A stretch of DNA of 64,000 nucleotides. Origin: Gemmatimonadota bacterium. Its GTDB lineage: Bacteria; Gemmatimonadota; Gemmatimonadetes; JACCXV01; JAHWKZ01. Made by a program: the position numbers and the translations under genes. Below, one piece after another: positions 1-64,000 of the stretch. The stretch is from positions 3,891-67,890 of the forward strand of contig JAICQP010000001.1 of NCBI GenBank assembly GCA_025937815.1. Reading direction: 5' to 3'. The notes beneath the pieces are model-generated. The model did not search any database, was not told the origin of the DNA, and was given only the letters and a program-made list of their open reading frames with translations. Each line of letters begins with the position of its first letter. Within the stretch, counting starts at the first letter, position 1.

Positions 1-120
1 CTCGGCCTGACGGCGGCCCAGTGGATCTCGATCGGGCTGGCGCTGGTCGGCATCGCGGGGATGGCGATAGCCGCGCGGGAGAGCGCGGCGACGCCGGCGC
101 TCAGAAGATCTGCAGGTTGA
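1..120 (+). CDS. possible 3' end of a membrane protein gene (partial, runs off window start)
   Basis: Open frame from position 1 ending TGA at 118-120; translation ...LGLTAAQWISIGLALVGIAGMAIAARESAATPALRRSAG is hydrophobic-helix-like; no start visible. Confidence 0.2.
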   Translation, partial: LGLTAAQWISIGLALVGIAGMAIAARESAATPALRRSAG

Positions 121-1117
121 TGTACTTCCTGGGATTCTGCTGGATGTCCGCCAGCAGCGCCTGAGACTCCACCACGAATCGGTTCAACCGCTCGTACAGA
201 GCGGGGTCGTTGACGAGCCGGGCGATCGTGCCGTCGCCGCCTCCCATCTCCGCCAGGAGCTGCTGGCCCTCGCGCATGGTCTGCACCATCTCGGTGTATA
301 GCTCCGGGTCGCGCACGAGCTTGCCCATCGTTCCCTCACCCTCCCGGATCTGGGAGGTGAGCTGCTGGAGGTCGTCGGTCGTCCGGACGAGCTGCTCGTA
401 CAGCTCCTGGTCGTTGATGAGCGCCGGCAAGGTCCCGTCTCCGGATTCCATCGATGTCAGCAGATTGCTCCCGCGCTCGGTGAGCTGAACCCACGAGTTG
501 TAGAGGGCCGGGTCGTTGATCATCTTCCCCAGAGTGCCCTCGCCGTTGTTGATCCGCGCCACCAGCACTCGCGTTCCCTCCAGTGAGCCCACGAGCTCCT
601 CCACGCCTTCGGCCGCCCGGGCGATCAGCCCTTCGTAGTCGATCGGTGCCTCGTTGAGCACGATGTCTCCGGACTGGAGGGGGGCCTCGCGGGGATCGCC
701 GACCTCCAGATCGAGGTACTTGTCTCCCAGCAGGCCCACGGTGCCGATCTTGGCTCGCGACGCCCGCGTCACCTTTTCCTGGACGTCCTCCTCGACGGTG
801 AAGCGGATCAGGAGGGCGCGTGCGCCCAGGGAGTCCCCGTAGGCCTGGGAAAATCTCTCCTCGATCGAATCGCGCTCCCCAGCGGATATGAACTTCACCT
901 CGTCCACCGTGCCGACGTCTACCCCGGCGAGACGCACCGGAGCGCCCGGCTGCAGGCCCGAGACGCTCGGCATGTACGTGTAGAGGGGATACTTCTCGCT
1001 GAAGACGCCGAGCCGACCGCCGAGTGTCATGACGGCCAGAACCAGAATGGCCAGCGCGGCTACCACCAGGATGCCGACGCGTAGCTCGGCCCAGGTCACG
1101 AACGTCGACTGCTTCAT
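101..1117 (-). CDS. mlaD: MCE/MlaD-family substrate-binding protein of ABC lipid transporter
   Basis: N-terminal TM anchor then Mce-domain-like sequence (GAPVRLAGVDVGTVDEV...), long helical repeat tail; ATGA overlap with upstream ATPase gene. Confidence 0.75.
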   Translation of the reverse strand: MKQSTFVTWAELRVGILVVAALAILVLAVMTLGGRLGVFSEKYPLYTYMPSVSGLQPGAPVRLAGVDVGTVDEVKFISAGERDSIEERFSQAYGDSLGARALLIRFTVEEDVQEKVTRASRAKIGTVGLLGDKYLDLEVGDPREAPLQSGDIVLNEAPIDYEGLIARAAEGVEELVGSLEGTRVLVARINNGEGTLGKMINDPALYNSWVQLTERGSNLLTSMESGDGTLPALINDQELYEQLVRTTDDLQQLTSQIREGEGTMGKLVRDPELYTEMVQTMREGQQLLAEMGGGDGTIARLVNDPALYERLNRFVVESQALLADIQQNPRKYINLQIF

Positions 1118-1968
1118 GTCGTGCTCATCCGCGCGTCGATGAAGGTGCGCATGTACTCGTCGTCGGTGGTGCGGACCGCATGGGCGTCTCCTTCGAAGGT
1201 GATGTGCCCGTCCTTCAGCATCGCGAACCGGTTCCCGACCGTCAATGCTGAGCCGATGTCGTGGGTCACCACGATGCTGGCCACGTTCTGCTGATCCCGA
1301 AGCTTGTTGATGAGTTCGTTGATCGTCTCCGAGGTGATCGGATCGAGCCCGGTGGTCGGCTCGTCGTAGAGGACGATCCGCGGGCTACCCATGACGGCGC
1401 GGGCGATGGCGACCCGCTTGCGCATCCCGCCTGACAGCTCCGCCGGCATGAGATTCTTGACTCGGGGCTCGAGATCCACGAAGGAGAGCTTCTCCTCGAC
1501 CAGGCGCTCGATCTCCTCATCGGAGTGCTCGCCCGTCTCGTGCAGCCGGAAGGAGAGGTTCTCCCCCACGGTGAGGGAGTCGAAGAGCGCGCCGCCCTGG
1601 AACACCATGCCCATCTGACCCCGGACCTCGTCCAGCACTTCCTGATTCGCGTGGACGATGTTGACACCGTGGACGTAGACGCGGCCGGCGTCGGGCTCGA
1701 GGAGCCCCAGGATGATGCGCAGGATCGTGCTCTTCCCGGTGCCCGAACCGCCCATCACCACCAGCGTCTCGCCCCGGTCTACCTCCAGCCAGATGCCGTC
1801 GAGGATGACCTTCTCCCCGAACGCGAGGTGCACGTCCTCGAGGTCGATCATCCTGTTCTCGGGGTCCGGCTCGCGATCGCGTCCGGGCACCGCGCGGGGC
1901 GCCCATTGGGGATCCGGATGCAGATCCGGATGCCCGATCGCCTTGCGCTTCCTGCGGCTACGGAACAT
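1114..1968 (-). CDS. mlaF: ABC transporter ATP-binding protein (MlaF-like)
   Basis: Walker A GGSGTGKST, signature LSGGMRKRVAIARA, Walker B LYDEPT; ATG at 1968, alternative in-frame ATG at 1851 (MIDLEDVHLAF) may be true start. Confidence 0.8.
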   Translation of the reverse strand: MFRSRRKRKAIGHPDLHPDPQWAPRAVPGRDREPDPENRMIDLEDVHLAFGEKVILDGIWLEVDRGETLVVMGGSGTGKSTILRIILGLLEPDAGRVYVHGVNIVHANQEVLDEVRGQMGMVFQGGALFDSLTVGENLSFRLHETGEHSDEEIERLVEEKLSFVDLEPRVKNLMPAELSGGMRKRVAIARAVMGSPRIVLYDEPTTGLDPITSETINELINKLRDQQNVASIVVTHDIGSALTVGNRFAMLKDGHITFEGDAHAVRTTDDEYMRTFIDARMSTT

Positions 1969-2028
1969 GGACCCTCAATCTATCCTCTCGTTCCAGGCTC
2001 TGCCCCGGGGTCAGCGGTCCTCGCGTCG

Positions 2029-2808
2029 TCAATGACCGAAGACCTCGATGAACAGCTTGGTCATGAAGAAGTCGGTCGCCAGCACGAGAACGGAGGAGAG
2101 CACCACGGCCTGGGTGGTCGATCGGCCGACCCCCTCCGTTCCGCCGGTGGTCGTCAGCCCCCGGTAACACGCGACCATCGTGATCACGAAGCCGAACACC
2201 ACGGGCTTGGCGAGTCCCGTGAAGATATCGCTCAGGTAAAGGCCGCTCCAGACGGCGTTCCAGTACGTCGAGGAGCTCTGGTGGAGCATGAGCCAGGAGA
2301 TGAGCTGTCCGCCGATGATGGCGATGAAGTCGGTGGCGATCGTGAGGATCGGCAGCATGATGATGCCCGCCAGCACGCGCGGCTTGACGAGCTTCTTGAC
2401 AGGATCGGTGCCCATGGCCTCGAGCGCGTCGATCTGCTCGTTGACGCGCATCGATCCGATCTCGGCGGCGATCCCCGAGCCCACCCGGCCGGAGACCATG
2501 AGCGCCGTCAGAACCGGGCCCAGCTCGCGCACTACGGAGGCTCCCACCAGCTGACCCACGAACAGCGAGGCGCCGAACTTGGACAGCTGGACGGCAGATT
2601 GGAGGGCCAGCACCATGCCCGTGAAGATGCCCGTCAGCGTGACGATTACGAGGGACTGGACGCCCAGGACGTCCATCTGCACGAACGTGTCCCGCCAGTA
2701 GAGCGGCGGCCGCACCATCGCAACGGCCGTGCGCCCGACGAGGATGGACATGTTCTGAACGCCGAGGAGGGCGGATTTCACCGGGCGGCTCAACGTCGCT
2801 GTCGTCAT
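2029..2808 (-). CDS. mlaE: ABC transporter permease (MlaE-like)
   Basis: Polytopic membrane protein; conserved MlaE-like stretch ...[33 protein letters not shown]...; start ATG at 2806-2808 (MTTATLSRP); six-frame ORF extends further upstream as shadow. Confidence 0.8.
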
Positions 2809-2875
2809 CGGCGAGGACACGATACCCGCCGGGCGCGGCAAGCCGCAAGAGTCGGCGGGGCATAGATTGCGGGCC

Positions 2876-3625
2876 ATGGTGCAGGGACAGCAAGCCGGCG
2901 TCGAAGCTCCCCGCTCGGACGGCCGCGGTCCGGCCGAGCTCCGCTCGACCACGATCGAGCGCGGGGTCCTGCAGCACCCCGAGGGATCGTGCCTCATCGG
3001 GGTCGGCCTGACGAAAGTCCTCTGCACCGCCTCGGTCGAGGAGGGCGTGCCGCCCTGGATGCGGGGGAAGGGGAGGGGCTGGGTGACGGCGGAGTACCGG
3101 ATGCTCCCGCGCGCCACGCACACCCGCACCGCCCGCGAGTCGAGTCGGGGCCGGGTCGGCGGCCGCACGCACGAGATCCAGCGCCTGATCGGGAGGAGCC
3201 TGCGCAGCGTGGTCGACATGGGGGGCCTGGGGGAGCGCACCGTGTGGCTCGACTGCGACGTGCTCCAGGCCGATGGGGGGACGCGGACGGCCGCGATCAC
3301 GGGCGCGATGGTCGCGCTCCACGACGCCCTGGGTCGGATCGCGGGCGAGGGGCGGATTCCCGCCATCCCGATCCGGGAGTTCGTGGCCGCGACCTCGGTC
3401 GGGATCGTGGGGTCGTTCCCCGTGCTGGACCTCTGCTACGGCGAGGACTCGGCCGCCGTCGTGGACATGAACCTCGTCATGACGCAGAGCGGCCGGTTCG
3501 TCGAAGTCCAGGGGACGGCCGAGGGCGAGCCCTTCGACCGCCGTGCGCTCGATACGTTGCTCGAGCTGGGCGCCATCGGGATCCGCCAGCTGATCGGACT
3601 CCAGCGCGCCGCGCTCGGCCTCTGA
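2876..3625 (+). CDS. rph: ribonuclease PH
   Basis: Strong similarity pattern to RNase PH (DGRGPAELR..., [20 protein letters not shown]); TTG at 2867 / ATG at 2876 candidate starts. Confidence 0.9.
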
Positions 3626-3632
3626 ACGCGCC

Positions 3633-4262
3633 CTGACCCGACTCGTCCTCGCCACGGCGAACCCGCACAAGGTCGAGGAGATCGCCCCCCTTCTGGCCGG
3701 GACCGGAGTCGAACTCGTCCCGGTCACGGACCTCGCCGAGGGCTGGGAGGTCGAGGAGACGGGCGCGACGCTCGAGGAGAACGCCTCGCTCAAGGCCCTC
3801 GCCGCGGTCGAGGCCACCGGCATGGCGGCGATCGCGGACGACACAGGTCTGTTCGTGGACGCGCTGGGTGGGGCGCCAGGCGTCCGCTCCTCCAGGTACG
3901 CGGGCCCTGGCTGCACCTACGCGGACAACGTGCAGAAGCTCTTGTCGGCGCTCTCGAGCGTCTCCGCGGAGACGCGCCGGGCGCGCTTCCGTTCGCTCGT
4001 CGTCCTCGCCTGCCCGGACGGGAGCCGGCGTACGTTCGAGGGTGTCCTCGAGGGATCGATTGCCGAGGAGCCACGTGGGACGGGGGGATTCGGATACGAC
4101 CCGGTGTTCGTGTTGCCGGACGGCTCGACCCTGGCCGAGCTTCCTCTGGGCGAGAAGAACCGCGTCAGCCACCGCGGCGCGGCGTTCAGCGCCTTTGCGG
4201 AATGGGTCGCGGCTCGCGGCGAGCGCGGCATTTGCCCGTGCGGCCCGGGCGTTCGATACTGA
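3633..4262 (+). CDS. rdgB: dITP/XTP pyrophosphatase (RdgB/Ham1 family)
   Basis: Frame-0 translation LVLATANPHKVEEIAPLL...GFGYDPVFVLPDGSTLAEL...KNRVSHRGAAF is canonical Ham1; no ATG/GTG/TTG between upstream in-frame stop (3591) and conserved N-terminus; only CTG at 3633; first ATG at 3822 would truncate the fold. Confidence 0.7.
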   Translation: MTRLVLATANPHKVEEIAPLLAGTGVELVPVTDLAEGWEVEETGATLEENASLKALAAVEATGMAAIADDTGLFVDALGGAPGVRSSRYAGPGCTYADNVQKLLSALSSVSAETRRARFRSLVVLACPDGSRRTFEGVLEGSIAEEPRGTGGFGYDPVFVLPDGSTLAELPLGEKNRVSHRGAAFSAFAEWVAARGERGICPCGPGVRY

Positions 4263-4294
4263 ACACGGTGGCCGCTCCAGCCCGAGGAGGCAGC

Positions 4295-4732
4295 ATGAAC
4301 GTCCAGGACATCCTTGATCGGAAGGGATCGACCGCGGTGCGGACGATCGCCCCGGACCGGACCATCGCGGAGGCGGTAGCGCAGCTCGTCGAGCACAACA
4401 TCGGCTCGCTGGTCGTGCTCGAGGGCGAACGCCCCGTCGGCATCGTGACCGAGCGCGACATCCTCCGCTGCTGCGCGGACGACATGGGCAAAGCCGCGTC
4501 GACGCGGGTCGCCGACGTCATGACCCGCGACCTCATCATCGGCGAGGCCGAGGACACCGTGGACTACGTGATGGGCATCATGACGCGGAACCGAATCCGC
4601 CACCTGCCGATCATGGGGCCGGGACAGGGAATGCTGGGAATGGTGTCGATTGGGGACGTGGTCCAGTCTCAGCTCCGGGAGACCCGGTACGAGAACCGGC
4701 ACCTCAAGGAGTATATTTCCGGCAGCTACTGA
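4295..4732 (+). CDS. CBS-domain pair protein
   Basis: MNVQDILDRKGSTAVRTIAPDRTIAEAV...GIVTERDILR...RHLPIM pattern of tandem CBS domains; GAGGAGG RBS 5 nt upstream of ATG 4295. Confidence 0.75.
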   Translation: MNVQDILDRKGSTAVRTIAPDRTIAEAVAQLVEHNIGSLVVLEGERPVGIVTERDILRCCADDMGKAASTRVADVMTRDLIIGEAEDTVDYVMGIMTRNRIRHLPIMGPGQGMLGMVSIGDVVQSQLRETRYENRHLKEYISGSY

Positions 4733-4763
4733 TCCATCCGCCGCCGCTCCCCGCGGCGGCCGT

Positions 4764-4840
<77 letters not shown>

Positions 4841-5063
4841 CCTTCAGTGCCGAGCTCGCAAAACGATAGAACTCGGCAACCAGAGCCGGAAGGGGATGAG
4901 TGTGCCAGGGCGCGATTCACCTCCAGCTGCCAGCGGTTGCGGTTTACGATAGCGCTTGATATGAATTACCAATGATTGGCGTACCCTGGAGTACGATCGT
5001 ACCGACCGCTCATGCTAACGTTCGGTTCGCGGGGTGGAAGCACCCGTAACAGCGGAGGAGTGA

Positions 5064-6299
5064 ATGATCGCCGAGATGATGCACACTGCGGCTCGCGCGC
5101 TTGACAAGCGTATCGGTATTGCTCCATTGGCGATCATCGCCATGGCCGCGGGAACCGCACTGGTTGGGTGCGAGGAGCGGGACTCCCAGGAAACCGAGCC
5201 CGCGCCGCCAGACACCGTAACGGCGGAGGAGACAACGCCTGAGCTCCTCGCCGAAGGCCAGCGCATCTTCCGCTTCGACACGTTCGGTGACGAGAAATTC
5301 TGGACCGACACGCTCCACATGCATGAAGTCGTCGAGCAGAACGTAGATCCGACGACGGCGCTGGCGGTCGGACTCAAGGTGGACGCGGATGTCCTGCCTC
5401 CGGGAATCCTCGAGCAGGTCGACCTCACGAGCCCGGCCACGACGGTTGCACTGCTCAAGATGAACGCCGTTGTGGGCATCCAAGCCACCGTCGACGAGAA
5501 TAACCACATCACACGGCTGGGCGTCACCTGCGCGCTTTGTCACTCTACCGTCGACAACTCTGTCATGCCCGGCATCGGGCGTCGCATGGACGGCTGGCCT
5601 AACCGGGACCTCAACGTCGGGGCCATCATCGCGCTCTCGCCGGCCGTTACCGCGGAGCAGAAGGCGGTCTACGAGTCGTGGGGGCCCGGCAAGTACGACC
5701 CGCGCTTCAACATGGACGGAGAGAGCACCCCGCTCGTTCTCCCACCCGCCTACGGCTTGGCTGAGGTCGAGAACGAAACGTACACGGCGGAGGGGCCGAT
5801 CTCGTATTGGAACGCCTACGTCGCCGTCACCCAGATGCATGGCCAAGGCAATTTCTCCGACGAACGACTCGGGATCGATGTCCAGCAGTCGCCGGACCTG
5901 GTCACCTCCAAGCTTCCCGCGTTGCGAGCTTACCAACACAGCTTGCCTGCTCCGTCACCACCAGCCGGAAGCTTCGACACCGCTGCCGCCGAGCGCGGCC
6001 GCGCGCTGTTCGACCGGACATGCGCCACCTGCCACGTGGGCGGCACGGGGACCGACAACAACAGCGGCACGCTGCACGCGCCGGCCGAAACCGGCGTCGA
6101 TGGAGCCTACGCTGCGCGCACAGCAAACAGGGCGTACCGCACAACCCCTTTGCGAGGGCTGTGGCAGCACCCGCCGTACTTCCACGACGGCAGTGGGGCC
6201 ACTCTCACGGACGTCGTGGCGCACTACACGCGCGTGCTCACCCTGGGACTGACGACCGAGGAGCAGCAGGATCTCGTCGAGTTTTTGAAGTCGCTCTGA
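5064..6299 (+). CDS. dihaem cytochrome c peroxidase (CCP/MauG) family lipoprotein
   Basis: Lipobox LVGC; two CXXCH motifs (CALCH, CATCH) and C-terminal hallmark WQHPPYFHDGSGATL typical of CCP/MauG second domain. Confidence 0.6.
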   Translation: MIAEMMHTAARALDKRIGIAPLAIIAMAAGTALVGCEERDSQETEPAPPDTVTAEETTPELLAEGQRIFRFDTFGDEKFWTDTLHMHEVVEQNVDPTTALAVGLKVDADVLPPGILEQVDLTSPATTVALLKMNAVVGIQATVDENNHITRLGVTCALCHSTVDNSVMPGIGRRMDGWPNRDLNVGAIIALSPAVTAEQKAVYESWGPGKYDPRFNMDGESTPLVLPPAYGLAEVENETYTAEGPISYWNAYVAVTQMHGQGNFSDERLGIDVQQSPDLVTSKLPALRAYQHSLPAPSPPAGSFDTAAAERGRALFDRTCATCHVGGTGTDNNSGTLHAPAETGVDGAYAARTANRAYRTTPLRGLWQHPPYFHDGSGATLTDVVAHYTRVLTLGLTTEEQQDLVEFLKSL

Positions 6300-6335
6300 T
6301 CCTGAGGGTATTCACACCGCCACGTGCGGTTTTCC

Positions 6336-7349
6336 TCAGGACTCGCGAAACTTCTCGAGATAGTCGAGATCAAGAGCTTCGCGTACCAGCGACATCGTGA
6401 TCTGGGCCGTCTTTCGGGCGCGCTCCGAGCCGAGCGCCAATGCGTCGCGCACCAGGGCCATATCAGCCGCGAAATGAGCACGACGCTCCCGGATCGGATC
6501 GAGGAACCGATTGAGAGCCGCGGCGAGCTTCTCCTTGACTTCCACATCGCCGACGGCGCCGCGGCGATATCTCTCCTCGAGGTCGGCTACTTCCTGCCGG
6601 TCAGAGTTGAACAGCTCGTGGTACAGGAAGACGGGGTTCCCCTCGACGTGGCCCGGATCAGTGGCCCGAAGCCGTGTCGGATCCGTGTACATCGAGCGGA
6701 CCTTCTCGTTCACGACGGCCGGCGTATCTTTCAGGTAGATCGCGTTGTCCAGCGATTTGCTCATCTTGGCCTGGCCGTCGATCCCCACCAGTCGCGGCAC
6801 CCGTCCGACCAGGCCCTTGGGTTCGGGGAAGACCTCCTTGAAATGCCGATTGAAGCGACGCGCCACCTCCCGGGCAAGCTCGATGTGGGGAAGCTGATCC
6901 TCGCCGACCGGGACGAGCTGGGCTCGGTGCAGGAGAATGTCGGCCACCTGCATGATCGGGTACGTGAAGAATGCCACTGGCACGGATCTTCGGCCGAAGT
7001 CCTTCATCTCCGCCTTCAGCGTCGGATTCCGTTGGAGCCTACCGATCGACACGAGCCAGCTCAGCCACAGAGTCAGTTCAGCATGTTCCGGAATGACACT
7101 TTCGACAACGAAGGAGCTGCGCTCCGGATCGAGCCCTACCGCCAGCCAGTCCAGCGTCACTTCCCACACCGCTTCCCGCACCCGGGCCAGGTCGTCGGCA
7201 TGGTCGGAGACCTGATAATCAGCGATCAGGAAGTAGCAGTCGTAGTCCGATTGCAGTCCGATCCAGGTCTCGAGCGCGCCCACATAGTGGCCGAGATGCA
7301 AGGGACCGGTGGGCCGGATCCCCGTCAGTACCCGCTCCCTGTCTTCCAC
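6336..7349 (-). CDS. trpS: tryptophan--tRNA ligase
   Basis: Class I aaRS HIGH-like GHYVG and KMSKS motifs; overall TrpRS pattern. Confidence 0.9.
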   Translation of the reverse strand: MEDRERVLTGIRPTGPLHLGHYVGALETWIGLQSDYDCYFLIADYQVSDHADDLARVREAVWEVTLDWLAVGLDPERSSFVVESVIPEHAELTLWLSWLVSIGRLQRNPTLKAEMKDFGRRSVPVAFFTYPIMQVADILLHRAQLVPVGEDQLPHIELAREVARRFNRHFKEVFPEPKGLVGRVPRLVGIDGQAKMSKSLDNAIYLKDTPAVVNEKVRSMYTDPTRLRATDPGHVEGNPVFLYHELFNSDRQEVADLEERYRRGAVGDVEVKEKLAAALNRFLDPIRERRAHFAADMALVRDALALGSERARKTAQITMSLVREALDLDYLEKFRES

Positions 7350-7384
7350 CGTGGTGATTCTCCGCCTCGGGCCGGGTAAGACGG

Positions 7385-7750
7385 TTACTTCGCGTCGCCG
7401 GTCATCGCCTGAAGGGCGATCAGCGAATGTGCAAAGGAACCGCCGGCCCGCATCTCCGCAGCGACCCAGATCGCTTCCATGATTTCCTGATCAGTCGCCT
7501 CTTCTCGACGAGCAGCCTTGGTGTGGCCTCGAATGCAGTAGGGGCACTGGGTGACGTGAGCCACCGCAACGGCGATGAGCTGCTTCGTCTTGGCGTCCAA
7601 AGCGCCAGCCGCGAATACCTGACGGCCGAACTCGTGAAACGCTCGCTCGATCCCGGGGGCGAGCTCGCGTCGCTTCTGGGCGAGCTGCGCGCTCGGCGTT
7701 GGGTACATGTGGCCATGCTCCTCCATCCTTTGGCTCCTTTCGGCGTGCAA
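7385..7750 (-). CDS. carboxymuconolactone decarboxylase (AhpD-like) family protein
   Basis: CMD-family helix with CPYC motif (HVTQCPYCIRGH); start uncertain (several in-frame Met). Confidence 0.6.
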   Translation of the reverse strand: MHAERSQRMEEHGHMYPTPSAQLAQKRRELAPGIERAFHEFGRQVFAAGALDAKTKQLIAVAVAHVTQCPYCIRGHTKAARREEATDQEIMEAIWVAAEMRAGGSFAHSLIALQAMTGDAK

Positions 7751-7752
7751 CC

Positions 7753-8676
7753 TTACAGGGGGATGACCGGCGCACGCCGCTCAAAAATCGCTGCCCATCT
7801 GCCGTAGCGCTGGGCGATTCGAAACGCAGCGTCCTCGCGAGTTGTCCGTTGCGCCACGTAGTCGGCCACGGGTTCCCAGAACGTAGTTCGTCCCACCGCG
7901 AAACCGATAAACCCCGGGACTGACGCGGCGGTCTCGAGCCAACCCGTTACCTTCTTCTCGTCGACACCGCGCCCCAGCACGATGCAACCGACTTCGTGCC
8001 GGCCTTCACGCCGCGCGGTTGCCACAACTCGCTCGCAATCATCGCGCGCGTCGAGTCCCTCGATTTTCCAGACATCCGGCTCCACTCCGGCATCCTGTAA
8101 CGTGCGGATGGCCTGGAGCATCAGTGCGGGTCTCACAGCGAGATCGTAGGTCGTTTCATCCTCCTGGACGCGATCCTTCTGCGCTTCCGTGGCAGGCACG
8201 AGCAACTCGAACATGAACAGCTGGTCCGCGCCCCGACAATAGTCGGAAAGCCGCTTGAGTCGGGTCGTCTGCCGCTGATTGAGGGCCGGGTCTCCCTCGG
8301 GATTGTAGCGTACCAAGGCTTTCGCGAACGTAGGCCCGAACGCTTCGATATGGTCCACGAACGCCGCACCGTACTCGAACTCGAATTCGGCCGATCCACT
8401 CTTCTCGGTCGATAGCGCGGTCACATAGCCGTTCCTGGCCGCATCGCGCAGGATGCCGGCGCCGAATTCCTCGTCTACCAGGATTCCGGCCGAGGCAGCC
8501 GGCAGTCCGCGGGCCAGCGCCTTCCGGAATCCCTCATAGATCACCTGTTTGCTATCGGTTACCGCGTCGTGTTGATCCGCAGTCAGCGGAGGTGTGACAT
8601 GGAACATGCCGGTGAGGTAGGAGTGACGATGGTCGAACGGCAGCAGATAGAGGGGGCGGTTGTAGCCAGGATGCAT
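7753..8676 (-). CDS. DUF2090-family protein (aldolase-like TIM barrel; carbohydrate-catabolism associated)
   Basis: Pattern LYLLPFDHRHSY... resembles DUF2090 proteins found with inositol/sugar kinase genes; assignment from memory of family, not computed. Confidence 0.4.
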   Translation of the reverse strand: MHPGYNRPLYLLPFDHRHSYLTGMFHVTPPLTADQHDAVTDSKQVIYEGFRKALARGLPAASAGILVDEEFGAGILRDAARNGYVTALSTEKSGSAEFEFEYGAAFVDHIEAFGPTFAKALVRYNPEGDPALNQRQTTRLKRLSDYCRGADQLFMFELLVPATEAQKDRVQEDETTYDLAVRPALMLQAIRTLQDAGVEPDVWKIEGLDARDDCERVVATARREGRHEVGCIVLGRGVDEKKVTGWLETAASVPGFIGFAVGRTTFWEPVADYVAQRTTREDAAFRIAQRYGRWAAIFERRAPVIPL

Positions 8677-8903
8677 GAATGGGACGATAGTGAAGAGTGG
8701 ATGACTATGCCCGCTCCCCGGCGAGGGGCAAACGCGAGGGGCATCATTTTGGCTGTAATCAGGCCGGACCCATTACGGTTGACCGGGGCGCGCCCCGGGC
8801 GGGACAAAACCCGCCCGGGAGTGTATATTACCTCGGCTGAGAGACCGCCGCGCCCCCGGCCAGGGGCGCTTCTTTTTGCCCATTTGAACGCAGCGCGAGA
8901 GAC

Positions 8904-10772
8904 ATGACGACGCCCGATTGCATCCGGAACTTGGCGATTATCGCCCACATCGACCACGGGAAGACCACGCTCATCGACGCGGTCTTCAAGGCGGCCCACG
9001 TCTTCCGGGACGGGGCCGAGGTGACCGAGCGCGTCATGGACTCGGGCGATCTCGAGCGCGAGCGGGGGATCACGATCCGCTCCAAGCACTGCACGGTGGA
9101 GTGGGAAGGGCACCGGATCAACATCGTGGATACTCCCGGCCACGCGGACTTCAGCGGGGAGGTCGAGCGGGTGCTCTCCATGGTCGACGGCGCGCTCCTC
9201 CTGGTGGACGCCAACGAGGGCCCGATGCCACAGACCCGCTACGTCCTCATGCGGGCGCTGAAGCGCGGCCTCAGGCCGATCGTGCTCCTCAACAAGGTCG
9301 ACCGGCCGAACGCCGATCCGGAGAAGGCCCTTCACGAGACCTTCGACCTGTTCCTCGAGCTCGGGGCGAGCGACGAGCAGGCGGATTTTCCGGTCCTCTA
9401 CGGTTCCGGTCTGGCGGGATGGTTCGTTCGCGACCTGGACAAGGACGCGCGCGACGGGATGGCGCCTCTGTTCGAGACGATCGTCCAGAGTGTCCCGGCC
9501 CCGGACGCCGTGATCGATGCCCCGTTCCGGATGCAGGTCTCGACCCTCGCCTGGAGCGATTACCTGGGCCGGATCGGCTGCGGTCGCGTGCTCCAGGGCG
9601 TGCACCGGCGGGGGGAGCAACTCATCCGCCGTACGTCACGCTGGATCGACCGGGAGGCGGGGTCATGGGAGATCACCGGGCGCGATCCCGCGACCTCCAG
9701 CCGTCTCTGGGTGACGCGCGGGATCGAGCGCGAAGAGGTCGACGAGGTCACGGCGGGCGACATCGTCTGGATTGCGGGCTTCGAGGAGCTGGGGGTCGGC
9801 GATACGATCGGGGCGCCAGATGCGCCGGACGAGGCCCTCCCGCCGCTCGAGATCGAGGAGCCGACGGTCTCGATGCTGTTCCTGGTGAACAGCGGTCCGT
9901 TCGCGGGTAGCGACGGGAAGGCTGTGACCCTGCGCCAGATCCGCGATCGGCTTGCGCGCGAGGAGCGCGTGAACGTGGCGCTCCGGGTCGAGGACATCGG
10001 GCGCTCTGACGGCGTCAAGGTGTCCGGACGCGGGGAGCTCCATCTCGCGATCCTGATCGAGGAGATGCGGCGCGAGGGGATGGAGCTCTGCGTCTCCCGA
10101 CCCGAGGTCATCCTTCACGAAGGGAAGGATGGCTCGGTCGAAGAGCCTCTGGAACAGCTCGTGATCCACGTGCCCGAGGAGCAGCAGGGCGCGGTATTCG
10201 AGAAGCTCGCCCGGCGGAAGGCGGAGCTCACCGCCGTGCACAACGCGGGCACGGGTCTCGTGCGCCTCGAGTACGTGATCCCGACCCGCGGACTGATCGG
10301 CTACCGGAGCGAGTTCCTGACCGACACTCGGGGACTCGGGATCATGACCTCGCGGGTCGTGGGATACGGTCCTTGGCGCGGCGAGGTCGAGCACCGCGAG
10401 CGGGGCGCCATGGTGAGCCTCGACATGGGTCCCGCGACCTCGTATGCGCTCGAGAACCTGCAGCAGCGGGGCACGCTGTTCGTGGGCCCGATGGAGCGCG
10501 TGTACGCGGGCATGATCGTGGGGGAGAGCGCTCGGCCCGGCGATCTGCCGTGCAATCCGACCAAGCGCAAGCAGGTGACGAATCACCGCTCTGCCACGCG
10601 CGAGGTCGACACCGGCCTCAAGGCCGCCCGGCGTCAGACCCTCGACGCCGCGCTCGAATGGATCGCCGAAGACGAGCTGGTCGAGGTGACGCCCGAGTCC
10701 GTGCGTGTACGGAAAGCCGTTCTCGACGCGACCGAGCGCAAGCGTATCGAGAGACGCCTGGCCGCGCTCTAA
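8904..10772 (+). CDS. typA: translational GTPase TypA/BipA
   Basis: N-terminus [30 protein letters not shown] GTPase motifs and TypA-like length (622 aa). Confidence 0.9.
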
Positions 10773-10788
10773 CGTATCTTTCCGGCGC

Positions 10789-10866
10789 GCCCCGGTAGCT
10801 CAGTTGGACTAGAGCAGCGGCCTTCTAAGCCGCGGGTCGGGGGTTCGAATCCTCCCCGGGGCGCCA
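10789..10866 (+). tRNA. tRNA-Arg (anticodon TCT)
   Basis: Acceptor GCCCCGG/CCGGGGC, D-arm GCTC-AGTTGGACTA-GAGC, anticodon loop CTTCTAA, T-loop TTCGAAT, CCA encoded. Confidence 0.8.
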
Positions 10867-10899
10867 TGCATGGCCGGGCGGTAGATTCGCATCTCACGT

Positions 10900-10977
10900 G
10901 GTGGGCGTAGCTCAGCTGGTTAGAGCACCAGGTTGTGGCCCTGGGGGTCGGGGGTTCGAGTCCCCTCGCTCACCCCA
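10900..10977 (+). tRNA. tRNA-His (anticodon GTG)
   Basis: Extra 5' G (G-1), anticodon loop TTGTGGC, T-loop TTCGAGT, CCA encoded. Confidence 0.8.
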
Positions 10978-11086
10978 CCTTCGCCAAGGCGGCCGGCGAG
11001 CCAGCCGGCCGCTTCGCGCGTTTGTGCCGGAGAACGCGCGCCGATATATTCCGCACGCCGCATCTCGCGGTCCCACCCCGGCTCGT

Positions 11087-11162
<76 letters not shown>

Positions 11163-11370
11163 GCTTCCAGGAACAGACGATTGCCACGGTCCGAAATGGA
11201 TTTGTGGTAAATGCCTGATCGGCTGTTGGCTGAATCAAGGTGGCAATACGGGGGCCAAAGAGTGGTAATGCGGTTCCAAAGAAATGCCCGCGGAGCTATT
11301 GAGGATGGATCCCCCGCCAGGGTAGAGTCTGACATCTGTAAAGAAGAGGACTTTCATGGAAGGAGGGTCT

Positions 11371-11526
11371 GTGGAGAAGAAGCCTTACGCACCTCCGAGG
11401 GTCTTTGATCTCGGCACGGTCAGAGATCTCACTCATTCCACTGCCGAGGAAGACAAGTGCAGCGGGAGCGGTGACATCCGCACCGTGCAACAGATCAGCC
11501 CGAACTACAGCTTCGACTGCCCGTAA
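11371..11526 (+). CDS. small Cys-containing peptide, paralog 1 (candidate RiPP precursor / secreted peptide)
   Basis: 51 codons from GTG 11371 (GGAAGGAGGG RBS); an in-frame ATG at 11356 would add 5 aa. Product (M)EKKPYAPPRVFDLGTVRDLTHSTAEEDKCSGSGDIRTVQQISPNYSFDCP; three near-identical paralogs nearby; terminator hairpin downstream. Confidence 0.65.
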   Translation: MEKKPYAPPRVFDLGTVRDLTHSTAEEDKCSGSGDIRTVQQISPNYSFDCP

Positions 11527-11560
11527 GGCAAGACGAACGGCGCTTTGGAAATGATGACAT

Positions 11561-11594
11561 GAGCCGGGGCGAAAGTCCCGGCTCAGTTATTTCC
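11561..11594 (+). terminator. rho-independent terminator after peptide paralog 1
   Basis: GAGCCGGGGC-GAAAGT-CCCGGCTC hairpin followed by AGTTATTTCC. Confidence 0.6.
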
Positions 11595-11741
11595 TGTCCT
11601 CACTGACGGCGCCCACCTGAGCGGCAATTTTTTAAACGTTCGAGTTAGCCACCTTACAAAGACATACGATTTTCATACCCGTAATCGCCCCCGATATATG
11701 GATGATTTCCTAGGGTATGGTACACTCAAGGAACTGAGGTA

Positions 11742-11781
11742 CCACGGCGTGGAAGCAGGCTTCCCACGGCGTGGAAGCAGG
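11742..11781 (+). promoter_or_regulatory. tandem 18-bp direct repeat, each with 11-bp palindrome CCACGGCGTGG (candidate operator), downstream of a TGgTACACT extended -10-like element
   Basis: CCACGGCGTGGAAGCAGG at 11742-11759 and 11764-11781 (22-bp register), ~40 nt upstream of paralog 2 start; -10-like ATGGTACACTC at ~11716-11726. Confidence 0.45.
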
Positions 11782-11822
11782 AGGACCGGTAAGCAAACCA
11801 TCAACTCGACGGAAGGCTGGCA

Positions 11823-11978
11823 ATGGAGAAGAAGCAGTACGTGACCCCCAAGGTTCTTGAACTTGGTACCGTGAAACAGCTCACCGAAACCACTCCGGAA
11901 GCCGACAAGTGTAGCGGCAGCGGCGACGTGCGAACCGTCCAGGAGCTGAGCCCCAACTACAGCACCGACTGCCCGTAA
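11823..11978 (+). CDS. small Cys-containing peptide, paralog 2
   Basis: ATG start with GGAAGG RBS; product MEKKQYVTPKVLELGTVKQLTETTPEADKCSGSGDVRTVQELSPNYSTDCP (51 aa). Confidence 0.65.
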   Translation: MEKKQYVTPKVLELGTVKQLTETTPEADKCSGSGDVRTVQELSPNYSTDCP

Positions 11979-12009
11979 TCCGGGCCGAACTCCCTATGTT
12001 GGATGGATG

Positions 12010-12043
12010 GAGCCGGAACGAAAGTTCCGGCTCTTCCATTTCC
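12010..12043 (+). terminator. rho-independent terminator after paralog 2
   Basis: GAGCCGGAAC-GAAA-GTTCCGGCTC hairpin then TTCCATTTCC. Confidence 0.6.
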
Positions 12044-12290
12044 AGGCCCCGTCCTTCTCCATGACGATCATGACCCACATGCTGCGGAAACTTCTACAAC
12101 CTTCAGGAAGCCATGGCATCTGTCTTGACGTAGGCGGAAGGCGGTCGCGAACGGCACCTCGCGGCTCTCGCGCGGCCGAATTCTCCACGAACTTCCGATG
12201 GGTGTTGGCCGCCTTTAGGTCTCTAGTGCATCATGATTCCGGTTCTTCGACGGCTGCGGCCATCCCCGTGGCAATCCGGCGATTGGTGAC

Positions 12291-12328
12291 TTGAAAGCGA
12301 AACGAGCCGGGAGATTTCTCCCGGCTCG
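12291..12328 (-). terminator. rho-independent terminator after paralog 3 (minus strand)
   Basis: CGAGCCGGG-AGAAATCT-CCCGGCTCG hairpin followed on minus strand by TTTCGCTTTCAA. Confidence 0.55.
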
Positions 12329-12359
12329 TTCGGATACCGTTCCTGTGTGCAGTGTCGGG

Positions 12360-12515
12360 CTACGGGCAGTCGGTGCTGTAGTTGGGGCTCAGCTCCTGAA
12401 CCGTCCGCACGTCTCCGCTGCCGCTGCACTTGTCGTTCTCCGGCGTCGTCTCGGTGAGCTCCTTGACGGAGCCCAGCTCCACGACCTTCGGGGTTTCGTA
12501 CGGCTTCCTGCTCAT
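12360..12515 (-). CDS. small Cys-containing peptide, paralog 3
   Basis: C-terminal 51 codons of six-frame ORF 12360..12668; ATG with GGAGGAG RBS; product MSRKPYETPKVVELGSVKELTETTPENDKCSGSGDVRTVQELSPNYSTDCP. Confidence 0.65.
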   Translation of the reverse strand: MSRKPYETPKVVELGSVKELTETTPENDKCSGSGDVRTVQELSPNYSTDCP

Positions 12516-12677
12516 CCGCTCCTCCTCACCTCGGGACCTCGCGTTACTTGCCGTGGAACCACTGTGCCAGAGTGTACCATGAGCAGCGGACGCTCTCAAT
12601 GTCTCCGGGGCCGTTTCGGGTATGGAAATCGTCTGATTCGATGAGCGAATGCGAAACGCCGAGGCCAAAGTGAGGCG

Positions 12678-12713
12678 CCCGAAACGACGGAGCCGGGGCG
12701 TTGGCCCCGGCTC
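12678..12713 (-). terminator. rho-independent terminator after paralog 4 (minus strand)
   Basis: GAGCCGGGGC-CAACG-CCCCGGCTC hairpin followed on minus strand by CGTCGTTTCGGG. Confidence 0.5.
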
Positions 12714-12743
12714 AGGTCGTCATCCGGACTGCGTGCTCTTCGC

Positions 12744-12899
12744 CTACGGGCAGTCCGTGCTATAGTTCGGGCTTATCTGTTGCACGGTGCGGACGTCACC
12801 GCTGCCGCTGCACTTGTCTTCCTCGGCCGTCGTCCGGGTGAGCTCTCTCACCTTGCCGAGGTCGAATACCCTGGGAGCTACGTAAGGCTTCCTGCTCAT
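12744..12899 (-). CDS. small Cys-containing peptide, paralog 4
   Basis: Terminal 51 codons of long shadow ORF 12744..14093; ATG with GGGAGGGG RBS; product MSRKPYVAPRVFDLGKVRELTRTTAEEDKCSGSGDVRTVQQISPNYSTDCP. Confidence 0.65.
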   Translation of the reverse strand: MSRKPYVAPRVFDLGKVRELTRTTAEEDKCSGSGDVRTVQQISPNYSTDCP

Positions 12900-13103
12900 C
12901 ACCACCCCTCCCTTCTGGGATCTGGAGTATCGTCGGACCCCAGTGTACGGGACGCCGGTAGGGAACATCAATGGCATGGAGGTATGGAAAACTATTGAAG
13001 CTGGCGCGTTCCTTGTACGGCATGAGACAAATGACCGAAGATTGCCCGGCGATCGACCGCATGGAGTCGCAGTTGCACGCCAGCCCGCGTAGATTCGGCT
13101 CCG

Positions 13104-14087
13104 ATGAGCGAGGTGGGGGAGGCACGGTCGGGGCAGGTGGCGGGAGCGGAGGTCGCGACCCGGGCGGGATTCGTGGCGCTCGTGGGGCGGCCCAACGCGG
13201 GCAAGTCCACGCTCCTGAACGCCCTGGTTGGCGAGCATCTGGCAGCCGTCAGCCACAAGGCCCAGACGACACGGCACCGGATCCCCGGGTTCCTCACCGA
13301 CGACTCCACCCAGTACGTCTTCGTCGACACTCCCGGCTTTCTCGATCCCGCCTACCCGCTGCAGCAGAGCATGCTCGACACCGCCCTTTCCGCGCTGGAG
13401 GGGGTCGATGTCGTGTGCTGGCTGGTCGACCACGACGAGCCGTCCGAGCGTGAGGAGGAGCTGCTGCGCGACCTGGCGGGGCGCCGACTGAACGGCGGTC
13501 GCGCGTCCCGAAGCACGGCGGGAGATACTCTGCCGCTGATCCTGCTCCTGACGAAGAGCGACCAGGTGCCGGTCGCGAAGCTCGATGCTCGCGAGCGGAC
13601 GTGGGGAAAGCTGGATGTCTGGGCGGGCAGTTTCCGGCTGAGCGCCGTGACGAGAGAGGGGCTCCCGGAGCTCCTCGCCGGTCTGCGCGAGCGGCTCCCC
13701 GAGCAGCCGTTTTTCTACGACCCCGAGGACCTCACGGACCTGAACCTGCGCTTCATCGCGGGCGAGATGGTGCGGGAGGCTTGCTACGAAGAGCTGGGCG
13801 CCGAGCTTCCGTACAGCGTCCATGTCGAGGTAACGGACTGGCGTGAGGCCGCTGGCGAAGGGGACAAGACCCTGATCCGCGCAACCGTGTACGTGGAGCG
13901 CGAGAGCCAGAAGGGAATCGTGATCGGGGCGGGCGGAAAGAAGCTCTCGGATATCGGTCGCCGGTCCCGGGCCTCGATCGAGGCGCTCATCGGGGGGCCG
14001 GTGTTCCTCGAGCTTCGAGTCAAGGTCCGCCCGAAATGGTCGCGGCGCGACCGCGACCTCCAGCACTTTGGTTACAAACGCAAGTAA
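13104..14087 (+). CDS. era: GTPase Era
   Basis: GFVALVGRPNAGKSTLLNAL, DTPG, TKSD GTPase motifs plus C-terminal KH-domain region; start may be one of two nearby in-frame GTGs. Confidence 0.85.
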   Translation: MSEVGEARSGQVAGAEVATRAGFVALVGRPNAGKSTLLNALVGEHLAAVSHKAQTTRHRIPGFLTDDSTQYVFVDTPGFLDPAYPLQQSMLDTALSALEGVDVVCWLVDHDEPSEREEELLRDLAGRRLNGGRASRSTAGDTLPLILLLTKSDQVPVAKLDARERTWGKLDVWAGSFRLSAVTREGLPELLAGLRERLPEQPFFYDPEDLTDLNLRFIAGEMVREACYEELGAELPYSVHVEVTDWREAAGEGDKTLIRATVYVERESQKGIVIGAGGKKLSDIGRRSRASIEALIGGPVFLELRVKVRPKWSRRDRDLQHFGYKRK

Positions 14088-14111
14088 TGTCAACTACTAC
14101 AAGGAGTTAGC

Positions 14112-14279
14112 ATGGCTTTGGACAAGGAGCTTCTGGAGATACTGGCGTGCCCGAAGTGCAAGGGCGACCTGACCTACAAGGAGAAGGAGCAGGTGCTGGA
14201 ATGCCCGGCGTGTCGCCTCCGGTACCCCATCAAGGACGACATTCCGATCATGCTGATCGATGAGGCGGAATCGTTTTGA
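14112..14279 (+). CDS. Trm112-family small zinc-ribbon-like protein (UPF0434)
   Basis: 55-aa product MALDKELLEILACPKCKGDL...LECPACRLRYPIKDDIPIMLIDEAESF; AAGGAG RBS at 14101. Confidence 0.7.
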   Translation: MALDKELLEILACPKCKGDLTYKEKEQVLECPACRLRYPIKDDIPIMLIDEAESF

Positions 14280-16426
14280 GCCCGTCTCTCGAGGAGCGCA
14301 TTCTCGAATACCTGGCCCGGTCTCAGCGACCGCTCAAGCTCAAGGAGATCGCACGGGGTGTCGACGTCGGGGAGGAGGGATACCCCGATCTGAAGCAGGC
14401 CCTCGCCCGCCTGACCGAAGAGGGGAGGGTCTACCGGACCAAGCCCCAGCGCTATGCGCTGCCGGAGCAGATCAACCTGGTGGTGGGAACTCTCGACGCC
14501 ACGCGCAGAGGCGCGGGCTTCGTCGTACCCGAGAAGAAGAAGGTGGGGGATGCGGACACGTTCATTCCGCCCCACAAGCTGGGAGGCGCGGTCCATGGCG
14601 ACCGCGTGGTGGCACGGGTCGAAGGCCGGCGAGGCCGCGACAACCCGGAGGGAAGGATCATCCAGATACTGGAGCGCGCCCACACCCAGATCGTCGGCAC
14701 ACTCCAGCGCGGGAAGCGGTTCGGCTTCGTGGTCCCCGACAATACGCGCCTCGGCTTCGACGTCTACGTCCCCGAGGAGGACCTGAAGCAGGCGGAAGAA
14801 GGACAGAAGGTCGTGGTGTCGATCGAGGACTGGGGGGACGGCACCAAGAGCCCCGAAGGTCGCGTGGTCGAGGTTCTCGGAGACCCCGACGCGCCGGGTG
14901 TCGACATCCTGTCCATCATCCGGAGCCACGAGCTAGACCCCGAGTTCCCCCCGGACGTCGAGAAGAGCGCGCGCGCGATAGAAGCCGATTTCGAAGCCGA
15001 GGCCCGCCGACGGCTGGATCTTCGCGAGAAGCTCGTCTTCACGATCGACCCGCACGACGCCAAGGACTTCGACGACGCCCTCTCGATCGAGCGGAAGGGC
15101 GACGATCTGTTCGAGATCGGCATCCACATCGCCGACGTCAGTCATTACGTGAAGGAAGGTAGCCCGATCGACGAGGAGGCGTTCGAGCGCGGCACCTCGG
15201 TCTACCTCGTCGACCGGGTGATCCCCATGCTCCCGGAGCACCTGTCCAACGGCCTCTGCTCGCTGAAGCCCGACGAGGATCGGCTCACGTACTCGGTCAT
15301 CGCGACCATGGACAGCCAGGGCAACGTCCGGGAGAGCAGCTTCCACGAGAGCGTGATCAGGAGCCGCTACCGACTGACCTACCAGGAGGCCCAGGACCTG
15401 ATCGACAGCAAGCCTTCCAGAGACGAGCTCAAGCCCTTGCTGTCCCCCCTGCAGACGCTGCGTCGCCTGGCCAAGGTCCTGCGCCAGAAGCGCGCCGCCC
15501 GCGGCAGCCTCGACTTCGACCTGCCCGAGGCGCGGGTTGAGTTGGACGAGGAAGGGTTTCCGATCGACATCCAGGAGTCCGTGCGGCTGGACAGCATGCG
15601 CCTGATCGAGGAGTTCATGCTACTGGCCAACGAGACCGTGGCGCGGCACGCCACGCGCCTGAAGGTGCCCTTCATCTATCGGGTCCACGACCGCCCGGCC
15701 CCCGAGAAAATCGATCAGATCCGCGGTTTCGTGGCCGCGCTTGGCTACCAGCTTCCCAGGCCGAAGCAGGGGAAGATCGACCCGCGGGTGTTCGCCGAGA
15801 TCATCGATCAGGCGCGGGGCAAGCGCGAGGAGGAGTTGATCAACACCGTGATCCTCCGGTCCATGAAGCAGGCCCGGTATCAAGTGGACAACCTGGGGCA
15901 CTTCGGACTGGCCGCCAGCGACTACACGCATTTCACATCCCCGATCCGGCGGTATCCGGACCTCGAGGTCCATCGCCTTCTTAAGCGCATCCAGGCGGGC
16001 GAGCGCTGGAAGGACGATCGAGACGGGCAAACCGCGAGGCTGGAGCGGATCGCGGACCACTCCTCCGTGGAAGAGCGCAACGCGGTCGACGCCGAGCGAG
16101 ACTCGATCGACCTGAAGAAGGTGGAGTTCATGGAGCGCCACCTCGGCGACGAGTTCGACGGGACGATCAGCGGCGTCACATCCTTCGGCATGTTCGTGCG
16201 GCTGGACCGCTACTTCGTGGAGGGGCTGATCCACATGCATGACATGTCCGACGATTATTACGAGTTCCACGAAGACAAGTACGCGCTCCTCGGGCGCAAC
16301 ACGGGGCGGCGGTTCCGTCTGGCGGACCCGGTTCGCGTACGGGTCGAGTCGGTCGACAAGGAGCGGCGCCAGATCGACTTCGTCCTGATCGAGAAAGAGG
16401 CGAAGCGCGAGAAAGCGCGCGCGTAG
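14276..16426 (+). CDS. rnr: ribonuclease R
   Basis: N-terminal HTH/cold-shock-like region, RNB catalytic core pattern (TIDPHDAKDFDDALS...), C-terminal S1 domain; TTG start overlapping upstream stop. Confidence 0.85.
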   Translation: MSPSLEERILEYLARSQRPLKLKEIARGVDVGEEGYPDLKQALARLTEEGRVYRTKPQRYALPEQINLVVGTLDATRRGAGFVVPEKKKVGDADTFIPPHKLGGAVHGDRVVARVEGRRGRDNPEGRIIQILERAHTQIVGTLQRGKRFGFVVPDNTRLGFDVYVPEEDLKQAEEGQKVVVSIEDWGDGTKSPEGRVVEVLGDPDAPGVDILSIIRSHELDPEFPPDVEKSARAIEADFEAEARRRLDLREKLVFTIDPHDAKDFDDALSIERKGDDLFEIGIHIADVSHYVKEGSPIDEEAFERGTSVYLVDRVIPMLPEHLSNGLCSLKPDEDRLTYSVIATMDSQGNVRESSFHESVIRSRYRLTYQEAQDLIDSKPSRDELKPLLSPLQTLRRLAKVLRQKRAARGSLDFDLPEARVELDEEGFPIDIQESVRLDSMRLIEEFMLLANETVARHATRLKVPFIYRVHDRPAPEKIDQIRGFVAALGYQLPRPKQGKIDPRVFAEIIDQARGKREEELINTVILRSMKQARYQVDNLGHFGLAASDYTHFTSPIRRYPDLEVHRLLKRIQAGERWKDDRDGQTARLERIADHSSVEERNAVDAERDSIDLKKVEFMERHLGDEFDGTISGVTSFGMFVRLDRYFVEGLIHMHDMSDDYYEFHEDKYALLGRNTGRRFRLADPVRVRVESVDKERRQIDFVLIEKEAKREKARA

Positions 16427-16515
16427 CTGGCCTCAGTGTATGGGGCCGGCTTGACTTCCCACGCGTGCCATGGTATGAGAAGGCGAACCGTACGGACCTC
16501 ACAAGGAGGGGGATC

Positions 16516-16716
16516 ATGGCGAACGGTCAAGGTGGTGGAGGTGGGAACGGGGGTGTGTACGCGATCCTGATCATCATCGTGATTCTCATCCTCGCGGCGG
16601 TGCTCTACATGAGCGGCGCATTCGGTGGAGGGGATGACGCGACGGACATCAACGCCGACGTGAACATCGAGAACCCGGTGGGCGACGGGGGTGGCGGAGG
16701 CGGCGGAAACGAGTAG
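16516..16716 (+). CDS. small Gly-rich single-pass membrane protein (hypothetical)
   Basis: AGGAGGGGG RBS then ATG; MANGQGGGGGNGGVYAILIIIVILILAAVLYMSGAFGGGDD...GDGGGGGGGNE: poly-Gly termini flanking one TM helix. Confidence 0.45.
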   Translation: MANGQGGGGGNGGVYAILIIIVILILAAVLYMSGAFGGGDDATDINADVNIENPVGDGGGGGGGNE

Positions 16717-16779
16717 CCGCGCCGGCAGGTCGAACGAAACGAGCGGCGGGGGGATGAAGATCCTCCCGCCGCTTCTGCT

Positions 16780-18213
16780 TCAGGCGACTGGCGCTTCGAC
16801 CGGCGAATGCACGCGCAGCTCGGGGGTCTCGAATGCGGTCTTCTCTTCGATGCCCGGCTCGAGCGGCACGCGGTAGTTCCCGCTCATGCACGCGTCGCAG
16901 TGGTGCTCCCGCGCTCCGACAGCCCGGTACAGCCCGTCGAAGGACAGGTATCCCAGGGAATCGGCGCCGACGAACGCGGCGATCTCGGGCACCGTCATGT
17001 TCGCGGCGATCAGCTCGTCCCGGCTGGGGATGTCGATCCCGTAGTAGCACGGGTGGCGGAGTGGGGGAGAAGCGACGCGGAGGTGGACTTCGGCAGCGCC
17101 GGCGTCACGCACGAGGCCGACCAGCGCCTTGGATGTCGTGCCACGGACGATCGAGTCGTCGACGACCACCACGCGTTTCCCGCGGATCACGCTCGAGACG
17201 GGGTTGTACTTGATCTTGACCCGAAAGTCGCGGACCGCCTGTCCGGGCTGGATGAAGGTCCGTCCTATGTAGTGATTGCGGATCAGCCCGAGCTCGAAGG
17301 GGAGCCCGCTGAACTCCGCGTATCCGAGAGCCGCGGAGTTGCTGGAGTCGGGGACCGCGAACACACAGTCGGCGTCCGCGGGATGCTCGCGGGCGAGCTC
17401 GCGGCCCAGGCGCCGGCGGGCCTCGTCGACGCTCATGCCGTAGAGAGTCGAGTCGGGTCGCGCGAAGTAGATCTGCTCGAAGACACACAGGCATTCAGCG
17501 TCGGCCGGCGAGGCGCGCAGGGTCTCGTAGCTTCCGTCGAGACCGACCTTGAGGACCTCGCCGGGGCCGAGCTCGCGCTCGAGCTCGACGTCCAGGAGAT
17601 CCAGCGCGCAGCTCTCCGACGCCACCACGACAGCCCCGTCGCGGCGACCGAGGGCAAGCGGCCGGAAGCCATGCGGATCTCGCGCGGCGTAGAGTCCGTC
17701 CGGCGTCAGGATGAGGAGCGAGTAGGCGCCGGTGAGACGATCGAGCGCGTTGAGGAGCGCGCGGTCACGCGAGGCGTCGCGCTCGGCCGCGATCAGGTGG
17801 ACGACGACCTCGGTGTCCATCGTCGACTGGAAGATCGAGCCTGACCGCTCGAGCCTTCGCCTGAGCGTGCGCGCGTTGGTCAGGTTCCCGTTGTGCGCGA
17901 CGGCGAGGAAGCCGTCCCGATAGTTGACGAGGATCGGCTGCGCGTTGGCCAGCGTGGGGCTGCCGGTGGTCGAGTAGCGGTTGTGGCCGACGGCGGCGGT
18001 TCCCGGAAGCGATGCCAGCGCGTTCTCGTCGAAGGCGTCGGCCACGAGTCCCATAGCGCGATGCGCATAGGCCCGGACGCCGTCGCTCGAGACGATGCCG
18101 GACGACTCCTGGCCGCGATGCTGGAGCGCGTACAGGCCGAGGCAGGCCCACTCGGCCGCCCGTTCGGGGCCGATTACCGCGACGATTCCGCATTCTTCCC
18201 GGGGTCCGCTCAA
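16780..18213 (-). CDS. purF: amidophosphoribosyltransferase
   Basis: Short propeptide then catalytic CGIVAV, Ntn-amidotransferase plus PRTase pattern; TTG start overlapping purL stop (TTGA). Confidence 0.85.
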
Positions 18214-20459
18214 CGCTCGTCCTCCATGGTCTCCATGCGGTCAGAAATTGCATTCCGCCAGCGCCGTTCCAGCTCCTCGCGCGGACGCTCGCCCACGTCG
18301 CGGAAGCGAATCCGTCCGTCGCTCGTCACGCGCCCGGCCTCGCGCCACGGCACTGCCCCCGAGTCGAGGCGCTGCCTGGCGAGGTCCCGCCGCTCGGCGG
18401 GCACGACGAGCAGGTAGCGCGCTCCATCCTCGCCGAACATGGCCCCGTGCGGGCCGCCTTCGGCCTCCGGCAGCTCGATCTCGATTCCGCAGGCAGCCGG
18501 GAGCCCGAAGCACGTCTCGGCCGCGGTGACCGCCAGCCCGCCGTCCGACACGTCCTGGGCGGAGACCGCCACGCCCCCGCGGACGAGTTCGCGAACGATC
18601 TCGGCGTGCCGGCGTTCGGCATCCAGGTCGACCGCGGGCGCCCGGCCGGCGACGATCCCCAGCACCTCGGCCAGGAGCGATCCGGCCCCGAGGTGCGCGC
18701 CGTCGCGTCCGATCAGGATCAGCGAGTCTCCCGGCGAGCCACCACCCCTCGGCCGGGCCTCGACGTCCTCGAGGAGTCCCACCATCCCGATCGTCGGCGT
18801 CGGGTAGATGGCCCCCTTGGGGGACTCGTTGTAGAAGGAGACGTTCCCGCTGACGACGGGCGCGTCGAACGCCCGGCAGGCCTCCGCGATCCCGCGCACG
18901 GCTTCGGCGAACTGGAAATATACCGCGTCCTTCTCGGGATTGCCGAAGTTCAGGCAGTCGGTCACGCCGAGCGGCCGAGCTCCGACGGTGGCCAGGTTGC
19001 GGGCCGCCTCGGCGACGGCGAGCGCGCCGCCCCGCCGCGGGTCGCAGTAGACGTAGCGGCCGTTGCCGTCGGTCGAGACCCCGAGCGCGCCGGGCGTCCC
19101 CTTGATCGAGAGGAGCGCCGCACCGGCGGGGCCAGGCCCGAGGATCGTGTTCGTCTGGACGTGGTGGTCGTACTGCTCCCAGACCCAGCGCTTGCTCGCG
19201 ATCGTGGGCGCGGAGAGGAGCCCCTCAAGCGCGGCCAGCGGGTCGATCCTGGCGATCTCGTCGGGATCCGGCATGCTGCCGTGCACTTCCGCGAGATACG
19301 ACGGCTCTTGGACTTCCCGGACGTAGCGCGGCACCTCGTCCACGAGGGCCGCGACCGGGATCCGGCACACCTCCTCGCCGTCCTCCAGCACCCGCCACAG
19401 ATCGTCGTCCGTGACGATGCCGATGCGGGTGCACGGCAGGTCCCACTTCTCGGCGATCGCCATGAGCGCCGGCTCCTGGTCGGGCCGGGCGACCACGAGC
19501 ATGCGCTCCTGCGACTCCGAGAGCAGGACCTCGTACGGCGTCATGCCGGGCTCCCGCCGCGGCACGAGCGCGACGTCGATCTCGATGCCCGTCCCGGCGC
19601 GCGCGGCCATCTCGCTGCTCGAGGAGGTAAGCCCCGCGGCACCCATGTCCTGCACGCCGACCGCAGCGCCCGACTCGATCAGCTCGAGCGTCGCTTCCAG
19701 CAGGAGCTTCTCGGTGAACGGGTCGCCGATCTGGACGGTGGGGCGGCTCTCTACGGTATCGGCGGAGAGCTCGGTGGACGCCAGCTTGCTCGCGCCGTGG
19801 ATTCCGTCGCGGCCGGTCGAAGCCCCGAGCACGTAGACAGCGTTCCCCGGCCCCGCCGCGCTCGCCCGCATGAGGTCTTCGTGGCGGATCAGCCCCAGGC
19901 ACATCGCGTTCACGAGGGGATTGCCGGCGTACGCGTCGTCGAAGACGATCTCGCCCCCGACGGTCGGCACCCCCACGCAGTTCCCGTAGTCTCCTACGCC
20001 GCGAACGACGTGGCGGAAGAGATATCGGACGTGCGGGTCGTCGAGCGCGCCGAACCGCAGGCTGTCGAGCATGGCGATCGGGCGCGCGCCCATCGTGAAC
20101 ACGTCGCGGAGGATCCCGCCCACGCCAGTCGCCGCTCCCTGGTACGGCTCGACCGCGGACGGGTGGTTGTGGGACTCCATCTTGAATACGACCGCGAAGC
20201 CGTGGCCGACGTCGACGGCGCCCGCGTTCTCGCCAGGCCCCTGCACGACCTGGGGTCCGGTGGACGGAAACTCCGACAGCAGCGCGCGGCTGTACTTGTA
20301 GCCGCAGTGCTCGCTCCACATGAGGCTGAATACGCCGAGCTCGGTGAAGTTGGGCTCCCGGCCCAGGAGCTCGACGATGCGATCGTACTCGTCGGCCCGG
20401 ATCCCGTGGGCGGCGACGACGTCAGGGGTGACCGGCGTGTCGCGGAGGGCGACGGTCAC
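18210..20459 (-). CDS. purL: phosphoribosylformylglycinamidine synthase subunit PurL
   Basis: PurL pattern from [20 protein letters not shown]...; GTG start at 20457-20459 with GGAGG RBS; upstream 200 codons of six-frame ORF are overlap with purQ in another frame. Confidence 0.85.
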
Positions 20460-21154
20460 GCCGCCGCCTCCAGGAGCCCGCGGAAGACCTCGCGACCATC
20501 CTGCGAGCCGACCAGGAGGCTCATGGCCCGATCGGGATGGGGCATGAGCCCGACGACGTTGCCCCTCTCGTCCGCGATCCCGGCGATGTTCCGCGCGGAG
20601 CCGTTGGGGTTGGCGAGCGGAGTCGCCTCGCCGGCTTCGTCGACGTAGCGGAAGACGACTCGGCCCTCGCCCTCCAGGCGATCGAGCGTCTCGTCGTCGG
20701 CGACGTAGTTCCCCTCGCCATGAGCGACCGGGAAGCGGACGAGCTGCCGCGGCCGGAAATGGCGAGTGAACGGGGTGTCGGTGCTGTCGACCCGCAGCCA
20801 TTGCTCGCGGCAGACGAAGGAGAGGCCCGCGTTCCGCATCAGGGCGCCCGGCAGGAGCCCGGCCTCGGTCAGGATCTGGAAGCCGTTGCAGATCCCGAGC
20901 ACGGGACCGCCGGACCGGGCGAAGGCGATCACGCGATCCATGATCGGGCTGAAGCGCGCGATGGCCCCGGCGCGCAGGTAGTCGCCGTAGGCGAAGCCGC
21001 CGGCGAGCACGATCCCGCGGACGCCGCCCAGCGCGGTCTCTTTGTGCCAGAGCCACACCGGGCGCGCGCCGTCGATCGCGGCGACCGCGTCGAACACGTC
21101 CTGGTCGCAGTTCGTTCCGGGGAAGCGCACGATTCCGATCGGAACGCCGCTCAC
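20456..21154 (-). CDS. purQ: phosphoribosylformylglycinamidine synthase subunit PurQ (glutaminase)
   Basis: Class I GATase pattern ([13 protein letters not shown]..., [15 protein letters not shown]); GTG start overlapping purS stop. Confidence 0.85.
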
Positions 21155-21408
21155 TCTCCGTCCTCCAGGAGCTTGTAGGTGAACCGCTCGATCACGGTGT
21201 TCGCGAGAAGCCGGCGGCACATCTCGTCGACCCTCCCGGCGATCTCCTCCCGGCACCCGCCCTCTACCGCGAACGTGATCCACTTGCCGACGCGCACGTT
21301 CTCGACTCCCGAGTATCCCAGGGCCTCCAGGGCGTGCTCGAGCGTCTTGCCCTGCGGGTCGAGCATGCCGTCCTTGAGCTGGACGAAGACTTCGACGCGG
21401 GCCGTCAT
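21151..21408 (-). CDS. purS: phosphoribosylformylglycinamidine synthase subunit PurS
   Basis: 85-aa [27 protein letters not shown]...; GGAGG RBS; ATGA overlap with purC. Confidence 0.8.
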
Positions 21409-22337
21409 CCCGCCTCCGACAGGGTGCGCCCGACGATCCGGAAGTACGCCTCGCGGTAGCGCTCGGATGTCGCCTCGATCGCGCTCTCGGCCAGAGGCGG
21501 GAGAGGGGGCTCGCCGTTCCAGCGCCCGGCTTCGCGCTCGGCTTCCAGGAAGTCGCGCACCGGCTGCTTGTCGAACGACACCTGCGCTCCACCCGGTCTC
21601 CACTCTTCGGCGTCCCAGAAACGGGAGGAGTCGGGGGTCAGCACCTCGTCGATCAGGAGCAGCTCGTCGGCGGCTCCCCAGCCGAACTCGAACTTGGTGT
21701 CGGCGAGAATGAGGCCGCGCTCTCTCGCGTGCTCGCTCCCTTCCGCGTATATGGCCAGCGCCCGGTCACGGAGTCGCGCGGCCAGCTCGCGGCCTACCCG
21801 ATTCTCGAGCTCGGCGTAGGAGATGTTCACGTCGTGCCCTTCGCTCGACTTCGTGGCGGGCGTGAAGATCGGCTCCGGCAGCCGGTCGCCGCGCCTCAGT
21901 CCCGGCGGTAGCTCGATGCCGGTGACGGCTCCCGTCTCGCGGTATTCGCGCCAGCCCGAGCCCTCGAGGTAGCCGCGCACGACGCATTCGATCGGGATCA
22001 CGCGCGCCCGCACGCACAGCATCGCCCGGCCGTCGAGATCTCCCCGGTGGGGAGCGAGCGCGGGCGCCGCCGCGACGATCTCGTCGACGTCGGAGGAGAT
22101 CCGGTGATGGGGCACGGCCGCGTCGAGTCGATCCAGCCAGAAGTCGGACAGCCCGGTCAGCACGCGCCCCTTGTCGGGGATCCCCTCGCGAAAGACGATG
22201 TCGAACGCCGAGAGGCGATCGGTCGCCACGAGCAGGAGGTCGTCTCCGAGGGCGAACATCTCGCGGACCTTCCCGCGGCTGACGTGGGGAAGGGGCAGCG
22301 CCAAATCTGTGATCGCGCGGGTCGAGCTCGTCGTCAT
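21405..22337 (-). CDS. purC: phosphoribosylaminoimidazole-succinocarboxamide synthase
   Basis: SAICAR synthetase pattern (RGKVREMF..., LVATDRLSAFD, ADTKFEFG); start at internal ATG (MTTSSTRAIT) preferred over 22361. Confidence 0.8.
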   Translation of the reverse strand: MTTSSTRAITDLALPLPHVSRGKVREMFALGDDLLLVATDRLSAFDIVFREGIPDKGRVLTGLSDFWLDRLDAAVPHHRISSDVDEIVAAAPALAPHRGDLDGRAMLCVRARVIPIECVVRGYLEGSGWREYRETGAVTGIELPPGLRRGDRLPEPIFTPATKSSEGHDVNISYAELENRVGRELAARLRDRALAIYAEGSEHARERGLILADTKFEFGWGAADELLLIDEVLTPDSSRFWDAEEWRPGGAQVSFDKQPVRDFLEAEREAGRWNGEPPLPPLAESAIEATSERYREAYFRIVGRTLSEAG

Positions 22338-22368
22338 AGGCTCCTCGTTGTGCGGGAACACGGTTTCC

Positions 22369-23796
22369 TCAGCGGATGTCTACGCGGCCCATCTGGCCGT
22401 CGCGCTCCACGAACAGGGTGCCGCGCTGCCCCGAGCGCAGGAAGTCGATGAGCGTCTGGGCGTCGTCGGCTCCGTCGAGCCGCGTCGATCCGAGCGACAC
22501 CAGGACGTCGCCTTCCCTAAGGCCAAGGCGCCGGAAGCCCGAATCGGCGTCCACGGCCTCGAGGTACAGGCCGGTCTGCGACGTGATTCCGAGATGGGAG
22601 GCCAGCGTCGGCGTCAGCAGCACCATGCTGGCGCCGAACGGCGTTTCGATGCGGGCCGCCCGGCGAAGCGGATCGTCCTCGGGGGTCAGCGTGCGCTCGA
22701 ACCGATCGCCTTCACGCTCGAGAACCAAGGTCAGGTCCGTCCCGCTCGGCAGATCGAGCAGCCTGCCTTCCCACTCGATGGGCGATTGCACGCCACGGCC
22801 CCCCGCCTCGATGATCACGTCCCCCGGCTGAATCCCCGCGCGCTCACCCGGACTTCCCGGGTCGACTCCGACCACCCGGGCGCCGGCGGGGACGCGGCCG
22901 TCGTCGCTGGGGAGCGGGGCCAGGTGCAGGCCCAGCCACGGCCGCCGAATCGTTCCGTACTGGACGATGTCCTGCAGCACGCGCCGCGCGCGGTTGATCG
23001 GGATGGCGAAGCCGAGACCGATCGAGCCACCGCCGCCGCCGGAGAAGATGAACGCGTTGACGCCGATCACCTCGCCTGCCGCGTTGACGAGCGGGCCTCC
23101 GGAATTGCCGGGGTTGATGGCGGCGTCGGTCTGGATCATCCCCGACCACACCTGGGTGCGGCCTTCGCCCGGCTCTGGGCGCACGTCCCGCCCGATCGCG
23201 CTGATGACGCCCACGGTGACGGAGGGGTTCCGATCGGCCAGCAGGTAGCCGAACGGGTTGCCGATCGCGATCGCCCATTCGCCGATCAGGATGTCGTCCG
23301 AGTTGCCCAGCGGCGCCGTGGGGAGGTCCGTGGCCTCGACCTTGAGCACGGCGAGATCCGTCACCTCGTCGGCCTGGACCAGCTCGGCCGGAAGCTGGCG
23401 GCCGTCCATGAGCGTGACGACGATCTCGGTGGCGCCGGCCACGACGTGCTGGTTCGTGAGGATATAGCCGTCCGGAGACACGATGAAGCCCGAGCCCAGA
23501 CCCTGGACATGCCGCAGCCGCTCGCGCGGGGGGAACAGACCGCGGAAGAACGGGTCCATGAAGGGGTCGTCGAAGAACGACCGCTCGCGCACGACCTGTG
23601 TGGCGACGACGTTGACCGACACGACCGCCGGCCCGATCTCCTGCGCCGCGGTCACGATCGCGTTCCTGCGCGAGATGTCGATCGACTCCGACGTGCCCTG
23701 CGCGATCGCGGCGGAGAGCGCGGCGGTGGGCACGGGCGGCCGGGCGACGGCCCACCACGCCGCCCCGACTCCCAACGCCGCCGCCACCGCGGCCAC
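22369..23796 (-). CDS. degP: Do/DegP/HtrA-family serine endoprotease with two PDZ domains
   Basis: Trypsin-like HD...GNSGGPL triad context plus two C-terminal PDZ-like regions; N-terminal TM anchor. ATG at 23913 would overlap truA by ~95 nt, so GTG at 23794-23796 is preferred. Confidence 0.75.
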   Translation of the reverse strand: MAAVAAALGVGAAWWAVARPPVPTAALSAAIAQGTSESIDISRRNAIVTAAQEIGPAVVSVNVVATQVVRERSFFDDPFMDPFFRGLFPPRERLRHVQGLGSGFIVSPDGYILTNQHVVAGATEIVVTLMDGRQLPAELVQADEVTDLAVLKVEATDLPTAPLGNSDDILIGEWAIAIGNPFGYLLADRNPSVTVGVISAIGRDVRPEPGEGRTQVWSGMIQTDAAINPGNSGGPLVNAAGEVIGVNAFIFSGGGGGSIGLGFAIPINRARRVLQDIVQYGTIRRPWLGLHLAPLPSDDGRVPAGARVVGVDPGSPGERAGIQPGDVIIEAGGRGVQSPIEWEGRLLDLPSGTDLTLVLEREGDRFERTLTPEDDPLRRAARIETPFGASMVLLTPTLASHLGITSQTGLYLEAVDADSGFRRLGLREGDVLVSLGSTRLDGADDAQTLIDFLRSGQRGTLFVERDGQMGRVDIR

Positions 23797-23818
23797 GATC
23801 AGGATGTCCTTGCGGATC

Positions 23819-24574
23819 CTAATACTCGACCTCCCAGAGAAAGAGACCCTGGGCCGGAGCGTAGGTCGCTCGCGGCCGTGCCCCACCGGGCGTGAGCGCG
23901 GCGCGGACCTCATCGACGTCGATCCGGCCCAGCCCGACCGCCACTACCGACCCCACGAGGGCCCGAACCATGTGCCGCAGGAACCGGTCGGCTGTGATCT
24001 CCAGCGCGCGCCCGTGTCGCGAGCGGAGCCAGCGCGCCGCGCGGACCGCGCACCGGCCCGGCTCCCGTCCGACGGCCGTCCGGTGATCGCCCGATCCCTT
24101 GGCGAAGCGCCGAAAGTCGTGCTCCCCGATAAGGGCCTCGGTGGCGCGGGTCATCGCGTCCCAGTCGAGCGGCCGCCGTATCGGCCACGAGTACCGCCGC
24201 ACGAACGGGGATTCCGCCATCCCGCCGAGTGCCAGCTGATAGCGGTACGTCCGGGCGACGGCATCGTGGCGAGCGTGGAAGTCCGGCCGGGCGCGCGCCA
24301 GCCGCGCCACCCAGATCGCGTTCGGCAGGTGCGCGTTCCACGCGCGCCTGAGGTCTCGCGCGGACATGCCGCCGCCGTGATCGAAGTGGACGACCTGACC
24401 CCGGGCATGGACGCCCGTGTCGGTGCGGCCGGCCGCGACCACGGCGGTCTTCCCGACGATCCGCTCCAGGGCCTCCTCGCACGCCGCCTGGACCGTGCTC
24501 GCGTCCGCCTGGCGCTGCCAGCCGCGAAAGGAGGTACCATCGTACTGGAGGACGGCCCGGGCGCGCACACGCAT
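23819..24574 (-). CDS. truA: tRNA pseudouridine(38-40) synthase
   Basis: TruA pattern (YDGTSFRGWQRQ..., AAGRTDTGVHA, RFLRHMVR). Confidence 0.85.
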   Translation of the reverse strand: MRVRARAVLQYDGTSFRGWQRQADASTVQAACEEALERIVGKTAVVAAGRTDTGVHARGQVVHFDHGGGMSARDLRRAWNAHLPNAIWVARLARARPDFHARHDAVARTYRYQLALGGMAESPFVRRYSWPIRRPLDWDAMTRATEALIGEHDFRRFAKGSGDHRTAVGREPGRCAVRAARWLRSRHGRALEITADRFLRHMVRALVGSVVAVGLGRIDVDEVRAALTPGGARPRATYAPAQGLFLWEVEY

Positions 24575-24760
24575 GCAATCTCGCGGGGAATCGGTCCGCG
24601 GTCACGTTTGCTGGACCGCGCACCCACCGGCTACGTTGGCCGGCCGTCCGATGGAGCCCATCGCCCTTCACACCTTGCTCGTGTACCCCACGGCGATCAG
24701 CCGGTTCGGACCCGCTGCAGGGTTCGATCGGCTCGCGTGGCGCCAGCGGGTGGCCCGCCC

Positions 24761-25816
24761 GTGAAGCGGGATGCAGGGATCGGCGCGGGCGACCCGCCGG
24801 CGAGCCTCCGGGCGATCGTCGCGGGCGTCGACCTCCGCGCCGCGGAGTCCGAGGCGCTGTTCGCGCGGATCATGGACGGGGACGTCCCGCCGTCCATGGT
24901 GGGCGCGCTTCTCGCCGCTCTGGCGACCAAAGGCGAGACGTCCGCGGAGATCGCGGGAGCCGCGCGGGTCATGCGGGCGCGGGTGACGCGCGTGCCCACG
25001 ATCCGGGAGCCCCTCGTCGACACCTGCGGGACCGGCGGCGACCACTCCGGGAGCTTCAACGTGTCCACCGGCGCCGCGCTCGTGGTGGCCGCGGCGGGCG
25101 TCCCGGTGGCCAAGCACGGCAACCGCGCGGCATCCTCCCGCTGCGGATCGGCCGACGTGCTCGAGGCCCTCGGCGTGGCGATCGATCTCGATCCGGCGAG
25201 CGTGGGGCGCTCGATCGACGAGCTCGGTATCGGGTTCCTGTACGCGCCCCGCTTCCATCCGGCCATGCGACATGCCGCCCAGGCGCGTCGCGAGATCGGG
25301 ATCCGGACGATCTTCAACCTGCTCGGTCCGCTCACGAATCCGGCCGGAGCGCGGCGGCAGCTGATCGGGGTCCCGGCCGCCGACGCGGTAGGACGGATCG
25401 CGGGCGTGCTTCGCGAGCTCGGCGCCGAAGCGGCCGTCGTCGTGCACGGCATGGAGGGTCTGGACGAGATCTCCGTGTGCGGACCGACGCGGATCGCGTA
25501 CGTCGACGGTGGAGAGTTGGAGGAGTCGGTGATCGAACCCGCCGACCTCGGCTTGCCGACGTTCGAGATCCACGAGATGGCGGGCGGCGACGCGGCCGAG
25601 AACGCGGCCATCCTCCGCGGCGTGCTCGAGGGGCGGGGAAGCGACGCCCAGCGGGCGGTGGTCGCGGCCAACGCGGGCGCCGGGATCTGGATCGGCGGAG
25701 GGGCGGTGACCCTGCGCGCCGGAGTCGACCAGGCGCGTGAGACGATCGCGTCCGGGCGGGCGGCGGAGCTCCTGGACCGCCTCGTGGACCTGACCGCGCG
25801 GCTCGCGAGGGGTTAG
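24761..25816 (+). CDS. trpD: anthranilate phosphoribosyltransferase
   Basis: TrpD pattern (DTCGTGGDHSGSFNVSTGAA, KHGNRA); GTG start 24761; the long upstream six-frame ORF is antisense shadow of truA/htrA. Confidence 0.85.
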   Translation: MKRDAGIGAGDPPASLRAIVAGVDLRAAESEALFARIMDGDVPPSMVGALLAALATKGETSAEIAGAARVMRARVTRVPTIREPLVDTCGTGGDHSGSFNVSTGAALVVAAAGVPVAKHGNRAASSRCGSADVLEALGVAIDLDPASVGRSIDELGIGFLYAPRFHPAMRHAAQARREIGIRTIFNLLGPLTNPAGARRQLIGVPAADAVGRIAGVLRELGAEAAVVVHGMEGLDEISVCGPTRIAYVDGGELEESVIEPADLGLPTFEIHEMAGGDAAENAAILRGVLEGRGSDAQRAVVAANAGAGIWIGGGAVTLRAGVDQARETIASGRAAELLDRLVDLTARLARG

Positions 25817-26427
25817 CGGTACTTCCGCAGGACCCCGATCGCGACGCCCTGAATCCGGACCCGTGCGGCGTCGTAGTAGAGCGGCGTCAACCGCTCGTTG
25901 GCGGGCTGCAGCCGGATGCGGCCATCAGGCTCGCGGAAGAACGTCTTCAGGGTCGCGTTCTCGCCGTCGATGAGCGCGACCACCCGCTCGCCGCTACGCG
26001 CCGTGTCGCGGCGCTCGACGATCACGTAGTCGCCGTCCTCGATGTGCTCGTCGATCATCGAGTCGCCGGCCACCCGCAGGACGAACGTCTCGCCGCGGCC
26101 CAGCATCGATTCCGGAACCGCGATCGCCTCGTCATCGGTGATAGCCTCGAGCGGCTGCCCGGCCGCCACGCGGCCGAGGAGGGGGAGGAGAACCGCGGAC
26201 TCGCGCGAGCGGCCGCTCCCGTCGGTCAGCTCGATCGCCCGGCTCCGGTGGGGATCGCGCCGGAGCGCTCCCTTCTCGGCCAGGTTCTCGAGATGCTCGT
26301 GCACGGTCGCCACCGAGCTGAGCCCGAAGCGGGCCGCGATCTCCTCGAGGCTCGGCGCATAGCCGTTGTCTTCGATGAATTCGGCGAGGTAGTCGTAGAT
26401 TTCGCGCTGTCGCCTGGTTAGCTTCAT
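25813..26427 (-). CDS. lexA: LexA repressor (S24 peptidase)
   Basis: 204 aa; N-terminal HTH (LTRRQREIYDYL...), Ala-Gly cleavage-site region (VAAGQP), Ser/Lys dyad pattern (GDSM...KTF). Confidence 0.85.
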   Translation of the reverse strand: MKLTRRQREIYDYLAEFIEDNGYAPSLEEIAARFGLSSVATVHEHLENLAEKGALRRDPHRSRAIELTDGSGRSRESAVLLPLLGRVAAGQPLEAITDDEAIAVPESMLGRGETFVLRVAGDSMIDEHIEDGDYVIVERRDTARSGERVVALIDGENATLKTFFREPDGRIRLQPANERLTPLYYDAARVRIQGVAIGVLRKYR

Positions 26428-26457
26428 CTCTCCGCTCTCCTCGTGGACTAGCTCGGC

Positions 26458-27339
26458 GTGCGCCGGCCGCACGCGGCGCCATCCGGTGGACGTCCAACAT
26501 TGACCGAACAAAGGCCGAAAGTCAACCCCCCCTCGGGTTTCCTCGCGGGCGCTCTGGCGCGAAAGCGGGCCGAGGTGGATCTCGCCCGGCGTAGACGGCC
26601 ACGCGCGGAGCTCGAGCGGCTCGTCGCCGCCCGACCCGCGGTCCGGTCGCTCGCGGACGCCCTCCGGGGAGAAGGCGCGTCGGTGATCGCCGAGGTGAAG
26701 CGGGGGAGCCCGAGCGCGGGAGTCCTCGACGCCGGCATCGATGCGCCGGCGCGCGCCCGCCTCTTCGAAGAGCGGGGAGCCGCGGCGGTCAGCGTCCTCA
26801 CCGACGCGGAGTTCGACGGCCGGCTCGCGGATCTCGAGGCGGTCGCCGCGGCCGTGTCGGTTCCCGTGGTCCGCAAGGACTTCCTCGTCGACCCGTGGCA
26901 GGTCTGGGAGAGTCGCGCCGCGGGGGCGGACGCGGCCCTCGTGATCGTCGCCGCGCTCGGCCCGCGGGAACTCGGAGCTCTGGTGGCGGAGAGCGCGGCC
27001 GCGCGTCTCGGCCTTCTGTTCGAGATCCACGACAGGGCGGAGGCCGGGGCGGCGATCGACGCCGGCGCCTCCGTCATCGGCGTCAACGCGCGCGACCTGT
27101 CGTCCCTCGAGGTCGACCTGGACTCGGCTCTATCCACGGTCGCATGGCTGCGCCGCGAGGTCCCCGATGCGGTGATCGTCGCCGAGAGCGGCGTCGGGGG
27201 CGAGGAGGGAGTTCGGCGCGCACGCGACGCCGGGGCCGACGCGGTCCTGGTCGGGGAGCACCTCTCGCGCGCGGTGGATCCGGGGAGCGCGCTGGAACGG
27301 CTGGTGGCCGCCGGCAGGCGCGCGGTCGGCTCCGCGTGA
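26458..27339 (+). CDS. trpC: indole-3-glycerol phosphate synthase
   Basis: IGPS pattern (SVIAEVKRGSPSAG, VLTD, NARDL); GTG 26458 or in-frame TTG 26503 as start. Confidence 0.8.
   Translation: MRRPHAAPSGGRPTLTEQRPKVNPPSGFLAGALARKRAEVDLARRRRPRAELERLVAARPAVRSLADALRGEGASVIAEVKRGSPSAGVLDAGIDAPARARLFEERGAAAVSVLTDAEFDGRLADLEAVAAAVSVPVVRKDFLVDPWQVWESRAAGADAALVIVAALGPRELGALVAESAAARLGLLFEIHDRAEAGAAIDAGASVIGVNARDLSSLEVDLDSALSTVAWLRREVPDAVIVAESGVGGEEGVRRARDAGADAVLVGEHLSRAVDPGSALERLVAAGRRAVGSA
26495..26509 (+). promoter_or_regulatory. candidate LexA operator (GTTC-N7-GTTG on minus strand)
   Basis: Minus-strand GTTCGGTCAATGTTG ~70 nt upstream of lexA start, resembling GTTC-N7-GTTC direct-repeat SOS boxes. 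Confidence 0.35.
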
Positions 27340-27387
27340 CCGCGCGGGGACGCGGCGGAAGTCCCGAAAGCTAGTACTTTTCTCCAC

Positions 27388-28041
27388 GTGTCCTTCTCCT
27401 TCCGGATCAAGATCTGCGGCATCACTTCGGAGGAGGCGGCGCGCACGGCCTTCGAAGCAGGTGTCGATCACCTGGGGCTGGTCTTCTGCCCGTCGCCGCG
27501 ACGCGTCTCCGAAGAGCGCGCGTCCGCGCTGACGCATGCCGTGCCGGCCGCCTGGGTCGGCGTGTTCGCGCACCAATCTCCGCGGGAGGTGGCCCGGACG
27601 GCGCGCGCGCTCGACCTGGCCGCGATCCAGCTCCACGGGAGGGAATCGCCGGCGGAGTGCCGCGCGGTTCGGGAGCTGGCTGGGATCCCGGTGTGGAAGG
27701 CCATTTTCGCCGAGGAAGAAGCGGAGGAAGCCGGCTACGAGGCCGCCGTCGACGCCCTCCTCCTCGACGCGGGCGAGGGCGGCTCCGGACGGGCGCTCGA
27801 CTGGGCGGCCGTCGGAGAGCGCTTCCCCGCATCGCGGCGGATCGTGCCGCTCCTGCTGGCGGGAGGGCTGAGCCCGGACAACGTGGCGCGGGCGATCGAA
27901 GCGGCGCGGCCCGACGGCGTCGATGCGAGCAGCCGGCTCGAGACGAGCCCGGGCGTGAAGGACCCGCGGCTCGTGACGGAGTTCGTGCGGCGCGCCAGGA
28001 ACGCCCGCCGGGCGCAGGTCGCCGGGTCGGCGGCGCCATGA
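27388..28041 (+). CDS. trpF: phosphoribosylanthranilate isomerase
   Basis: IKICGIT N-terminus and TrpF barrel pattern; ATGA overlap with trpB. Confidence 0.8.
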
Positions 28042-29237
28042 GCGCGATGGCCCCGGCGAGCGGGCGACCGGGGTACTTCGGCGCGTTCGGCGGCCGCTAC
28101 GTGCCCGAGACCCTCGTGTTCGCGCTGGACGAGCTGGAGCGCGCGTGGGCCGCGGCCTGGTCCGATCCGGAGTTTCACGCCGAGCTCGACGCGCTCCTCG
28201 CCGATTACGTCGGCCGGCCGTCCCCGCTGACCCACGCTCCCCGGCTCTCGGCCGAAGCGGGAGTCGACATCTGGCTCAAGCGCGAAGACCTCAACCACAC
28301 CGGGGCGCACAAGATCAACAACACGCTGGGACAGGTCCTGCTCGCCCTGCGGATGGGGAAGCGGCGGATCATCGCCGAGACGGGCGCCGGCCAGCACGGC
28401 GTGGCGACGGCGACGGCGTGCGCGCGCTTCGGGCTGGAGTGCGTGGTCTTCATGGGAACGGAGGACACGCGGAGGCAGGCGCTCAACGTGTACCGGATGC
28501 GGCTGCTGGGAGCGGAGGTGGTGGAGGTCGACTCCGGGACCCGCACGCTCAAGGACGCCACCAACGAGGCGATCCGGGACTGGGTCACTCGTGTCGAGAC
28601 GACCCACTACGTGATCGGCTCGGTCGTGGGACCCCACCCGTACCCGACCATCGTCCGCGAGCTGCAGTCGGTGATCGGCCGGGAGGCGCGCGCGCAGTCG
28701 CTCGAGCGGTGGAACGATCTTCCCGACGCCGCGATCGCGTGCGTCGGCGGAGGCTCGAACGCGATCGGTCTGTTCCATTCCTTTCTCGACGATCCCGTCG
28801 AGCTGTACGGGGTCGAGGCGGCGGGCGAGGGGCTCGATCGCCGGCATGCGGCGACGCTCTCCCGGGGCCGGCCCGGGGTCCTGCACGGCGCTCGGAGCTA
28901 TCTGCTCCAGGACGAGCACGGCCAGGTGAGGGGAGCGCACTCGATCGCGGCGGGCCTGGATTATCCCGGTGTGGGTCCCGAGCACTCGGCGCTCAAGGAC
29001 AGCGGCCGCGTGACCTATCTGGCCGTGGACGACGCCGAAGCGCTCGACGCGTTCCATCGCACGAGCGAGCTCGAGGGGATCATCCCCGCGGTGGAGAGCG
29101 CGCATGCGATCGCCGCGCTCCTGCGCCGCCCCCCGCTCCTTCCCGAGGGTGCCCGGACGATCGTCTGCCTGTCCGGACGAGGAGACAAGGACGTGCAATC
29201 CGTCGCCGCGCTGGAAGGCGCTTCCGAAGCACGGTGA
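28038..29237 (+). CDS. trpB: tryptophan synthase beta chain
   Basis: PLP-enzyme pattern [23 protein letters not shown]; ATG 28038. Confidence 0.9.
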
Positions 29238-30901
29238 GCGTTTCCGATCCACAGACCACAGCCGCGGCCGCCACCGAGCTCGTGCAGGAGCTCGTCCGCG
29301 TGTTCAAGGTGCGCCGGCTCTACGGGCCGCGGCACCCGCAGCGGATCGACGTCGAGTCGGTGGCGGCGCGTCGAATCGCGTCCCTCCTCAAAGAAGAGTC
29401 CAGCGTCGAGCTCGAGATACGCGAGACGTCCCTGCTGGCCGGCGGGGAGGCGGTCTATGAGCACGCGCCGGGGCCGGAGTCGCTGGCCAACGTTCTGTTC
29501 CGCGAGGGGCTGCGGCAGATGGTGTTCCACGACGGGCTGAGCGCGGAGGAACTTGGCGGTTTCCTGGACGAGGTCTGGACGGCTTCGCAGCAGCGGGCCG
29601 ACGACGAGTTCGATCTCGTCGCCCGGCTGTGGGAGAAGCGCTTCGTTCACATCCGGTATCTGTTCGTCGAGACGCTCTCGGACGAGGAGTGGGAGCCGCC
29701 GGCCGAGAAGCGGCTCAGCGAAACCGAGCGCGAGGCGCTGCAGGTCTCGCTCACGGAGGAGGACCTGACGGCGCTCTCCCGTCCGCCGACCGTGCTGCTG
29801 GCCGACCCCACGCTGTACTTCCTCGACGACGAAGACATGGCCGAGCTCCAGGGAGGGCTCGAGGACGAGAAGGGGCGGGCGCTCTTCTCCGAGGTGCTGA
29901 CGTGCGTTCGCGAGCTGCTCATGGAGCCGGTCGTGGACGACCTGTCGCCGGCGCTCGAGATGATCGAGGAGATCCATTCCGAGTACATGCGCGATCAGAT
30001 CTTCCGCCGCGTGATCGAGCTGGAGGAGATCTTTCAGCCCTACCTCACGAGCCCCGCCGCGACGGAGGAAGCGCGCGCCGCCTTCGCGCGCATGAAGGAA
30101 AGCGCGCTGAGCGAGTCGAACCTGAATCGCCTCGGCGCGCGCCTTCTGGCGGGCGAGCTCGATGAAGCCGAAGCCGGGCGCTTCGTGCGCGCCTTCGGGG
30201 GAGGCCAGTTGCGAGCGCTCCTGGCCGGCCTGCCGGAGATAAAGCGGATCTGCCAGTTCCCCGCCATGGGAGCGGCCTTCGTCGAGATCGCCTCCACGGA
30301 TCCGGCGGGGCTCCGCCAGGCACTCACCGGAGACGACCCGCAGGTGGCGGGCGCCGCCGCGTTCATCGTCGGGATGACCGGCGACAGCCGATTCCTCGAT
30401 GCGCTGGGAACCGCCCTTTCGTCGGGTGATCCGGAGGTCAGGCGAGAGGCGCTCCTCGCCCTCAAGAGCTTCGGTGGAGGACAGGCGCTGGAGTTCGTGA
30501 GCCGCGCGGTCGACGACGGGGATCCGTCCATTCGTCTCTACGCACTCCGGCACCTGGTCAGCCACCGCTACGCGCCGGCCTTGCCGAAGATCTCGAACCG
30601 GATGACGAGAGTGGACGCCGAGCGCTCGCTGACCGAGCAGCGGCTGCTCTACGAGGCCTACGGTGCGCTGGGCGGAGACCAGGTCGTGGACGACCTGATC
30701 TCGCGCTTCCGGCGCCGTAAGGGGCTGTTCCGCAAGCGGGATCCCGAGGAAGCGGCGTGCGTGCTGATCGCCCTGGGCGCGACGGGGGCGGCGGCCGCCA
30801 GGGAAGTCGTCGAGCAGGCCAGCGCGGACCGCCATCCGCTCATCGCTCGTGTCGCCGGACAGGTGCTCCAGTCGTGGGGCGCCGTGAGGGCCGAGGCGTG
30901 A
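29234..30901 (+). CDS. HEAT/armadillo-like repeat protein (unknown function)
   Basis: GTG start overlapping trpB stop (GTGA); 555 aa largely helical with HEAT-like repeats near C-terminus ([28 protein letters not shown]); no catalytic motifs. Confidence 0.55.
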
Positions 30902-32340
30902 GCCACGTCGCCGCGACCGTTCCGATCCAGGGCCTCGGGCGGGAGCTCGTGCAGAACCTGTTCGTCGCCCTCCGCTCCGCCCAGCTCTACGACGCCCGGA
31001 ACGACACGCTACGCGCGGCGGCGGAACGATTCGCGCGGACGCTCGAGGAGCTCCAGCTCGTCGACCGCAGCGCGCGCCTCGAGGTCGGCGGCGACCTCAT
31101 CCTCGTCAACGACGTCCGCATCCGCAGCGAGCTTCGGAGCTACAGCGTGCACGCGAATCTGCTGCGGTTCTTCCGGGAGATGGGAATCGGCGGGTTCGAG
31201 TGGGAGACGGCCCCGGACGTTGGCGAGGCGGCGCGGTTCGTCAGCGTGGTCGGGCGCATGGAGCTGGAGGACGAGGACGACGATCCGGTCTTCCGACTCC
31301 GCCAGCGGCTCGTCGACGAAGGTCTGGGCGGCACGCGGGTGCTCGAGCCGCGCGAGGAGGAGGCCGACACCCTTCTCGACGACCCCGACAAGCGGCGCCG
31401 AGCGGAAAAGACGTACCGGCACACGGTGGCCGTGACGCGCCAGCTCATGGAGAGCCTGCGCGCGGGCCACACGCTGCGGCTGACGCGCGTGCGCCGCGCG
31501 GTACAGTCGATCGTCGATCAGGTGTTCGACGACGAGAGCCTCCTCGTGGGGCTCACCAACCTGCGCGACTACGACGAGCCGACGTTCACGCACAGCGTCA
31601 ACGTGTGCATCTTCGCGGTCTCACTGGGCCAGCGGATCGGGCTCTCGCGACTCGAGCTCTACGAGCTCGGCATGTGCGGGCTGCTCCACGATCTGGGGAA
31701 GGTCGACGTGCCGCGCGAGGTGCTACTCAAGAGCGAGGCGCTGACCGACGATGAGTGGGAGGCGATGCAGCGTCACCCGGCGTACGGCGTGTGGCGGATC
31801 ATGGCGGGCCGTACCAAGGGGCGCGTGCCGGCCAGGGAGATGCTGGCCGCGTTCGAGCACCACCTGAACGTCGACCTGTCGGGATACCCGGCGATTCGCC
31901 ATCCGCGCCGGCTGTCCCTCTATTCGCGGATCGTCGCGATCTGCGATTCCTTCGATGCGGGGACGACCCCGCGCGTCTACAAGACCGACCCGATCACGCC
32001 CGCGGAGATGCTGCAGGCCCTCGAGCGCTGGAAGGGCGTCCGCTACGACCCGATCCTGATCAAGGCCTTCGTGAGCCTGCTCGGGATCTACCCGCCGGGT
32101 TGCGTGGCGCTCCTGGACACCCAGGAGATCGGCGTGGTGCTGGCCGTCGACCCCGATCCGCGCAACATCAACCGCCCGCGCGTCAAGATCGTGGTCGACT
32201 CGGACGGGCTCCACATCGACGGACCGATCGTCAGTCTCGCCGAGCGGACGCCGGACGGGGACTTCGCGCGCACGGTGATCAAGGTGCTGGAGCCCGAGCG
32301 CTACGGCATCGACTCGGCCCGCTATTTCCTGGCCGGATGA
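30898..32340 (+). CDS. HD-GYP domain protein (putative c-di-GMP phosphodiesterase) with N-terminal domain of unknown function
   Basis: GTGA overlap with upstream gene; HD motif LLHDLGK, HHLNVDLSGYP (HHExxDGxGYP-like) motif. Confidence 0.65.
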   Translation: MSHVAATVPIQGLGRELVQNLFVALRSAQLYDARNDTLRAAAERFARTLEELQLVDRSARLEVGGDLILVNDVRIRSELRSYSVHANLLRFFREMGIGGFEWETAPDVGEAARFVSVVGRMELEDEDDDPVFRLRQRLVDEGLGGTRVLEPREEEADTLLDDPDKRRRAEKTYRHTVAVTRQLMESLRAGHTLRLTRVRRAVQSIVDQVFDDESLLVGLTNLRDYDEPTFTHSVNVCIFAVSLGQRIGLSRLELYELGMCGLLHDLGKVDVPREVLLKSEALTDDEWEAMQRHPAYGVWRIMAGRTKGRVPAREMLAAFEHHLNVDLSGYPAIRHPRRLSLYSRIVAICDSFDAGTTPRVYKTDPITPAEMLQALERWKGVRYDPILIKAFVSLLGIYPPGCVALLDTQEIGVVLAVDPDPRNINRPRVKIVVDSDGLHIDGPIVSLAERTPDGDFARTVIKVLEPERYGIDSARYFLAG

Positions 32341-33155
32341 GCCACGCGGCGTCGTCGCGTGGGAACCTGCGGCGACTGATGGACGCGCGCGCGGGGGGGC
32401 GCAAGCTCCTCGTCCCATTCCTGACGGCGGGCTACCCGGATCGGAAGACGTGCGCCGAGGCCCTGGCGGGGCTCGCCGACGCGGGCGCCGACGCGATCGA
32501 GCTGGGCGTGCCGTTCAGCGATCCGCTGGCCGACGGCCCGGTCATCGCCGCCGCCTCCGAGCTGGCCATCGCGGGCGGCACCTCGATCGAGGACGCCTTC
32601 GACCTGGCGGCCGGGTACGTTCGCGCCGGCGCGGATCGGCCGCCGCTCGTCCTCTTCACGTACCTGAATCCGGCGGCCTCGCTGGGTCCCGATCGGCTGG
32701 CGGAGGCCTGCGCCGACGCGGGCTTTGCCGCGGCGCTCGTCGCCGACCTGCCGTACGACGAAGACCCCGCGGTCGCGGCGGCGCTCGCGCGGCGCGGGCT
32801 GCCGCTCATCCGCCTCGCGGCGCCGACTACCCCGGCCGAGCGCCTGGCGGAACTCGCCCGGGGCGCCGAGGGCTTCGTCTACCTGATCGCGCGCACGGGG
32901 ACGACGGGCGCGGGAGCCGGAACGGACGCGCGCGTCGCCGAGCAGGTGGCGGTCATCCGCGCGAACACGGACCTGCCCGTGGTCGTCGGTTTCGGAATCG
33001 GCGACACCGAATCCGCGCGGCGCGCCGCGCGGCTCGCCGACGGCGTCGTGGTGGGGAGCGCGTTCGTCGAGCGGCTGGGGCGCGACGGACCGGCGGCGGC
33101 CGTGGGATGGATGCGGACGCTGCGCGACGCGCTCGATCGACCGGTGTCCGTTTGA
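32337..33155 (+). CDS. trpA: tryptophan synthase alpha chain
   Basis: TrpA pattern (LVPFLTAGYPD, ELGVPFSDPLADGP, GFG); ATGA overlap with upstream gene. Confidence 0.85.
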   Translation: MSHAASSRGNLRRLMDARAGGRKLLVPFLTAGYPDRKTCAEALAGLADAGADAIELGVPFSDPLADGPVIAAASELAIAGGTSIEDAFDLAAGYVRAGADRPPLVLFTYLNPAASLGPDRLAEACADAGFAAALVADLPYDEDPAVAAALARRGLPLIRLAAPTTPAERLAELARGAEGFVYLIARTGTTGAGAGTDARVAEQVAVIRANTDLPVVVGFGIGDTESARRAARLADGVVVGSAFVERLGRDGPAAAVGWMRTLRDALDRPVSV

Positions 33156-33276
33156 CGCCCTTTCCGCCCCGATCCTAGATTCCGGCGCTCACCTGCATCT
33201 TCTCCACACTTCCCTGGATGGCGATCGCGGGGATGATCGCGATTCATCGCGGCCGCGGGCCGCACGAGGTCAGGCA

Positions 33277-34074
33277 GTGGCCCAGCGCTTCGCTCTCAGC
33301 ACGAGCTTCGCCGACGTCGGCAGGCACCTCGACGTGCTCGAAGAAAAGGGACTCGGCGTCGAGGTGTCGCTATACGACACCGAGTGGCTGCTGGCGATCG
33401 ACCGCACGACCACGGTCCGGAAGCTCGGGGACGAGATCGCGGCCCGCGGGATCGAGGTCACCGTCCACGCGCCGATCTTCGACCTCAATCCCGGGAGCCT
33501 GGACCCCGTCATCCGCAAGCACACGCGCCGCTGCTGGGAGCGCGCCGTGGGAGTCGCCGGCGCGCTGCGCGCGCGCATGATCAACTTCCACACCTGCTTC
33601 CACCCCCTTCTTCCCGAGTCCACGTTTCCCGGGTGGCTCGCGCTTTCGCTCGAGATCTGGGAGCGGATCGAGGAGCTGACGGTCGACGCGGGGATGACGC
33701 TCCTCCTCGAGAACATGTTCGAGCCGACGCCCCAGGTGCAGCTCGACCTCCTCGCGCAGCTCGAGTCGCGGCATGCGGCCTTCACGCTGGACGTGGCGCA
33801 CGCCCATATCTACGGCGCCGTGTCGATCGACGCATGGTGGAGCCAGCTCGGCCCGGCGGTCGCCGAGGTCCATCTCCACGACACGGACGGCTTCTCGGAC
33901 GATCATCTACCGATCGGCGACGGCGCGCTCGACTGGCAGCGGGTCTTCGAGGACGTGTTCCGCAACGCCCCCGACGCGGTCAAGGTGATCGAGATGCCGC
34001 TGGAGGCCGGACTGGCGAGCTTGAAGCGGATCAAGTCGGCCGGGTACTCGGACCTGCAGCTGGAGCTCCTGTGA
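33277..34074 (+). CDS. sugar phosphate isomerase/epimerase (xylose-isomerase-like TIM barrel)
   Basis: TIM-barrel AP-endonuclease-2/XylA-like pattern (HAPIFDLN, LLENM, LHDTDG); start uncertain. Confidence 0.55.
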   Translation: MAQRFALSTSFADVGRHLDVLEEKGLGVEVSLYDTEWLLAIDRTTTVRKLGDEIAARGIEVTVHAPIFDLNPGSLDPVIRKHTRRCWERAVGVAGALRARMINFHTCFHPLLPESTFPGWLALSLEIWERIEELTVDAGMTLLLENMFEPTPQVQLDLLAQLESRHAAFTLDVAHAHIYGAVSIDAWWSQLGPAVAEVHLHDTDGFSDDHLPIGDGALDWQRVFEDVFRNAPDAVKVIEMPLEAGLASLKRIKSAGYSDLQLELL

Positions 34075-37000
34075 AGCGCGTGAACGGCAGAGGAAATCGG
34101 CGGCCGCTCTTCGGACGGCTCCGCGGAGCCGTACTCGCGGTCGCGCCCGCGGCGCTTCTCGTCGTCGGCCCGCCTCCGGATGGCGTGTCCATCCCGCCGC
34201 CAGGCGCCTCCTCGCCACGGCCGGACGCCTCCGCCGTGGCGCAGGGCGCGCCGACGCGTGTGATCATCCAGCTCGCCGACGCCGCCTCGCGTGCGCGGCT
34301 CCTGCGCGAATCGGTCACGCTCCCGCTGCCTCTGGATGCGCGCCACGAGCGTGTGATTCGCGGGCTCAAGGCGATCCACTCCGCATCGCTGTCCGAGGCG
34401 CGCGACGTGCTCGAGGAGGCGCGGCGGGCGGGCGCGCTGACGGAGGTCGACCGGCTCTGGTCGGTGAACGCCGTCGTCGCGATCGTCGATTCGGAGTGGA
34501 TTCAGCGGCTCGAGGCCGACCCCGCGATCGCGCGCGTCGTGGCCGATCGCCGGTTGAAGCTCGGATCCGCGTCTGCCGCCAGCCCCGCAGACGCGCGGCC
34601 CGCCGGCGCAGCGGCATCCGACGCGCTCGTCCCGACGCCCGAGCTCGAGCAGATCGGCGTGCCGGCCGTGTGGGCGGACGGGGTCACCGGCAAGGGCGTG
34701 ATCGTCGCCAACGTCGACACGGGCGTCCACGGCGACGACGACACGATGGAGGACAACTGGCGAGGGCTTTTCGCGGGGAGCGACGCCAGCTGGTACGCGC
34801 CGGTCGCATTGACGGTCTTTCCCGAGGACGACGGAGCCGGCGTTGGCCACGGTACCCCCGTGATGGGCATCCTCGCGGGCGGGGAAGAGACCTTCGGCGT
34901 CGCCTTCGACGCGACCTGGATCGCCGGGGACCTGTTCGAGCAAGACGAGGGTTTCGTCTCGACGGCGATCAAGATATTCGAGTGGCTCTCGGACCCTGAC
35001 GGAGACCCCGCCACCACCACCGATGTGCCCGACGTCGTGAACAACTCCTGGGGAATCGATACGAACCGGGATCAGCAGGGGCGACTGCAGTGCGATCCCA
35101 TCTTCAACGAGGCGATCGACGCGATGGAAGCGGCAGGCTCCATCGTTATCAATACCGCGGGTAATGAGGGGACGAACGGGGTAACCGCGCCGGCGAGCCG
35201 GGCCGACACAGAGGTCAACGCGTTCGCGGTCGGCGCCGTGGACGATCAGAACGAGATCCTCGACTTCAGCGGCAGAGGTCCCTCGGCGTGCGGGGGTTCC
35301 TTCTCGACGAAGCCCGAGGTCGTGGCGCCAGGCTTCCTCATGACGAGCCGCTCGAAATTCAACGCCACGATCGGGACCTTCACGGGCACGTCCTTCGCCA
35401 CGCCCGTCATCGCCGGCGTGGCGGCCCTCATGCGGTCGAAGGACCCGACGATCACGCCGGAGGAGGCGAAGACGATCCTCATCGAGACCGCGGCAGACCT
35501 GGGCCCAGGTGGCGACGACAACACATTCGGCTACGGCCTCGTCGACGCGGACGCCGCGCTCGCGCGGGTGGATCGACCCACGCAGCCTTTTGCGCGGCTG
35601 GTGGGCTACCGACCTGTGGGAGCGGTGCCGGCAGGGAAGCTGGGACCGGCTGCGATCGAGGACGCGCTCGTCCTGAGGCCAGGGCAGGCCGCGGATCTCT
35701 TTCCGCTACTGTCCAACCACGGCCCCGCGCTGCCCGCGACCACCGGCGTGCTGTCGAGCTCGACCCCGGGCGTGACCGTCACGCGCTCGACCGTCCCGCT
35801 CACCGCCGCAGCCACGGGCGAGTTCTTCGGACCCGCGGCGGGCGAATCGTTCGGCGTCGAGATCGGATCCGCGGTGGCGCCGGGCAGTGACATCTCGCTG
35901 ACGCTTACCGTGAACGGGGCGTCCGTCGGACCCTTCCGCATGATCATCAAGGCCGGAGACCCGGTCGAGGGCAGCTTCGCCACGCACGACGCCGGTCGCG
36001 TGCGCCTCAGCGTGACGAACTTCGGCGGGCTCGGGTACTACACGGGCATCCACGGCTTCGACTTCGTCCTCCGCGGCGAGGGGTTCCGGTTCCCGCCGAC
36101 GAGTCCCAACTGGCTCTTCCACGGCGGGTTCCTGGCGGGCACGGGGCCGACGCGGCTTTCGGACGACATTCCGTACGGCGAGGACACGGAGGCCTCGACC
36201 GACTGGATCCCCCTATTCGGCGCCCCGATCGAGGTCGGCGAAGCGGCGGGCGGACAGGTGATCGAGGCGGCCTACGACGACCGCCGCGCGCTCTCGCCGC
36301 TCGGGCTGGAGGTCGTCCAGCGATCGTTCGCGTTCGACGACGCCGGCGACGACGCCTTCGTCCTGCTTCAATACGTGATCAGAAACACGTCGGCCCAGTC
36401 GTTGACCGGGCTCCGACTCGGCCTGTTCGCCGATTGGGATCTGCCGGGATCGGGCGGCGACCCACAGGAGACTGCCGGCTGGGACCCCTCGCGCAGGTTG
36501 GGGTTCGTCGCGGGCGAGATCGCGGGTCAACCCGCGCTGGGCGTCGTCTTGCTCGACGACGTCGCGCTCGGCCAGGTGACGTACGCGGTGCTCCGCCGCG
36601 AGGACGTGATCGAGAGCTCGGTGGGGAATCCGCCCGCGCCCGGGAACCGCGCGCCGGCCGTGGCCCAGGCGCCCGACATCGGGGAGTTCTCGGACACGGA
36701 GAAGTGGAACGCGCTCTCCAGCGGGCAGACGAACACGTCGGAATCGAATCCCCAGGATCTCTATCAGATCATCGGCGTGGGGCCGCTGGCGCTCGCGGCG
36801 GGCGCCAGCGACACCGTCGCGGTCGCCCTGGTCGCGGGCGAAAACCAGGCCGCGCTCCAGGCCAACGCGGAGGCGGCGCGCGAGGCGTACTTCGTCCGCG
36901 TGCTGGGTACCGAGCCGCCCCCGCCGCCGCCGCCGCCCACCGAGCTGGCGCTGGAGCAGAACTTCCCGAACCCGTTCCGGCTGGGCGAGCAGACCACGAT

Positions 37001-37235
37001 CCGCTTCGCCGTTCCGGAGCCGGCTTCCGGACCGGCGCGAGCGTCGCTCGTCGTCTACGACGTTCTCGGTCGCCGCGTCCGGACGCTCGTCGACGGCGAC
37101 GTGATCGCCGGGGAGCAGGCCGTCACGTGGGACGGGGCCTCCGACGCCGGCGCAACCGTGCCGAGCGGCGTCTATCTCGCGCGGCTCGAGTCGGCCGGGA
37201 GCGAGAAAATGGTGCGCATCCTGTTCGTCCGCTGA
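34071..37235 (+). CDS. S8 subtilisin-family serine peptidase with T9SS C-terminal sorting domain
   Basis: GTGA overlap with upstream gene; signal peptide; catalytic D (VANVDTGV), H (GHGTPV), S (GTSFATP) motifs; C-terminal LEQNFPNPF...VVYDVLGRRV...AVTWDG...SGVYLARL matches Por/T9SS type-A sorting domain; poly-Pro linker. Confidence 0.8.
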   Translation: MKRVNGRGNRRPLFGRLRGAVLAVAPAALLVVGPPPDGVSIPPPGASSPRPDASAVAQGAPTRVIIQLADAASRARLLRESVTLPLPLDARHERVIRGLKAIHSASLSEARDVLEEARRAGALTEVDRLWSVNAVVAIVDSEWIQRLEADPAIARVVADRRLKLGSASAASPADARPAGAAASDALVPTPELEQIGVPAVWADGVTGKGVIVANVDTGVHGDDDTMEDNWRGLFAGSDASWYAPVALTVFPEDDGAGVGHGTPVMGILAGGEETFGVAFDATWIAGDLFEQDEGFVSTAIKIFEWLSDPDGDPATTTDVPDVVNNSWGIDTNRDQQGRLQCDPIFNEAIDAMEAAGSIVINTAGNEGTNGVTAPASRADTEVNAFAVGAVDDQNEILDFSGRGPSACGGSFSTKPEVVAPGFLMTSRSKFNATIGTFTGTSFATPVIAGVAALMRSKDPTITPEEAKTILIETAADLGPGGDDNTFGYGLVDADAALARVDRPTQPFARLVGYRPVGAVPAGKLGPAAIEDALVLRPGQAADLFPLLSNHGPALPATTGVLSSSTPGVTVTRSTVPLTAAATGEFFGPAAGESFGVEIGSAVAPGSDISLTLTVNGASVGPFRMIIKAGDPVEGSFATHDAGRVRLSVTNFGGLGYYTGIHGFDFVLRGEGFRFPPTSPNWLFHGGFLAGTGPTRLSDDIPYGEDTEASTDWIPLFGAPIEVGEAAGGQVIEAAYDDRRALSPLGLEVVQRSFAFDDAGDDAFVLLQYVIRNTSAQSLTGLRLGLFADWDLPGSGGDPQETAGWDPSRRLGFVAGEIAGQPALGVVLLDDVALGQVTYAVLRREDVIESSVGNPPAPGNRAPAVAQAPDIGEFSDTEKWNALSSGQTNTSESNPQDLYQIIGVGPLALAAGASDTVAVALVAGENQAALQANAEAAREAYFVRVLGTEPPPPPPPPTELALEQNFPNPFRLGEQTTIRFAVPEPASGPARASLVVYDVLGRRVRTLVDGDVIAGEQAVTWDGASDAGATVPSGVYLARLESAGSEKMVRILFVR

Positions 37236-37247
37236 GAAGGTGATCGC

Positions 37248-37613
37248 GTGTCTGACACGATCACGCTGGAAGGACTCGAGTTCTTCACCCTGATCGGCGA
37301 CCTGCCGCACGAGCGCACGACGCCGCAGCCCCTCGAGCTGGACGTCGAGGTGCGGGCCGACCTCGCGCCGGCGGGGCGGTCGGACCGCCTCGACGACTCG
37401 CTCGACTATCGGCTCCTCTACCGGGCGGTGGCCGAGGCCGTGGAGGACCGGGCCGAAGGCGCGCCGCACCTGCTCGAGGCGATCGCCGAGCGGGTCGCCG
37501 GGAGGCTCCTCGCGCTGAAGGGCGTCGAGGGCGTGCGGGTCCGCTGCCGGAAGCCCAAGGCGGTCCTGCCGGGGCCGGTGGCCAAGGTCGAGATCGAGAT
37601 CGAACGGCCGTGA
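37248..37613 (+). CDS. folB: dihydroneopterin aldolase
   Basis: 121 aa with FolB pattern (ITLEGLEFFTLIG..., ERTTPQPLELDVEV). Confidence 0.75.
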   Translation: MSDTITLEGLEFFTLIGDLPHERTTPQPLELDVEVRADLAPAGRSDRLDDSLDYRLLYRAVAEAVEDRAEGAPHLLEAIAERVAGRLLALKGVEGVRVRCRKPKAVLPGPVAKVEIEIERP

Positions 37614-38053
37614 TGCGACGCGCCTTCCTCAGCCTGGGATCCAACCTCGGGGACAGGGTCGAGATGCTGGGCGCGGCGCGCTCCGCCCTGATCGCGCGCG
37701 GTGGCATCCGCCTGGCTGCTTTTTCCCCCGTGATCGAGACCGATCCGGTCGACGTCACCGACCAACCGCAATTCCTCAACCAGGTGCTGAGCGTCGACAC
37801 GCATCTCTCACCGCATGGGCTGCTGGACGCTTGCCTCGGCGTCGAGCGCGCAATGGGCCGCGACCGTTCCGCGGGGCCGCGGCGAGGCCCGCGCACGATC
37901 GATGTCGACATCCTCCTGTACGCCGGGCTCTCGATCGACGAGCCGGGCCTGACCGTTCCGCACCCGCGTCTCGCCGCGCGGCCGTTCTTCGTCGAGCTCT
38001 GCCGGGCGGCCGGAGCGCCCGAGACGTGGCTCCCGGCGCCGGTGGCCGCATGA
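37610..38053 (+). CDS. folK: 2-amino-4-hydroxy-6-hydroxymethyldihydropteridine diphosphokinase
   Basis: HPPK pattern (AFLSLGSNLGDR, RTIDVDILLY, PHPR); ATGA overlaps on both sides. Confidence 0.8.
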   Translation: MMRRAFLSLGSNLGDRVEMLGAARSALIARGGIRLAAFSPVIETDPVDVTDQPQFLNQVLSVDTHLSPHGLLDACLGVERAMGRDRSAGPRRGPRTIDVDILLYAGLSIDEPGLTVPHPRLAARPFFVELCRAAGAPETWLPAPVAA

Positions 38054-38853
38054 GCAAGCCTGTCACGACGCGGACGTTTCGCCGCATGAAGGCCGAAGGG
38101 CGGAAGATCGTCGTACTGACGGCCTACGACTGGATGCTGGCGCGCTACCTCGACGAGGCCGGGATCGACGCGATCCTGGTGGGGGATTCCGCGGGCCAGG
38201 TGTTCGCCGGCCACCGGACGACGCTCCCCGTGACGCTCGACGACATGATCTACCACGCGCGCGCGGTCCGCCGGGGGGCACCCGACCGGTTCCTGATCGT
38301 CGACATGCCGTTTCTCAGCTTCCAGGTGAGCCCCGAGGACACGCTGAGGAACGCGGGCCGCGTGATGAAGGAGACCGACGCCCAGGCCGTGAAGGTCGAG
38401 GGCGGCGCGGCACTGGCCGAGACGATCGAGCGCCTCGTGGGATGCGGGATCCCCGTCATGGGCCACCTCGGCCTCACGCCCCAGTCCGTGCACGCCTTCG
38501 GCGGCTACGGCCTGCGCGCGTCCGAAGCCGGCGAAGCCGATCGCCTGCGGTCGGACGCCCGCGCGCTCGAGCGGGCGGGCTGCTTCTCGCTCGTCCTCGA
38601 GAAGATCCCGCGTGCGCTGGCGGCCGAGGTGAGCGCGGAGCTCGAGATCCCGACGATCGGGATCGGCGCCGGGCCTGGCACGGACGGCCAGGTGCTGGTC
38701 ACGCCGGACCTCCTCGGACTCACCCCCGACTTCCGGCCGCGCTTCGTGCGGCGCTACGCGGACCTCGACCGGATCGTCCGCGACGCCCTCACGCGTTTCG
38801 CCGCTGAGGTGCGGGACGGATCGTTTCCCGGCGAGGAGGAGTCCTACCCGTGA
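38050..38853 (+). CDS. panB: 3-methyl-2-oxobutanoate hydroxymethyltransferase
   Basis: PanB pattern (LTAYD, VGDSAGQV, VKVEGG, GHLGLTPQS). Confidence 0.85.
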   Translation: MSKPVTTRTFRRMKAEGRKIVVLTAYDWMLARYLDEAGIDAILVGDSAGQVFAGHRTTLPVTLDDMIYHARAVRRGAPDRFLIVDMPFLSFQVSPEDTLRNAGRVMKETDAQAVKVEGGAALAETIERLVGCGIPVMGHLGLTPQSVHAFGGYGLRASEAGEADRLRSDARALERAGCFSLVLEKIPRALAAEVSAELEIPTIGIGAGPGTDGQVLVTPDLLGLTPDFRPRFVRRYADLDRIVRDALTRFAAEVRDGSFPGEEESYP

Positions 38854-38866
38854 GAGATCCTAGAGG

Positions 38867-39772
38867 GTGCACCCACGAACACGCTTGCCGGCGCCCATTC
38901 GCAGCGCCGCACCCGTGAGCGTCCTCGTCGCGACCACGATGGAGGAGTGCCGGGGCGCCATCGGACGGCTCCGGCCGGGCCGGCGGGTCGCGCTCGTCCC
39001 CACCATGGGCGCCTTGCACGAAGGGCATCTCTCGCTGGTGGATCTGGCGCGGGAGCGCGCCGAGGTGGTGACCGTCTCGGTCTTCGTGAACCCGACCCAG
39101 TTCGGACCAGGCGAGGATTTTGACCGCTATCCGCGCGACCTGGAGCGGGACGTGCGGCTGCTAGCGGGCCGCGGCGCGGCGATCGTCTTCGCGCCGGACA
39201 CCCGGACCATGTACCCGGAGCCGCTCCTGACCACGGTCACGATGCGCGGGATCACCGATGACTTCGAGGGCGCGCACAGGCCCGGCCACTTCGACGGTGT
39301 GCTGACGATCGTGGCCAAGCTCTTCCACGTGGTCGAGCCCGACGTCGCAGTCTTCGGCCAGAAGGACGCGCAGCAGGCCGCCGCGATCCGGCGCATGGTC
39401 GCCGACCTCGACTTCCCGATCGAGATCGTCGTGGGCCCCACCGTGCGCGAGCCGGACGGGCTCGCGCTCTCGAGCAGGAACGCGTTCCTGAGCGCCGCCG
39501 ACCGGCGCGAGGCGCTGGCGCTCCACGCCGCGCTCGACCGGGCGGACTCGCTCGCCAGGGACGGGGTCGACGATGCCGACCGCCTGCTGGACGCGATGCG
39601 GGAGGAGCTCTCGCGGCATCCGGCGATCGCCGTCGACTACGTGGCGATCGTCGAGCGCGACTCGTTCCGCCCGCTTCGGCGAATCTCGGGTCCCGCCGTG
39701 GCCGCCGTCGCTGCGCGGGTGGGCGGGACGCGGCTCATCGACAACGTCGTCCTGGAGCCCCATGAGCGCTGA
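38867..39772 (+). CDS. panC: pantoate--beta-alanine ligase
   Basis: PanC pattern (VPTMGALHEGHLSLV, HFDGV, QKDAQQ); start may be downstream GTG (VSVLVATT...). Confidence 0.8.
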   Translation: MHPRTRLPAPIRSAAPVSVLVATTMEECRGAIGRLRPGRRVALVPTMGALHEGHLSLVDLARERAEVVTVSVFVNPTQFGPGEDFDRYPRDLERDVRLLAGRGAAIVFAPDTRTMYPEPLLTTVTMRGITDDFEGAHRPGHFDGVLTIVAKLFHVVEPDVAVFGQKDAQQAAAIRRMVADLDFPIEIVVGPTVREPDGLALSSRNAFLSAADRREALALHAALDRADSLARDGVDDADRLLDAMREELSRHPAIAVDYVAIVERDSFRPLRRISGPAVAAVAARVGGTRLIDNVVLEPHER

Positions 39773-40793
39773 GCGAACGGCGCCCCTCGCCGCGGTGATC
39801 CTGGCGGCGGGGCAGGGGACGCGGATGAAGTCCGCGCTCATCAAGATCCTCCACCCCCTGGCCGGCCGGCAGATGATCCGCCACGTGCTCCTCGCCGTGC
39901 AGGAGGTCGGGGCCGATCGGGTCGTGTGCGTCGTCGGCTTTCAGCGGGAGCAAGTCAAAGACGCCCTCAGCGGCCTGCCGGCGATCGAGTTCGCCGTGCA
40001 GGAGGACCAGCGGGGAACCGGGCACGCGCTCCAGTGCGCATCGGCGGCGCTCGAGGGGTTCGACGGCGACGTGCTCGTCGTATGCGCCGACACGCCGCTC
40101 CTCACGCGGGAGACGCTCCACGAGGTGGTCAAGGTCCACCGCGAGCATGAGGCGAGTGCCACGCTCCTCGTGGCCGAGCTACCCGACCCCACCGGCTACG
40201 GGCGCGTGGTGCTCGACGCCGAGGGCGGGGTGCTGCGGATCGTCGAGCAGAAGGACGCCGACGAGCCGACGCGGCGGATCCGCCTGATCAACACCGGCGT
40301 CTACTGCTTCGCGTGGCGCACGGTGGGTGCGCTCCTCGATCGGCTCTCGGCCGACAACGCGCAGGGCGAGCTGTACCTGACCGACGTCATGGAGATGCTG
40401 GCCGAGGCGGGGACCCCGGCGCGCTCGGTGCTCCTGGCCGACCCTCAGGAGCTCATGGGCGTCAACGATCGGGCCCAGCTCGCCGAGGCGGAGGCGGTGC
40501 TGCGCGACCGGATCCGCCGCCGGCTCATGCGGGAGGGTGTCACCTTCGTTTCCCCCGACACTACGCTGATCGACGCCGACGTCCAGATCGGTCCCGACAC
40601 GGTGATCTACCCCGGGGTCATCATCGAAGGCGTCTCGAGCGTGGGGCGCGAGTCGGTGATCGGCCCCTTCACGCGGATCGCGAACGCGCATCTCGGCCGG
40701 GGCGTGGAGCTCAAGGGATGGAACCTGATCGCGCACACGACGATCCCGCACGGCTCGATCGTGCAGCCGTACGTGCGGCAGGGAGCGGACTGA
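39762..40793 (+). CDS. GlmU-like sugar-1-phosphate nucleotidyltransferase with C-terminal left-handed beta-helix (shorter than canonical GlmU)
   Basis: N-terminal VILAAGQGTRMKS nucleotidyltransferase motif; C-terminal hexapeptide repeats; 343 aa vs ~450 for GlmU. Confidence 0.6.
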   Translation: MSAERTAPLAAVILAAGQGTRMKSALIKILHPLAGRQMIRHVLLAVQEVGADRVVCVVGFQREQVKDALSGLPAIEFAVQEDQRGTGHALQCASAALEGFDGDVLVVCADTPLLTRETLHEVVKVHREHEASATLLVAELPDPTGYGRVVLDAEGGVLRIVEQKDADEPTRRIRLINTGVYCFAWRTVGALLDRLSADNAQGELYLTDVMEMLAEAGTPARSVLLADPQELMGVNDRAQLAEAEAVLRDRIRRRLMREGVTFVSPDTTLIDADVQIGPDTVIYPGVIIEGVSSVGRESVIGPFTRIANAHLGRGVELKGWNLIAHTTIPHGSIVQPYVRQGAD

Positions 40794-40813
40794 CGCCGGA
40801 CGCGCTACGGGCC

Positions 40814-41386
40814 GTGGTCGCGCCGCGACTCACCGCCCGGCGCATGGCCCATGTGGAGTCCGTGGCCGGCGCCATCGGGAAGATCGCGGGCGCCTGGACA
40901 CCGGACAGGCGCGCGGCGGCGCGAAGGGCCGCGTGGCTCCACGATGCCTGGCGGAACGCGACCGTCGAGCAATCCGTGGCCGTCATCCGGTCGGCGGGAG
41001 AGGAGCCCGATCCGTGGGCGTTCCGCCACGCGCCGGTGCTCCTCCACGCGCAGGCGGCCGCCGCATGGGCTCCGACGGCGACGGGCGAGGCCGACCCCGA
41101 GGTCCTGCTCGCGGTGCGGCATCATCCGACGGGACATCCCGACTGGGGCGCGGTGGGACGCGCCCTGTACGTGGCCGACTTCTGCGAGCCGACGCGGGCG
41201 TTCGCCGCAGCCCTCCAGACGGACCGCCTGTTGGAGCGAGCCGCTTCCGGCTCCGAATCCCTCGCCGCCGTGGCGTTCGAGGTGCTCGCCCTCCGGCTCC
41301 GGCGCGCGATCGACGGGAATCGACCGATCCACCCGGATTCGATCCGCACGTGGAACGCGTGGGTGGAGAGGCCGGAGCGGGAGTGA
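40814..41386 (+). CDS. HD-domain hydrolase, YqeK-like (bis(5'-nucleosyl)-tetraphosphatase family)
   Basis: WLHD...LLHA...RHHPTGHPDW...YVADFCEPTR matches YqeK HD pattern; GTG 40814 chosen; conserved helix begins earlier with only CTG 40790 available. Confidence 0.6.
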   Translation: MVAPRLTARRMAHVESVAGAIGKIAGAWTPDRRAAARRAAWLHDAWRNATVEQSVAVIRSAGEEPDPWAFRHAPVLLHAQAAAAWAPTATGEADPEVLLAVRHHPTGHPDWGAVGRALYVADFCEPTRAFAAALQTDRLLERAASGSESLAAVAFEVLALRLRRAIDGNRPIHPDSIRTWNAWVERPERE

Positions 41387-41940
41387 CGGCGCGCAAGGCC
41401 TCCACGCGCGGCCGCGGCTCGCGGACCGGTTGCCTCGAGACCGGGGCGATCGTCGTCTTCGCGCTCGTCCTCGGGGCCTTCGCCGCCTCGACATGGATGC
41501 GCCACGTCGGTGGCAACGACGCAGAGAGGAGAGCGCCGGTGGCGGAGCCCGCCGACTCGGTGTCTCGACCCTCGCTCGAGCGCGCCAGGATCCGGGTCCA
41601 GGTGCGGAACGGCTCGGGGATCCCGGGGGCCGCCGCCCAGGTCACCGAGTACCTGCGCGATGCGGGGTTCGACGTGGTCGACTTCGGCAACGCCGAGGTG
41701 TCCGACGAGCCGCGCACGGTGGTGATCGACCGCGTCGGTGCGCGCGAGCGGGCGCTCGAGGTGGCGGCCGCCCTGCGCGGAGTCCCGGTCCGCTCGGAGG
41801 TCGACACCTCGCTCTACCTCGACGTGACCGTCCTCGTGGGGAGGGATGCCGCGGCGATCATGGAGGGTGGGTCGGCGGGAAGCCGCGACACGCCGGGCTG
41901 GCGCCGCTGGCTCACGCGGCTGAGGACCCTGCTGCCGTAG
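41383..41940 (+). CDS. LytR_C (LytR/CpsA/Psr C-terminal) domain membrane-anchored protein
   Basis: GTGA overlap; N-terminal TM then IRVQVRNGSGIPGAAAQVTEYLRDAGFDVVDFGNA... LytR_C pattern. Confidence 0.6.
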   Translation: MTARKASTRGRGSRTGCLETGAIVVFALVLGAFAASTWMRHVGGNDAERRAPVAEPADSVSRPSLERARIRVQVRNGSGIPGAAAQVTEYLRDAGFDVVDFGNAEVSDEPRTVVIDRVGARERALEVAAALRGVPVRSEVDTSLYLDVTVLVGRDAAAIMEGGSAGSRDTPGWRRWLTRLRTLLP

Positions 41941-41993
41941 TCCCCCGGCTCTGGGGCCGGATGCCACGCGCGTCTCCTTGCGGCACCCGATAG

Positions 41994-42023
41994 CTGCCGC
42001 TATCATAGCGGCCCCGTTTTTCC
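41994..42023 (+). terminator. rho-independent terminator
   Basis: GCCGCTAT-c-ATAGCGGC hairpin followed by CCCGTTTTTCC. Confidence 0.5.
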
Positions 42024-42048
42024 ACCTTTCTCCACCCGGGAGTCGGAC

Positions 42049-42711
42049 ATGGCGCAGAAGAAGAAGGGCTCCGGAGCGTCCCGGAAGTCGACCAAGGCCG
42101 CCAGGAAGGGCTCTCGGAAGAAAGCCGCCGCGAAGTCCGCGAAGAAGTCGGCTCGAAAGAAGGCCTCGGGCAAGAAGAAGGCCCCCGGCAAGAAGGCGGC
42201 CCGCGGAAAGGCGCCCGTCAGGAAGGCCGCTCGCGGTGCCGCGCGCAAGCCGGCGGGGAAGAAGAAGGCTGCCGCGAAGCGGACGCCGGCCCGCAAGAGC
42301 GCGAAGACGACGGCCCGCCGGGCGACCCGCAGCGCCGCGATCCGGCCGGCCAAGGCGAGGGCGACCAAGCGCGCGCCGGGCAGGGACGCCGCCTTCTTCG
42401 ACCACTTCCGCCAGAAGCTCCTCGATCAGCGCCAGCAGATAACACGCCGGCTGGACGAGCTGCGCGACGAGCTGCGGGGACTCGAGGAGACCCCCCGCGA
42501 GCTCGAGGAGTGGGCGCAGGAGGAGAAGGACCGCGACATCCTGATCCGGCTCGAGGACCGCGAGACCGAGGAGCTGAGGAAGATCCAGGCGGCCCTGGGC
42601 CTCATCGATCAGAAGGAATACGGGTACTGCCAGGTGTGCGGGAAGCCGATCCCGCGCGCGCGACTGGAGGAGCTGCCGACCGCCTTCCGGTGCGTGGACT
42701 GCACTCCCTGA
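42049..42711 (+). CDS. DksA/TraR-family C4 zinc-finger protein with ~115-aa Lys/Ala-rich histone-H1-like N-terminal extension
   Basis: C-terminus CQVCGKPIPRARLEELPTAFRCVDC (C4 finger) preceded by coiled-coil; N-terminus KKAAAKSAKKSARKKASGKKKAPGKKAARGKA... Confidence 0.7.
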   Translation: MAQKKKGSGASRKSTKAARKGSRKKAAAKSAKKSARKKASGKKKAPGKKAARGKAPVRKAARGAARKPAGKKKAAAKRTPARKSAKTTARRATRSAAIRPAKARATKRAPGRDAAFFDHFRQKLLDQRQQITRRLDELRDELRGLEETPRELEEWAQEEKDRDILIRLEDRETEELRKIQAALGLIDQKEYGYCQVCGKPIPRARLEELPTAFRCVDCTP

Positions 42712-42730
42712 GCGGGCGACCCGCCGTGCC

Positions 42731-43699
42731 TTGATCACGGTCACGCGATTCGATCCGGGCTCCCCGGCTCGAGGCCATCCGGACCTGGCGGCTTCCGGCT
42801 GGACCCGCGACTCCGCGGCCACCCTCTGGATCGACCTGGAGGCGCCGACCGCAGACGAGCTCCGGCTCCTCGAGGACCCGTTCGCCTTCCATCCGCTGGC
42901 CATCGAGGACTGCCTCACGCCCGAGCACCAGCCGAAGATCGAAGACTTCGGGCCGTACCTGTTCCTCATCTTTCGCGGCGTGGATCTCGACCCTCCTGGC
43001 GAGCGCTTCGAGACGATCAAGCTGGCCGCGTTTCTGGGCCCCAACTACCTGATCACGTACCACCGCCGGCCGATGCGCAGCGTGGCGGCCGTGCTGACCA
43101 AGTACGCCCACGACGAAAAGGGCGATCTCTTCCGCGGCGTGGACTATCTGCTGTACGAGATCCTGGACCATCTGATCGAGTTCTACTTCCCGGTGCTCGA
43201 GAGGATCGAGCAGGAAATCGAAGTCGTCGAAGAACAGATCTTCACCGCCGACGACGAAAACACCCTGGACGCGATCCTGGGCCTCAAGCGCAGGGTGATG
43301 GAGATCAAGCGAGCGCTGACTCCGCACCGCGAGCTCTTCGGCCGGATCGCGCGCAACGAGTTCGAGGAGATCACTCCTCAGACCGTCGTGTTCTACCGCG
43401 ACCTCTACGACTCGACCTATCGGCTGGCCGAGGTGGCCGACTCGTATCGTGACGTCCTCAGCGGCACGCTGGACGCCCACATATCGATGATCAGCCACCG
43501 GTTGAACGAGGTCATGAAGGTGCTGACGATATTCGCGACCATCATCCTGCCATTGACCTTCATCGTGGGCGTGTACGGGATGAACTTCGACTACATGCCC
43601 GAGCTCCACTGGCGCTACGGCTATTTCATCCTCTGGGGGATCATGCTGGCGGTCACCGGAGGCATGCTGATCTACTTCCGCAGGCGGAGGTGGATATGA
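42731..43699 (+). CDS. corA: magnesium/cobalt transporter CorA
   Basis: YGMNF (GMN) motif before final TM helices; CorA-like cytoplasmic domain. Confidence 0.85.
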   Translation: MITVTRFDPGSPARGHPDLAASGWTRDSAATLWIDLEAPTADELRLLEDPFAFHPLAIEDCLTPEHQPKIEDFGPYLFLIFRGVDLDPPGERFETIKLAAFLGPNYLITYHRRPMRSVAAVLTKYAHDEKGDLFRGVDYLLYEILDHLIEFYFPVLERIEQEIEVVEEQIFTADDENTLDAILGLKRRVMEIKRALTPHRELFGRIARNEFEEITPQTVVFYRDLYDSTYRLAEVADSYRDVLSGTLDAHISMISHRLNEVMKVLTIFATIILPLTFIVGVYGMNFDYMPELHWRYGYFILWGIMLAVTGGMLIYFRRRRWI

Positions 43700-43715
43700 G
43701 TCCGTCGCCGCGGCC

Positions 43716-46352
43716 TTGCGCGTAGGGCTCGTGACGCCGCGGCCCGTCCTCCTGGGCTGCGGCGCGCTCCTCTCGGCGGCCGGCGTCCTCGGCGCGCAGG
43801 AGCCGTTCGTTCCGGGTCCGGGACCGTACGCTCCGGAGGTGCCCACGGTCGCCGAGTCGCGGGGGTTCGAGACCGGCACGGCATTCTCGCTTCACGCCGA
43901 GGTCGAGGGCGTTCTTCGGAGACTCGACACCGCCTCGGAGCGGGTCCGGCTGGAGAGCTACGGGCGATCCGTCGAGGGGCGGGATCTCTGGCTCGCCTGG
44001 ATCTCCGCGCCGGACAACCTCGCGCGTCTCGACTCCCTTCGGTCGGCGAACCGCGGGGCCGTCGAAGGAGCCCCGGCCCCCCTGGCAGGAAGGCCGATCT
44101 TCGTCTGGCTCTCGTTCGGGGTCCACGGCGACGAGGCGTCGTCGACGGAGGCCGCGCTCGAGCTCGTCTACCACCTGGCGGCGTCGCGGGACGCGGAGGT
44201 CGCCGGATGGCTCGAGCGGGCGGTGGTGATCGTCGACCCGCTGCTCAACCCGGACGGTCACGAGCGCTTCGCCGCGTGGTTCCGGTCGGTCGCCGGGCCG
44301 GTCCCCGATCCCGACCCCGAAGCTCGCGAGCATCGCCCGCCGTGGCCGTCGGGTCGCACCAACCACTGGTATGCGGACCTGAACCGCGACTGGGCGTGGG
44401 GAGTGCAGCCCGAGACCCGCGCGCGTCTCGCCGCCTACCTCGCTACGATGCCGCACGTGCACGTCGACTTCCATGAGATGGACGCGGGGTCGACCTACTT
44501 CTTCTTTCCGGCCGCGCCGCCCATCCACGGGTACTACCCGGCCAGCACGGGGGAGTGGGCGCGGATCTTCGGCGAGGCCAACGCGGCGGCGTTCGACGCG
44601 CGTGGCTGGGCGTACTTCACCGGCGAGGACTTCGATCTCTACTACCCCGGGTACGGCGACTCGTGGCCGAGCTTTCTCGGCGCCACGGGGATGACGTACG
44701 AACAGGCGGGCGGCGGGGAGGCGGGGGTCGTACTGGAGCGCCCAGGCGATCGCATGCTGACGCTCACCGACCGCGTGTCGCGCCACCTCACCGCGGCGCT
44801 GGTGACGATCGCCACCGCCGTCGAAAACCGGGAGCGGCGCCTCGCCGACTTCGACGCCTTCTGGCGCTCGCCCGACCGCGTGGCGCCGGGCGCGCCGGCG
44901 GCATGGGCCGTCTCCGGACCCGACGGAGCCGAGGCCGCGCTGGCCGAGCTCCTCGTCCGCCAGGGAATCCGGGTCGACACGCTGGCGGCCACCGCGCGCG
45001 GGCTCGCGCTCGAGCCGTTCGCGGGGACCGCGCCAGCCGACTCGCTCGCGGCAGGGGCGCTCCTGATCGCCGCGGACCAGCCCCTGGGGCGCTACGCCGC
45101 GGCCCTGCTGGAGCCGACGGCGGCGCTTCCCGACACTTCGCTGTTCTACGACATCACCGGGTGGTCGATCCCGTTTCTCTACGACGTCGACGCCTGGCGC
45201 GTCGCTGCCATGCCCGAGGCCCGCCGCGACTCGTGGGTCGCCTCCGGGCCCGGCGTGTCGCAGCCGGTCCCGCCGGAGGCGGTCGCGCTGGCATGGCCCT
45301 ACGAGGAGCTGGCCGACGTCGTGGCCGCCGGGAGGTTGGCGGCCAGCGGCGTGCGTGTCCGCGTGGCGGAACGCCCGTTCACGGCGGAAGGCAGGCGCTT
45401 TCCCCGGGGATCGTTCGTGGTGGCGGCGGAGCCGCGACCCGGAGCTCAGGCGGAGGATCTCGCGTCGCTGGCGGCCCGGATCTCCGAATCCGGCGCACGC
45501 CCCATCCCTTTACGCTCGTTCGAAAGCGAGGAGGGGATCGACCTGGGGTCCGATCGAGCCCGCCCCCTCGTCGAGCCCCGCATCGCGATCGCGGCGGGGC
45601 CCGGCACCCAGCCGGCGTCTGTGGGGAGCGCATGGCAGCTCTTCGGCGCCGAGGCGGAACTTCCCATGGACATCGTGCGGCTCGGCGACCTCGCGTCCGC
45701 CGCCGGCGGCGACACGGACTCCCTGGCCGGGCTCGGGCGTGCACCGATCGATCTGTCGCTCTACAGCGCGATCCTGCTTCCGGACGCCGAGGGGCCGGCG
45801 TCCTACGACGCGGCCCTGGGCCCGGAGGGCGCGCGGCGCCTGGAGCGATGGGTCCGGGAAGGCGGCACGCTCGTCGCGATCGGCGCGGCCGCTGCGTGGC
45901 TCGCCGATTCGGCCATCGGAATGGGGGGGCTCGAGCTCGCGCCGGACCCTGCGCCGCCGGACGATGCCGACCGCCGGGCGCCGCAGGCGGCGCGCGAGAG
46001 GGACCGGCTCCGCTCGCGGATCCCGGGCACCCTGCTGGCTGCGGCGGTGGACACGACCGCGGCTCTGGGCTACGGATACGCCGACGGGCGTGCTACCGTG
46101 CTCGCGATCGAGCCCCTCGAGCTCGCGCTCGCCGAGGAGGGAAACGCCTGGGTGTTCGCGGACGAGCCGCCGCGCGCGGGATACATGCCCGAAGATGCGC
46201 GGGAGCGGCTCGGAGGCCGGCCCTATGCGGTGGCGCTCGAGCTGGGCGACGGAACCGTCGTCGCCTTCGCCAACGATCCGGCGTTCCGCGGCATCACGTA
46301 CGGGCTCAAGAAGCTGTACCTGAACGCGGTCCTGCTCCTGGGCGGGCGGTGA
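43716..46352 (+). CDS. secreted M14-family zinc carboxypeptidase (large, multidomain)
   Basis: Signal peptide; M14 zinc-binding context (VWLSFGVHGDEASSTEAALEL, NPDGHER, HVHVDFHE). Confidence 0.65.
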   Translation: MRVGLVTPRPVLLGCGALLSAAGVLGAQEPFVPGPGPYAPEVPTVAESRGFETGTAFSLHAEVEGVLRRLDTASERVRLESYGRSVEGRDLWLAWISAPDNLARLDSLRSANRGAVEGAPAPLAGRPIFVWLSFGVHGDEASSTEAALELVYHLAASRDAEVAGWLERAVVIVDPLLNPDGHERFAAWFRSVAGPVPDPDPEAREHRPPWPSGRTNHWYADLNRDWAWGVQPETRARLAAYLATMPHVHVDFHEMDAGSTYFFFPAAPPIHGYYPASTGEWARIFGEANAAAFDARGWAYFTGEDFDLYYPGYGDSWPSFLGATGMTYEQAGGGEAGVVLERPGDRMLTLTDRVSRHLTAALVTIATAVENRERRLADFDAFWRSPDRVAPGAPAAWAVSGPDGAEAALAELLVRQGIRVDTLAATARGLALEPFAGTAPADSLAAGALLIAADQPLGRYAAALLEPTAALPDTSLFYDITGWSIPFLYDVDAWRVAAMPEARRDSWVASGPGVSQPVPPEAVALAWPYEELADVVAAGRLAASGVRVRVAERPFTAEGRRFPRGSFVVAAEPRPGAQAEDLASLAARISESGARPIPLRSFESEEGIDLGSDRARPLVEPRIAIAAGPGTQPASVGSAWQLFGAEAELPMDIVRLGDLASAAGGDTDSLAGLGRAPIDLSLYSAILLPDAEGPASYDAALGPEGARRLERWVREGGTLVAIGAAAAWLADSAIGMGGLELAPDPAPPDDADRRAPQAARERDRLRSRIPGTLLAAAVDTTAALGYGYADGRATVLAIEPLELALAEEGNAWVFADEPPRAGYMPEDARERLGGRPYAVALELGDGTVVAFANDPAFRGITYGLKKLYLNAVLLLGGR

Positions 46353-47059
46353 GCTCGCGGCTTCCCTTCTTGGCGCGCGTCATCGCCATCGACGGCCCGG
46401 CGGGGACGGGAAAGTCGACCACCGCGCGCGAGGTCGCCCGCCGCCTCGGCTGGCGCTACGTGGACAGCGGCGCGTTCTACCGGGTCGCCGCTCTCCTGGC
46501 CCTCCGCCTCGCGCTCGACCTCGCGGACGAGGCGGACCGTGCCCGGTTGCGGCAAGCTCTGGAACGCGCCGCCATCGAGCAGGAGATCGTGGGAGGGACG
46601 CCGCGCATCCGCCTCGGGGGCGAGGACGTATCGGTAGAGATCCGGACTCCCGCCGTGACGTCCATCGTGTCGCGCGTGGCGGACGATCCGGCTCTCCGGG
46701 AGATCGTGAATGCCGGTCTCCGGGTTCAGGTGGGGGAAGGAACCGCGGTGATCGATGGGCGGGACATCGGAACGGTGGTCTTTCCGGACGCGTTCCTCAA
46801 GGTGTTCCTCGACGCGTCGCTCGAGGAGCGCGCCCGGCGCCGGGTGGCGGAGGCCGAGCCCGCCCGGGCGGCCGATCCGGTGGCGCTGGCGAGCTACGCC
46901 CAAAGTCTCGCCGAGCGGGACCGCCGCGACCGGGAACGCTCCGTGGCTCCTCTCCGGGCGGCCGAGGACGCGCTGCACATCGACACGAGCGGGCTCGACT
47001 TCGACAGCCAGGTGGCCCGGGTAGTGCGCGCGGCCCAGGATCGGATCGGTCGCACTTGA
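46349..47059 (+). CDS. cmk: cytidylate kinase
   Basis: IAIDGPAGTGKST P-loop and CMP-kinase pattern; GTG overlapping upstream stop or TTG 46370. Confidence 0.8.
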   Translation: MSSRLPFLARVIAIDGPAGTGKSTTAREVARRLGWRYVDSGAFYRVAALLALRLALDLADEADRARLRQALERAAIEQEIVGGTPRIRLGGEDVSVEIRTPAVTSIVSRVADDPALREIVNAGLRVQVGEGTAVIDGRDIGTVVFPDAFLKVFLDASLEERARRRVAEAEPARAADPVALASYAQSLAERDRRDRERSVAPLRAAEDALHIDTSGLDFDSQVARVVRAAQDRIGRT

Positions 47060-47176
47060 CACTATCTGCCTGTCCCGAGTAGGTTTAGAGTTCTCGATAT
47101 ACTCCGTGAGGTCGCCAGCCGCGCCGCATGCGGCCGAGGCCTCCTTTTGGCCTGCAACCTATTGGACCCCAACTAG

Positions 47177-49057
47177 ATGACCGACGACAAGATTACCGCC
47201 CCGACCCCGGCGGAGACCGAGGCGGAGGCGACCCCCACGCTTCAGAAACGATCCCCGAACAACCAAGGCCGAAACAACCTCCGTCCCGACCTCTTCGACG
47301 AGGACGAGTATTCGATCGACGAATACGAGGAGCTCCTCGGCATGTACGAGGAGTCCATCCAGGACATCCAGGAAGGCCAGATCGTCACGGGGCACATCCT
47401 GCGCGTGGACGAGAACGTCGTCGTGCTCGACGTGGGCTTCAAGAGCGAGGGCGCCGTCCCGCTCGACGAATTCAAGCCCACGGATTCGCTGGAGGTCGGC
47501 GCCGAGGTCGACGTGTTCCTCGAGAACCTCGAGGACGCCGAGGGGCGGGTCGTCCTGTCCAAGAAGAAGGCCGACTTCTTCAAGGTCTGGGACAAGATCC
47601 GGATCGCTTACGACAACGGGACGATCGTCCAGGGGAGACTGGCGCGGAAGATCAAGGGCGGCGTGATCGTCGACCTGTTCGGCGTGGACGCCTTCCTGCC
47701 GGGCTCCCAGATCGCACTGCGGCGCGTACCCGACATCGACGCGTTGATCGGCCAGACGATGGAGTTCAAGATCATCAAGCTCAACAAGCGCCGGCGGAAC
47801 ATCGTGGTCAGCCGCCGGATGATCCTCGAGCAGATCCGCGAGCAGAAGCGGGGCAAGCTCCTCGAGGAGATCGCCGTGGGACAGGTCCGCAAGGGAGTCG
47901 TCAAGAACATCACCGACTTCGGCGCGTTCATCGATCTGGGCGGCGCCGACGGGCTCTTGCACATCACCGACATGTCGTGGGGCCGGGTCGGCCATCCCTC
48001 CGAGCTCGTGACGATCGGCGACGAGCTGGAGATCAAGATCCTCGACCTCGACCTGCAGAACAACCGCATATCGCTCGGCCTGAAGCAGCTCCAGCCCTAC
48101 CCGTGGGAAGACGTATCCCAGAAGTTCCCGGTGGGGTCCCGGATCCAGGGGAAGGTCGTCTCGATCACCAACTACGGCGCGTTCGTCGAGCTGGAGAAGG
48201 GCGTCGAGGGGCTGGTCCACATCTCCGAGATGTCGTGGACGCGGCACATCAAGCACCCCTCCAAGGTCGTCTCCATCGGCGACATCATCGAAGCGGTCGT
48301 CCTCAACGTGAACGAAGAGGAGGAGAAGATCTCCCTCGGCATGAAGCAGATCGAGGAAGATCCCTGGGACGGCCTGGCCGAGAAGTATCCGCCGGGCACC
48401 GTCATCGCCGGGAAGGTGAGGAACCTGACGTCGTTCGGCGCCTTCGTGGAGATCGAAGAGGGGATCGACGGCCTCGTGCACATCAGCGACATGTCGTGGA
48501 CGCGCCGCATACACCACCCGTCGGAAGTAGTGCGCAAGGGCGAGACCGTTAAGGTCCAGGTCCTCAACATCGACACGGAGAACAAGCGGATCTCGCTATC
48601 GATCAAGGACCTCCAGGAGAACCCGTGGCAGGACCTGGGGCAGAAGTACTCGGTCGGCGTGGAGTCCGAAGGCAAAGTCGTGCGGCTCCTGGACAAGGGC
48701 GTGGTCGTAGATCTGGGCGGCGACGTCGAAGGGTTCGTGCCGATCTCGCAGCTCGGGTACCGCAACCTCGAGAATCCCGCCGACAAGTTCCGCGAAGGAG
48801 ACCTGCTGGTCCTCAAGGTCATCGAGTCGGACCCCGACAGCCGGCGAATCGTGCTCTCCGTGATCGACATTCCGAGCCACCGCGAGCGCGGAGAGGAAGA
48901 GCCGATCGAGCCCGCGGAGTCCATGGATGGCGACGTTGCGCGGGAAGAGCAGCCGACCCAGATGGCCGACGCGATGGCGGAGGCGCAGGTCGAAGTCGGC
49001 GCCGGCAAGTCCAGCGAGGCCGCGGAGGAAGCGGCAGACCGCGAATCCGCAGAGTAG
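47177..49057 (+). CDS. rpsA: 30S ribosomal protein S1
   Basis: Six tandem S1 domains, acidic termini; cmk-rpsA synteny. Confidence 0.9.
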   Translation: MTDDKITAPTPAETEAEATPTLQKRSPNNQGRNNLRPDLFDEDEYSIDEYEELLGMYEESIQDIQEGQIVTGHILRVDENVVVLDVGFKSEGAVPLDEFKPTDSLEVGAEVDVFLENLEDAEGRVVLSKKKADFFKVWDKIRIAYDNGTIVQGRLARKIKGGVIVDLFGVDAFLPGSQIALRRVPDIDALIGQTMEFKIIKLNKRRRNIVVSRRMILEQIREQKRGKLLEEIAVGQVRKGVVKNITDFGAFIDLGGADGLLHITDMSWGRVGHPSELVTIGDELEIKILDLDLQNNRISLGLKQLQPYPWEDVSQKFPVGSRIQGKVVSITNYGAFVELEKGVEGLVHISEMSWTRHIKHPSKVVSIGDIIEAVVLNVNEEEEKISLGMKQIEEDPWDGLAEKYPPGTVIAGKVRNLTSFGAFVEIEEGIDGLVHISDMSWTRRIHHPSEVVRKGETVKVQVLNIDTENKRISLSIKDLQENPWQDLGQKYSVGVESEGKVVRLLDKGVVVDLGGDVEGFVPISQLGYRNLENPADKFREGDLLVLKVIESDPDSRRIVLSVIDIPSHRERGEEEPIEPAESMDGDVAREEQPTQMADAMAEAQVEVGAGKSSEAAEEAADRESAE

Positions 49058-49111
49058 GGCGGCGCCGCGATCCGGCCGGCGCGTGATGCTTCTCCCACCT
49101 GTACCACCCCG

Positions 49112-50824
49112 GTGCGAAGTCTCCTAACCGCTATCCTGTGCGCGGCGCTGTCGCTGGCGGCGTGCGCAACCGCCGAGAGGCTTCCGCCCCCGCTCGGCCG
49201 CGAGTCCATCAGCCGCGCCGATCAGGCGACCGCCCTGGCGGCCTACGAGCGCGGGCTCGCGCTCTTCCAGCAAGGGACCTACGAAGGGGCGCTCTCCGAG
49301 TTCACGGTCGTCGTCGAGCGCTACCCGTCGAGCCGCTACGCCGGCCTCGCCCTGTACTGGCGGGGGCGTGCCGCCTATCAGCTGGGGCGGGACGAGGAGG
49401 CGGCGGCCGCGCTCGATCGCTACCTGCGGCTGGCGTCCGACGTCCCGCATGCCGAGCACGCGACCCTGCTTTTGGCGAACTCCCTCTACAACCAGACACG
49501 CTACGAGGCCGCGCTCCAGGCGGCGCTCGAGAGGCGGAGCGTCTCCGGCGAGCTCCTGGACGATTATCTGGCGCTCTTCCGGGACCTGCTGAACCGGCTG
49601 CCGCGGGCGGAGATCGAGGCCGCGGCGGGCCGTACTCCTACGCGCAACTTCGTGGCCCCGTTCTACCTGCAGTCCGCGCGCTGGGCGCACGCGGCCGGAG
49701 ACGCGGCGCGGGCCAGCGACATCGCCTCGCGCGTCACCGAGTTTCCCGAGCTTCCGCCGTCCATCATCGCCGAGGCGCGTGTGCTCATCGGCCCCGGCGG
49801 CCAGGCGGCGGCGATCGCCCCGAGCCTGGGCCTCATCGCGCCCACCGAGGGGCGCTTCGCGGAAGTCGCCGAGCAGATCCGGCGTGGAGTCGAACTGGCG
49901 CTCGAGGACGTGAACCGGACGGGGCAGACGCCGGTCGCGCTCGTGACGCGCTCGGCCGAGAACGATCCCGACTCGACGGCCGCGGTGATCCGCACGCTGG
50001 CTCGGAACGAGCACGTGGCTGCGATCCTGGGTCCGCTTACCAGCGAGTACGCGCTGCCGGCCGCCCGGCTCGCGGTGGAGGAGGGGGTGCCGCTCGTCAG
50101 CCCGACCGCCACCGACGCGCGCCTCCTGGAAATCGATCCGCGCGTGTACACCGTCAACGCGCTGGACGGCGCGATCGGCCACACGATCGGGACATACGCG
50201 GCAACCAACCTGGAACGGCGCCGCTTCGCGATCCTGGCCGTGGACGACGCCTACGGACGGATCCAGGCGGACGCGTTCGCCGCCGCAGTCCAATCCTCCG
50301 GCGCGCGCGTGGTCTACCGCTTCCAGTACGAGCGCGGCTCGACCCAGTATACCGACCAGCTGGGGGCGATCGTCCGCTCCGGAGCCGACGCGCTCTTCAT
50401 CGCCACCAAGAGCCCGAGCGAGGCCCTCAGGATCCTGAATCAGATGGCGTTCTACGAGCTCGGCGGCATCCTGCCGCTGGGAACGGACGCGTGGAACGAC
50501 GCCGAGTTCTACCGGCAGGGCCGGCGCTTCGTGCGCGGCTACTTCGCCGACACCTACAGCCGCGACCCACGGATCACCGAATGGGACTCCTTCGCCGAGC
50601 GCTACCAGGCGCGCTTCGGCGAGGCGCCGGCCAGCCTGATCCCCGGCTGGGGCTATGACGCGGCGCGCATCGCGCTCGAGCGCCTGCGGCCGTCGAGCGC
50701 GCCTCAGGAGAGCGGCGAGTACCACGGAGTGACCGGGCTGTTCCGCTTCGGCCCGCAGGGCATCCGGCGCGCGGTCATCGTGCACCGGGTCGAGCGCGGC
50801 GAGCCGGTAGCGGTGGACTGGTAG
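49112..50824 (+). CDS. lipoprotein with N-terminal TPR-like region and type-I periplasmic binding-protein fold (LpoA-like)
   Basis: Lipobox LAAC; TPR-like helices; C-terminal LivK/PBP1-like pattern. Confidence 0.5.
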
Positions 50825-50829
50825 GGCCC

Positions 50830-52371
50830 GTGGACAGGCTCGAGGAGCTGCGCGCGCGCGAAGCGAAAGCGCGCGAGGGCGGCGGAGCCGCCCGGCTCGC
50901 CGCCCAGCACGCCAAGGGAAAGCTCGGCGCGCGCGAACGACTCGAGCTCCTGCTCGACCCGGGCTCGTTCTTCGAGCTCGACATGTTCGTCACCCACCGC
51001 ACCGAAGAATTCGGGCTGTCCTCGCAGAGAATCCCCGGCGACGGGGTCGTCACCGGCCACGGCACCATCGACGGCCGGCGGGTGTGGGTCTTCAGCCAGG
51101 ACTTCACCGTGTTCGGCGGATCGCTCTCGGAGGCGCATGCCGAGAAGATCTGCAAGGTCCTCGATCTGGCGCTGAAGACGGGGCACCCGGTGATCGGCCT
51201 GAACGACTCCGGGGGCGCGCGCATCCAGGAGGGAGTCGCCTCACTGGGTGGATACGCGGAGATCTTCCTGAGGAACACGCTCGCCAGCGGAGTCGTGCCG
51301 CAGATAAGCGCCGTCCTGGGACCGTGCGCGGGCGGGGCCGTGTACTCGCCCGCCATCACCGATTTCGTCTGCATGGTCGAGGGGGTCTCGTACATGTTCG
51401 TGACCGGGCCGAACGTGGTGAAGACGGTCACGCACGAGGAGGTGTCGTTCGAGGAGCTGGGCGGCGCGGCGGTGCACGGCGGCAAGAGCGGCGTGAGCCA
51501 TCTCACGTTCCCCGACGAGCCCGCCTGCTTCGCCGGCATCCGCACGCTGATCGGCTACCTGCCGGCGAACAATCAGGAGGACCCCCCGCTCGTCGAATCC
51601 ACCGACGACCCGCAGCGCCGGTCGCCGGGCCTCCGTGACGTCGTCCCCGAGAACCCGAACAAGCCGTACGACGTCCACGAGATCGTCGCCGAGGTGGTTG
51701 ACCGCGGATCGTTCTTCGAGGTCCAACCCGATTACGCGGCGAATATCGTGGTCGGGTTCGCGCGTCTCGACGGCCGCACCGCGGGGATTCTCGCCAACCA
51801 GCCCGCCGTCCTCGCGGGGGTCCTGGACATCGACGCCAGCTTGAAGGCGGCCCGGTTCGTCCGCTTCTGCGACGCGTTCAACATCCCGCTGGTCACGTTC
51901 GTGGACGTGCCGGGCTTCATGCCCGGGACGGAGCAGGAGTGGGGAGGGATCATCAAGCACGGCGCCAAGCTCCTGTACGCGTACTGCGAGGCGACCGTCC
52001 CCAAGCTGACCGTGATCCTGCGAAAGGCGTACGGCGGCGCATACGACGTGATGTCGTCGAAGCACATCCGGGGGGATCTGAACCTCGCGTGGCCCTCGGC
52101 CGAGATCGCCGTCATGGGGCCGAAGGGCGCCGTCGAGATCCTGTGGAAGCGCGAGATCGAGACCGCCCAGGATCCCGTCACTCTCCTCGAGCAGCGGACC
52201 GAGGAGTTCCGCGAGCGGTTCGCCAACCCGTACGTCGCGGCGGAGCGCGGCTACGTCGACGCCGTCGTCGATCCCGCGGACACGCGCGCGCTGCTGATCG
52301 CGGGGCTGTCCGCGCTGGCGTCCAAGCGGGACGCGAACCCGCTGCGGAAGCACGGCAACATCCCCCTTTGA
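50830..52371 (+). CDS. pccB: acyl-CoA carboxylase carboxyltransferase subunit (propionyl-CoA carboxylase beta / methylmalonyl-CoA carboxyltransferase family)
   Basis: Carboxyltransferase pattern ([41 protein letters not shown]-like). Confidence 0.8.
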
Positions 52372-52411
52372 TCCCTTTGCAGGGCAATAGGATAGTTCGA
52401 CTCGTATCAGG

Positions 52412-53935
52412 TTGCGTGTCAACGTGAGGTCGCTGGGCCGCGTCCTGGTCGCGAACCGGGGGGAGATCGCGGTCCGTGTCCTGCGGGCCTGTCGGGAGGC
52501 GGGATTGCCGACCGCGGCCGTCTACTCGACCGCCGATGCCGACGCGTGCCACGTGCGGGCGGCCGACCGCGCCCTGGAGATCGGTCCGGGACCGGCCCGC
52601 GAATCGTATCTGGCAGCCGATCGCATCCTGGACGCGGCACGCCGTCTGGACGCGGGCTCGGTGCATCCGGGGTACGGGTTCCTCGCCGAGAACGCGGGCT
52701 TCGCCGAGGCGGTCGAGCGCGCCGGGCTCGTCTGGATCGGGCCGCCGCCGGCGGCGATCCGCGCGATGGGCGAGAAGACCGCGGCCCGGCGGACCATGCA
52801 GGCCGCCGGTGTGCCCGTCGTGCCGGGTACCGTGGAGCCGGTGAGCGAGCCGGCGGCCGCCCTCGAGGCGGCCGCGGAGACCGGCTTCCCCGTCCTTCTC
52901 AAGGCGGCCGCGGGCGGCGGGGGAAAGGGTATGCGCGTGGTGCGCGAGCCCGCGGAGTTCGAGGGGGCCTTCGCCGCAGCGACGCGGGAGGCGCAGGGCG
53001 CGTTCGGCGATCCGTCGCTCTACCTCGAGCGGTACATCCTCGAGGCGCGGCACGTCGAGATCCAGATTCTCGCCGACGAGTCCGGCCGCGCGATCCACCT
53101 CGGCGAGCGGGAGTGCTCGCTCCAGCGCAGGCACCAGAAGGTGCTCGAGGAGTGTCCCGCGCCCGGCCTCGTTGCCGAGACACGGGAGCGGATGGGGGCG
53201 GTCGCCGTCCGCGCCGCGGAGGCCGTCGGGTACGTCGGCGCGGGCACGGTCGAGTTTCTGCTGGCGCCCGACGATTCCTTCTGGTTCCTGGAGATGAACA
53301 CCCGGCTCCAGGTGGAGCATCCCGTCACCGAGATGGTGACGGGTCTCGACCTCGTGCGGGCCCAGCTCGCCATCGCGGCCGGGGGCGGCCTGCCGGTCGA
53401 GCAGGACGAAGTTCGGCTCTCCGGCCACGCGATCGAATGCCGGATCGCGGCCGAGGATCCCGCGCGGGGGTTCGTTCCGTCGACGGGCAGGATCCGCGCG
53501 TGCGCCGAGCCGGCGGGACCGGGAATCCGGGTCGACAGCGGGGTCGCGGCCGGCAGCGAGGTGACGCAGCACTACGACCCCCTCCTGCTCAAGGTCGTCG
53601 CCCACGGCCGCGACCGCGCGGAGGCGCTGGCGAGGATGGCGCGCGCTCTGGCCGAGCTGGACATCGGAGGGATCCGGACGAACGTCGGCTTCCAGCGCGC
53701 GCTCGTCGCGAATCCGGCCGTGCGCGATGGCCGGGTCCACACGCGCTGGCTCGAGGAGCACGCGAGCGAGGTGCTCGAGGCCGAGAGCGCCATGCGCCGG
53801 GAGTCGGAGCCGCTGGCCGCCGCGCTGGCCGCCTGGCTCGAGGCGGAGCGCCCGCCGGGGGTCGCGCTACAGGCTCGGGAGGGGGACGGCGGCGTGGCGC
53901 GCTGGCGCGCGGCGGCCCGCTGGATCGGGCTATAG
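52412..53935 (+). CDS. accC: biotin carboxylase (acetyl/propionyl-CoA carboxylase alpha-subunit BC domain; no fused BCCP)
   Basis: ILVANRGEIA, ATP-grasp GGGGKGMRVV, ELNTRLQVEHPVTE; ends before any biotinyl domain. Confidence 0.85.
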   Translation: MRVNVRSLGRVLVANRGEIAVRVLRACREAGLPTAAVYSTADADACHVRAADRALEIGPGPARESYLAADRILDAARRLDAGSVHPGYGFLAENAGFAEAVERAGLVWIGPPPAAIRAMGEKTAARRTMQAAGVPVVPGTVEPVSEPAAALEAAAETGFPVLLKAAAGGGGKGMRVVREPAEFEGAFAAATREAQGAFGDPSLYLERYILEARHVEIQILADESGRAIHLGERECSLQRRHQKVLEECPAPGLVAETRERMGAVAVRAAEAVGYVGAGTVEFLLAPDDSFWFLEMNTRLQVEHPVTEMVTGLDLVRAQLAIAAGGGLPVEQDEVRLSGHAIECRIAAEDPARGFVPSTGRIRACAEPAGPGIRVDSGVAAGSEVTQHYDPLLLKVVAHGRDRAEALARMARALAELDIGGIRTNVGFQRALVANPAVRDGRVHTRWLEEHASEVLEAESAMRRESEPLAAALAAWLEAERPPGVALQAREGDGGVARWRAAARWIGL

Positions 53936-55269
53936 TGAGCGAACAGTTGGCTGGTCCCGTAGCGGGCGACGCGGTCGAGCTCGAGGTCGAGCGGATCGCT
54001 TACGGTGGCGACGGCGTGGGCCGGGCGGACGGCCTGGTCGGGTGCGTTCCGTGGACCGCGCCCGGCGAGCGGGTCCGCGCGCGGATCGTCGAGCGGCATC
54101 CCCGGTACGCCCGCGCTCGTCTCGAGGGAGTCCTGGCCGCCGGCGACGCCAGGGTCGAGCCGGGCTGCCCGGTGTTCGGGATCTGCGGTGGCTGCCAGCT
54201 GCAGCATCTCGATCGCGACGCACAGCTCGCGTCCAAGGCCCGGGCGGTCGCCGATGCCTTCGAGAGGATCGCGGGGAAGCCGCTCGCGGAGCCGCTGGCC
54301 TGCGAGCCGGCGGCCGAACCGTGGCACTACCGGCGCCGGGCGACGTTCACGTGGCGGCGATCGGAAGGCACGACCGTGCTCGGATTCCATGCCGCCGACG
54401 ACCCGGGCGGGATCGTCGACGTAGAGGCGTGTCCGATCTTCGCGGAGCGCGGGAACGCGGCCCTCGCCGGCCTGAGAGAGGCGCTCGCGAATGCACCCCC
54501 GGCAGACGGGGACGCGCCGGAGGAGGCGCGCATCGCCGTGCGCGCGCTCCCTGGCCAGGACGCCCAGGCGGGAGTCTTCTGCGATTCCGCGGAGCGCGCG
54601 CGTGAGCTCGCCGCTCACTGCGCGGAGCGCGCGGGGATCGCGACGACCTGGGGGGCCCGGGCAGGTACGGCGGCGCCGTTCGCGCTTGCAGCCGGTGCGC
54701 CGCGGCTCGTATCGCGGATGGAGTTCGGCGGGTTGAGGCTCCGGGTGGGCTTCGATAGCTTCCTGCAGGCCGATCCGGTGGCCGCCGCGCAGCTCTACGA
54801 CGGCGTCGAGAACGCGCTGGCCGCACGTCCGGGGGATCGAGTGATCGACGGGTATGCGGGGATCGGCGTGCTGACGTGCCGTCTCGCGCGGGCCGGCGTG
54901 CGGGTCACCGCGGTCGAAGCCCATGGCGGCGCCGCCTCCGATCTGCGCGCGAACGCGGCTGCGGCGAGTGGCGAGCCCGTGCACGTGCTCGAGCTGCCGG
55001 CCGAGCGCGTGGACTGGCGCCGGCCGCGGCCGGACCGCGTCGTGCTCAACCCGCCGCGATCGGGATGCGCGCCAGCGGTGCTCGACTCGATCTCCCGCTC
55101 CAGCGCGCGGCGCCTGGTGTACGTGTCGTGCGACCCGACCACCCTGGCGCGGGACGTCCGCCGGCTGGGAAGCGCGTGGCGGCTGGAGTCGATCCGCGCC
55201 TTCGACCTCTTCCCGCAAACCGCGCACGTAGAGACGCTGGCCTCGCTCTCCCGGGAGAACAGCCCGTGA
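53935..55269 (+). CDS. rlmD: 23S rRNA (uracil-C5)-methyltransferase RlmD/RumA family
   Basis: TRAM-like N-terminus, Fe-S motif [14 protein letters not shown], class I SAM MTase C-terminus; GTG start 1-nt overlap with accC stop. Confidence 0.7.
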
Positions 55270-55793
55270 CCGGCGGGCGCCTGTTCTGGGTGACACCCGG
55301 CGACGGCGGTCCCTACCGTGTGGTCCTGCGCTCGGTTCGCGGCGGTTGGGAGGCCGCGGTCGAGCGCGGCGGGGAGCGATGGACGTTCCCGATCGTGGCC
55401 GGCGCGGATCCGGGGCTCGCGTGGTCGGGTGCGCGGCCGGTCCGCTACCGGTGGGAGCCGGATCTGGGGGGGCTCTCGGTGGACGGCTGGACGCACGAGC
55501 TGCGCATCGAGAGCGATGCGGCCCATCGGGCCTCCGAGCTCGTACTCGCGTCCGCGGGTGCCGAGACGGCGGCCAGCGTGCGCGCTCCGATGCCGGGGCT
55601 CGTGCTGGTGCTCGAAGTGGCGGAGGGCGATCCGGTCGAGAAGGGTCAGGGGATCCTGATCATCGAGGCGATGAAGATGGAAAACGAGATACGCGCGCCG
55701 ATCGCCGGCGTCGTCCGGCGCCTGGCGGTCTCGGCGGGAGACGCGGTGGAGCGGGATGCCCTGCTGTGCGTGGTGGATCCGGAGGGCTCGTGA
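55266..55793 (+). CDS. biotin carboxyl carrier protein with atypical N-terminal extension
   Basis: C-terminal biotinyl domain [36 protein letters not shown]; GTGA overlap on both sides; shorter internal starts possible. Confidence 0.65.
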
Positions 55794-57445
55794 CCGAGTC
55801 GCCCGACAAAGCCGCCTGGAAGCGTCGCACGCTGGAGCCCCATCTCGCGCGAAACCCCGAGCGCGACACGAGGTTCGAGACCTCGAGCGGTCTCGGGATC
55901 GAGCCGGCGTACGGCTCCGGCGACGCGGATCCCGATGCCGCCGGTTGGCCGGGCGAGTTCCCGTACACTCGCGGCATCTATCCCAACATGTACCGCGGCC
56001 GCCTGTGGACTATGCGCCAGTACGCGGGGTTCGGCACCGCGGAGCAGACGAACGCACGCTTCCGGTTCCTCCTCGACCACGGCCAGACCGGCCTGTCGAC
56101 CGCGTTCGACCTGCCCACCCAGATGGGATACGACTCCGACAGCGAGCGTGCCGAGGGAGAGGTCGGGAGGACCGGCGTGGCGATCGACACGCTGGACGAC
56201 ATGCGCCGGCTGTTCGCCGGGATTCCGCTGGCCGACGTGTCGACGTCCATGACCATCAATGCCACGGCCACGACGCTCCTCTCGCTCTACACGCTGGTCG
56301 CGGAGGAGCAGGGGACGCCGCATCGCGCGCTCAGGGGGACGACTCAGAACGACATCCTCAAGGAATACGTCGCCCGCGGGACGTACATCTATCCGCCGGC
56401 GGGTAGCCTGCGGCTGGTCGTGGACTCGTTCGCGTGGTGCGCGCGCGAGATGCCGCGCTGGAACCCGATCTCGATCTCCGGCTACCACATCCGCGAGGCG
56501 GGCGCCACCGCCGCGCAGGAGGTCGCGTTCACGTTCGCGAATGCGATCTGCTACGTGGAGGCGGCGCTGTCGGCGGGTCTGGAGGCGAGCGAGTTCGTCG
56601 GTCGGCTGTCGTTCTTCTTCGGCGTCCACAACGATCTCTTCGAGGAGGTAGCGAAGTTCCGCGCCGCGCGGCGCATCTGGGCCGGCCTCGTGCGCGACCG
56701 GTTCGGCGTCGCCGATCCGGAAGCGGCGCGGCTGAGGTTCCACACCCAGACCGACGGCGCGACCCTCACGGCGCAGCAGCCCCTCAACAACGTCGTGCGG
56801 GTAACGCTACAGGCGCTGGCGGCGGTGCTCGGCGGGACCCAGAGCCTCCACACCAACGGGTACGACGAGGCGCTGGCGCTGCCGAGCGAGGAGTCGGCCG
56901 AGCTCGCCCTGAGGACGCAGCAGATCGTCGCCCACGAGAGCGGCGTGGCGGATACTGCCGACCCCCTCGGGGGCTCGTACTTTGTCGAGCGCCTTACGGA
57001 TGACCTCGAGGGACGCGTCCGCGACTACCTCGACCGTATCGCCGACATGGGCGGCGCGATCGCCGCCATCGAGCAGGGGTTCTTCCGCGCCGAGATCGAG
57101 CGCGAGGCCTACGCCCACCAGCGCCAGGTGGAGAGCGGCGAGGAGATCGTGGTTGGCGTGAACAGGTGGCAGAAGGCGGAGGACCTCGAGCCGCGGATCC
57201 CCCGCGTCGACACCGAGTCGCTCGCCGAGAGGCAGAAGGAGCGCCTCGCCGATTGGCGCGCGCGGCGCGATGCGGACCGGACCGACGCGTCGCTCGAGAG
57301 TCTGGCGGAGGCCGCCCGCGGCAGCGAGAACCTGCTCCCGCTCATTCGCGGCGCCTGTGCCGCCGGCGCCACCGTGGGCGAGATCGCCGACGTCCTGCGG
57401 GCGGAGTTCGGAACCTACAGCGATCCCGCCGGCATCGGCGGGTAG
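55790..57445 (+). CDS. methylmalonyl-CoA mutase family large (catalytic) subunit without B12-binding domain
   Basis: MCM catalytic-barrel pattern ([12 protein letters not shown]..., [43 protein letters not shown]); 551 aa. Confidence 0.8.
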
Positions 57446-57463
57446 CGCCGGAGGAATCGGCAG

Positions 57464-57811
57464 ATGCCGACGTACGTTTACCGCTGTCGCGATTGCGACC
57501 GGCAGTTCGAGCACTTCGAGAAGATGACGAGCCGCGTGAAGATGCGGAAATGCCCGACCTGCGGCGGCCGTGGCGAGCGCCAGATCTCGGGCGGGGCGGG
57601 GTTCCTGTTCAAGGGCGAGGGCTTCTACATCACCGACTACCGCAGCGAAGAGTACCGCTCGAAGCACAAGGCCGAGACAGAAAAGGCCGCTCCGCCGGGC
57701 GACGCCGCGGATGCCAAGCCGGCCGGTCCTGAGTCGGCGGCCGACAAGACGGCGGCCAAGCCGGTGGCGACGAAGAAGTCCCGCGGGGGATCGAAGAAGA
57801 AGAAGCGATGA
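57464..57811 (+). CDS. FmdB-family zinc-ribbon protein with Lys-rich tail
   Basis: MPTYVYRCRDCDRQFE...CPTCGG (CxxC...CxxC) pattern; basic C-terminus. Confidence 0.65.
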   Translation: MPTYVYRCRDCDRQFEHFEKMTSRVKMRKCPTCGGRGERQISGGAGFLFKGEGFYITDYRSEEYRSKHKAETEKAAPPGDAADAKPAGPESAADKTAAKPVATKKSRGGSKKKKR

Positions 57812-59460
57812 GGCCGCGGGACGAGCTTCGCTCGCGGCTGACGGCCCTTTGCGTGCAGCGGGGCTGGCCCGCCGAGGAGGTAGCGGTCGAGCGCCCCAAC
57901 GACCGCGCCCGCGGCGACTGGGCGAGTCCCGTGGCGCTCGCCCTCGCCCGTCCGCTCCGGCGCGCGCCGCGGGAGATCGCCTCCGAGCTCGCCGACGCGC
58001 TCTCGCTCGATTCGACGCGGTGGGAGGAGCCCGAGGTCGCCGGGGCGGGATTCCTCAACTTTCGCCTAGCTCGCCCCTACCTCCAGGACGTCGTCCGGCG
58101 GCTGATCGAAGAGCCGGACGGCCACATGCGCTCCGACCGCCTCGCGGGCCGCCGGATCAACGTCGAGTTCGTGAGCTCGAATCCGACCGGCCCGCTCCAC
58201 GTCGGCCACGCGCGGAACGCGGCGCTCGGGGACGGGATCGCGGCGCTTTTCGCCAGCCAGGGCGCGGACGTCACCCGCGAGTACTACTTCAACGACGCGG
58301 GTCGCCAGATGGACATCCTGGGCGCGTCCGTCCACGCGCGCTACCGGCAGATGACGGAGCCGGACTTCCCGTTCCCCGACGAGGGATACCAGGGCGAGTA
58401 TATCGCCGATCTGGCGCGGGAGTTCGCAGTCGAGCACGGGGACGCATTCCGGGACGTCCCGCTCGAGGAATGCCTGGCGGAGTTCCGATCGTTCGCCGGC
58501 GAGCGGATCAGCGCCGGGATCCGCGCCGATCTGGAGCGCTTCCGCGTCTCCTTCGACGTCTGGTTCAACGAGTCCACCCTGTATCGTGACGGCCGAACGG
58601 AGCAGACGCTCGAGGAGCTCAAGGCTCTGGGGGCGGCCTACGAGAAGGACGGCGCGACGTGGCTCCGCGCGACGGACTACGGCGACACCGAGGACCGCGT
58701 GCTGGTCAAGAGCACGGGTCACCCGACGTACCTGCTCCCCGACCTCGCGTACCACCGCGACAAGCACGAGCGCGGGTTCGATCAGGCGATCGACATATGG
58801 GGCGCGGACCATCATAGCTACGCCGTCCGCATGCAGGCGGGCCTCACGGCCCTCGGCTACCCGGCCGACTGGCTGCGCACGGTCATCTATCAGCAGATCA
58901 GCCTGATCGAGGACGGGGAGGAGGTGCGGCTCTCGACCCGCAAGAACCGCATGGTCACGCTGCGCGAGCTCCTCGATGACGTGGGCGTGGACGTCACCCG
59001 CTGGTTCCTGCTCATGCGGAAAGGCGACACGCACATGACGTTCGACCTCGATCTCGCCCGGCGGCAGTCGGACGAGAACCCCGTCTACTACGTCCAGTAC
59101 GCGCACGCGCGGCTGGCCGGCGTGTTCACGAGGAACGAGCGCCCCGAGTGGGACCCCGCGCTGGCGGGCGTTCCCGGCTCGCTCGACCGGCTGAATGCCG
59201 AGCGCGAGATCGACCTTCTCCGGGCGCTCGACGATCTTCCCGACGTCGTCGCCGACGCCGCCGACGCCCTCGAGCCGCACCGCGTGACCGACGCGCTGGA
59301 GGAACTCGCGCGGCGGACCCATCTTTGGTACCACGACCATCGGATCCTGGTGGACGACGAGCACCTGGCGCGCGCACGGTTGGCGCTCGCTCGCGCGTGC
59401 GCGAACGCGCTTCGCGAGGGGCTCGCCCTGCTGGGAGTCGAAGCCCCCGAGACGATGTAG
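57808..59460 (+). CDS. argS: arginine--tRNA ligase
   Basis: Class I pattern SSNPTGPLHVGHARNA (HIGH) and ArgRS anticodon-binding C-terminus; ATGA overlap with upstream gene. Confidence 0.9.
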   Translation: MRPRDELRSRLTALCVQRGWPAEEVAVERPNDRARGDWASPVALALARPLRRAPREIASELADALSLDSTRWEEPEVAGAGFLNFRLARPYLQDVVRRLIEEPDGHMRSDRLAGRRINVEFVSSNPTGPLHVGHARNAALGDGIAALFASQGADVTREYYFNDAGRQMDILGASVHARYRQMTEPDFPFPDEGYQGEYIADLAREFAVEHGDAFRDVPLEECLAEFRSFAGERISAGIRADLERFRVSFDVWFNESTLYRDGRTEQTLEELKALGAAYEKDGATWLRATDYGDTEDRVLVKSTGHPTYLLPDLAYHRDKHERGFDQAIDIWGADHHSYAVRMQAGLTALGYPADWLRTVIYQQISLIEDGEEVRLSTRKNRMVTLRELLDDVGVDVTRWFLLMRKGDTHMTFDLDLARRQSDENPVYYVQYAHARLAGVFTRNERPEWDPALAGVPGSLDRLNAEREIDLLRALDDLPDVVADAADALEPHRVTDALEELARRTHLWYHDHRILVDDEHLARARLALARACANALREGLALLGVEAPETM

Positions 59461-59471
59461 GAGGACGGATC

Positions 59472-60398
59472 ATGCCCATCCTGGTAGTCGGATCGGTCGC
59501 CCTCGACGACGTGGAGACGCCCTTCGGGCAGCGAAAAGGGGCACTCGGAGGCGCGGCTGTGTACTTCGGCCTCGCGGCTTCCTACTTCACCGAAGTGCAG
59601 CTCGTGGGGGTGGTGGGTCGGGACTTTCCGGCCGGCCACCTCGAGCTGCTGTCCTCGCGTGGCATCGACCTCGCGGGGCTCCAGGTCGTCGACGGCGAGA
59701 CGTTTCGCTGGGGCGGCAAGTACGGGTACGACTTCAACGCCCGCGAGACGACGTTCACCCACCTCGGCGCGTTCGCGGGCTTCCAGCCGCAGATCCCGGA
59801 GCGCTTCCGGCAGACCCCCAACGTGTTCCTGGCCAATATCCATCCGCGCCTTCAGCTCGACGTTCTCGGCCAGGTGGAGCGGCCCCAGATGACGGCGCTG
59901 GACACGATGAACTACTGGATCGAGCGGACGCCCGAGGAGCTGCGGGAGGTGCTGGCCCGGGTCGATGCCCTGCTCATCAACGATTCCGAGGCGCGGCAGC
60001 TCGCGAGCGAGCCTGTCCTCCGCAAGGCGGCGGCCCGGATCCTGGAGCTGGGACCGGAGATGCTGGTCGTCAAGAAGGGCGAGGACGGCGCGGTCACGTT
60101 CTCGCGGGAGGGGATCTTCGCGGTGCCCGGCCTGCCGCTCGACTCGATCATCGATCCGACGGGTGCGGGAGATTCCTTCGCCGGCGGTTTCCTCGGATAC
60201 CTCGCCGCGAGCGGCGATCGCTCGCCGGAGGCCCTGCGGCGCGCCACGATCTACGGGTCGACGATGGGGTCGCTGTGCTGTGAGGCGTTCTCGACCGAGA
60301 AGCTCGTGGATCTCGACCCGCACGAGATCGAGGACCGGTTCCAGGAGTACAAGCGGCTCACCCATTTCGAGCACGCGCCGATCCTGCTGAATGCCTGA
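59472..60398 (+). CDS. PfkB-family carbohydrate/nucleoside kinase
   Basis: Ribokinase-like pattern with DPTGAGDSFAGGFL anion hole; RBS GAGGA. Confidence 0.7.
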   Translation: MPILVVGSVALDDVETPFGQRKGALGGAAVYFGLAASYFTEVQLVGVVGRDFPAGHLELLSSRGIDLAGLQVVDGETFRWGGKYGYDFNARETTFTHLGAFAGFQPQIPERFRQTPNVFLANIHPRLQLDVLGQVERPQMTALDTMNYWIERTPEELREVLARVDALLINDSEARQLASEPVLRKAAARILELGPEMLVVKKGEDGAVTFSREGIFAVPGLPLDSIIDPTGAGDSFAGGFLGYLAASGDRSPEALRRATIYGSTMGSLCCEAFSTEKLVDLDPHEIEDRFQEYKRLTHFEHAPILLNA

Positions 60399-61434
60399 GA
60401 CACGCGATCCGGCGTCCGCCTACCGCGCCGCCGGCGTGGACCTCGATGCCGCCGATCGCTTCAAGGAGAAGCTGAAGCGGATCGTCGGGGCGACCCCTTC
60501 CGACGGGGTGGTCGGGGGCGTGGGCGGGTTCGGCGGCTGCTTCGCGCTGGCCGGCGTTCGCGAGTCCGATCCGGTGCTGGTGGCGTCCACCGACGGGGTC
60601 GGGACGAAGGTGCTGGTCGCCCGCGCGGCGGGCCGGCACGACACGCTGGGGCGCGACCTCGTGAACCACTGCGTCGACGACTTGCTGGCGCAGGGCGCGC
60701 GCCCGCTCTTCTTCCTCGACTACATCGCGTCGGGGCGCCTCGACGAGGCGGTCGCGCTCGCGCTCGTCGAAGGCTTCGCCGCCGGCTGCCGCGAGAACGG
60801 CATCCCGCTCCTCGGCGGGGAGACCGCGGAGATGCCGGACGTCTACGAGGCCGACGGCTATGACCTGGCGGGGTTCATCGTGGGCGTGGCGCCGCGCGCC
60901 CGGCTCGATCGTCTGGGCGCGACCGTCGGGCCCGGCGACGTGGTCCTCGGCCTGCCCTCGAGCGGCCTCCACACCAACGGGTACACGCTGGCGCGGAAGG
61001 TCATTCTCGCCGGAGGGCGATCGATCACCGATTCCGTCCCGTGGGGGGCGGGCACCTGGGCCGACGCGCTGCTCGCCGTACACCGCTCGTATCTGGCGGC
61101 CGTGCTGCCGCTATTGGACGACCCCGCGCTTCACGGCTGCGCGCACGTGACCGGCGGCGGGTTCGAGGGGAACCTGGCGCGGCCCCTGACGCCGGGCGTC
61201 GGCGTGCGCCTGCGCCGTGACGCGTGGGTCCCGCCGCCGTTGTTCGAGTTTCTCGAACGCGAAGGGAACATCGCGCCCGACGAGATGGTTCGAGTCTTCA
61301 ACATGGGGATCGGCTTCTGCCTGTACGTCGATCGGCGCGAAGCGCCTCGTATCGCACACGCCTGCGCCGATGCCGGCGCGCCCGCGGTCGAGATCGGGGA
61401 GGCGGTGACGGGGGAGGGAGTGAGATGGGATTGA
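60391..61434 (+). CDS. purM: phosphoribosylformylglycinamidine cyclo-ligase
   Basis: AIR synthetase pattern (YRAAGVDLDAAD, GGFGG, STDGVGTK). Confidence 0.85.
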   Translation: MPETRDPASAYRAAGVDLDAADRFKEKLKRIVGATPSDGVVGGVGGFGGCFALAGVRESDPVLVASTDGVGTKVLVARAAGRHDTLGRDLVNHCVDDLLAQGARPLFFLDYIASGRLDEAVALALVEGFAAGCRENGIPLLGGETAEMPDVYEADGYDLAGFIVGVAPRARLDRLGATVGPGDVVLGLPSSGLHTNGYTLARKVILAGGRSITDSVPWGAGTWADALLAVHRSYLAAVLPLLDDPALHGCAHVTGGGFEGNLARPLTPGVGVRLRRDAWVPPPLFEFLEREGNIAPDEMVRVFNMGIGFCLYVDRREAPRIAHACADAGAPAVEIGEAVTGEGVRWD

Positions 61435-62258
61435 GGTCGCTGACCCTGCTCGCTGCGTGGATCGTCTCGCTGGCCGGCGTCGCGAGCGGGCAGGAGATCT
61501 CCGAGCAGCGCGTCCGCGCCGCCGTCGAGGACGCGGCGCGGGGCCTCGGCCAGTCCGTGGCCGGAGGGAGCCCGATGACCGCGCCGGCCGCCACGACCGG
61601 CGGCCTCGGCCCCTTCCTGGCCTCGCTCGGCATCGGGGTCACACGCATCGACATCGAGGATCCGCAGCGGGAATCCGGCACGGTCGAGTTCCTGCTGCCG
61701 ACGGCGGGCGCGCGGTTCGCGGTGGGCCTGACGTCGGGCCTGGCATCGGATGGGCCGATCGGTGGCGCGGGCTCGATCGACCTCCTCGGGCGGGTGGGCA
61801 TCCTGACCGCGCGCGACGAGATCGAGGACGCGTCGAAGCTCTACGGGATCGGCGTGCGAGTCGCGGTCCTCGGGGAGACGCCGCTGACGCCGGCCTTGAG
61901 CGTCGCGCTCGAGCAGGCGTGGACCGAAGAGATCGTCTACGGCGAGCCCGACGAGGTGTCGTTCCGCGGCGACGTGGCCGTGACGTCCCTGCGCGCGGAC
62001 ATCTCCAAGGACCTCGTGCTCCTCTCGCCGTACGCCGGAGCGGGGATCGACCGCACGCGGATCGACGCCTCGTACGTGATCCCGGCCGGGCTCTCGACCT
62101 TGGGAACCGAGATCCGCGGCTCGATCGATCCGGCCAGCACGCACCACGTGTTCTACCTCGGGACCGATCTCTCGCTCCTCCTTCTGACCGCCTCGATCGA
62201 GGGCGGTGTCTACGACGGCGGGGCGTTCGCCACCTTCGCGATCCGCGCCGGCCTTTGA
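61425..62258 (+). CDS. hypothetical secreted protein
   Basis: Signal peptide MGLRSLTLLAAWIVSLAGVASGQ; Gly/Ala/Ser-rich, alternating pattern compatible with beta-rich fold; overlaps purM end by 10 nt and ribD start (TTGA). Confidence 0.45.
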   Translation: MGLRSLTLLAAWIVSLAGVASGQEISEQRVRAAVEDAARGLGQSVAGGSPMTAPAATTGGLGPFLASLGIGVTRIDIEDPQRESGTVEFLLPTAGARFAVGLTSGLASDGPIGGAGSIDLLGRVGILTARDEIEDASKLYGIGVRVAVLGETPLTPALSVALEQAWTEEIVYGEPDEVSFRGDVAVTSLRADISKDLVLLSPYAGAGIDRTRIDASYVIPAGLSTLGTEIRGSIDPASTHHVFYLGTDLSLLLLTASIEGGVYDGGAFATFAIRAGL

Positions 62259-63388
62259 TCGACGACGCGCTGCTGGAGCCGCTCATGGACCGCGCGGTCG
62301 GGCTGGCGGAGCGCGGCGGGGGCGCTACGGCGCCCAATCCCATGGTCGGATGCGTGATCGCCGCGCCGGACGGCCGCGTCCTCGGCGAGGGCTTCCATCT
62401 ACGGGCCGGTGAGAACCACGCGGAGGTCGAGGCGCTCGCCGCGGTCCGCGCCGCGGGCCGCGACCCGCGCGGGACGGTCGCCGTCGTCACCCTCGAGCCG
62501 TGCGCGCGGCAGGGACGGACGCCACCCTGCGTCGACGCGCTCGTCGCGGCGGGCATCCGAGAAGTCGTCTTCGGCGTCGAGGACCCCCACACCGGGAAGG
62601 GGGGAGCCCAGCGGCTCCGGGAAGCGGGGATCGAGGTTCGCGGCGGCGTGCGGGAGCGCGCGATCCGGCTCCTGATCGAGCCGTGGCTCCACTTCGTCCG
62701 GACGGGCAGGCCGCTCATGCATCTCAAGAGCGCGGTCACGCTGAACGGCCGGCTGACACGCGGCTGGGGAGGGCCGCGCTGGATCACCGGAGAAGATGCG
62801 CGACGCGCCGTCCATCGCCTCCGCCGGCGCCACACCGCGGTCGTGATCGGAATCGGCACCGCGCTCGCCGACGACCCGCTCCTCACCGTCCGCGACTGGC
62901 CGCCCCCTCGAGCGCTTGGGGGTGACGCAGATCCTCCGTGGCCGCGGATCCAGCCGCTGCGGGTGGTCCTGGACACCGAGCTGCGGCTGCCTGTCGGATC
63001 CCGCCTCGCGACGTCGGTGGCCGAAGGTCCCGTCCTCGTACTCTGCGCGGAGCGCGCCGACCGGGAAAGGGAAGGGGCCCTGGCGTCGCAAGGCGTCGAG
63101 GTCGAGCGGGTGGGCTCGCCCGCCGGCCGGCTGGACCTCGGCGAAGTGGCGGCGGCGCTCGCCCGCCGCGGGGTGACCGGCGCCCTCGTCGAGCCCGGAC
63201 CGGCGCTCGCGGCGGGCCTCATCGCCGCCGGACTGGCGGATCGCTGGACCGTCTTCGTCGCGCCGGTGTGGGAGCCGTCGGACGACGCGCTCCCGCTGGT
63301 GCTCGCCAACGGCACGCCGGTCGAGCTCGAAGACCCCGTCTGGGAGAGCCACGGCTCCGATGCCTCGGTGAGCGGCCGCGTCCGCTGA
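62255..63388 (+). CDS. ribD: bifunctional riboflavin biosynthesis protein RibD (deaminase/reductase)
   Basis: CMP/dCMP deaminase zinc motifs (HAEVEAL, TLEPCARQGRTPPC) plus RibD reductase domain; TTG start. Confidence 0.8.
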   Translation: MIDDALLEPLMDRAVGLAERGGGATAPNPMVGCVIAAPDGRVLGEGFHLRAGENHAEVEALAAVRAAGRDPRGTVAVVTLEPCARQGRTPPCVDALVAAGIREVVFGVEDPHTGKGGAQRLREAGIEVRGGVRERAIRLLIEPWLHFVRTGRPLMHLKSAVTLNGRLTRGWGGPRWITGEDARRAVHRLRRRHTAVVIGIGTALADDPLLTVRDWPPPRALGGDADPPWPRIQPLRVVLDTELRLPVGSRLATSVAEGPVLVLCAERADREREGALASQGVEVERVGSPAGRLDLGEVAAALARRGVTGALVEPGPALAAGLIAAGLADRWTVFVAPVWEPSDDALPLVLANGTPVELEDPVWESHGSDASVSGRVR

Positions 63389-63425
63389 ATCGCGGACCCC
63401 AGCGGGGATCGCTAGCTTCCGGTCA

Positions 63426-64000
63426 ATGTTCACCGGGATCATCGATACGATCGGGACCGTCGCAGGGGTGGAGCCGCTGGGCGAAGGCCGGCGGCTCACT
63501 TTGTCCGCGCCGTGGGGGGGATCGCTGGCTCAGGGCGAGTCGGTGGCCGTCGACGGTGTCTGCCTGACGGTCGTCGAGGCGGGCGCGGAGTCGTTCGCGG
63601 TGGAGGCCGTGCGGGAGACGTTGGCCCTCACCACGCTCGGCTCCTGGGCTCCGGGGAGGCGCGTCCACCTCGAACGTGCGCTGGCAGTCGGAGACCGGCT
63701 CGGAGGCCACCTCGTGCAGGGCCACGTGGACTGCGTGGGAACCGTGCAAGCGATGGAACGACAAGGGGAAAACCGGTACATTGCCGTGACTCTGCCGAGC
63801 GGCCGCGAGCTCGCGGCGCCGCGCGGCTCGATCGCGGTGAACGGCGTCAGCCTGACGGTATTCCGGCTCGCGCACGATGGGGTCGAGCTCTCGATCGTGC
63901 CCCACACGTGGCGGGCCACGACCTTCCCCGATCTCGCTCCGGGTGCCGGGGTGAATATCGAGTACGACTTGATAGCTCGATATGTAAAGCATTTAATGGA
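63426..64000 (+). CDS. ribE: riboflavin synthase (partial, runs off window end)
   Basis: MFTGIIDTIGTVAGVE... canonical lumazine-binding repeat N-terminus; no stop before window end. Confidence 0.75.
   Translation, partial: MFTGIIDTIGTVAGVEPLGEGRRLTLSAPWGGSLAQGESVAVDGVCLTVVEAGAESFAVEAVRETLALTTLGSWAPGRRVHLERALAVGDRLGGHLVQGHVDCVGTVQAMERQGENRYIAVTLPSGRELAAPRGSIAVNGVSLTVFRLAHDGVELSIVPHTWRATTFPDLAPGAGVNIEYDLIARYVKHLM

Follow-up and report, generated by a model that had tools for sequence, protein, structure and literature searches.

Four small genes (g1–g4) lie in the window, by which we mean the whole 64-kb stretch of Gemmatimonadota bacterium DNA that was analysed. Comparison with related contigs suggests, with a probability of about 0.75, that they are extra, separately transcribed precursor (A) genes of a Gemmatimonadota lasso-type RiPP pathway, with enzymes that are encoded outside the window and act in trans. 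Of the three readings offered in an earlier note on this DNA (a new RiPP-like family, a secreted disulfide-peptide family, or precursors whose maturases lie elsewhere), the third is favoured, because relatives of the peptides, including one with the same core as g3, adjoin lasso genes. We infer processing in trans, since the link to the enzymes was seen in related genomes and the window contains none of them, as we do co-regulation and every chemical step set out below.

Four small genes in a housekeeping neighbourhood

The four 51-aa ORFs described in the earlier note were all recovered. They are listed here as putative precursor genes, each on the basis of the ORF with its translation and of purifying selection:

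11371–11526, + strand: g1, 51 aa, GTG start; core STAEEDKCSGSGDIRTVQQISPNYSFDCP
11823–11978, + strand: g2, 51 aa; core TTPEADKCSGSGDVRTVQELSPNYSTDCP
12360–12515, − strand: g3, 51 aa; core TTPENDKCSGSGDVRTVQELSPNYSTDCP
12744–12899, − strand: g4, 51 aa; core TTAEEDKCSGSGDVRTVQQISPNYSTDCP

An in-frame ATG at 11356 would extend g1 to 56 aa, but it overlaps the ribosome-binding site (RBS), so the GTG at 11371 is the likelier start. The other products share 65–80% identity with that of g1 (51 columns, gap-free), and 32 of the 51 columns are invariant among the four, including Y6, P9, V11, G15, T21, D28–D35 (position 36 excepted), both Cys residues and S43–S47. Pairwise dN/dS was 0.11–0.26 at a dS of 0.5–1.6, indicating that the duplications are old and have been maintained at the protein level. 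Selection was strong on the core, with a pN of 0.089 in residues 23–51 vs 0.242 in residues 2–22 and equal pS. Judged from the sequence, the four genes are real coding sequences and not chance ORFs. At the nucleotide level, g1 is closest to g4 (82%) and g2 to g3 (81%), all other pairs being 72–78% identical; read in this way, the arrangement is a two-gene unit duplicated in inverted orientation. The cores fall into two nearly invariant types, one in g2/g3 and the other in g1/g4, the stretch VQQISPNYS being specific to the latter. The g2 product is 96% identical to a peptide (P0001) found at the same position in L004/L005. A Pfam search with the four peptides gave no match.

The earlier note regarded each gene as its own transcription unit, and the sequence signals agree: each is preceded by an AGGAGG-like RBS and a sigma-70-like promoter pair (TTGAnn/TGGATG, 16–18 nt, TA(C/G)A(C/G)T) and is followed by a hairpin:

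11299–11328, + strand: promoter-like pair of g1 (TTGAGG 11299–11304, 18 nt, TAGAGT 11323–11328), read from the sequence and aligned with the other copies and with cluster-linked ones
11670–11726, + strand: box and promoter-like pair of g2 (box TTTTCATACC 11670–11679; TGGATG 11699–11704, 16 nt, TACACT 11721–11726)
12571–12628, − strand: box and promoter-like pair of g3 (box TTTCCATACC 12619–12628; TTGAGA 12599–12594, 17 nt, TG-TACACT 12576–12571)
12942–12990, − strand: box and promoter-like pair of g4 (box TTTCCATACC 12981–12990; TTGATG 12971–12966, 18 nt, TACACT 12947–12942)
11561–11584, + strand: hairpin after g1 (GAGCCGGGGCGAAAGTCCCGGCTC; −25.9 kcal/mol, z −5.6)
12010–12033, + strand: hairpin after g2 (−25.9 kcal/mol)
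12304–12327, − strand: hairpin after g3 (−27.8 kcal/mol)
12690–12713, − strand: hairpin after g4 (−27.7 kcal/mol)

The g3 pair was picked up by a promoter scan, and the predicted promoter position of g2 corresponds to a 5′ UTR of approximately 95 nt. Each gene would be transcribed from its own sigma-70-like promoter, with the transcript ending at the conserved hairpin. The 64 kb contain exactly four instances of the hairpin, GAGCCGG-N10-CCGGCTC, one behind each gene, where 0.05 would be expected. As to the claim that every gene has its own terminator, the hairpins were present in all four cases, but the T-tracts are weak and only that of g1 passes a simple terminator scan.

The genes are surrounded by housekeeping genes (typA, tRNAs and era), a neighbourhood that is conserved across several lineages. 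Contigs carrying era-linked copies are short and often broken at the array. The window was searched by tblastn and by hmmsearch --max, using HMM queries built from Gemmatimonadota B1, B2, C, short Asn-synthase, kinase, ABC and LuxR proteins. B1, B2, the cyclase, the kinase, the exporter, the short Asn-synthase and LuxR were absent from the 64 kb, the sole match being a generic ABC ATPase, in agreement with the earlier observation that no maturase gene is present in the window.

Related peptides beside lasso biosynthetic genes

The lasso-type leader motif noticed earlier was supported by the NCBIfam model NF033521 (lasso_leader_L3; cut-off 19 bits), which scored above its cut-off in three of the four copies (g3, 26.8 bits; g4, 20.6; g1, 19.5) and below it in g2 (13.6), with E-values down to 3e-6. 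All motif positions are kept across the family, apart from a Tyr-to-Phe change in P0028, a phage-borne copy on a phage-like Logan contig (L007/L008); an IMG/VR scan for the peptide family found none, this Logan copy being the sole phage-borne one. Thr(−2), the penultimate leader residue, is retained throughout the superfamily. With the lasso_cyano precursor model NF033528, g2 (13.7 bits) and g3 (15.4 bits) remained below the cut-off of 33, and the weak alignment was confined to the leader (residues 3–22), the core not aligning. In the proposed pathway, which is modelled on lasso systems already characterised, the leader would comprise residues 1–22 of the 51-aa product. Its binding to the PqqD-like B1 would depend on Y6, P9, V11 and G15, and the B2 cysteine protease would recognise it by Thr21.

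Co-conserved neighbours of the kind envisaged in the earlier note were found, as the same peptide family adjoins lasso biosynthetic genes in other Gemmatimonadota contigs. Seven contigs (L001/L002/L003/L012/L018/L019/L022) carry a cassette in the order short Asn-synthase-only protein, precursor, ABC exporter and HPrK-like protein, with a LuxR-type regulator and a full-length cyclase upstream. At least seven independent contigs have the family embedded in this way, a cyclase homologue on one side and an exporter on the other. In L018/L019, B2 (PF13471) and B1 (PqqD, PF05402) are located approximately 6 kb upstream in the same block, which therefore contains B2, B1, full-length cyclase, short Asn-synthase, precursor, ABC and kinase-like protein. 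The related cluster also includes three PF01663 proteins and a sulfatase-family protein. In L022, the 3′ end of the short Asn-synthase gene is followed by a peptide with a core 100% identical to that of g3, and the same arrangement is found in L012, with one core substitution relative to g3. The window peptides end in D-C-P, and the cluster-linked relatives end in DCP, DCPGD, DCPSG, DCPDD or DCPVG.

The full-length cyclase of L001 scored 621 bits on NF033535 (“lasso peptide isopeptide bond-forming cyclase”) vs a cut-off of 525, and in a PDB sequence search it matched AsnB-type enzymes only. The short Asn-synthase is an N-terminally truncated homologue from a family of at least 1638 members, among which no characterised member was found; PDB sequence searches with it, as a single sequence and as a profile, returned nothing useful. 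The two Asn-synthetase homologues form a conserved adjacent pair in L001/L003/L018/L019/L021. Distant homologues of the short enzyme adjoin a lasso B2 (NF033537, 54.8 bits vs a cut-off of 33), a PqqD protein and lasso-leader peptides, one of which has a canonical S1-D8 core. The HPrK-like protein (~280 aa), downstream of the exporter, carries a P-loop and is conserved in L001/L002/L003/L013/L014/L016/L018/L019/L021; its match to TIGR04352 (HprK_rel_A; cut-off 200 bits) is weak (E = 6e-4 in L003 and 3e-7 in the L016 homologue).

These enzymes form the standard lasso set plus extras, and the suggestion of a wholly new RiPP class was not upheld. Other RiPP classes were considered from the composition of the core and rejected: a lanthipeptide or labionin (Ser/Thr plus Cys), because no cluster has a LanB/C/M/KC gene; a graspetide (Lys/Asp/Thr-rich core), because none has an ATP-grasp gene; and a PqqA- or MftA-like cofactor precursor (invariant core), because there is no radical-SAM gene and an exporter is present. 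The two invariant Cys residues and the strongly conserved C-terminal half would also suit a secreted or structural family of disulfide-bonded small proteins, unrelated to RiPP maturation and resembling a lasso leader by coincidence. We regard this as scarcely credible, given the significance of the leader HMM match and the repeated location of the family between a cyclase homologue and an exporter. Neither a signal peptide nor a hydrophobic segment was found in the window peptides, and AlphaFold2 on the family alignment predicted no confident fold (pLDDT 62, pTM 0.19), as would be expected for a precursor peptide. The stand-alone secreted disulfide-peptide family of the earlier note was for these reasons, and for its embedding in a RiPP cluster, set aside.

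In the alignment, cluster-linked copies have the same arrangement of box, −35 and −10 elements as era-linked ones, and the same hairpin sequence. The TTTCCATACC box is found upstream of most copies and of the cluster-linked precursor, and the g1 hairpin is identical in sequence to those after the cluster-linked precursors in L001 and L022. The shared box suggests co-regulation with the cluster, perhaps via its LuxR-type regulator. These signals bear on another possibility, namely that the era-linked copies are no longer enzyme substrates and function unprocessed, as small proteins or peptides such as regulators, decoys of the leader-binding protein or immunity factors. Their distance from the enzyme genes, in a housekeeping neighbourhood conserved across several lineages, would fit such a role, as would purifying selection over the whole length, core included. 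Processing in trans has against it that no genome with both the cluster and era-linked copies was found; the three GTDB species representatives with the family have the cluster-linked copy only. Loss of the substrate role, for its part, is at odds with the full retention of the leader and acceptor motifs, Thr(−2) and the two Cys residues, with a g3 core that a cluster-linked copy matches exactly, with the recurrence here of the cluster's promoter box and hairpin, and with the lack of a confidently predicted fold. We therefore consider it improbable that the copies have left the pathway, and continue to read g1–g4 as precursors served in trans. Because their cores are of only two nearly invariant types, the copies would raise dosage rather than diversity.

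The core and the ring rule

All solved lasso peptides have the ring acceptor, Asp or Glu, at position 7, 8 or 9 (PMC12214591), and residue 1 of characterised lasso peptides is Gly, Cys, Ser or Ala, plus Asn in metanodin (PMC12670498). Counted from Thr21-x22, the cores of the window peptides begin T/S-T-P/A-E-x-D-K-C-S, with acidic residues at positions 4–6, as the earlier note had it, and at 13, and none at 7–9. The lasso core rule (Gly/Ala/Ser/Cys at 1, Asp/Glu at 7–9) thus does not describe g1–g4, and residue 1 is variable (Thr/Ser/Asp/Ala). Shifting the leader/core junction does not restore a canonical ring: starts at T23, T24, residue 25, residue 27, D28, K29, C30 and S43 were rejected, because none combines a conserved small residue 1 and Thr(−2) with a conserved acceptor at 7–9. 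Read from the sequence, then, the core is non-canonical for a lasso peptide. Conserved within it are the unit (D)K-C-x-G-S-x-D and a C-terminal Cys, and the spacer before the unit has 1 to 8 residues across the superfamily; Asp35 is at position 13 from Thr(−2), its equivalent at 8–15 across the superfamily, and C30 and C50 are conserved in nearly all members. The core is also more conserved than the leader. In most RiPP families, the leader is more conserved than the core, and this reversal counts against a lasso-precursor reading, as do the non-canonical ring position and the variable residue 1.

In the pathway that we propose, an ATP-dependent enzyme resembling Asn synthetase would cyclise the core (residues 23–51), most likely on Asp35, which alone is invariantly acidic within the fixed motif K-C-x-G-S-x-D/E. 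A Cys30–Cys50 disulfide would tie the ring region to the C-terminal tail, the HPr-kinase-like enzyme may add a phosphate, and the ABC exporter would release the product.

A second route within the same pathway would yield a product other than a canonical threaded lasso: the short Asn-synthase-only enzyme would close a 7-residue macrolactam of constant size (K-C-S-G-S-G-D) between Lys29 and Asp35. The reacting group on Lys29 would be the side-chain amine or, if cleavage took place next to it, the alpha-amine; the variable stretch TTPEA(D) would lie outside the ring or be trimmed, leaving a second link or another step to the full-length cyclase. In favour of this route, Lys and the acidic residue keep a fixed distance of 7 residues, whereas the spacer after Thr(−2) can be anything from 1 to 8 residues long; the paired Asn-synthetase homologues and the invariance of Lys29 and Asp28 in the close family also agree with it. 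However, four divergent members (P0176, P0192, P0188 and L020) have Asn, Pro or Glu in place of Lys, which argues against an essential side-chain nucleophile. The retention of Thr(−2) throughout points to canonical B2 cleavage two residues later, and in L016 the short enzyme stands where the cyclase normally does (A – enzyme – B2), next to a canonical S1-D8 core that lacks Lys. On this evidence, the Lys29–Asp35 link seems unlikely.

Taken more broadly, the family may represent a lasso-derived RiPP subclass that breaks the 7–9-residue rule, either with a 13-residue ring (8–15 across the superfamily) and a Cys30–Cys50 disulfide or with the constant Lys29–Asp35 seven-residue lactam formed by the truncated Asn-synthetase homologue; we offer this tentatively, our own judgement leaning somewhat against it. 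If it is true, the nearly invariant core, the dispersed multi-copy genes with a shared box, the LuxR-type regulator and the phage-borne copy would speak for a conserved signalling or physiological role and not for an antibiotic arms race. That the core is so unusually conserved, and that one copy lies on a phage-like contig, hints at a role that goes beyond antibiosis. Equipped with the complete lasso enzyme set yet with cores unable to follow the 7–9 rule, the family is a concrete, testable exception, and the second, truncated cyclase homologue is a candidate for the new chemistry. Precursor genes of this pathway may sit far from the cluster in multiple copies, where cluster-centred tools such as antiSMASH and RODEO would miss them, so that for uncultured phyla such as Gemmatimonadota both the dosage and the diversity of precursors have probably been put too low.

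Comparison with known systems

In the prochlorosin system, many procA genes are served by one ProcM, and hypervariable cores generate diversity. The window resembles it in having several precursor genes away from enzyme genes, each with a conserved leader, but its cores are nearly invariant, varying even less than the leader, and this speaks for dosage or for a fixed target. As in cyanobacterial-type lasso systems, the cyclase of the related clusters passes NF033535 (621 vs 525 bits), whereas the window precursors fail NF033528 (13.7–15.4 vs 33 bits, leader-only alignment).

Close parallels in gene content are the kinase-associated lasso clusters of paeninodin (padeACB1B2DK) and pseudomycoidin (psm), whose kinases phosphorylate a conserved C-terminal Ser (PMC9266682). 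They share with the related cluster a split B1 (PqqD) and B2 (transglutaminase-like), a cyclase of the Asn-synthetase type and an ABC exporter, and their HPr-kinase-related protein has a putative counterpart there (PMC9266682); with the window peptides they share the leader YxxPxLx3Gx5T. Unlike their precursors, the window peptides end in Asp-Cys-Pro with no C-terminal Ser and have no Asp at 7–9; the related cluster adds the N-terminally truncated Asn-synthase homologue, three PF01663 proteins, the sulfatase-family protein and the LuxR-type regulator, and its kinase-like protein gives a weak match only (E = 6e-4 to 3e-7), which falls far short of the NCBIfam cut-offs.

Class III lasso peptides (BI-32169 and 9401-LP1) have one ring-to-tail disulfide (PMC9266682). 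The window peptides likewise have two Cys residues, one in the segment ending at the putative acceptor Asp and the other penultimate, which fits a predicted ring-to-tail disulfide; the class III ring, however, consists of 9 residues from Gly1, compared with a predicted 13 by the Thr(−2) rule in the window peptides. In metanodin, Asn is at ring position 1 and the junction was assigned by Thr(−2) (PMC12670498). It is thus a precedent for a residue 1 outside Gly/Cys/Ser/Ala, but it keeps the expected ring size, whereas the window peptides do not.

Four paralogous peptide genes at the era locus

The four genes for 51-aa paralogs, g1 to g4, were located exactly where the earlier note had placed them, in a window with a G+C content of 69%.

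Peptide genes and their flanks
10789–11162, tRNA-Arg/His/Lys cluster, one flank of g1–g4
11371–11526, + strand, g1, 51-codon ORF
11823–11978, + strand, g2, 51-codon ORF
12360–12515, − strand, g3, 51-codon ORF
12744–12899, − strand, g4, 51-codon ORF
13104–14087, era, other flank of g1–g4

The products aligned without gaps and were invariant in 32 of 51 columns, among them Y6, P9, V11, G15, T21, DKCSGSGD (28–35), SPNYS (43–47) and DCP (49–51). Pairwise nucleotide identity was 72–82%, and codon analysis gave dS values of 0.5–1.6 and dN/dS ratios of 0.11–0.26; the genes are old duplicates under purifying selection. The closest pairs were g1/g4 and g2/g3, thereby indicating that a two-gene unit was duplicated in inverted orientation to give the array. 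Constraint was tighter in residues 23–51 (the core; pN 0.089) than in residues 2–22 (the leader; pN 0.242), with mean pairwise identities of 76% and 65% for core and leader, respectively. This higher conservation of the core is more suggestive of a fixed target than of diversifying antibiosis.

A Pfam search with the four peptides gave no matches, and AlphaFold2 (22-sequence alignment) yielded no compact fold (pLDDT 62, pTM 0.19). The NCBIfam model NF033521 (“lasso RiPP family leader peptide-containing protein”) aligned to residues 6–21/22, and its cut-off was passed by g3, g4 and g1, with g2 slightly below. Set beside this leader match, a reading of the products as plain disulfide peptides is highly improbable.

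As had been described from the sequence, each gene carries its own AGGAGG-like RBS, a −10-like element, here part of a sigma-70-like promoter pair (TTGAnn, 16–18 nt, TA(C/G)A(C/G)T), and a stable 3′ GAGCCGG-N10-CCGGCTC hairpin (−26 to −28 kcal/mol); the terminator role of the hairpins is predicted, because their T-tracts are weak. The promoter scan picked up the g3 pair, which has an extended TG. The 64 kb contain four matches to the hairpin pattern (0.05 expected), one after each of the four genes; the outer seven pairs are fixed, and the inner stem varies among copies with compensatory changes. Only g2 has a long leader (~95 nt). Its 5′ UTR contains two copies (11742–11759 and 11764–11781) of an 18-nt direct repeat, CCACGGCGTGGAAGCAGG, each with a small palindrome (CCACG-G-CGTGG) and the RBS-like GGAAGCAGG; the repeat is kept at the orthologous gene in the related contigs L004/L006, and a regulatory role is possible.

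Two kinds of locus and their enzymes

A word-indexed search of 5.8 billion proteins returned only 30 clusters (45–92% identity to the query), and GTDB species representatives gave three matches, all Gemmatimonadota MAGs. The family occupies two kinds of locus, namely era-linked arrays and single copies inside lasso gene clusters. Four copies arranged as in the window were found in L004/L005, and two copies each in L009, L011 and L023–L032. Every array lies between era and tRNAs/typA, and no biosynthetic genes were found within 10 kb. Many of the metagenome contigs L023–L032 break off inside or right after the second peptide gene; repeated peptide genes evidently disrupt short-read assemblies, and copy number and linkage in MAGs are therefore probably under-reported.

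In the seven cluster-linked loci (L001, L002, L003, L012, L018, L019 and L022), the peptide gene is directly 3′ of a ~370-codon gene whose product, the short Asn-synthase, resembles Asn synthase in the synthetase domain alone (PF00733, E 4e-13 to 4e-11), and is followed by an ABC exporter and then a ~280-aa protein. Upstream are a LuxR/GerE-type regulator and an opposite-strand gene for a 637–641-aa protein whose NCBIfam NF033535 score of 621 bits exceeds the cut-off of 525 (“lasso peptide isopeptide bond-forming cyclase”). The same block extends to B1 (PqqD protein) and B2 (PF13471, transglutaminase-like) in L019 and in L018, which is part of an 805-kb contig.

Accessory genes between B2/B1 and the cyclase, same strand as B2-B1
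L018, 893–7263, including three PF01663 phosphodiesterase-family genes
L019, 756–7080, including two PF01663 phosphodiesterase-family genes

Both sets also include a 45-aa hydrophobic ORF (MYLGPETLMPIASALAAVGGVLLLFWRRVVG...) and a ~670-aa sulfatase/LtaS-family gene. The ~280-aa protein, kept in all clusters that extend far enough to include it, weakly resembles HPr-kinase-related kinases; lasso clusters with a kinase, which phosphorylates the precursor C-terminal Ser, are known for paeninodin and pseudomycoidin (PMC9266682). Together with this kinase-like protein, the accessory genes suggest phosphate-based tailoring or envelope attachment. In a more distant cluster, L021 (features at 11360–11801 and 13919–16755), two precursors in tandem (..DKCAGSND..GDCP) differ in spacer length. 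L021 also encodes a fusion of a phosphoribosyltransferase-like protein with a PqqD domain, and two HPr-kinase-like proteins that differ from each other; there are DUF6065 genes in the vicinity, as there are in L013.

At E < 1e-10, the short Asn-synthase family has 1638 or more members, in varied contexts. In L016, it takes the usual cyclase position, adjoining lasso B2 (NF033537, 54.8 versus 33), and the precursor core is canonical (S1–D8). In L013/L014, it follows a PqqD gene. In L020 (9798–11173; 613-kb contig, ERZ28493407), its sole partner is a 48-aa lasso-leader peptide, MEKKIYETPQVLSLGSVRELTELVVRPPTECSALESDFGTEDGICEIP, beside clpB; B1, B2, exporter and kinase are all absent within 10 kb, and the pair may be a minimal two-gene system. 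Because of these contexts, the short Asn-synthase looks like a truncated cyclase, and Gemmatimonadota clusters hold both it and the full-length cyclase.

Relation of the era-linked genes to the clusters

Alignment of upstream regions revealed an architecture common to cluster-linked and most era-linked copies: ..TTCAA..TTT(T/C)CATAC(C).., ~18 nt, ..cATTGAn.., 17–18 nt, ..GTA(C/G)ACT. Perfect copies of the box TTTCCATACC are confined, within the window, to the regions upstream of g3 and g4; g2 has a version with one mismatch, and g1 has no counterpart. The g1 hairpin occurs unchanged in L001 and L022. In L022, the C-terminal 101 residues of the short Asn-synthase (E 2e-51 against the profile built here) are encoded ahead of a peptide with exactly the g3 core, TTPENDKCSGSGDVRTVQELSPNYSTDCP; L012 shows the same order, with one core substitution. 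As a whole, these similarities argue that the era locus acquired copies of entire promoter–ORF–hairpin units from the cluster, and the copies retain signals that would permit co-regulation with the cluster.

The window itself lacks a maturase, as had been claimed: cluster proteins gave no tblastn match in the 64 kb, and hmmsearch --max with Gemmatimonadota profiles for B1, B2, cyclase, short Asn-synthase, kinase-like protein, exporter and regulator found only an MlaF-type ABC ATPase (1117–1974). The remaining genes are housekeeping (cytochrome c, class-Ib tRNA synthetase, DUF2090, BipA, Era, RNase R, purine genes, LexA, subtilase, ribosomal protein S1 and methylmalonyl-CoA mutase). We consider it likely (probability about 0.75) that g1–g4 are extra precursor (A) genes and that an L018-type cluster at another site in this genome matures their products in trans. 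Unprocessed regulatory or decoy peptides would also fit a window without these enzymes, but, next to the cluster-type cores and upstream signals, are an unlikely reading.

A phage-like genome also carries a family member, MKKPFETPVLREYGSVAEFTETTPEADKCSGSGDVRTLSQQISPNYSTDCP (L007, 10001–10156; Logan SRR22868755, 58-kb contig), and the same gene is in L008. It has a strong RBS without its own promoter and sits amid early/replication genes (ParB-like, replication initiator/primosomal, Gam-like, RusA, two methyltransferases), with the terminase large subunit 10 kb further on. Its leader has diverged (Tyr to Phe) and its core is nearly of host type; it would be a phage-encoded lasso-type precursor relying on host enzymes. 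An IMG/VR scan found no copy of the family.

Core pattern and comparison with known lasso peptides

The detailed chemistry of the g1–g4 products is far less certain than their assignment as extra A genes. Counted from Thr21-x22, the window cores read T/S1-T2-P/A3-E4-x5-D6-K7-C8-S9...D13. All solved lasso peptides have the acceptor Asp/Glu at position 7, 8 or 9 (PMC12214591), whereas all four window cores have D13 and no acidic residue at 7–9, in line with the non-canonical core proposed in the earlier note. At residue 1, lasso peptides have Gly, Cys, Ser or Ala, or Asn in metanodin (PMC12670498).

When 1.84 billion representatives were searched exhaustively with a profile, 48 proteins scored at E < 1e-3. 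The peptide-length matches have a lasso leader ending L-T-x, a spacer of 1–8 residues that differs among members in both length and sequence, the fixed unit (D/N)-K-C-x-G-(S/T)-x-(D/E), 12–20 more residues and a second Cys near the C-terminus. Because the spacer varies in length, the position of this unit's acidic residue, counted from the Thr(−2) junction, is 8, 9, 10, 11, 12, 13 or 15. This pattern would leave two ring readings. One is a putative α-amine-to-Asp35 ring, of unprecedented and variable size, with a Cys30–Cys50 disulfide as a possible lock. The other, within the same pathway, is a non-lasso lactam with a constant Lys29–Asp35 ring; the Lys-to-Asp distance is always seven residues across the superfamily, but Lys is replaced by Asn, Pro or Glu in four divergent members, and we regard this chemistry as a tentative possibility. 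From the same search, P0154 (199 aa), P0161 (72 aa) and P0169 (111 aa) contain two to four tandem lasso-leader-like units (..Y-E-P-P-x-L/V-x2-L-G-S/T-x5-T..) with short acidic or Ser-rich stretches between them, and may be multi-core or multi-leader precursors.

In the literature searched, we found no description of this peptide family or its non-canonical core, of paired full-length and truncated cyclases, or of dispersed multi-copy precursors and a phage-borne copy. The kind of system is already known, since three of the four genes would be labelled lasso-leader proteins under the NCBI annotation pipeline and a count of lasso clusters in Gemmatimonadota MAGs has been published (PMC11316326).

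Follow-up and report, generated by a model that had tools for sequence, protein, structure and literature searches.

A probable satellite array of lasso-type RiPP precursor cassettes between tRNA-Lys and era in a Gemmatimonadota genome

The spacer between the tRNA-Arg/His/Lys cluster and era in this Gemmatimonadota genome is an island whose conserved genes number just four, all of them 51-codon ORFs (P1 to P4), two per strand. As predicted from sequence, each of these ORFs is its own transcription unit, with a promoter, a ribosome-binding site and a strong GC hairpin terminator. For 10 kb on each side the neighbours are housekeeping genes only, the precomputed Pfam calls of the flanks being limited to BipA, era, Trm112, RNase R and pur genes, while an Rfam search of 10700-13300 (E up to 1) returned the three tRNAs and sub-threshold noise, nothing else. 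The features of the locus, in coordinates of the window (the whole 64-kb stretch of DNA that was analysed), are as follows.

10789-10866: tRNA-Arg, first of the tRNA-Arg/His/Lys cluster (ARAGORN)
10901-10977: tRNA-His (ARAGORN)
11087-11162, + strand: tRNA-Lys(CTT), left boundary of the island (ARAGORN; Rfam tRNA, 70 bits)
11299-11328, + strand: P1 promoter-like site, TTGAGG, 18-nt spacer, TAGAGT, without the TTTCCATACC box (sequence reading and cassette alignment)
11371-11526, + strand: P1, predicted type A precursor paralogue, (V/M)EKKPYAPPRVFDLGTVRDLTHSTAEEDKCSGSGDIRTVQQISPNYSFDCP (ORF list)
11560-11585, + strand: P1 terminator hairpin, GAGCCGGGGCGAAAGTCCCGGCTC and then a T-rich tail (terminator scan; fold -25.9 kcal/mol)
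11670-11726, + strand: P2 promoter region, box TTTTCATACC at 11670-11679, extended -10 TGgTACACT at 11718-11726 (box search, cassette alignment)
11742-11781, + strand: P2 5' UTR repeat, the 18-nt CCACGGCGTGGAAGCAGG twice without mismatch, the starts 22 nt apart (repeat family D5)
11823-11978, + strand: P2, predicted type B precursor paralogue, MEKKQYVTPKVLELGTVKQLTETTPEADKCSGSGDVRTVQELSPNYSTDCP
12010-12033, + strand: P2 terminator hairpin, GAGCCGGAACGAAAGTTCCGGCTC (repeat family D3; fold -25.9 kcal/mol)
12304-12327, - strand: P3 terminator hairpin, GAGCCGGGAGAAATCTCCCGGCTC (inverted repeats I6, I7; fold -27.8 kcal/mol)
12360-12515, - strand: P3, predicted type B precursor paralogue, MSRKPYETPKVVELGSVKELTETTPENDKCSGSGDVRTVQELSPNYSTDCP
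12571-12628, - strand: P3 promoter, box TTTCCATACC at 12619-12628; TTGAGA, 17-nt spacer, TGgTACACT at 12571-12599 (box search, alignment)
12690-12713, - strand: P4 terminator hairpin, GAGCCGGGGCCAACGCCCCGGCTC (repeat families D3, I5; fold -30.6 kcal/mol)
12744-12899, - strand: P4, predicted type A precursor paralogue, MSRKPYVAPRVFDLGKVRELTRTTAEEDKCSGSGDVRTVQQISPNYSTDCP, divergent from era
12942-12990, - strand: P4 promoter, box TTTCCATACC at 12981-12990; TTGATG at 12966-12971, 18-nt spacer, TACACT at 12942-12947 (sequence, box search, alignment)
13104-14087, + strand: era, a KH-domain GTPase gene that bounds the island on the right (precomputed gene calls with Pfam MMR_HSR1 and KH_2)

Both in GC content and in tetranucleotides, the island (11163-13103) deviates more than any other part of the 64 kb at the 1.9-kb scale. 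Its GC content is 58.3% (0.583) against a window mean of 69.4% (0.694), and among 1941-nt segments across the 64 kb (mean 0.694, sd 0.034) just 0.14% lie lower, the minimum (0.579) being that of the segment starting at 11094. Its tetranucleotide L1 distance from the window profile, 0.518 (mean 0.231, sd 0.055), is reached by no other segment. The non-coding parts of the island have a GC content of 0.574 versus 0.658 for 15 other nearby intergenic stretches (pooled), and non-coding status therefore accounts for part of the dip only. The AT-richer island that an earlier, sequence-only reading had described downstream of the tRNA cluster is thus real, and the strongest outlier in the 64 kb, but the end assigned to it, 12743 (GC 0.580 for 11163-12743), leaves out the fourth peptide gene and its promoter. 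The same reading had seen no ORF above about 60 codons and only the four peptides. The former does not hold, since mechanical ORFs of 95, 117, 102, 109 and 449 aa exist; the latter does, since in about 20 MAG contigs gene callers find only the four peptides inside the island. The ORFs of 102 and 449 aa are P3 and P4 extended upstream, and in the sister species (L040) stops or frame changes in the orthologous island interrupt the competing ORFs of 95, 117, 80, 109 and 72 aa.

The four cassettes are alike without being identical. Their promoters are sigma-70-like consensus matches, a promoter scan of the region giving 1 site against 0.6 expected, and in that scan the P3 promoter has 9/12 matches plus TG. 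The TTTCCATACC box lies upstream of three of the four genes (P2, P3 and P4; P1 is without it) and, by box search, nowhere else in the window. P1 starts with GTG, preceded 6 nt upstream by GGAGG, and MAG gene calls place its start at an in-frame ATG (11356). The exact P2 protein is present on 18 contigs.

The RRE-recognition motif of lasso leaders, Y-xx-P-x-V/L-xxx-G-xxxxx-T, is found, with exact spacing, in all four ORFs and in 32 family members, at positions Y6, P9, V/L11, G15 and T21 (the Thr at -2). P1, P3 and P4 score above the cut-off of 19 bits on NF033521 (lasso_leader_L3), with 19.5, 26.8 and 20.6 bits, respectively, and P2 falls under it with 13.6 bits; a Pfam search with the four peptides gave no match, and no signal peptide is visible in the four sequences. 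We conclude from these features that the island ORFs encode RiPP precursors with a lasso-type leader and are paralogues of one another. With T21 at -2, the predicted core would start at T23 and read T/S-T-P/A-E-x-D-K-C-S-G-S-G-D, so that positions 7-9 are K, C and S, the acids lie at 4, 6 and 13, and no Asp/Glu ring acceptor stands at 7-9. Every Thr(-2) candidate and every 7-9-residue stretch ending in Asp/Glu was tried as a canonical lasso ring, and none is conserved in the family. The spacing between T21 and the invariant K...D motif differs by 0-8 residues in the wider family, and the C-terminal 29-residue part is nearly invariant, including two invariant cysteines, C30 beside the K-C-x-G-S-x-D motif and C50 in penultimate position. 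The motif (KCSGSGD/KCGGSGD) was not found in the literature searched. Two phage-like elements (Logan assemblies) carry single homologues of the peptide gene without enzymes; these copies keep Y6, P9, G15 and T21 and are devoid of the cassette promoter and terminator. An IMG/VR scan with the peptide alignment gave no relative.

The MAGs that contain the island also contain a lasso cluster, on a separate contig. In GCA_025937245.1, for example, the island is on JAICRT010000004.1 and the cluster on JAICRT010000009.1, and both are present in seven more assemblies (ERZ27364347, ERZ27366208, ERZ27365337, ERZ27365968, ERZ27364689, ERZ27364399 and GCA_025922805.1); the contigs being separate, the link between island and cluster is one of MAG binning and of similar coverage, the latter seen in six ENA assemblies. 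The cluster encodes a B2 protease, a PqqD-type B1, a cyclase C, a LuxR-type regulator, a second Asn-synthase-like protein without glutaminase domain (C'), an ABC exporter and tailoring candidates, as well as an HprK-like protein and three proteins of the alkaline-phosphatase superfamily. The cyclase scores 619 bits on NF033535 (cut-off 525), PqqD is the best lasso-chaperone match, and B2 is Transglut_core3 in the same MAGs, the B2 of a syntenic cluster (L028) scoring 74 bits on NF033537 (cut-off 33). No gene for cyclase, B or C' occurs in the 64-kb window, in which tblastn with the cluster cyclase, C', regulator, kinase-like and ABC proteins returned generic ABC similarity only, and the cluster thus lies outside these 64 kb. 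A literature search for the cluster type (lasso with HPr kinase and sulfatase) retrieved nothing specific.

This cluster also contains a fifth precursor gene, the only paralogue that adjoins enzymes. Its core is identical to that of P3, from which the copy in L033 differs at 17/156 nt, and its layout is that of the island cassettes, with which it has in common the box, -35, -10, ribosome-binding site and hairpin. The P1 hairpin is identical to the one 3' of the cluster precursor in L025, L027, L028 and L033. Within the 20-kb cluster locus the box occurs solely before the precursor, and the GC content of the cassette (0.609) again drops below that of its surroundings (0.683), so that composition is no sign of foreign origin in the island either. 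Chromosomal members of the family are found in two contexts only, C'-precursor-ABC or tRNA-Lys/era.

Cassettes sit between tRNA-Lys and era in every relative found (four in L040/L041, two in L023, partial views in L043, L056 and L058) and no empty tRNA-Lys/era site was seen among them; tRNA-Lys borders the island in L040, L023, L043 and L056, and era orthologues flank it in L040, L023 and L058. Four relatives retain the island with one, two or four visible copies, the two of L023 being both on the minus strand, and the era-proximal peptide position is common to P4, L023A and L058. The islands of relatives have GC contents of 0.586 and 0.607. In more distant Gemmatimonadota MAGs only the cluster copy is found, the era loci there being unreadable. 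Compared with the sister species L040, the four ORFs, intact in both species, are 92-98% identical at the nucleotide level (P1 92%, P2 94%, P3 96%, P4 98%), era is 90% and spacers 71-81%, although the P2 5' UTR repeat stretch reaches 98% versus 71-81% for whole spacers. The three amino-acid changes in P1 all fall in the leader, and P2 has seven synonymous and two leader changes. Codon changes amount to 17 synonymous and 10 non-synonymous overall, and to 7 and 1 in the core, from which we conclude that purifying selection acts on all four ORFs, most strongly in the core.

The order of the genes is a nested palindrome (A+ B+ / B- A-), in which P1 and P4 differ at 28/156 nt and P2 and P3 at 30/156 nt, as expected if a two-gene tandem was duplicated once in inverted orientation. 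Local amplification and inversion, already suggested by the sequence-only reading, is supported by these figures and by the minus-strand pair of L023. The inverted repeats were also considered as an invertible switch, but the gene order is the same in all of about 20 assemblies. The same reading had noted that integrase, att-like repeat of the tRNA 3' end and IS are missing, and rightly so: the precomputed Pfam calls for 10 kb either side are free of integrase, transposase and IS, and the only match in the region to the tRNA-Lys 3' end (25 nt or 18 nt, up to 3 mismatches) is the tRNA itself, a repeat search being likewise empty. Its further proposal, a small module acquired at a tRNA hot spot, is not supported, because the cassettes look copied from the precursor of the cluster in this very genome, and because every relative found has the island at the same place, in varying copy number, a situation that the reading had itself named as counting against it. 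What is left of the hot-spot idea is the peptide homologue on two phage-like elements and a different tRNA-Lys insertion in L043, where a 1.9-kb lower-GC stretch with two ORFs of no known kind lies directly 3' of the tRNA gene.

The reading that we favour, with a probability of roughly 80%, is that four stand-alone precursor cassettes make up the island, as a satellite array belonging to the lasso-type RiPP cluster located elsewhere in the same genome. A cluster precursor cassette would have been duplicated into the tRNA-Lys/era spacer, where it would have diverged into types A and B before the resulting tandem was duplicated in inverted orientation. Low GC content would be a property of the cassette (promoter, UTR, terminator and an ORF rich in Lys/Glu/Thr/Ser/Asn), four of which in a row give the 1.9-kb dip. 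As for function, we infer that the leader shared by the satellite peptides could be recognised in trans by B1 and cut by B2, after which cluster enzymes would cyclise and tailor the peptides also in trans, and export would follow. Satellites may thereby raise precursor supply and would contribute three further core variants (making four distinct cores from five genes), and the shared box might place them under the regulator of the cluster copy.

How do other explanations compare? A foreign islet, integrated site-specifically at the tRNA cluster and later amplified, would account for a strong compositional outlier directly 3' of tRNA-Lys, and both the other insertion after the same tRNA gene in L043 and the peptide homologues on phage-like elements speak for it. 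It is nevertheless quite unlikely, since (i) no mobility gene lies within 10 kb of the island and no copy of the tRNA-Lys 3' end in the region, (ii) its position is the same in every relative found, (iii) the nearest kin of the cassettes, down to promoter box and terminator, is the precursor of the home cluster, where the GC dip is the same, and (iv) phage copies without cassette promoter and terminator make phages look like recipients rather than donors. The lack of integrase and att site, the conserved position and the kinship with the cluster precursor together argue that the island is home-made, and we conclude from these comparisons that it arose by duplication and inverted duplication within the genome, not by tRNA-targeted acquisition. 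More improbable still, and already disfavoured, is that the ORFs are decaying, non-functional duplicates in what is merely a long spacer. Duplicated precursors could indeed be redundant, and P1 has a GTG start and no box, but four genes intact in two species, more conserved than era and the spacers, with synonymous changes prevailing in the core, do not resemble relics.

Somewhat less improbable, but still unlikely, is that the satellite genes no longer belong to the RiPP pathway and encode small peptides, unmodified or only disulfide-bonded, with a function of their own (signals or regulators). Such a fate would suit genes unlinked from the cluster and set amid housekeeping genes, a 29-residue C-terminal part more constant than many RiPP cores, single copies on phage-like elements that lack the enzymes, and a canonical ring that is not assignable. 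Against this stand Y6, P9, G15 and T21, kept in all copies including those of phages and needless for an unprocessed peptide, the core that P3 has in common with the cluster copy, the promoter box shared with that copy and the lack of a visible signal peptide.

The satellite array has partial counterparts among known systems. In Caulobacter segnis, the caulosegnins are made by a lasso cluster with several precursor genes and one enzyme set. Both systems have paralogous precursors with a conserved leader and slightly different cores, and one B1/B2/C/ABC set in the genome. Unlike in caulosegnins, four of the five precursors are here outside the cluster, at a housekeeping locus, each under a separate promoter and with a separate terminator, Asp/Glu is missing from core positions 7-9, and the cluster adds the glutaminase-less Asn-synthase-like protein, the HprK-like protein and the three alkaline-phosphatase-superfamily genes. 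Prochlorosin-type systems, in which a single enzyme (ProcM) handles the products of many lanthipeptide precursor genes dispersed over the genome, are similar in having precursors in trans that keep a leader for recognition by a distant enzyme, but they belong to another RiPP class, and their cores are hypervariable while those described here are almost invariant and their copies lie in one array born of inverted duplication. Integrase-mediated genomic islands share with our locus its place directly 3' of a tRNA gene and its deviant composition, but not its lack of integrase, att repeat and mobility genes, or its conservation among relatives. A literature search on orphan or distal lasso precursors gave nothing specific. 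To our knowledge, no RiPP has been characterised in Gemmatimonadota, for which a search of the literature returned genome-mining surveys only.

The two invariant cysteines recall disulfide-containing lasso peptides such as the class III BI-32169, in which a ring Cys is bonded to the C-terminal Cys, although here ring residues are not canonically assignable and the family is known from sequence alone. Tentatively, and with considerable doubt, the peptides could represent an uncharacterised lasso-like RiPP subclass, defined by the invariant K-C-x-G-S-x-D, a distal Cys, a length-variable linker behind the leader and, in the cluster, two Asn-synthetase-type enzymes; its macrocycle would not join the N-terminus to an Asp/Glu at 7-9, and its precursors would be supplied in trans by the array and by phages exploiting host maturation enzymes. 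Candidate macrocycles for such a subclass would be a seven-residue lactam between Lys29 and Asp35, or a large disulfide-locked ring.

In conclusion, a false lead is removed, a compositional island beside a tRNA cluster being home-made in all likelihood rather than horizontally acquired, and a clear case emerges of lasso-type precursors encoded far from their probable enzymes. Of the five precursor genes in this genome, RiPP mining based on gene neighbourhood would miss four, in a family whose core departs from the canonical lasso ring rule and whose cluster has a second Asn-synthetase-like enzyme. Should the phage-borne copies be matured in trans, they would offer a rare instance in which a virus supplies substrate to a natural-product pathway of its host.

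The low-GC stretch between tRNA-Lys and era carries lasso-type precursor cassettes arranged as a satellite array, and their four 51-codon ORFs (P1 and P4 of type A, P2 and P3 of type B) form a nested palindrome, P1 matching P4 (84% over 155 nt) and P2 matching P3 (82% over 152 nt).

11087-11162, tRNA-Lys, left boundary of the island
11371-11526, plus strand, P1, paralogous ORF
11823-11978, plus strand, P2, paralogous ORF
12360-12515, minus strand, P3, paralogous ORF
12744-12899, minus strand, P4, paralogous ORF
13104-14087, era, right boundary of the island

The sequence-only reading had noticed the dip in composition, and comparison of GC and tetranucleotides across the window does mark the island as an outlier. 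Its 1941 nt have a GC of 0.583 against 0.694 for the window. Among all stretches of this length in the 64 kb (mean GC 0.694, sd 0.034) only 0.14% fall lower, the minimum starting at 11094, and in tetranucleotide composition the island is the stretch most distant from the window's overall profile (0.518; mean 0.231, sd 0.055). The range first proposed, 11163-12743, was right about low GC but stopped short: it leaves out P4, and the island extends as far as 13103. Non-coding status accounts for only part of the dip, because the island's non-coding GC (0.574) is also below that of 15 other nearby intergenic stretches, pooled (0.658). Elsewhere in the window, 500-nt GC falls below 0.60 only at 43082-43708 and 4853-5355. 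A small Trm112-like gene just past era (14112-14279) has a GC of 0.571 with normal GC3 (0.84), so short genes of unusual amino-acid composition dip in GC too in this genome.

That the island has no ORF over ~60 codons is true of genes but not of mechanical ORFs, which overlap it at 95-449 aa. Five of these were tested and all are interrupted in the sister species' orthologous island, while those of 102 and 449 aa are merely upstream extensions of P3 and P4. In ~20 related contigs, gene callers place four 51-codon genes, and no others, inside the island.

Upstream of each ORF lie a ribosome-binding site and a predicted sigma-70-like promoter (TTGAnn, 17-18 nt, TA(C/G)ACT or TAGAGT), and downstream of it a GAGCCGG....CCGGCTC hairpin with a T-rich tail (-26 to -31 kcal/mol). 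A box, TTTCCATACC, lies upstream of the -35 at P2, P3 and P4, and nowhere else in the 64 kb. At codon level, P1 and P4 differ at 28 of 156 nt, and P2 and P3 at 30 of 156. The P2 5' UTR additionally holds an exact 18-nt tandem repeat (11742-11781; CCACGGCGTGGAAGCAGG twice), each unit containing the palindrome CCACGGCGTGG; in the sister species this repeat region is conserved at 98%, against 71-81% identity for whole spacers, and it could bind a protein or act as an RNA element.

As for the peptides, three of the four pass NCBIfam NF033521 ('lasso RiPP family leader peptide-containing protein'), none has a match in Pfam, and their leader spacing (Y6-P9-V11-G15-T21) agrees with the lasso recognition motif, YxxPxLxxxGxxxxxTx. 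Their close family is small; its 16 clusters at >=74% identity, placed by species representatives in Gemmatimonadota soil MAGs, have a near-invariant C-terminal part (TTPExDKCSGSGDVRTVQELSPNYSxDCP). Searching 1.84 billion representatives with a profile gave 38 relatives, and among 32 aligned members P9, G15, T21, K29, G32, D35 and C50 are invariant while the T21-K29 linker varies by 0-8 residues. The search also matched longer proteins with several tandem lasso-leader-like segments (PYEPPxLxxLGxxxxLT), namely P0163 (199 aa), P0173, P0177 and P0161, the last with 14 matched stretches in 2029 aa. With T21 at -2 the core starts at T23, and since its positions 7-9 are K, C and S, a canonical ring cannot be drawn. 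The constant seven-residue K...D spacing, the paired cysteines and an extra Asn-synthetase-like enzyme suggest, speculatively, a non-canonical macrocycle. No NCBIfam or Pfam model covers this core, and its motif was not found in the literature searched.

More distant Gemmatimonadota (L024, L025, L026, L028 and six JGI contigs) have a single homologue, inside a conserved cluster.

Gene order of the lasso-type cluster
1, B2, Transglut_core3 (NF033537, 74 bits, cut-off 33)
2, B1, PqqD
3, small hydrophobic ORF
4, three or four alkaline-phosphatase-superfamily genes
5, lasso cyclase C, opposite strand (NF033535, ~620 bits, cut-off 525)
6, LuxR/GerE regulator
7, C', Asn-synthase domain-only protein with an SGGRDSS PP-loop
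8, precursor
9, ABC exporter
10, ~280-aa protein weakly similar to HprK-related kinases

The cluster thus has two Asn-synthetase-type genes (L030 1-13130, L028 893-14261, L025 2200-9306), a full-length cyclase and a PP-loop-only protein of 368-385 aa directly upstream of the precursor, whose family has >1200 database matches at E <= 1e-10. Its extras are the HprK-like protein and the alkaline-phosphatase/sulfatase-superfamily genes. A complete lasso-type enzyme set occurs in the same genomes as the island: both are found in the same MAGs on separate contigs (JAICRT010000004.1 and JAICRT010000009.1 in GCA_025937245.1, with seven further assemblies holding both), which are similar in coverage in the six ENA assemblies. 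In these MAGs the cluster precursor, (MKSHTNPEGVVM)NKKPYEAPKVFELGTVKELTETTPENDKCSGSGDVRTVQELSPNYSTDCP, has a core identical to that of P3, the two genes differing at 17 of 156 nt, and shares with the island cassettes the box, -35, -10, ribosome-binding site and hairpin GAGCCGGGGCGAAAGTCCCGGCTC. Across the 20 kb of the cluster locus, the only copy of the box precedes the precursor. The cluster cassette shows the same GC drop (0.609 within 0.683), so the dip belongs to the cassette, multiplied four-fold in the island.

The position beside a tRNA cluster had invited the view that this is an acquired, tRNA-targeted module. As that view had also noted, there is no integrase or IS (none within 10 kb either side) and no att-like repeat of the tRNA-Lys 3' end; Rfam finds no family besides tRNAs, and the neighbours are BipA, era, Trm112, RNase R and purFLQSC. 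The comparison with relatives, set beforehand as the test, finds cassettes at this locus in the relatives compared, which speaks against recent acquisition; the reading as an acquired, tRNA-targeted module is not supported. The sister species (L040/L041), whose era and BipA proteins are 92% and 97% identical in amino acids, carries all four genes at this position, with 92-98% nucleotide identity in the ORFs, 71-81% in spacers and 90% in era. Codon changes are 17 synonymous and 10 non-synonymous overall (7 and 1 in the core), all replacements but one lying in the leader; these are four intact precursor paralogues under selection. The more distant L023 (era 83%) has just two cassettes in the tRNA-Lys/era interval, both of them minus-strand; the copy nearer era is of type A, as P4 is, and its companion of type B, as P3 is. 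JGI fragments have the same two positions (L056 beside tRNA-Lys, L058 beside era). The island is therefore old here within the group, its copy number is variable, and the four-copy palindrome already existed when the two closest species diverged, all of which sustains the proposed local amplification/inversion. The site after tRNA-Lys is plastic, since in L043 (BipA 93%) an extra ~1.9 kb of lower-GC DNA (2448-4318, GC 0.54-0.60) separates this tRNA from a P1-like plus-strand cassette; this DNA holds two ORFs without Pfam matches, one of 132 aa and one of 160 aa, the latter with a signal peptide.

Satellites and cluster copies of one lineage seem to vary together in their cores. DVRTVQEL is common to the cluster copy (L033 2817-2972) and P2/P3 in the window species, and DTHTAQVL to the L027 cluster copy (1854-2009) and the satellite L023B (L023 4734-5294), L023 and L027 being only putatively one species. 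Such a pattern would be consistent with gene conversion between satellite and cluster copies or with their co-evolution.

Homologues without enzymes also occur on two phage-like or mobile elements that are unrelated to each other, one copy on each. P0015, 74% identical to P3, is on a 58-kb contig (L021, Logan SRR22868755, 10001-10156) with genes for ParB-like and replication-initiation proteins, RusA, a DNA-polymerase exonuclease subunit and large terminase, and retains a ribosome-binding site. P0014 (L061, Logan SRR22868761, 1039-1188) sits in a run of small overlapping ORFs including an HTH_3 gene. Both have an intact leader motif, lack the chromosomal promoter box and terminator (P0015 has no cassette promoter), and have no enzymes within reach.

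We propose that the satellites would be (i) transcribed in concert with the cluster precursor, possibly through the cluster LuxR-type regulator at the box, (ii) bound by B1 through their leaders, (iii) processed in trans by B2 and C, also C' and tailoring enzymes and (iv) exported. Their benefit would be dosage and three extra core variants, which differ from the cluster core by one (P2), four (P4) and seven (P1) residues. The array would gain in interest should the non-canonical chemistry and the link to phages be borne out.

Follow-up and report, generated by a model that had tools for sequence, protein, structure and literature searches.

The 5' leader of one of four related peptide genes in the analyzed DNA (the whole 64,000-nt stretch, hereafter the window) contains a palindrome-bearing 18-nt sequence in two exact copies. 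Our tentative reading, to which we give not quite even weight, is that these repeats form a selected element of the transcribed leader that works through the RNA and affects how stable the mRNA of this gene (paralog 2) is or how well it is translated. The two copies are best explained as an old 22-nt tandem expansion within the paralog-2 5' leader.

Peptide paralogs and their genomic surroundings

Four monocistronic genes for 51-aa peptides were found within positions 11371-12899, in an array that sits between the Era gene and a tRNA cluster downstream of BipA. The genes and the hairpins that follow them are:

11371-11526, forward strand: paralog 1, with a GTG start.
11823-11978, forward strand: coding sequence of paralog 2, a 51-aa peptide with a lasso-type leader (orthologs 77-96% identical).
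12515-12360, reverse strand: paralog 3 of the peptide.
12899-12744, reverse strand: paralog 4 of the peptide.
11561-11584, 12010-12033 (forward strand, closing the paralog-2 unit), 12304-12327 and 12690-12713: terminator-like hairpin GAGCCGGGGCGAAAGTCCCGGCTC (repeat family D3/D4).

The N-terminal part of the paralogs matches the NCBIfam model lasso_leader_L3 (NF033521). Their C-terminal part is nearly invariant (DKCSGSGD...SPNYSxDCP). In lasso peptides, the ring usually has G, A, S or C at position 1 and D or E at positions 7-9 after the Thr-x end of the leader; the core peptide examined here departs from this pattern. Our search of the literature on Gemmatimonadota lasso precursors found nothing specific.

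No regulator gene adjoins the paralogs in the window, where their neighbours are BipA, tRNA genes, Era, Trm112 and RNase R. In related Gemmatimonadota MAGs, a single precursor lies within a cluster made up of a LuxR/GerE regulator, an Asn-synthase-like enzyme, the peptide and an ABC transporter. A tblastn search of the 64-kb window with the regulator, cyclase-like, ABC-transporter and downstream proteins of one such locus (L001) returned one distant ABC match and no biosynthetic cluster. The four precursors stand alone, and the 64 kb contain neither an Asn-synthase-like gene nor a dedicated gene for an ABC transporter.

A near-identical copy of the hairpin GAGCCGGGGCGAAAGTCCCGGCTC is located 30-45 nt past the stop codon of every paralog and ortholog. 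Its loop (GCGAAAG) is kept in distant MAGs (L001-L003 and L009) with peptides only ~65% identical, and this degree of conservation exceeds what a generic terminator needs.

Gene content and order vary among close relatives. The genome represented by L013/L014 has the order paralog 2, paralog 1, paralog 4, era, and another locus (L004, positions 707-1024), with a paralog 1 that is 90% identical, shows no paralog 2 within the 318 nt after paralog 1. In addition, a peptide homolog 70% identical to paralog 2 (P0017; L019 3001-3156 and L020 2567-2722) occurs in a phage-like context, a tight same-strand array of small overlapping genes beside a DNA methylase, from which the family promoter is absent. 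Two further clustered proteins, P0024 and P0026, were set aside as unrelated long proteins and clustering artefacts.

A promoter shared by the peptide family

About 20 upstream regions, taken from the window and from the fetched loci L001-L030, were aligned by anchoring them on the -10 element. They have a common layout: a tandem 10-nt box, ~19 nt, an ATTGAnn -35 element, 17-18 nt, a TAsAsT -10 element, and 40-43 nt to the start codon. The shared promoter architecture that had been proposed for the four paralogs in the first-pass annotation is supported by this alignment, which widens it to about 20 distinct family promoters from the window and many metagenomic loci. The elements upstream of paralog 2, and the counterpart upstream of paralog 3, are:

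11660..11679, forward strand: paralog-2 upstream box, AGACATACGA followed directly by TTTTCATACC, as tandem 10-nt units; candidate activator site.
11698..11703, forward strand: weak -35-like hexamer ATGGAT of paralog 2, aligned with TTGAnn of the other paralogs.
11718..11726, forward strand: extended -10 element TGg TACACT of a sigma-70-like promoter, its hexamer invariant in 9/9 paralog-2 leaders.
12550..12580, reverse strand: paralog-3 counterpart, ATGGTACACTC then TTCCACGGC; the promoter is shared, and a half-motif is present with no repeat.

The sequence ATGGTACACTC, previously reported upstream of paralog 2, was located at 11717-11727, with TG at 11718-19, the spacer nucleotide at 11720 and TACACT at 11721-26. 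The rest of that description was also borne out: the reverse complement of ATGGTACACTC precedes paralog 3 at 12570-12580 and is followed on the same strand by TTCCACGGC (12558->12550), GTAGAGT precedes paralog 1 (11322-11328), and GTACACT precedes paralog 4 on the minus strand (12948->12942). The accompanying statement that these elements lie at equivalent distances from their genes holds for paralogs 1 and 4, each with 42 nt from the -10 element to the start codon, but not for paralog 3 (55 nt) or paralog 2 (96 nt).

The putative -35 element of paralog 2 reads ATGGAT or TGGATG (3/6 matches to TTGACA). At 17-18 nt, TTGAGA, TTGAGG or TTGATG is found in its siblings and in the L013 ortholog (TTGAGA in L013), and a consensus scan before paralog 3 recovered TTGAGA-17-TACACT with TG. 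The TGn extension before the -10 hexamer is present in paralog 3 and in 6/7 paralog-2 lineages.

Most of the ~20 promoters carry the upstream box (A/C)TTCAAnnnn-TTTCCATACC, in which TTTCCATACC is nearly invariant ~19 nt before the -35 element. Within the window, the box was found only before paralogs 2, 3 and 4 (11660-11679; 12610-12629 and 12972-12991, the latter two on the reverse strand). Paralog 1 has a degenerate box only (GGTTCCAAAG). In other MAGs, the biosynthetic cluster encodes a LuxR/GerE regulator (L001 2037-2720), for which the box is a candidate site. The upstream box rather than the repeats is the best candidate for a family-wide regulator site.

Two further observations concern the fetched loci. 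In L001 (3965), L002 and L005, an ATG lies exactly 7 nt past the -10 element and in frame with the peptide (MKSQTTNPEGVVM-NKKPY...), and some annotations (P0006 and P0013) contain longer ORFs that begin at such a -10-proximal ATG; this may be a leaderless alternative start or a coincidence. Past the terminator hairpin in L001 (4170-4260), L002, L003 and L009, the sequence CCGTTTCyATGCCC...GCGTTACCTTGAT resembles the box plus the -35 element and may drive transcription of the ABC transporter gene.

By homology of the promoters, transcription of paralog 2 would start near 11732-11734, ~9 nt before the first repeat copy. The repeats are 3' of the -10 element, at about +10 to +49 relative to this putative start, which would place them in the transcribed leader.

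One palindrome duplicated once

The repeated region of the paralog-2 leader consists of:

11742..11759, forward strand: repeat copy 1 (CCACGGCGTGGAAGCAGG), the 5' arm of a predicted leader hairpin.
11760..11763, forward strand: junction CTTC, complementary to GAAG of copy 1, by which the predicted stem is lengthened; it matches neither repeat flank.
11764..11781, forward strand: repeat copy 2, of which the first 11 nt are the 3' arm of the predicted hairpin and the 3' part is single-stranded and nearly invariant.

The two copies of CCACGGCGTGGAAGCAGG are identical, start 22 nt apart, and both open with the perfect palindrome CCACG-G-CGTGG, as had been described. They are the sole direct repeat of at least 14 nt at a distance of 14-40 nt in the 64-kb window, and can thus be regarded as a real duplication. 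Palindromes of the 5-1-5 type are commonplace, with 146 in the window (2.3 per kb). Since a single palindrome of this kind is common and the repeat is unique, we conclude that one palindrome was duplicated once. The earlier picture of two palindromes on the same face of the helix therefore stands as a description of the sequence but not as two independent signals.

Neither GTGGAAGCRGG nor the repeat motif had a further match in the 64-kb window or in the non-paralog-2 sequence of the 30 fetched loci. A near-match at 33593-33604 was dismissed, as it is inside a long ORF and has no palindrome. A dispersed repeat (REP- or MITE-like) or a regulon motif was likewise rejected, because there is a single site in the 64 kb and elsewhere the motif occurs in paralog-2 leaders only.

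Origin and conservation of the leader insert

The paralog-2 clade alone has 96 nt between the -10 element and the start codon, ~53 nt beyond the family standard, and the repeats lie within the extra part. Downstream of them is the remainder of the leader:

11787..11822, forward strand: rest of the leader, A/C-rich and conserved (30-32/34 positions identical to orthologs).

This region includes the working Shine-Dalgarno (SD) sequence GGAAGG at 11811-11816. The entire short leader of the cluster-embedded genes has its homologue in the 3' part of the paralog-2 leader (AAGyAAACC...GGAAGG), and the repeats therefore belong to an insert of ~53 nt. Leaders of the paralog-3 clade are 55-61 nt long. 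The paralog-4 ortholog in L007 (1440-1500) has a 15-nt leader tandem duplication of its own (GCGTGATCTCAGAGA / GCGTGATCCCAGAGA); given this separate event, slippage expansion of leaders appears to recur in the peptide family.

Two protein-level explanations of the extra sequence were discarded. In the annotations of P0002 and P0016 the region is read as an N-terminal extension of the peptide; this coding reading was rejected, as the window has an in-frame TAA and L021 is frameshifted. All five substitutions between the window and L013 are non-synonymous in the frame that is sometimes annotated as coding. An upstream ORF was rejected as well: a short one begins with an ATG in L010, and the window lacks this ATG.

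For the analysis of conservation, paralog-2 leaders were collected by exact-protein look-ups, which gave the syntenic loci L010-L012, L024-L026 and L030, a more distant genome (L013 together with L014, which share an exact 127-nt overlap), short contigs (L027-L029) and L021-L023. L010 and L030, like L017, stem from farmland samples. Both repeat copies are kept in 9/9 distinct paralog-2 leaders, representing all six lineages. As a neutral yardstick, we used the identity at four-fold sites of Era in the same pairwise comparisons to the window:

L010: repeat block 39/40 identical; Era four-fold sites 0.79.
L030: repeat block 39/40 identical; Era four-fold sites 0.79.
L024: repeat block 38/40 identical; Era four-fold sites 0.77.
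L013: repeat block 35/40 identical; Era four-fold sites 0.52; P about 3e-6.

The repeat block is above neutral in all four comparisons (P 1e-3 to 3e-6), and the 15 nt between the -10 element and the repeats drift at the neutral rate. Because its identity is far above that of neutral sites, the 40-nt repeat block is, by this comparative measure, under purifying selection and functional.

These data bear on the possibility that the duplication has no function at all, being a slippage relic kept by an otherwise constrained leader (through its SD-like tract or its spacing) or simply by the youth of the lineages. Such a relic would suit a family whose leaders expand by tandem duplication elsewhere (15 nt in L007; 55-61 nt in the paralog-3 clade), and would also suit a hairpin that is without covariation and drifts in stability from -21 to -12.7 kcal/mol. 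However, two copies persist in six lineages, including L013, where neutral identity is 52%, and L021, where the genomic context is different; the repeat block, unlike the adjacent 15 nt, exceeds the neutral level; and no lineage has returned to a single copy, though tandem repeats delete easily. We regard a relic as distinctly improbable.

The different context just mentioned is that of L021-L023 (GCA_035253805.1, DATFBO010000025.1), in which a paralog-2-type gene with the repeat leader lies between hypothetical genes and a CitMHS transporter, with ~20 nt missing between the box and the -10 element. Gene and leader seem to have moved there as a unit.

A predicted hairpin and an unused SD-like sequence

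Two features of the leader RNA were recognized:

11742..11774, forward strand: predicted stem-loop of 13 pairs, with one G.G mismatch, one bulged C and a CAGG loop.
11780..11786, forward strand: SD-like sequence GGAGGAC, invariant in 9/9 leaders and 36 nt before the ATG (36-37 nt across the leaders).

The hairpin predicted for the window, spanning copy 1, the junction and 11 nt at the start of copy 2, has a folding energy of -21.1 kcal/mol (z = -2.95). A hairpin is predicted in every lineage (-21.1, -17.0, -17.8, -12.7 and -15.8 kcal/mol), in L027/L028 without the stem top (-12.7 kcal/mol, z = -0.7) and in L021 without the stem middle (z = -0.4). Of the pair cells across the leaders, 93% keep a base pair. 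At three pairs only one side differs (C-G to U.G), changes by which the RNA pair is kept and the dyad symmetry of the DNA is broken. The central mismatch positions vary freely, one of them being deleted in L024, and the CTTC junction also varies across orthologs (ATTC in L013 and L027). No two-sided compensatory change was found at any hairpin pair, and the covariation score is no better than that of shuffles. Covariation is uninformative for distinguishing RNA from DNA function in this case, because direct repeats pair both within and between the copies and two-sided changes are lacking.

We also looked for other RNA elements. The sequence that follows the hairpin, AAGCAGGAGGAC, has no U-tract, and a terminator scan was empty there, which gives no sign of an attenuator or terminator at this point. 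A second helix proposed by RNAalifold in the 3' half of the leader was dropped as poorly supported. Rfam gave no support for a riboswitch either: with the window at the gathering threshold and positions 11150-13050 at E <= 5, the matches were confined to tRNAs and two chance-level ones elsewhere.

No ATG, GTG or TTG occurs within 18 nt downstream of GGAGGAC. In 6/9 leaders this sequence is the strongest match to a generic anti-SD (-10.3 kcal/mol; the host's own anti-SD may differ), and in L010, L012 and L027/L028 a match stronger than GGAGGAC is present near the 5' end. Equally, GGAGGAC may serve ribosomes as a standby site or be what is left of the ancestral SD.

The most invariant stretch of the leader, consisting of the right half of copy 2 plus GGAGGAC (11768-11786), is outside the hairpin. 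As the best-conserved bases are not part of the stem, it may be the sequence rather than the structure that is read, and the reader may also be a DNA-binding protein.

A reader acting on the RNA could be a CsrA-like or other protein, or a small RNA, that binds GGA-containing purine tracts and thereby controls paralog-2 translation. Multi-site CsrA targets carry spaced GGA motifs, and the paralog-2 leader has a spacing that resembles theirs, with 4-5 GGA motifs over 70 nt (GUGGAAG twice, CAGGAGGAC and the SD GGAAGG), the last of which overlaps the SD; the strong sequence conservation outside the stem would fit such a target as well. Yet copy 1 has its GGA motifs inside the stem and not in the loop, which is CAGG, the motif is tied to no other genes in the 30 loci, and no such protein or small RNA was identified. 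We consider a target of this kind highly unlikely.

The repeats as a DNA operator

The first-pass annotation had interpreted the palindromes as the binding site of a dimeric regulator controlling at least paralogs 2 and 3. This claim did not hold up: the repeats are probably transcribed, are found in paralog-2 orthologs only, have dyads that decay, and lack a second target. Upstream of paralog 3 there is only a half-site-like CCAYGG, which is itself variable (CCATGGC and CCATGGA in L010/L011). It had further been expected that the palindrome would be enriched upstream of other genes and conserved in orthologous loci; there is no enrichment elsewhere in the window or in the 30 loci, but the repeat block is conserved in the orthologs.

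A narrower version can still be formulated, in which a regulator occupies the duplex at about +10 to +49 and thereby stops RNA polymerase from clearing the promoter or elongating at paralog 2. It could bind as one dimer per palindrome, or it could be a protein that reads the direct repeats GTGGAAGCAGG 22 bp apart. Several properties of the site agree with this: dyad symmetry in the window is perfect, with centres 22 bp apart, the block is under purifying selection, and the core of copy 2, GTGGAAGC, is invariant in 9/9 leaders and partly outside the RNA stem.

Against it, the symmetry on which a dimer would depend is poorly kept. Strict Watson-Crick palindrome pairs number 10/10 only in the window, falling to 9 in L010 and L030, 8 in L013, L027 and L024, and 5 in L021. 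Copy 2 has TCACG in most lineages, the core of copy 1 varies (GTGTAAGC in L027 and CCGGAAGC in L021), and L024 lacks the central G of copy 1, by which both the half-site and the repeat spacing are shifted by 1 bp. Moreover, the motif recurs neither in the 64-kb window nor in the non-paralog-2 sequence of the 30 loci, no regulator gene adjoins the paralogs in the window, and paralogs 1, 3 and 4 have the promoter without the site. For this last reason, the repeats cannot be the common control element of the family. Taken on both sides, an operator is an unlikely explanation.

Proposed mechanism and implications

On the RNA-level reading that we tentatively prefer, transcription would start from the family-wide sigma-70-like promoter, with its upstream box, weak -35 element and extended -10 element (TGgTACACT). 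The segment from copy 1 through the junction to the 11th nucleotide of copy 2 would then fold as one stable stem-loop near the 5' end of the mRNA, and the remainder of copy 2 would run into the strong SD-like GGAGGAC, which has no start codon behind it. The conserved A/C-rich spacer would lead from there to the weaker working SD and the ATG. In such an arrangement, the 5' stem-loop and the unused SD, as a docking place for ribosomes, would adjust in cis how stable the paralog-2 mRNA is or how well it is translated, relative to the three siblings with short leaders.

A broader picture may be drawn, which we put forward as a possibility with the odds rather against it as a whole. Soil Gemmatimonadota would carry several orphan lasso-like precursors under a common activator box, and the dose of each variant would be set post-transcriptionally by leader inserts specific to the lineage. 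In paralog 2, the insert would represent a composite stabiliser of a new type, made of a duplicated-palindrome hairpin and an unused SD; or else, in a likewise undescribed arrangement, a dedicated regulator would switch this variant only, with the repeats as its single-target operator. To our knowledge, no mRNA-stability element has been described in Gemmatimonadota, and we know of almost no experimentally established regulatory signals in this phylum.

If the RNA-level reading is true, paralogous precursors of one natural product would owe differences in expression level to their leaders, and the repeat site would be a small cis element in Gemmatimonadota. The family promoter (box, -35 and -10 elements) and the terminator hairpin offer handles for precursor discovery and for heterologous expression of the peptides. 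The repeat itself is a local feature of a single gene and of modest general interest.

Comparison with known systems

Bacterial mRNAs are known to be stabilised by 5' stem-loops and by the STAB-SD element (review PMC7509114, citing Emory 1992, Hambraeus 2002, and Agaisse & Lereclus 1996). Like the leaders of E. coli ompA and B. subtilis aprE and ermC, the paralog-2 leader has a predicted stable hairpin near the putative 5' end of a monocistronic mRNA (PMC7509114), and its hairpin, like theirs, is non-coding, without a U-tract, and conserved with the gene. It differs from classical 5'-terminal stabilisers in being further in, at ~9 nt from the putative start (~3 nt in L024). In contrast to the ompA, aprE and ermC stabilisers, its stem was born of a tandem duplication of a palindrome, shows no covariation, and is found in uncultured Gemmatimonadota.

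With the STAB-SD of B. thuringiensis cryIIIA, the paralog-2 leader has in common a strong SD-like sequence in the 5' UTR that is remote from the start codon and has none directly behind it (Agaisse & Lereclus 1996, cited in PMC7509114). In Firmicutes, however, the known element counteracts the 5'-to-3' decay carried out by RNase J, and the distance from GGAGGAC to the start codon is shorter in paralog 2.

The arrangement of two dyad sites on the same helical face just past the -10 element is also reminiscent of the lac O1 roadblock and of paired operators of the TetR family. Unlike these, the paralog-2 dyads are not maintained in orthologs, concern a single gene with no regulator gene nearby, and have a spacing that shifts by 1 bp in one lineage.

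A further comparison is with the cluster-embedded precursors of the LuxR/GerE MAGs, with which paralog 2 shares the upstream box, the -35 element and the -10 element. The four genes of the window differ from them in lying away from such a cluster, and paralog 2 differs further in having the repeats added downstream of the shared promoter. Taken together, the paralog-2 leader resembles the 5' stem-loop stabilisers and the STAB-SD element by functional analogy, not by demonstrated membership in either class; within a phylum that has been little studied, it adds one more example to a kind of cis element already known.

Follow-up and report, generated by a model that had tools for sequence, protein, structure and literature searches.

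A HEAT-repeat protein and a predicted HD-GYP phosphodiesterase encoded between trpB and trpA in Gemmatimonadota: a probable autonomous cyclic-dinucleotide signalling module

The locus described here belongs to a soil bacterium of the phylum Gemmatimonadota and was analysed within a window of 64 kb, a term used throughout for the whole stretch of DNA under study. Two genes, here called X and Y, stand between those of the tryptophan synthase subunits in the order trpF-trpB-X(555 aa)-Y(480 aa)-trpA (Table 1), and each junction is a four-nucleotide overlap: ATGA at trpF/trpB (28038-28041), GTGA at trpB/X (29234-29237) and at X/Y (30898-30901), and ATGA at Y/trpA (32337-32340). This order and its overlaps, reported in the first-pass annotation, were confirmed by reading the sequence, as were the gene identities, which rest on Pfam and TIGR matches above curated cut-offs, with both tryptophan synthase subunits matching at equivalog level (TIGR00263 and TIGR00262). 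The start codons chosen for X and Y match the N-termini of their homologues, and profile searches gave neither protein a match to any trp family. Upstream, the 3' ends of trpD, whose position is kept in relatives, and of the convergent lexA overlap by 4 nt, and the trpC reading frame is open from 26458, with a TTG at 26500 as the earliest start codon ahead of the IGPS domain. In a simple scan of the + strand from 27013 to 33152 no promoter-like or terminator-like site was found, and the sole promoter-like match in the region lies directly past the end of trpA (33152-33181). A scan of the whole window at Rfam gathering thresholds returned four tRNAs only, with no leader, attenuator or T-box of the kind used in RNA-based trp regulation, and PADLOC anti-phage defence models gave nothing beyond low-scoring, unspecific hits for HEAT (20 bits) and HD (14.7 bits).

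Table 1. Coordinates of the genes, protein domains and predicted operator at the trp/lexA locus, in window positions.
Feature	Position	Strand	Evidence and remarks
trpD, anthranilate phosphoribosyltransferase	24779..25816 (start approximate)	+	Pfam Glycos_transf_3, 308.6 bits, and Glycos_trans_3N
lexA, SOS repressor, divergent from the trpC...trpA run	25813..26427 (ATG at 26427)	-	Pfam LexA_DNA_bind and Peptidase_S24
Direct repeat CCGAACAAAGGCCGAA, probable LexA operator (predicted)	26504..26519	no strand	conserved upstream of lexA, 70/70 loci
trpC, indole-3-glycerol-phosphate synthase	26500..27339 (start uncertain)	+	Pfam IGPS, 215.4 bits
trpF, PRA isomerase	27388..28041	+	Pfam PRAI, 154.5 bits; ATGA overlap with trpB
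trpB, tryptophan synthase beta subunit	28038..29237	+	TIGR00263, 593.7 bits (cut-off 392.45); GTGA overlap with X
X, 555 aa: N-domain, acidic linker (low-confidence prediction), HEAT-repeat solenoid	29234..30901	+	
X N-domain, aa 1-147, alpha/beta	29234..29674	+	hhalign to Y family
X HEAT_2 match, aa 359-437	30308..30544	+	Pfam PF13646, 53.3 bits (cut-off 27.7)
Y, 480 aa: N-domain, HD-GYP phosphodiesterase domain, small C-terminal beta domain	30898..32340	+	
Y N-domain, aa 1-152	30898..31353	+	homologous to X N-domain
Y HD-GYP catalytic domain, aa 165-395	31390..32082	+	invariant key residues; PmGH alignment
Y C-terminal beta-rich domain, aa 396-480	32083..32337	+	conserved columns; modelled strands E403-E464
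trpA, tryptophan synthase alpha subunit	32337..33155	+	TIGR00262, 210.7 bits (cut-off 102.35); ATGA overlap with Y

Y is a probable HD-GYP phosphodiesterase with intact catalytic motifs that is predicted to degrade cyclic-di-GMP. It matches HD_5 (PF13487, residues 224-385) at 66.6 bits against a cut-off of 27.2 and the Pfam HD family at 40.7 bits against 22, and no HD-GYP motif other than its EHHLNVDLSGYP occurs in the window. The motifs proved not to be degenerate, a point on which the earlier assignment depended, as the key catalytic and GYP residues (H232, H264-D265, K268, H293, H321-H322, D326, G329-Y330-P331, D350 and D353) are invariant in 18 family members of 40-91% identity. The best sequence match among solved structures is the active enzyme PmGH (E 1.2e-30), and comparison with its metal ligands (E185, H189, H221, D222, H250, H276, H277 and D305) showed seven of the eight to be identical in Y (H232, H264, D265, H293, H321, H322 and D350), while the glutamate of the third metal site is off by one, with E227 beside the aligned P228, so that the centre may hold either two or three metals. 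The model of Y shows the HD-GYP fold, with Bd1817 as best fold match and with low confidence in the loop surrounding the GYP motif (residues 325-337). Among the closest solved relatives some enzymes are specific for c-di-GMP and others for cGAMP; the predicted substrate is most likely c-di-GMP, with 3'3'-cGAMP as the alternative. Between close relatives Y is conserved as strongly as TrpB or more so (at locus L010 identity to the window is 91% for Y, 87% for TrpB and 73% for TrpA), a pattern suggestive of purifying selection.

The solved HD-GYP enzymes that match Y in sequence, namely PmGH (4MCW), PA4781 (4R8Z), DvhD (9RBZ), V-cGAP3 (5Z7C) and Bd1817 (3TM8), share with it the HD...HD...H...HH...D metal ligands and the GYP motif, the latter reading HHLxxDLSGYP in Y as opposed to the canonical HHExxDGxGYP. 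Unlike these enzymes, Y possesses an N-terminal domain without sequence match to any solved structure and without a Pfam family, an extra conserved C-terminal beta domain, which fused homologues also carry behind their HD-GYP domain, and an obligatory HEAT-repeat partner bearing the same N-domain. RpfG-type (REC + HD-GYP) and DUF3391-HD-GYP proteins are likewise built from a regulatory domain at the N-terminus and an HD-GYP output domain behind it, and some database entries for fused X-Y homologues are titled 'response regulator RpfG family c-di-GMP phosphodiesterase'. Assignment of Y to the RpfG type was rejected on account of the lack of a REC domain and of any Pfam Response_reg match, its N-terminal region being the alpha/beta domain that is also present in X. 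A DUF3391 domain (PF11871), suggested in the first-pass annotation, was likewise discarded, as its score of 17-19 bits falls below the cut-off of 27.8 and the match covers profile positions 89-133 only, on the linker helix at residues 151-195. Since Y carries neither REC nor DUF3391, its regulation would therefore not operate by phosphotransfer of a known type.

The helical-repeat partner recognized earlier is a HEAT-repeat protein, with helical repeats from about residue 200 to 555 (model helices H199-H554) that adopt an alpha-solenoid fold in the model. The C-terminal two-thirds of X is thus a HEAT_2/HEAT_PBS-type solenoid like that of the PBS-lyase/alphaRep-type HEAT proteins (CpcE/F, MpeQ, YibA), a likeness that implies no lyase function; X differs from these proteins in its extra N-domain, shared with Y, and in having a phosphodiesterase rather than a phycobiliprotein as its partner. 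Homology of the two N-terminal domains (about 145 aa) is indicated by hhalign of the X and Y families (probability 92.6%, E 4.7e-7, 142 columns), and in the models the order of secondary-structure elements in the X domain is that of Y residues 1-150. The conserved motif is FKVRRLYxPxHPQR in X and LRSAQLYxxxN in Y, and the shared domain has no Pfam match, even at E values up to 10. A profile search with this domain retrieved 6,049 representatives of clusters at 50% identity; among the best 143 of these, 54 match the N-domain model alone, being mostly short proteins, and nearly all of the remainder are N-HEAT proteins (52), N-HD-GYP proteins (17) or X-then-Y fusions (at least 15), such as the 1,568-aa TNE50701.1 from a 'Deltaproteobacteria bacterium'. 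The shared domain and the natural fusions strengthen the earlier notion of a partnership, and because X and Y are joined into one polypeptide in other bacteria, it is very probable from sequence that they work as a pair of functional partners.

Conservation was assessed in 80 GTDB species representatives with Y identities of 41-99%; the fetched loci comprised the window, these representatives and a few other contigs, and 78 of them were scorable. All of the best 80 GTDB loci belong to Gemmatimonadota. The first-pass annotation had allowed for an insertion peculiar to this genome, and trpB-X-Y-trpA was found in 64 of the 78 loci, in each of the two branches at the deepest split of the Y tree and down to 41% identity in Y and about 25% in X; the arrangement is old and phylum-wide and not the chance property of one genome. 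The junctions are kept as well: X and Y overlap by 4 nt in 74/79 loci, Y and trpA by 4 or 8 nt in 60/68, and 60/60 trpB/X junctions show an NTGA overlap read in the frame of X, the NTG that overlaps the trpB stop being in many relatives the only canonical start codon of X. From the overlaps at trpB/X, X/Y and Y/trpA the module would be transcribed together with the trp genes, and the earlier proposal of co-transcription and coupled translation gains support from their conservation, from the frequent restriction of the X start to the trpB stop and from the lack of internal signals in the scan.

In 14 loci trpD, trpC, trpF, trpB and trpA are all absent locally and lexA-X-Y is kept intact, and these loci fall at no fewer than eight scattered positions of the Y tree; none of the 78 scorable loci has only trpB or only trpA beside X-Y. 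Outside the phylum the split or fused module occupies five unrelated contexts, and no trp or lexA neighbours were seen for the one split pair and four fusions examined. Membership of X-Y in the tryptophan pathway was rejected on the basis of the missing trp family match, the retention without local trp genes and the trp-free contexts elsewhere, and the functional tie to tryptophan synthase drawn in the first-pass annotation was overstated. Its description of the trpB/trpA separation as unusual has to be softened too, given that PMC2395257, citing Xie et al. 2003, records trpB and trpA parted by a non-trp gene in Burkholderia (trpF-trpB-X-trpA) and in some Flavobacterium. In those operons, as here, an unrelated gene interrupts trpB/trpA in a trpF-B-A unit and is conserved within the taxon. 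On the other hand, the inserted genes are here two in number and form a signalling module, with translational overlap on both sides and phylum-wide conservation.

These observations are best explained, with a probability of roughly 0.6, by a self-contained two-protein signalling module that has long been captured in the trp operon and whose function is not tied to tryptophan synthesis; judged by sequence, X-Y is probably an undescribed autonomous two-protein cyclic-dinucleotide phosphodiesterase module. Y would act as the catalytically competent HD-GYP phosphodiesterase and X as a HEAT-repeat scaffold or regulator, the two pairing via their common N-terminal alpha/beta domain; this would let the X solenoid of HEAT repeats control or localise the phosphodiesterase. 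The placement of the module between trpB and trpA, within an operon divergent from lexA, would date from an early Gemmatimonadota ancestor, with vertical inheritance of the arrangement since then. Being lodged in the trp operon, it would be co-expressed with tryptophan synthase: ribosomes passed on from trpB would translate X-Y and ribosomes from Y would translate trpA, a hand-on that would fix the relative output of the four proteins. Such embedding would make phosphodiesterase abundance follow the activity of the trp/lexA control region, with the biochemical function of the module remaining separate from tryptophan synthesis.

The control region itself contains the direct repeat of Table 1, which reads CCGAA-N6-CCGAA and, on the lexA strand, TTCGG-N6-TTCGG. 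The exact repeat occurs in the 64-kb window only at this position, and in 70/70 loci the 300 nt preceding lexA hold one or two copies of its core CGAA-N7-CGAA, whose flanking C's are both nearly invariant; the background rate is 0.018 per 300 nt. The repeat resembles LexA boxes built as direct repeats, GTTC-N7-GTTC, and is probably, on this pattern, a LexA operator. The constant neighbour of X-Y is lexA and not the trp genes: lexA adjoins X-Y or trpC in 70 loci and is adjacent and divergent wherever the upstream sequence suffices, and where a lineage lacks the trp genes, the stretch from lexA to X contains the repeat, at locus L003 some 70 nt ahead of the start called for X. With a candidate operator in the shared divergent region, DNA damage would de-repress the operon, phosphodiesterase included, and this SOS control would be compatible with the captured autonomous module, to which it would add a regulatory input. 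It is nevertheless rather unlikely, as the predicted operator may serve lexA autoregulation only, the two Gemmatimonadales repeats are nearer to lexA (16-60 nt from its start) than to trpC, the module is not beside lexA in the contexts examined outside the phylum, and no published LexA box of Gemmatimonadota was found in the literature.

A functional tie of X-Y to tryptophan synthase or to indole, in which the module would act on or with TrpA/TrpB (for example with its HEAT scaffold bound to the synthase) or its N-domains would sense indole, tryptophan or an intermediate and change cyclic-di-GMP, is considered improbable. Genes inserted in trp operons have been speculated to assist the pathway (PMC2395257), and the deeply kept placement, the overlaps found nearly everywhere at trpB/X and Y/trpA, an X start that in many species is seemingly never independent of the trpB stop, and the loss of the surrounding trp genes together or not at all speak for such a link; taken with this all-or-none loss, the long trpB/trpA placement could also reflect real functional dependence. 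However, the scattered trp-less loci with intact lexA-X-Y and the trp-free contexts in other lineages count against it, and the N-domain family far exceeds the needs of a trp accessory specific to Gemmatimonadota. A physiological connection between tryptophan and cyclic-di-GMP is not established by the evidence from the locus.

Very unlikely is an inactive, HD-GYP-like Y (a nucleotide receptor or structural partner) in a pair that is a neutral passenger whose overlaps hinder clean excision, since the Bd1817 fold match (HD-GYP-like, HDG"Y"P in its PDB entry), the unaligned glutamate and the low model confidence around GYP are set against HD, HH, D and GYP residues invariant down to 40% identity, the match to active PmGH, a Y sequence that ranks, in comparisons of close relatives, with the best-conserved products of the operon, and the survival of the module through repeated precise deletion of all trp neighbours, which argues for selection on the module and not passive hitch-hiking. 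Equally doubtful is a trpB-X-Y-trpA chain that is functional rather than historical, in which TrpA would be made only by ribosomes having translated X-Y and the pair would either assemble on the synthase or use its paired N-domains to sense indole or tryptophan; were it true, the flux of the last tryptophan step would be wired to cyclic-di-GMP and, via the predicted LexA operator, to DNA-damage signalling.

Knowledge of HD-GYP phosphodiesterases lags well behind that of EAL enzymes, and most HD-GYP regulatory domains have yet to be characterised. The analysis delimits a large family (about 6,000 clusters) whose HD-GYP enzymes and HEAT proteins, encoded side by side or fused, have a specific N-domain in common. 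This suggests a phosphodiesterase regulated by its partner, for which no earlier description was found, and thereby a new type of HD-GYP regulation. For Gemmatimonadota the analysis also provides a candidate LexA operator. From the perspective of operon evolution, the captured module would represent a foreign two-gene unit locked between the subunits of an obligate heteromeric enzyme through the whole history of a phylum, which, with overlaps on both sides, has outlived the repeated loss of the surrounding pathway.

The two genes lodged between trpB and trpA in the window, encoding a 555-aa HEAT-repeat protein (X) and a 480-aa HD-GYP protein (Y), probably constitute (at roughly 60%) an autonomous cyclic-dinucleotide phosphodiesterase module outside tryptophan synthesis, that is, a self-contained two-protein unit with a phosphodiesterase role that would have been captured in the trp operon early in Gemmatimonadota evolution and would be linked to trpB and trpA by a shared transcript and by chained translation without being part of that pathway. 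The trpF-trpB-X-Y-trpA run linked by four 4-nt overlaps, described in the first-pass annotation together with both protein lengths, was recovered as claimed, each junction being read directly from the sequence. Judged by family matches, the genes flanking X-Y are ordinary trp genes, as TrpB matches TIGR00263 (593.7 bits), TrpA TIGR00262 (210.7 bits), TrpF PRAI and TrpC IGPS. A consensus scan of the + strand over 27013-33152 returned neither promoter-like nor intrinsic-terminator-like sites, its sole promoter-like match lying directly 3' of trpA. Interpreting the operon as governed by an RNA leader, T-box or attenuator was dropped, since Rfam found no leader, T-box, attenuator or riboswitch upstream of or inside the operon or elsewhere in the window; its tRNA matches comprise four genes, one at 4764-4837 and three clustered at 10789-11159.

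Coordinates of gene junctions and control-region features in the window
Feature	Position	Strand	Remark
trpD	ends 25816	+	convergent with lexA
lexA	25813-26427	-	divergent from trpC
CCGAA-N6-CCGAA direct repeat	26504-26519		divergent lexA/trpC control region
trpF/trpB junction	28038-28041	+	ATGA overlap
trpB/X junction	29234-29237	+	GTGA overlap
X/Y junction	30898-30901	+	GTGA overlap
Y/trpA junction	32337-32340	+	ATGA overlap

Overlapping junctions are likewise found in relatives, where X and Y overlap by 4 nt in 74/79 non-redundant loci and Y and trpA by 4 nt in 10/68 loci and by 8 nt, with a TTG start, in 50/68. At the trpB/X junction, an NTG in the X frame overlaps the trpB stop in 60/60 loci, in the form of ATGA (5 loci), GTGA (22) or CTGA (33), the last being located among the Gemmatimonadales loci L025-L087 (for example L026, 7134-7200). 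In the CTGA species, third-position variation indicates that the X frame is clearly coding over about 20 codons past the trpB stop (per-position codon entropies 0.44, 0.22 and 1.03), where it encodes the conserved peptide ...PELALPPSQVEELMQV. The first canonical X-frame start lies 17-43 codons downstream of the trpB stop in most of these species, and in some of them it is past the N-domain's invariant LY motif, the N-domain being the ~145-aa N-terminal domain common to X and Y. X probably initiates at CTG in these species through re-initiation by ribosomes terminating on trpB, in which case its translation would depend on that of trpB.

The lexA gene is wedged between trpD and trpC inside the trp cluster, a position kept in relatives, and the 3' ends of trpD (+) and lexA (-) overlap by 4 nt (25813-25816). 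The direct repeat, searched as the core CGAA-N7-CGAA, occurs in one or two copies at most 300 nt upstream of lexA in 70/70 Gemmatimonadota loci (L001-L087), against a background in these loci of 0.018 per 300 nt; Gemmatimonadales usually have two tandem copies, the two single-copy loci belong to the window's clade, and the 64-kb window holds no further exact copy besides the one tabulated. This repeat probably serves as LexA operator across the phylum, and no description of a Gemmatimonadota LexA box was found in the searchable literature. Being situated in a divergent control region, the candidate operator may also affect the X-Y operon, and SOS control of X-Y, an add-on compatible with the phosphodiesterase-module reading, is considered unlikely.

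Named homologues of X and Y come exclusively from Gemmatimonadota. Scanning the Y alignment against one genome per GTDB species yielded 578 confirmed relatives, and the best 80 of these loci are all Gemmatimonadota (Y identity 41-99%, the closest being L008, a soil MAG, at 99%). With the window proteins mapped onto the fetched loci, the majority order is trpD> <lexA trpC> (trpF>) trpB> X> Y> trpA>. Among the 78 loci judgeable on both sides, X-Y is surrounded by both trpB and trpA in 64, which disposes of the initial concern that the insertion might be absent in all relatives, and by neither in 14; trpB without trpA, or the converse, was seen in no locus. The 14 trp-less loci read <lexA X> Y>, and several of them keep the window's downstream genes (AP_endonuc_2, peptidase S8, folB, folK, panB and panC). 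In the window, the peptidase is a large subtilase (Peptidase_S8, 34200-37235) with a C-terminal FlgD_ig-like domain, downstream of the AP_endonuc_2 (xylose-isomerase-like TIM barrel) gene, and synteny of these two genes extends over the window's clade and nearer relatives (Y identity ~47% or more). Local trpD, trpC, trpF, trpB and trpA are absent from L003-L006, L013, L016, L019-L023, L039, L056, L067, L077 and L085, the rest of the locus being syntenic, and partial trp loss is seen in no locus; tryptophan auxotrophy is possible in such lineages, as is compensation by replacement trp genes at another genomic site. As for trpF, it is missing between trpC and trpB in most Gemmatimonadales loci (L007, L025-L047 and others), where trpB directly follows trpC, and it is kept in the window's clade and in MAGs labelled Gemmatimonadaceae.

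When a neighbour-joining tree built from Y is rooted on L090 (a divergent paralogue or outgroup pair), both branches of its deepest split contain the trpB-X-Y-trpA state, and the trp-less state turns up at no fewer than eight scattered positions. Parsimony favours the embedded arrangement as the ancestral state, from which trpD, trpC-(F)-B and trpA would have been lost on repeated occasions, with lexA and X-Y kept under selection. A very divergent X homologue (P0202, 27% identity) again lies in trpF-trpB-X-Y-trpA, and, in other contexts, neither trp nor lexA genes neighbour the four fusions L092-L095 or the split pair L090. A recent horizontal insertion was rejected because the arrangement persists down to 41% Y identity. 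The identities of X, TrpA and LexA rise with that of Y across loci (Spearman 0.60, 0.48 and 0.54, respectively); TrpB identity shows no significant correlation with it (0.17, p = 0.18), and G+C is slightly lower over X-Y (0.67-0.70 vs 0.70-0.77). Co-option of the embedding, for example for indole/tryptophan sensing or scaffolding on the synthase, appears improbable; what speaks for it is the all-or-none trp pattern around X-Y and the extreme stability of its position between trpB and trpA. X-Y survives wherever the local trp genes are lost and is present elsewhere without them, which speaks against the tie to tryptophan synthase proposed at first as a biochemical dependence.

Regarding enzymatic function, Y matches HD_5 (66.6 bits) and HD (40.7 bits) of Pfam over residues 224-385. 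Across 18 aligned family members (40-91% identity), H232, H264, D265, K268, H293, E320, H321, H322, D326, G329, Y330, P331, D350 and D353 are invariant, and the HD-GYP motifs, catalytic and GYP residues alike, are thus as intact as first supposed. Seven of the eight metal ligands of PmGH (4MCW), an active HD-GYP phosphodiesterase of solved structure, align to identical Y residues, and the eighth, the Glu of its third metal site, is one position off in Y. Given these invariant residues and shared ligands, Y looks catalytically competent, and it is highly improbable that X-Y is an inactive, neutral passenger, since catalytic residues are invariant and conservation is strong. A regulatory domain N-terminal to HD-GYP is a familiar arrangement in such enzymes. 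DUF3391, HDOD and REC were dropped as identities of the Y N-terminus on score and coverage, DUF3391, the earlier suggestion, falling below threshold and touching a linker helix only; a defence-system reading of X-Y was also rejected. Following the HD-GYP domain, residues 396-480 (32083-32337) form a conserved beta-rich domain with the motif GIYPxG..V.LD..E..VV ... RP.V, which recurs in fused homologues and is without family assignment.

The helical-repeat nature of X is borne out by a HEAT_2 match (53.3 bits, residues 359-437), and its predicted model (pLDDT 85) comprises an alpha/beta N-terminal domain (residues 1-147), an acidic linker predicted at low confidence and, as its third part, a HEAT-repeat solenoid. 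X and Y are homologous over their N-terminal ~145 residues: pairwise BLASTP gives a hint (E 0.03), profile-profile comparison of the two families reaches 92.6% probability (E 4.7e-7, 142 columns), and helices and strands follow in identical order in both models. No Pfam family matches the N-domain, even at E up to 10, and a word-indexed protein search with its alignment returned eight fragments only. A profile search against 1.84 billion cluster representatives detected 6,049 proteins at E <= 1e-3, of which 1,749 also pass E <= 1e-10. When the top 143 were classified with HMMs built from X and Y parts, 52 joined the N-domain to an X-type solenoid, 17 to an HD-GYP domain with or without the C-terminal beta domain, and 54 matched the N-domain model alone (mostly short proteins, probably fragments), with at least 15 carrying two N-domains in one polypeptide, in X order then Y order. 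Pfam confirmed HEAT_2 plus HD_5 in several fused proteins, which come from independent assemblies (TNE50701.1 is annotated 'Deltaproteobacteria bacterium'). X-Y type fusions lie in other bacteria and unrelated gene neighbourhoods (L092 6001-9024, L093 1207-5913, L094 6001-9234 and L095 6001-10182; 1,007-1,568 aa, others up to 1,985 aa), several with long additional N-terminal extensions. Together, the constant order of the two genes, their overlap by 4 nt and the repeated occurrence of fusions are strong arguments for X and Y functioning as a single unit, and no description of such an HD-GYP/HEAT pair was found in a literature search.

Separation of trpB from trpA, initially regarded as unusual, has precedents in Burkholderia (trpF-trpB-X-trpA) and some Flavobacterium, and genes inserted in trp operons have been speculated to be passengers or helpers (PMC2395257). 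Beyond this general precedent, no literature description of the Gemmatimonadota trp/HD-GYP arrangement was found. What is new is the module itself, with its common N-domain of no known family, its HEAT partner and its natural fusions, as well as its fixation in the trp operon throughout the phylum, overlapped by neighbouring genes at either end, and its persistence where the pathway genes were lost time and again.
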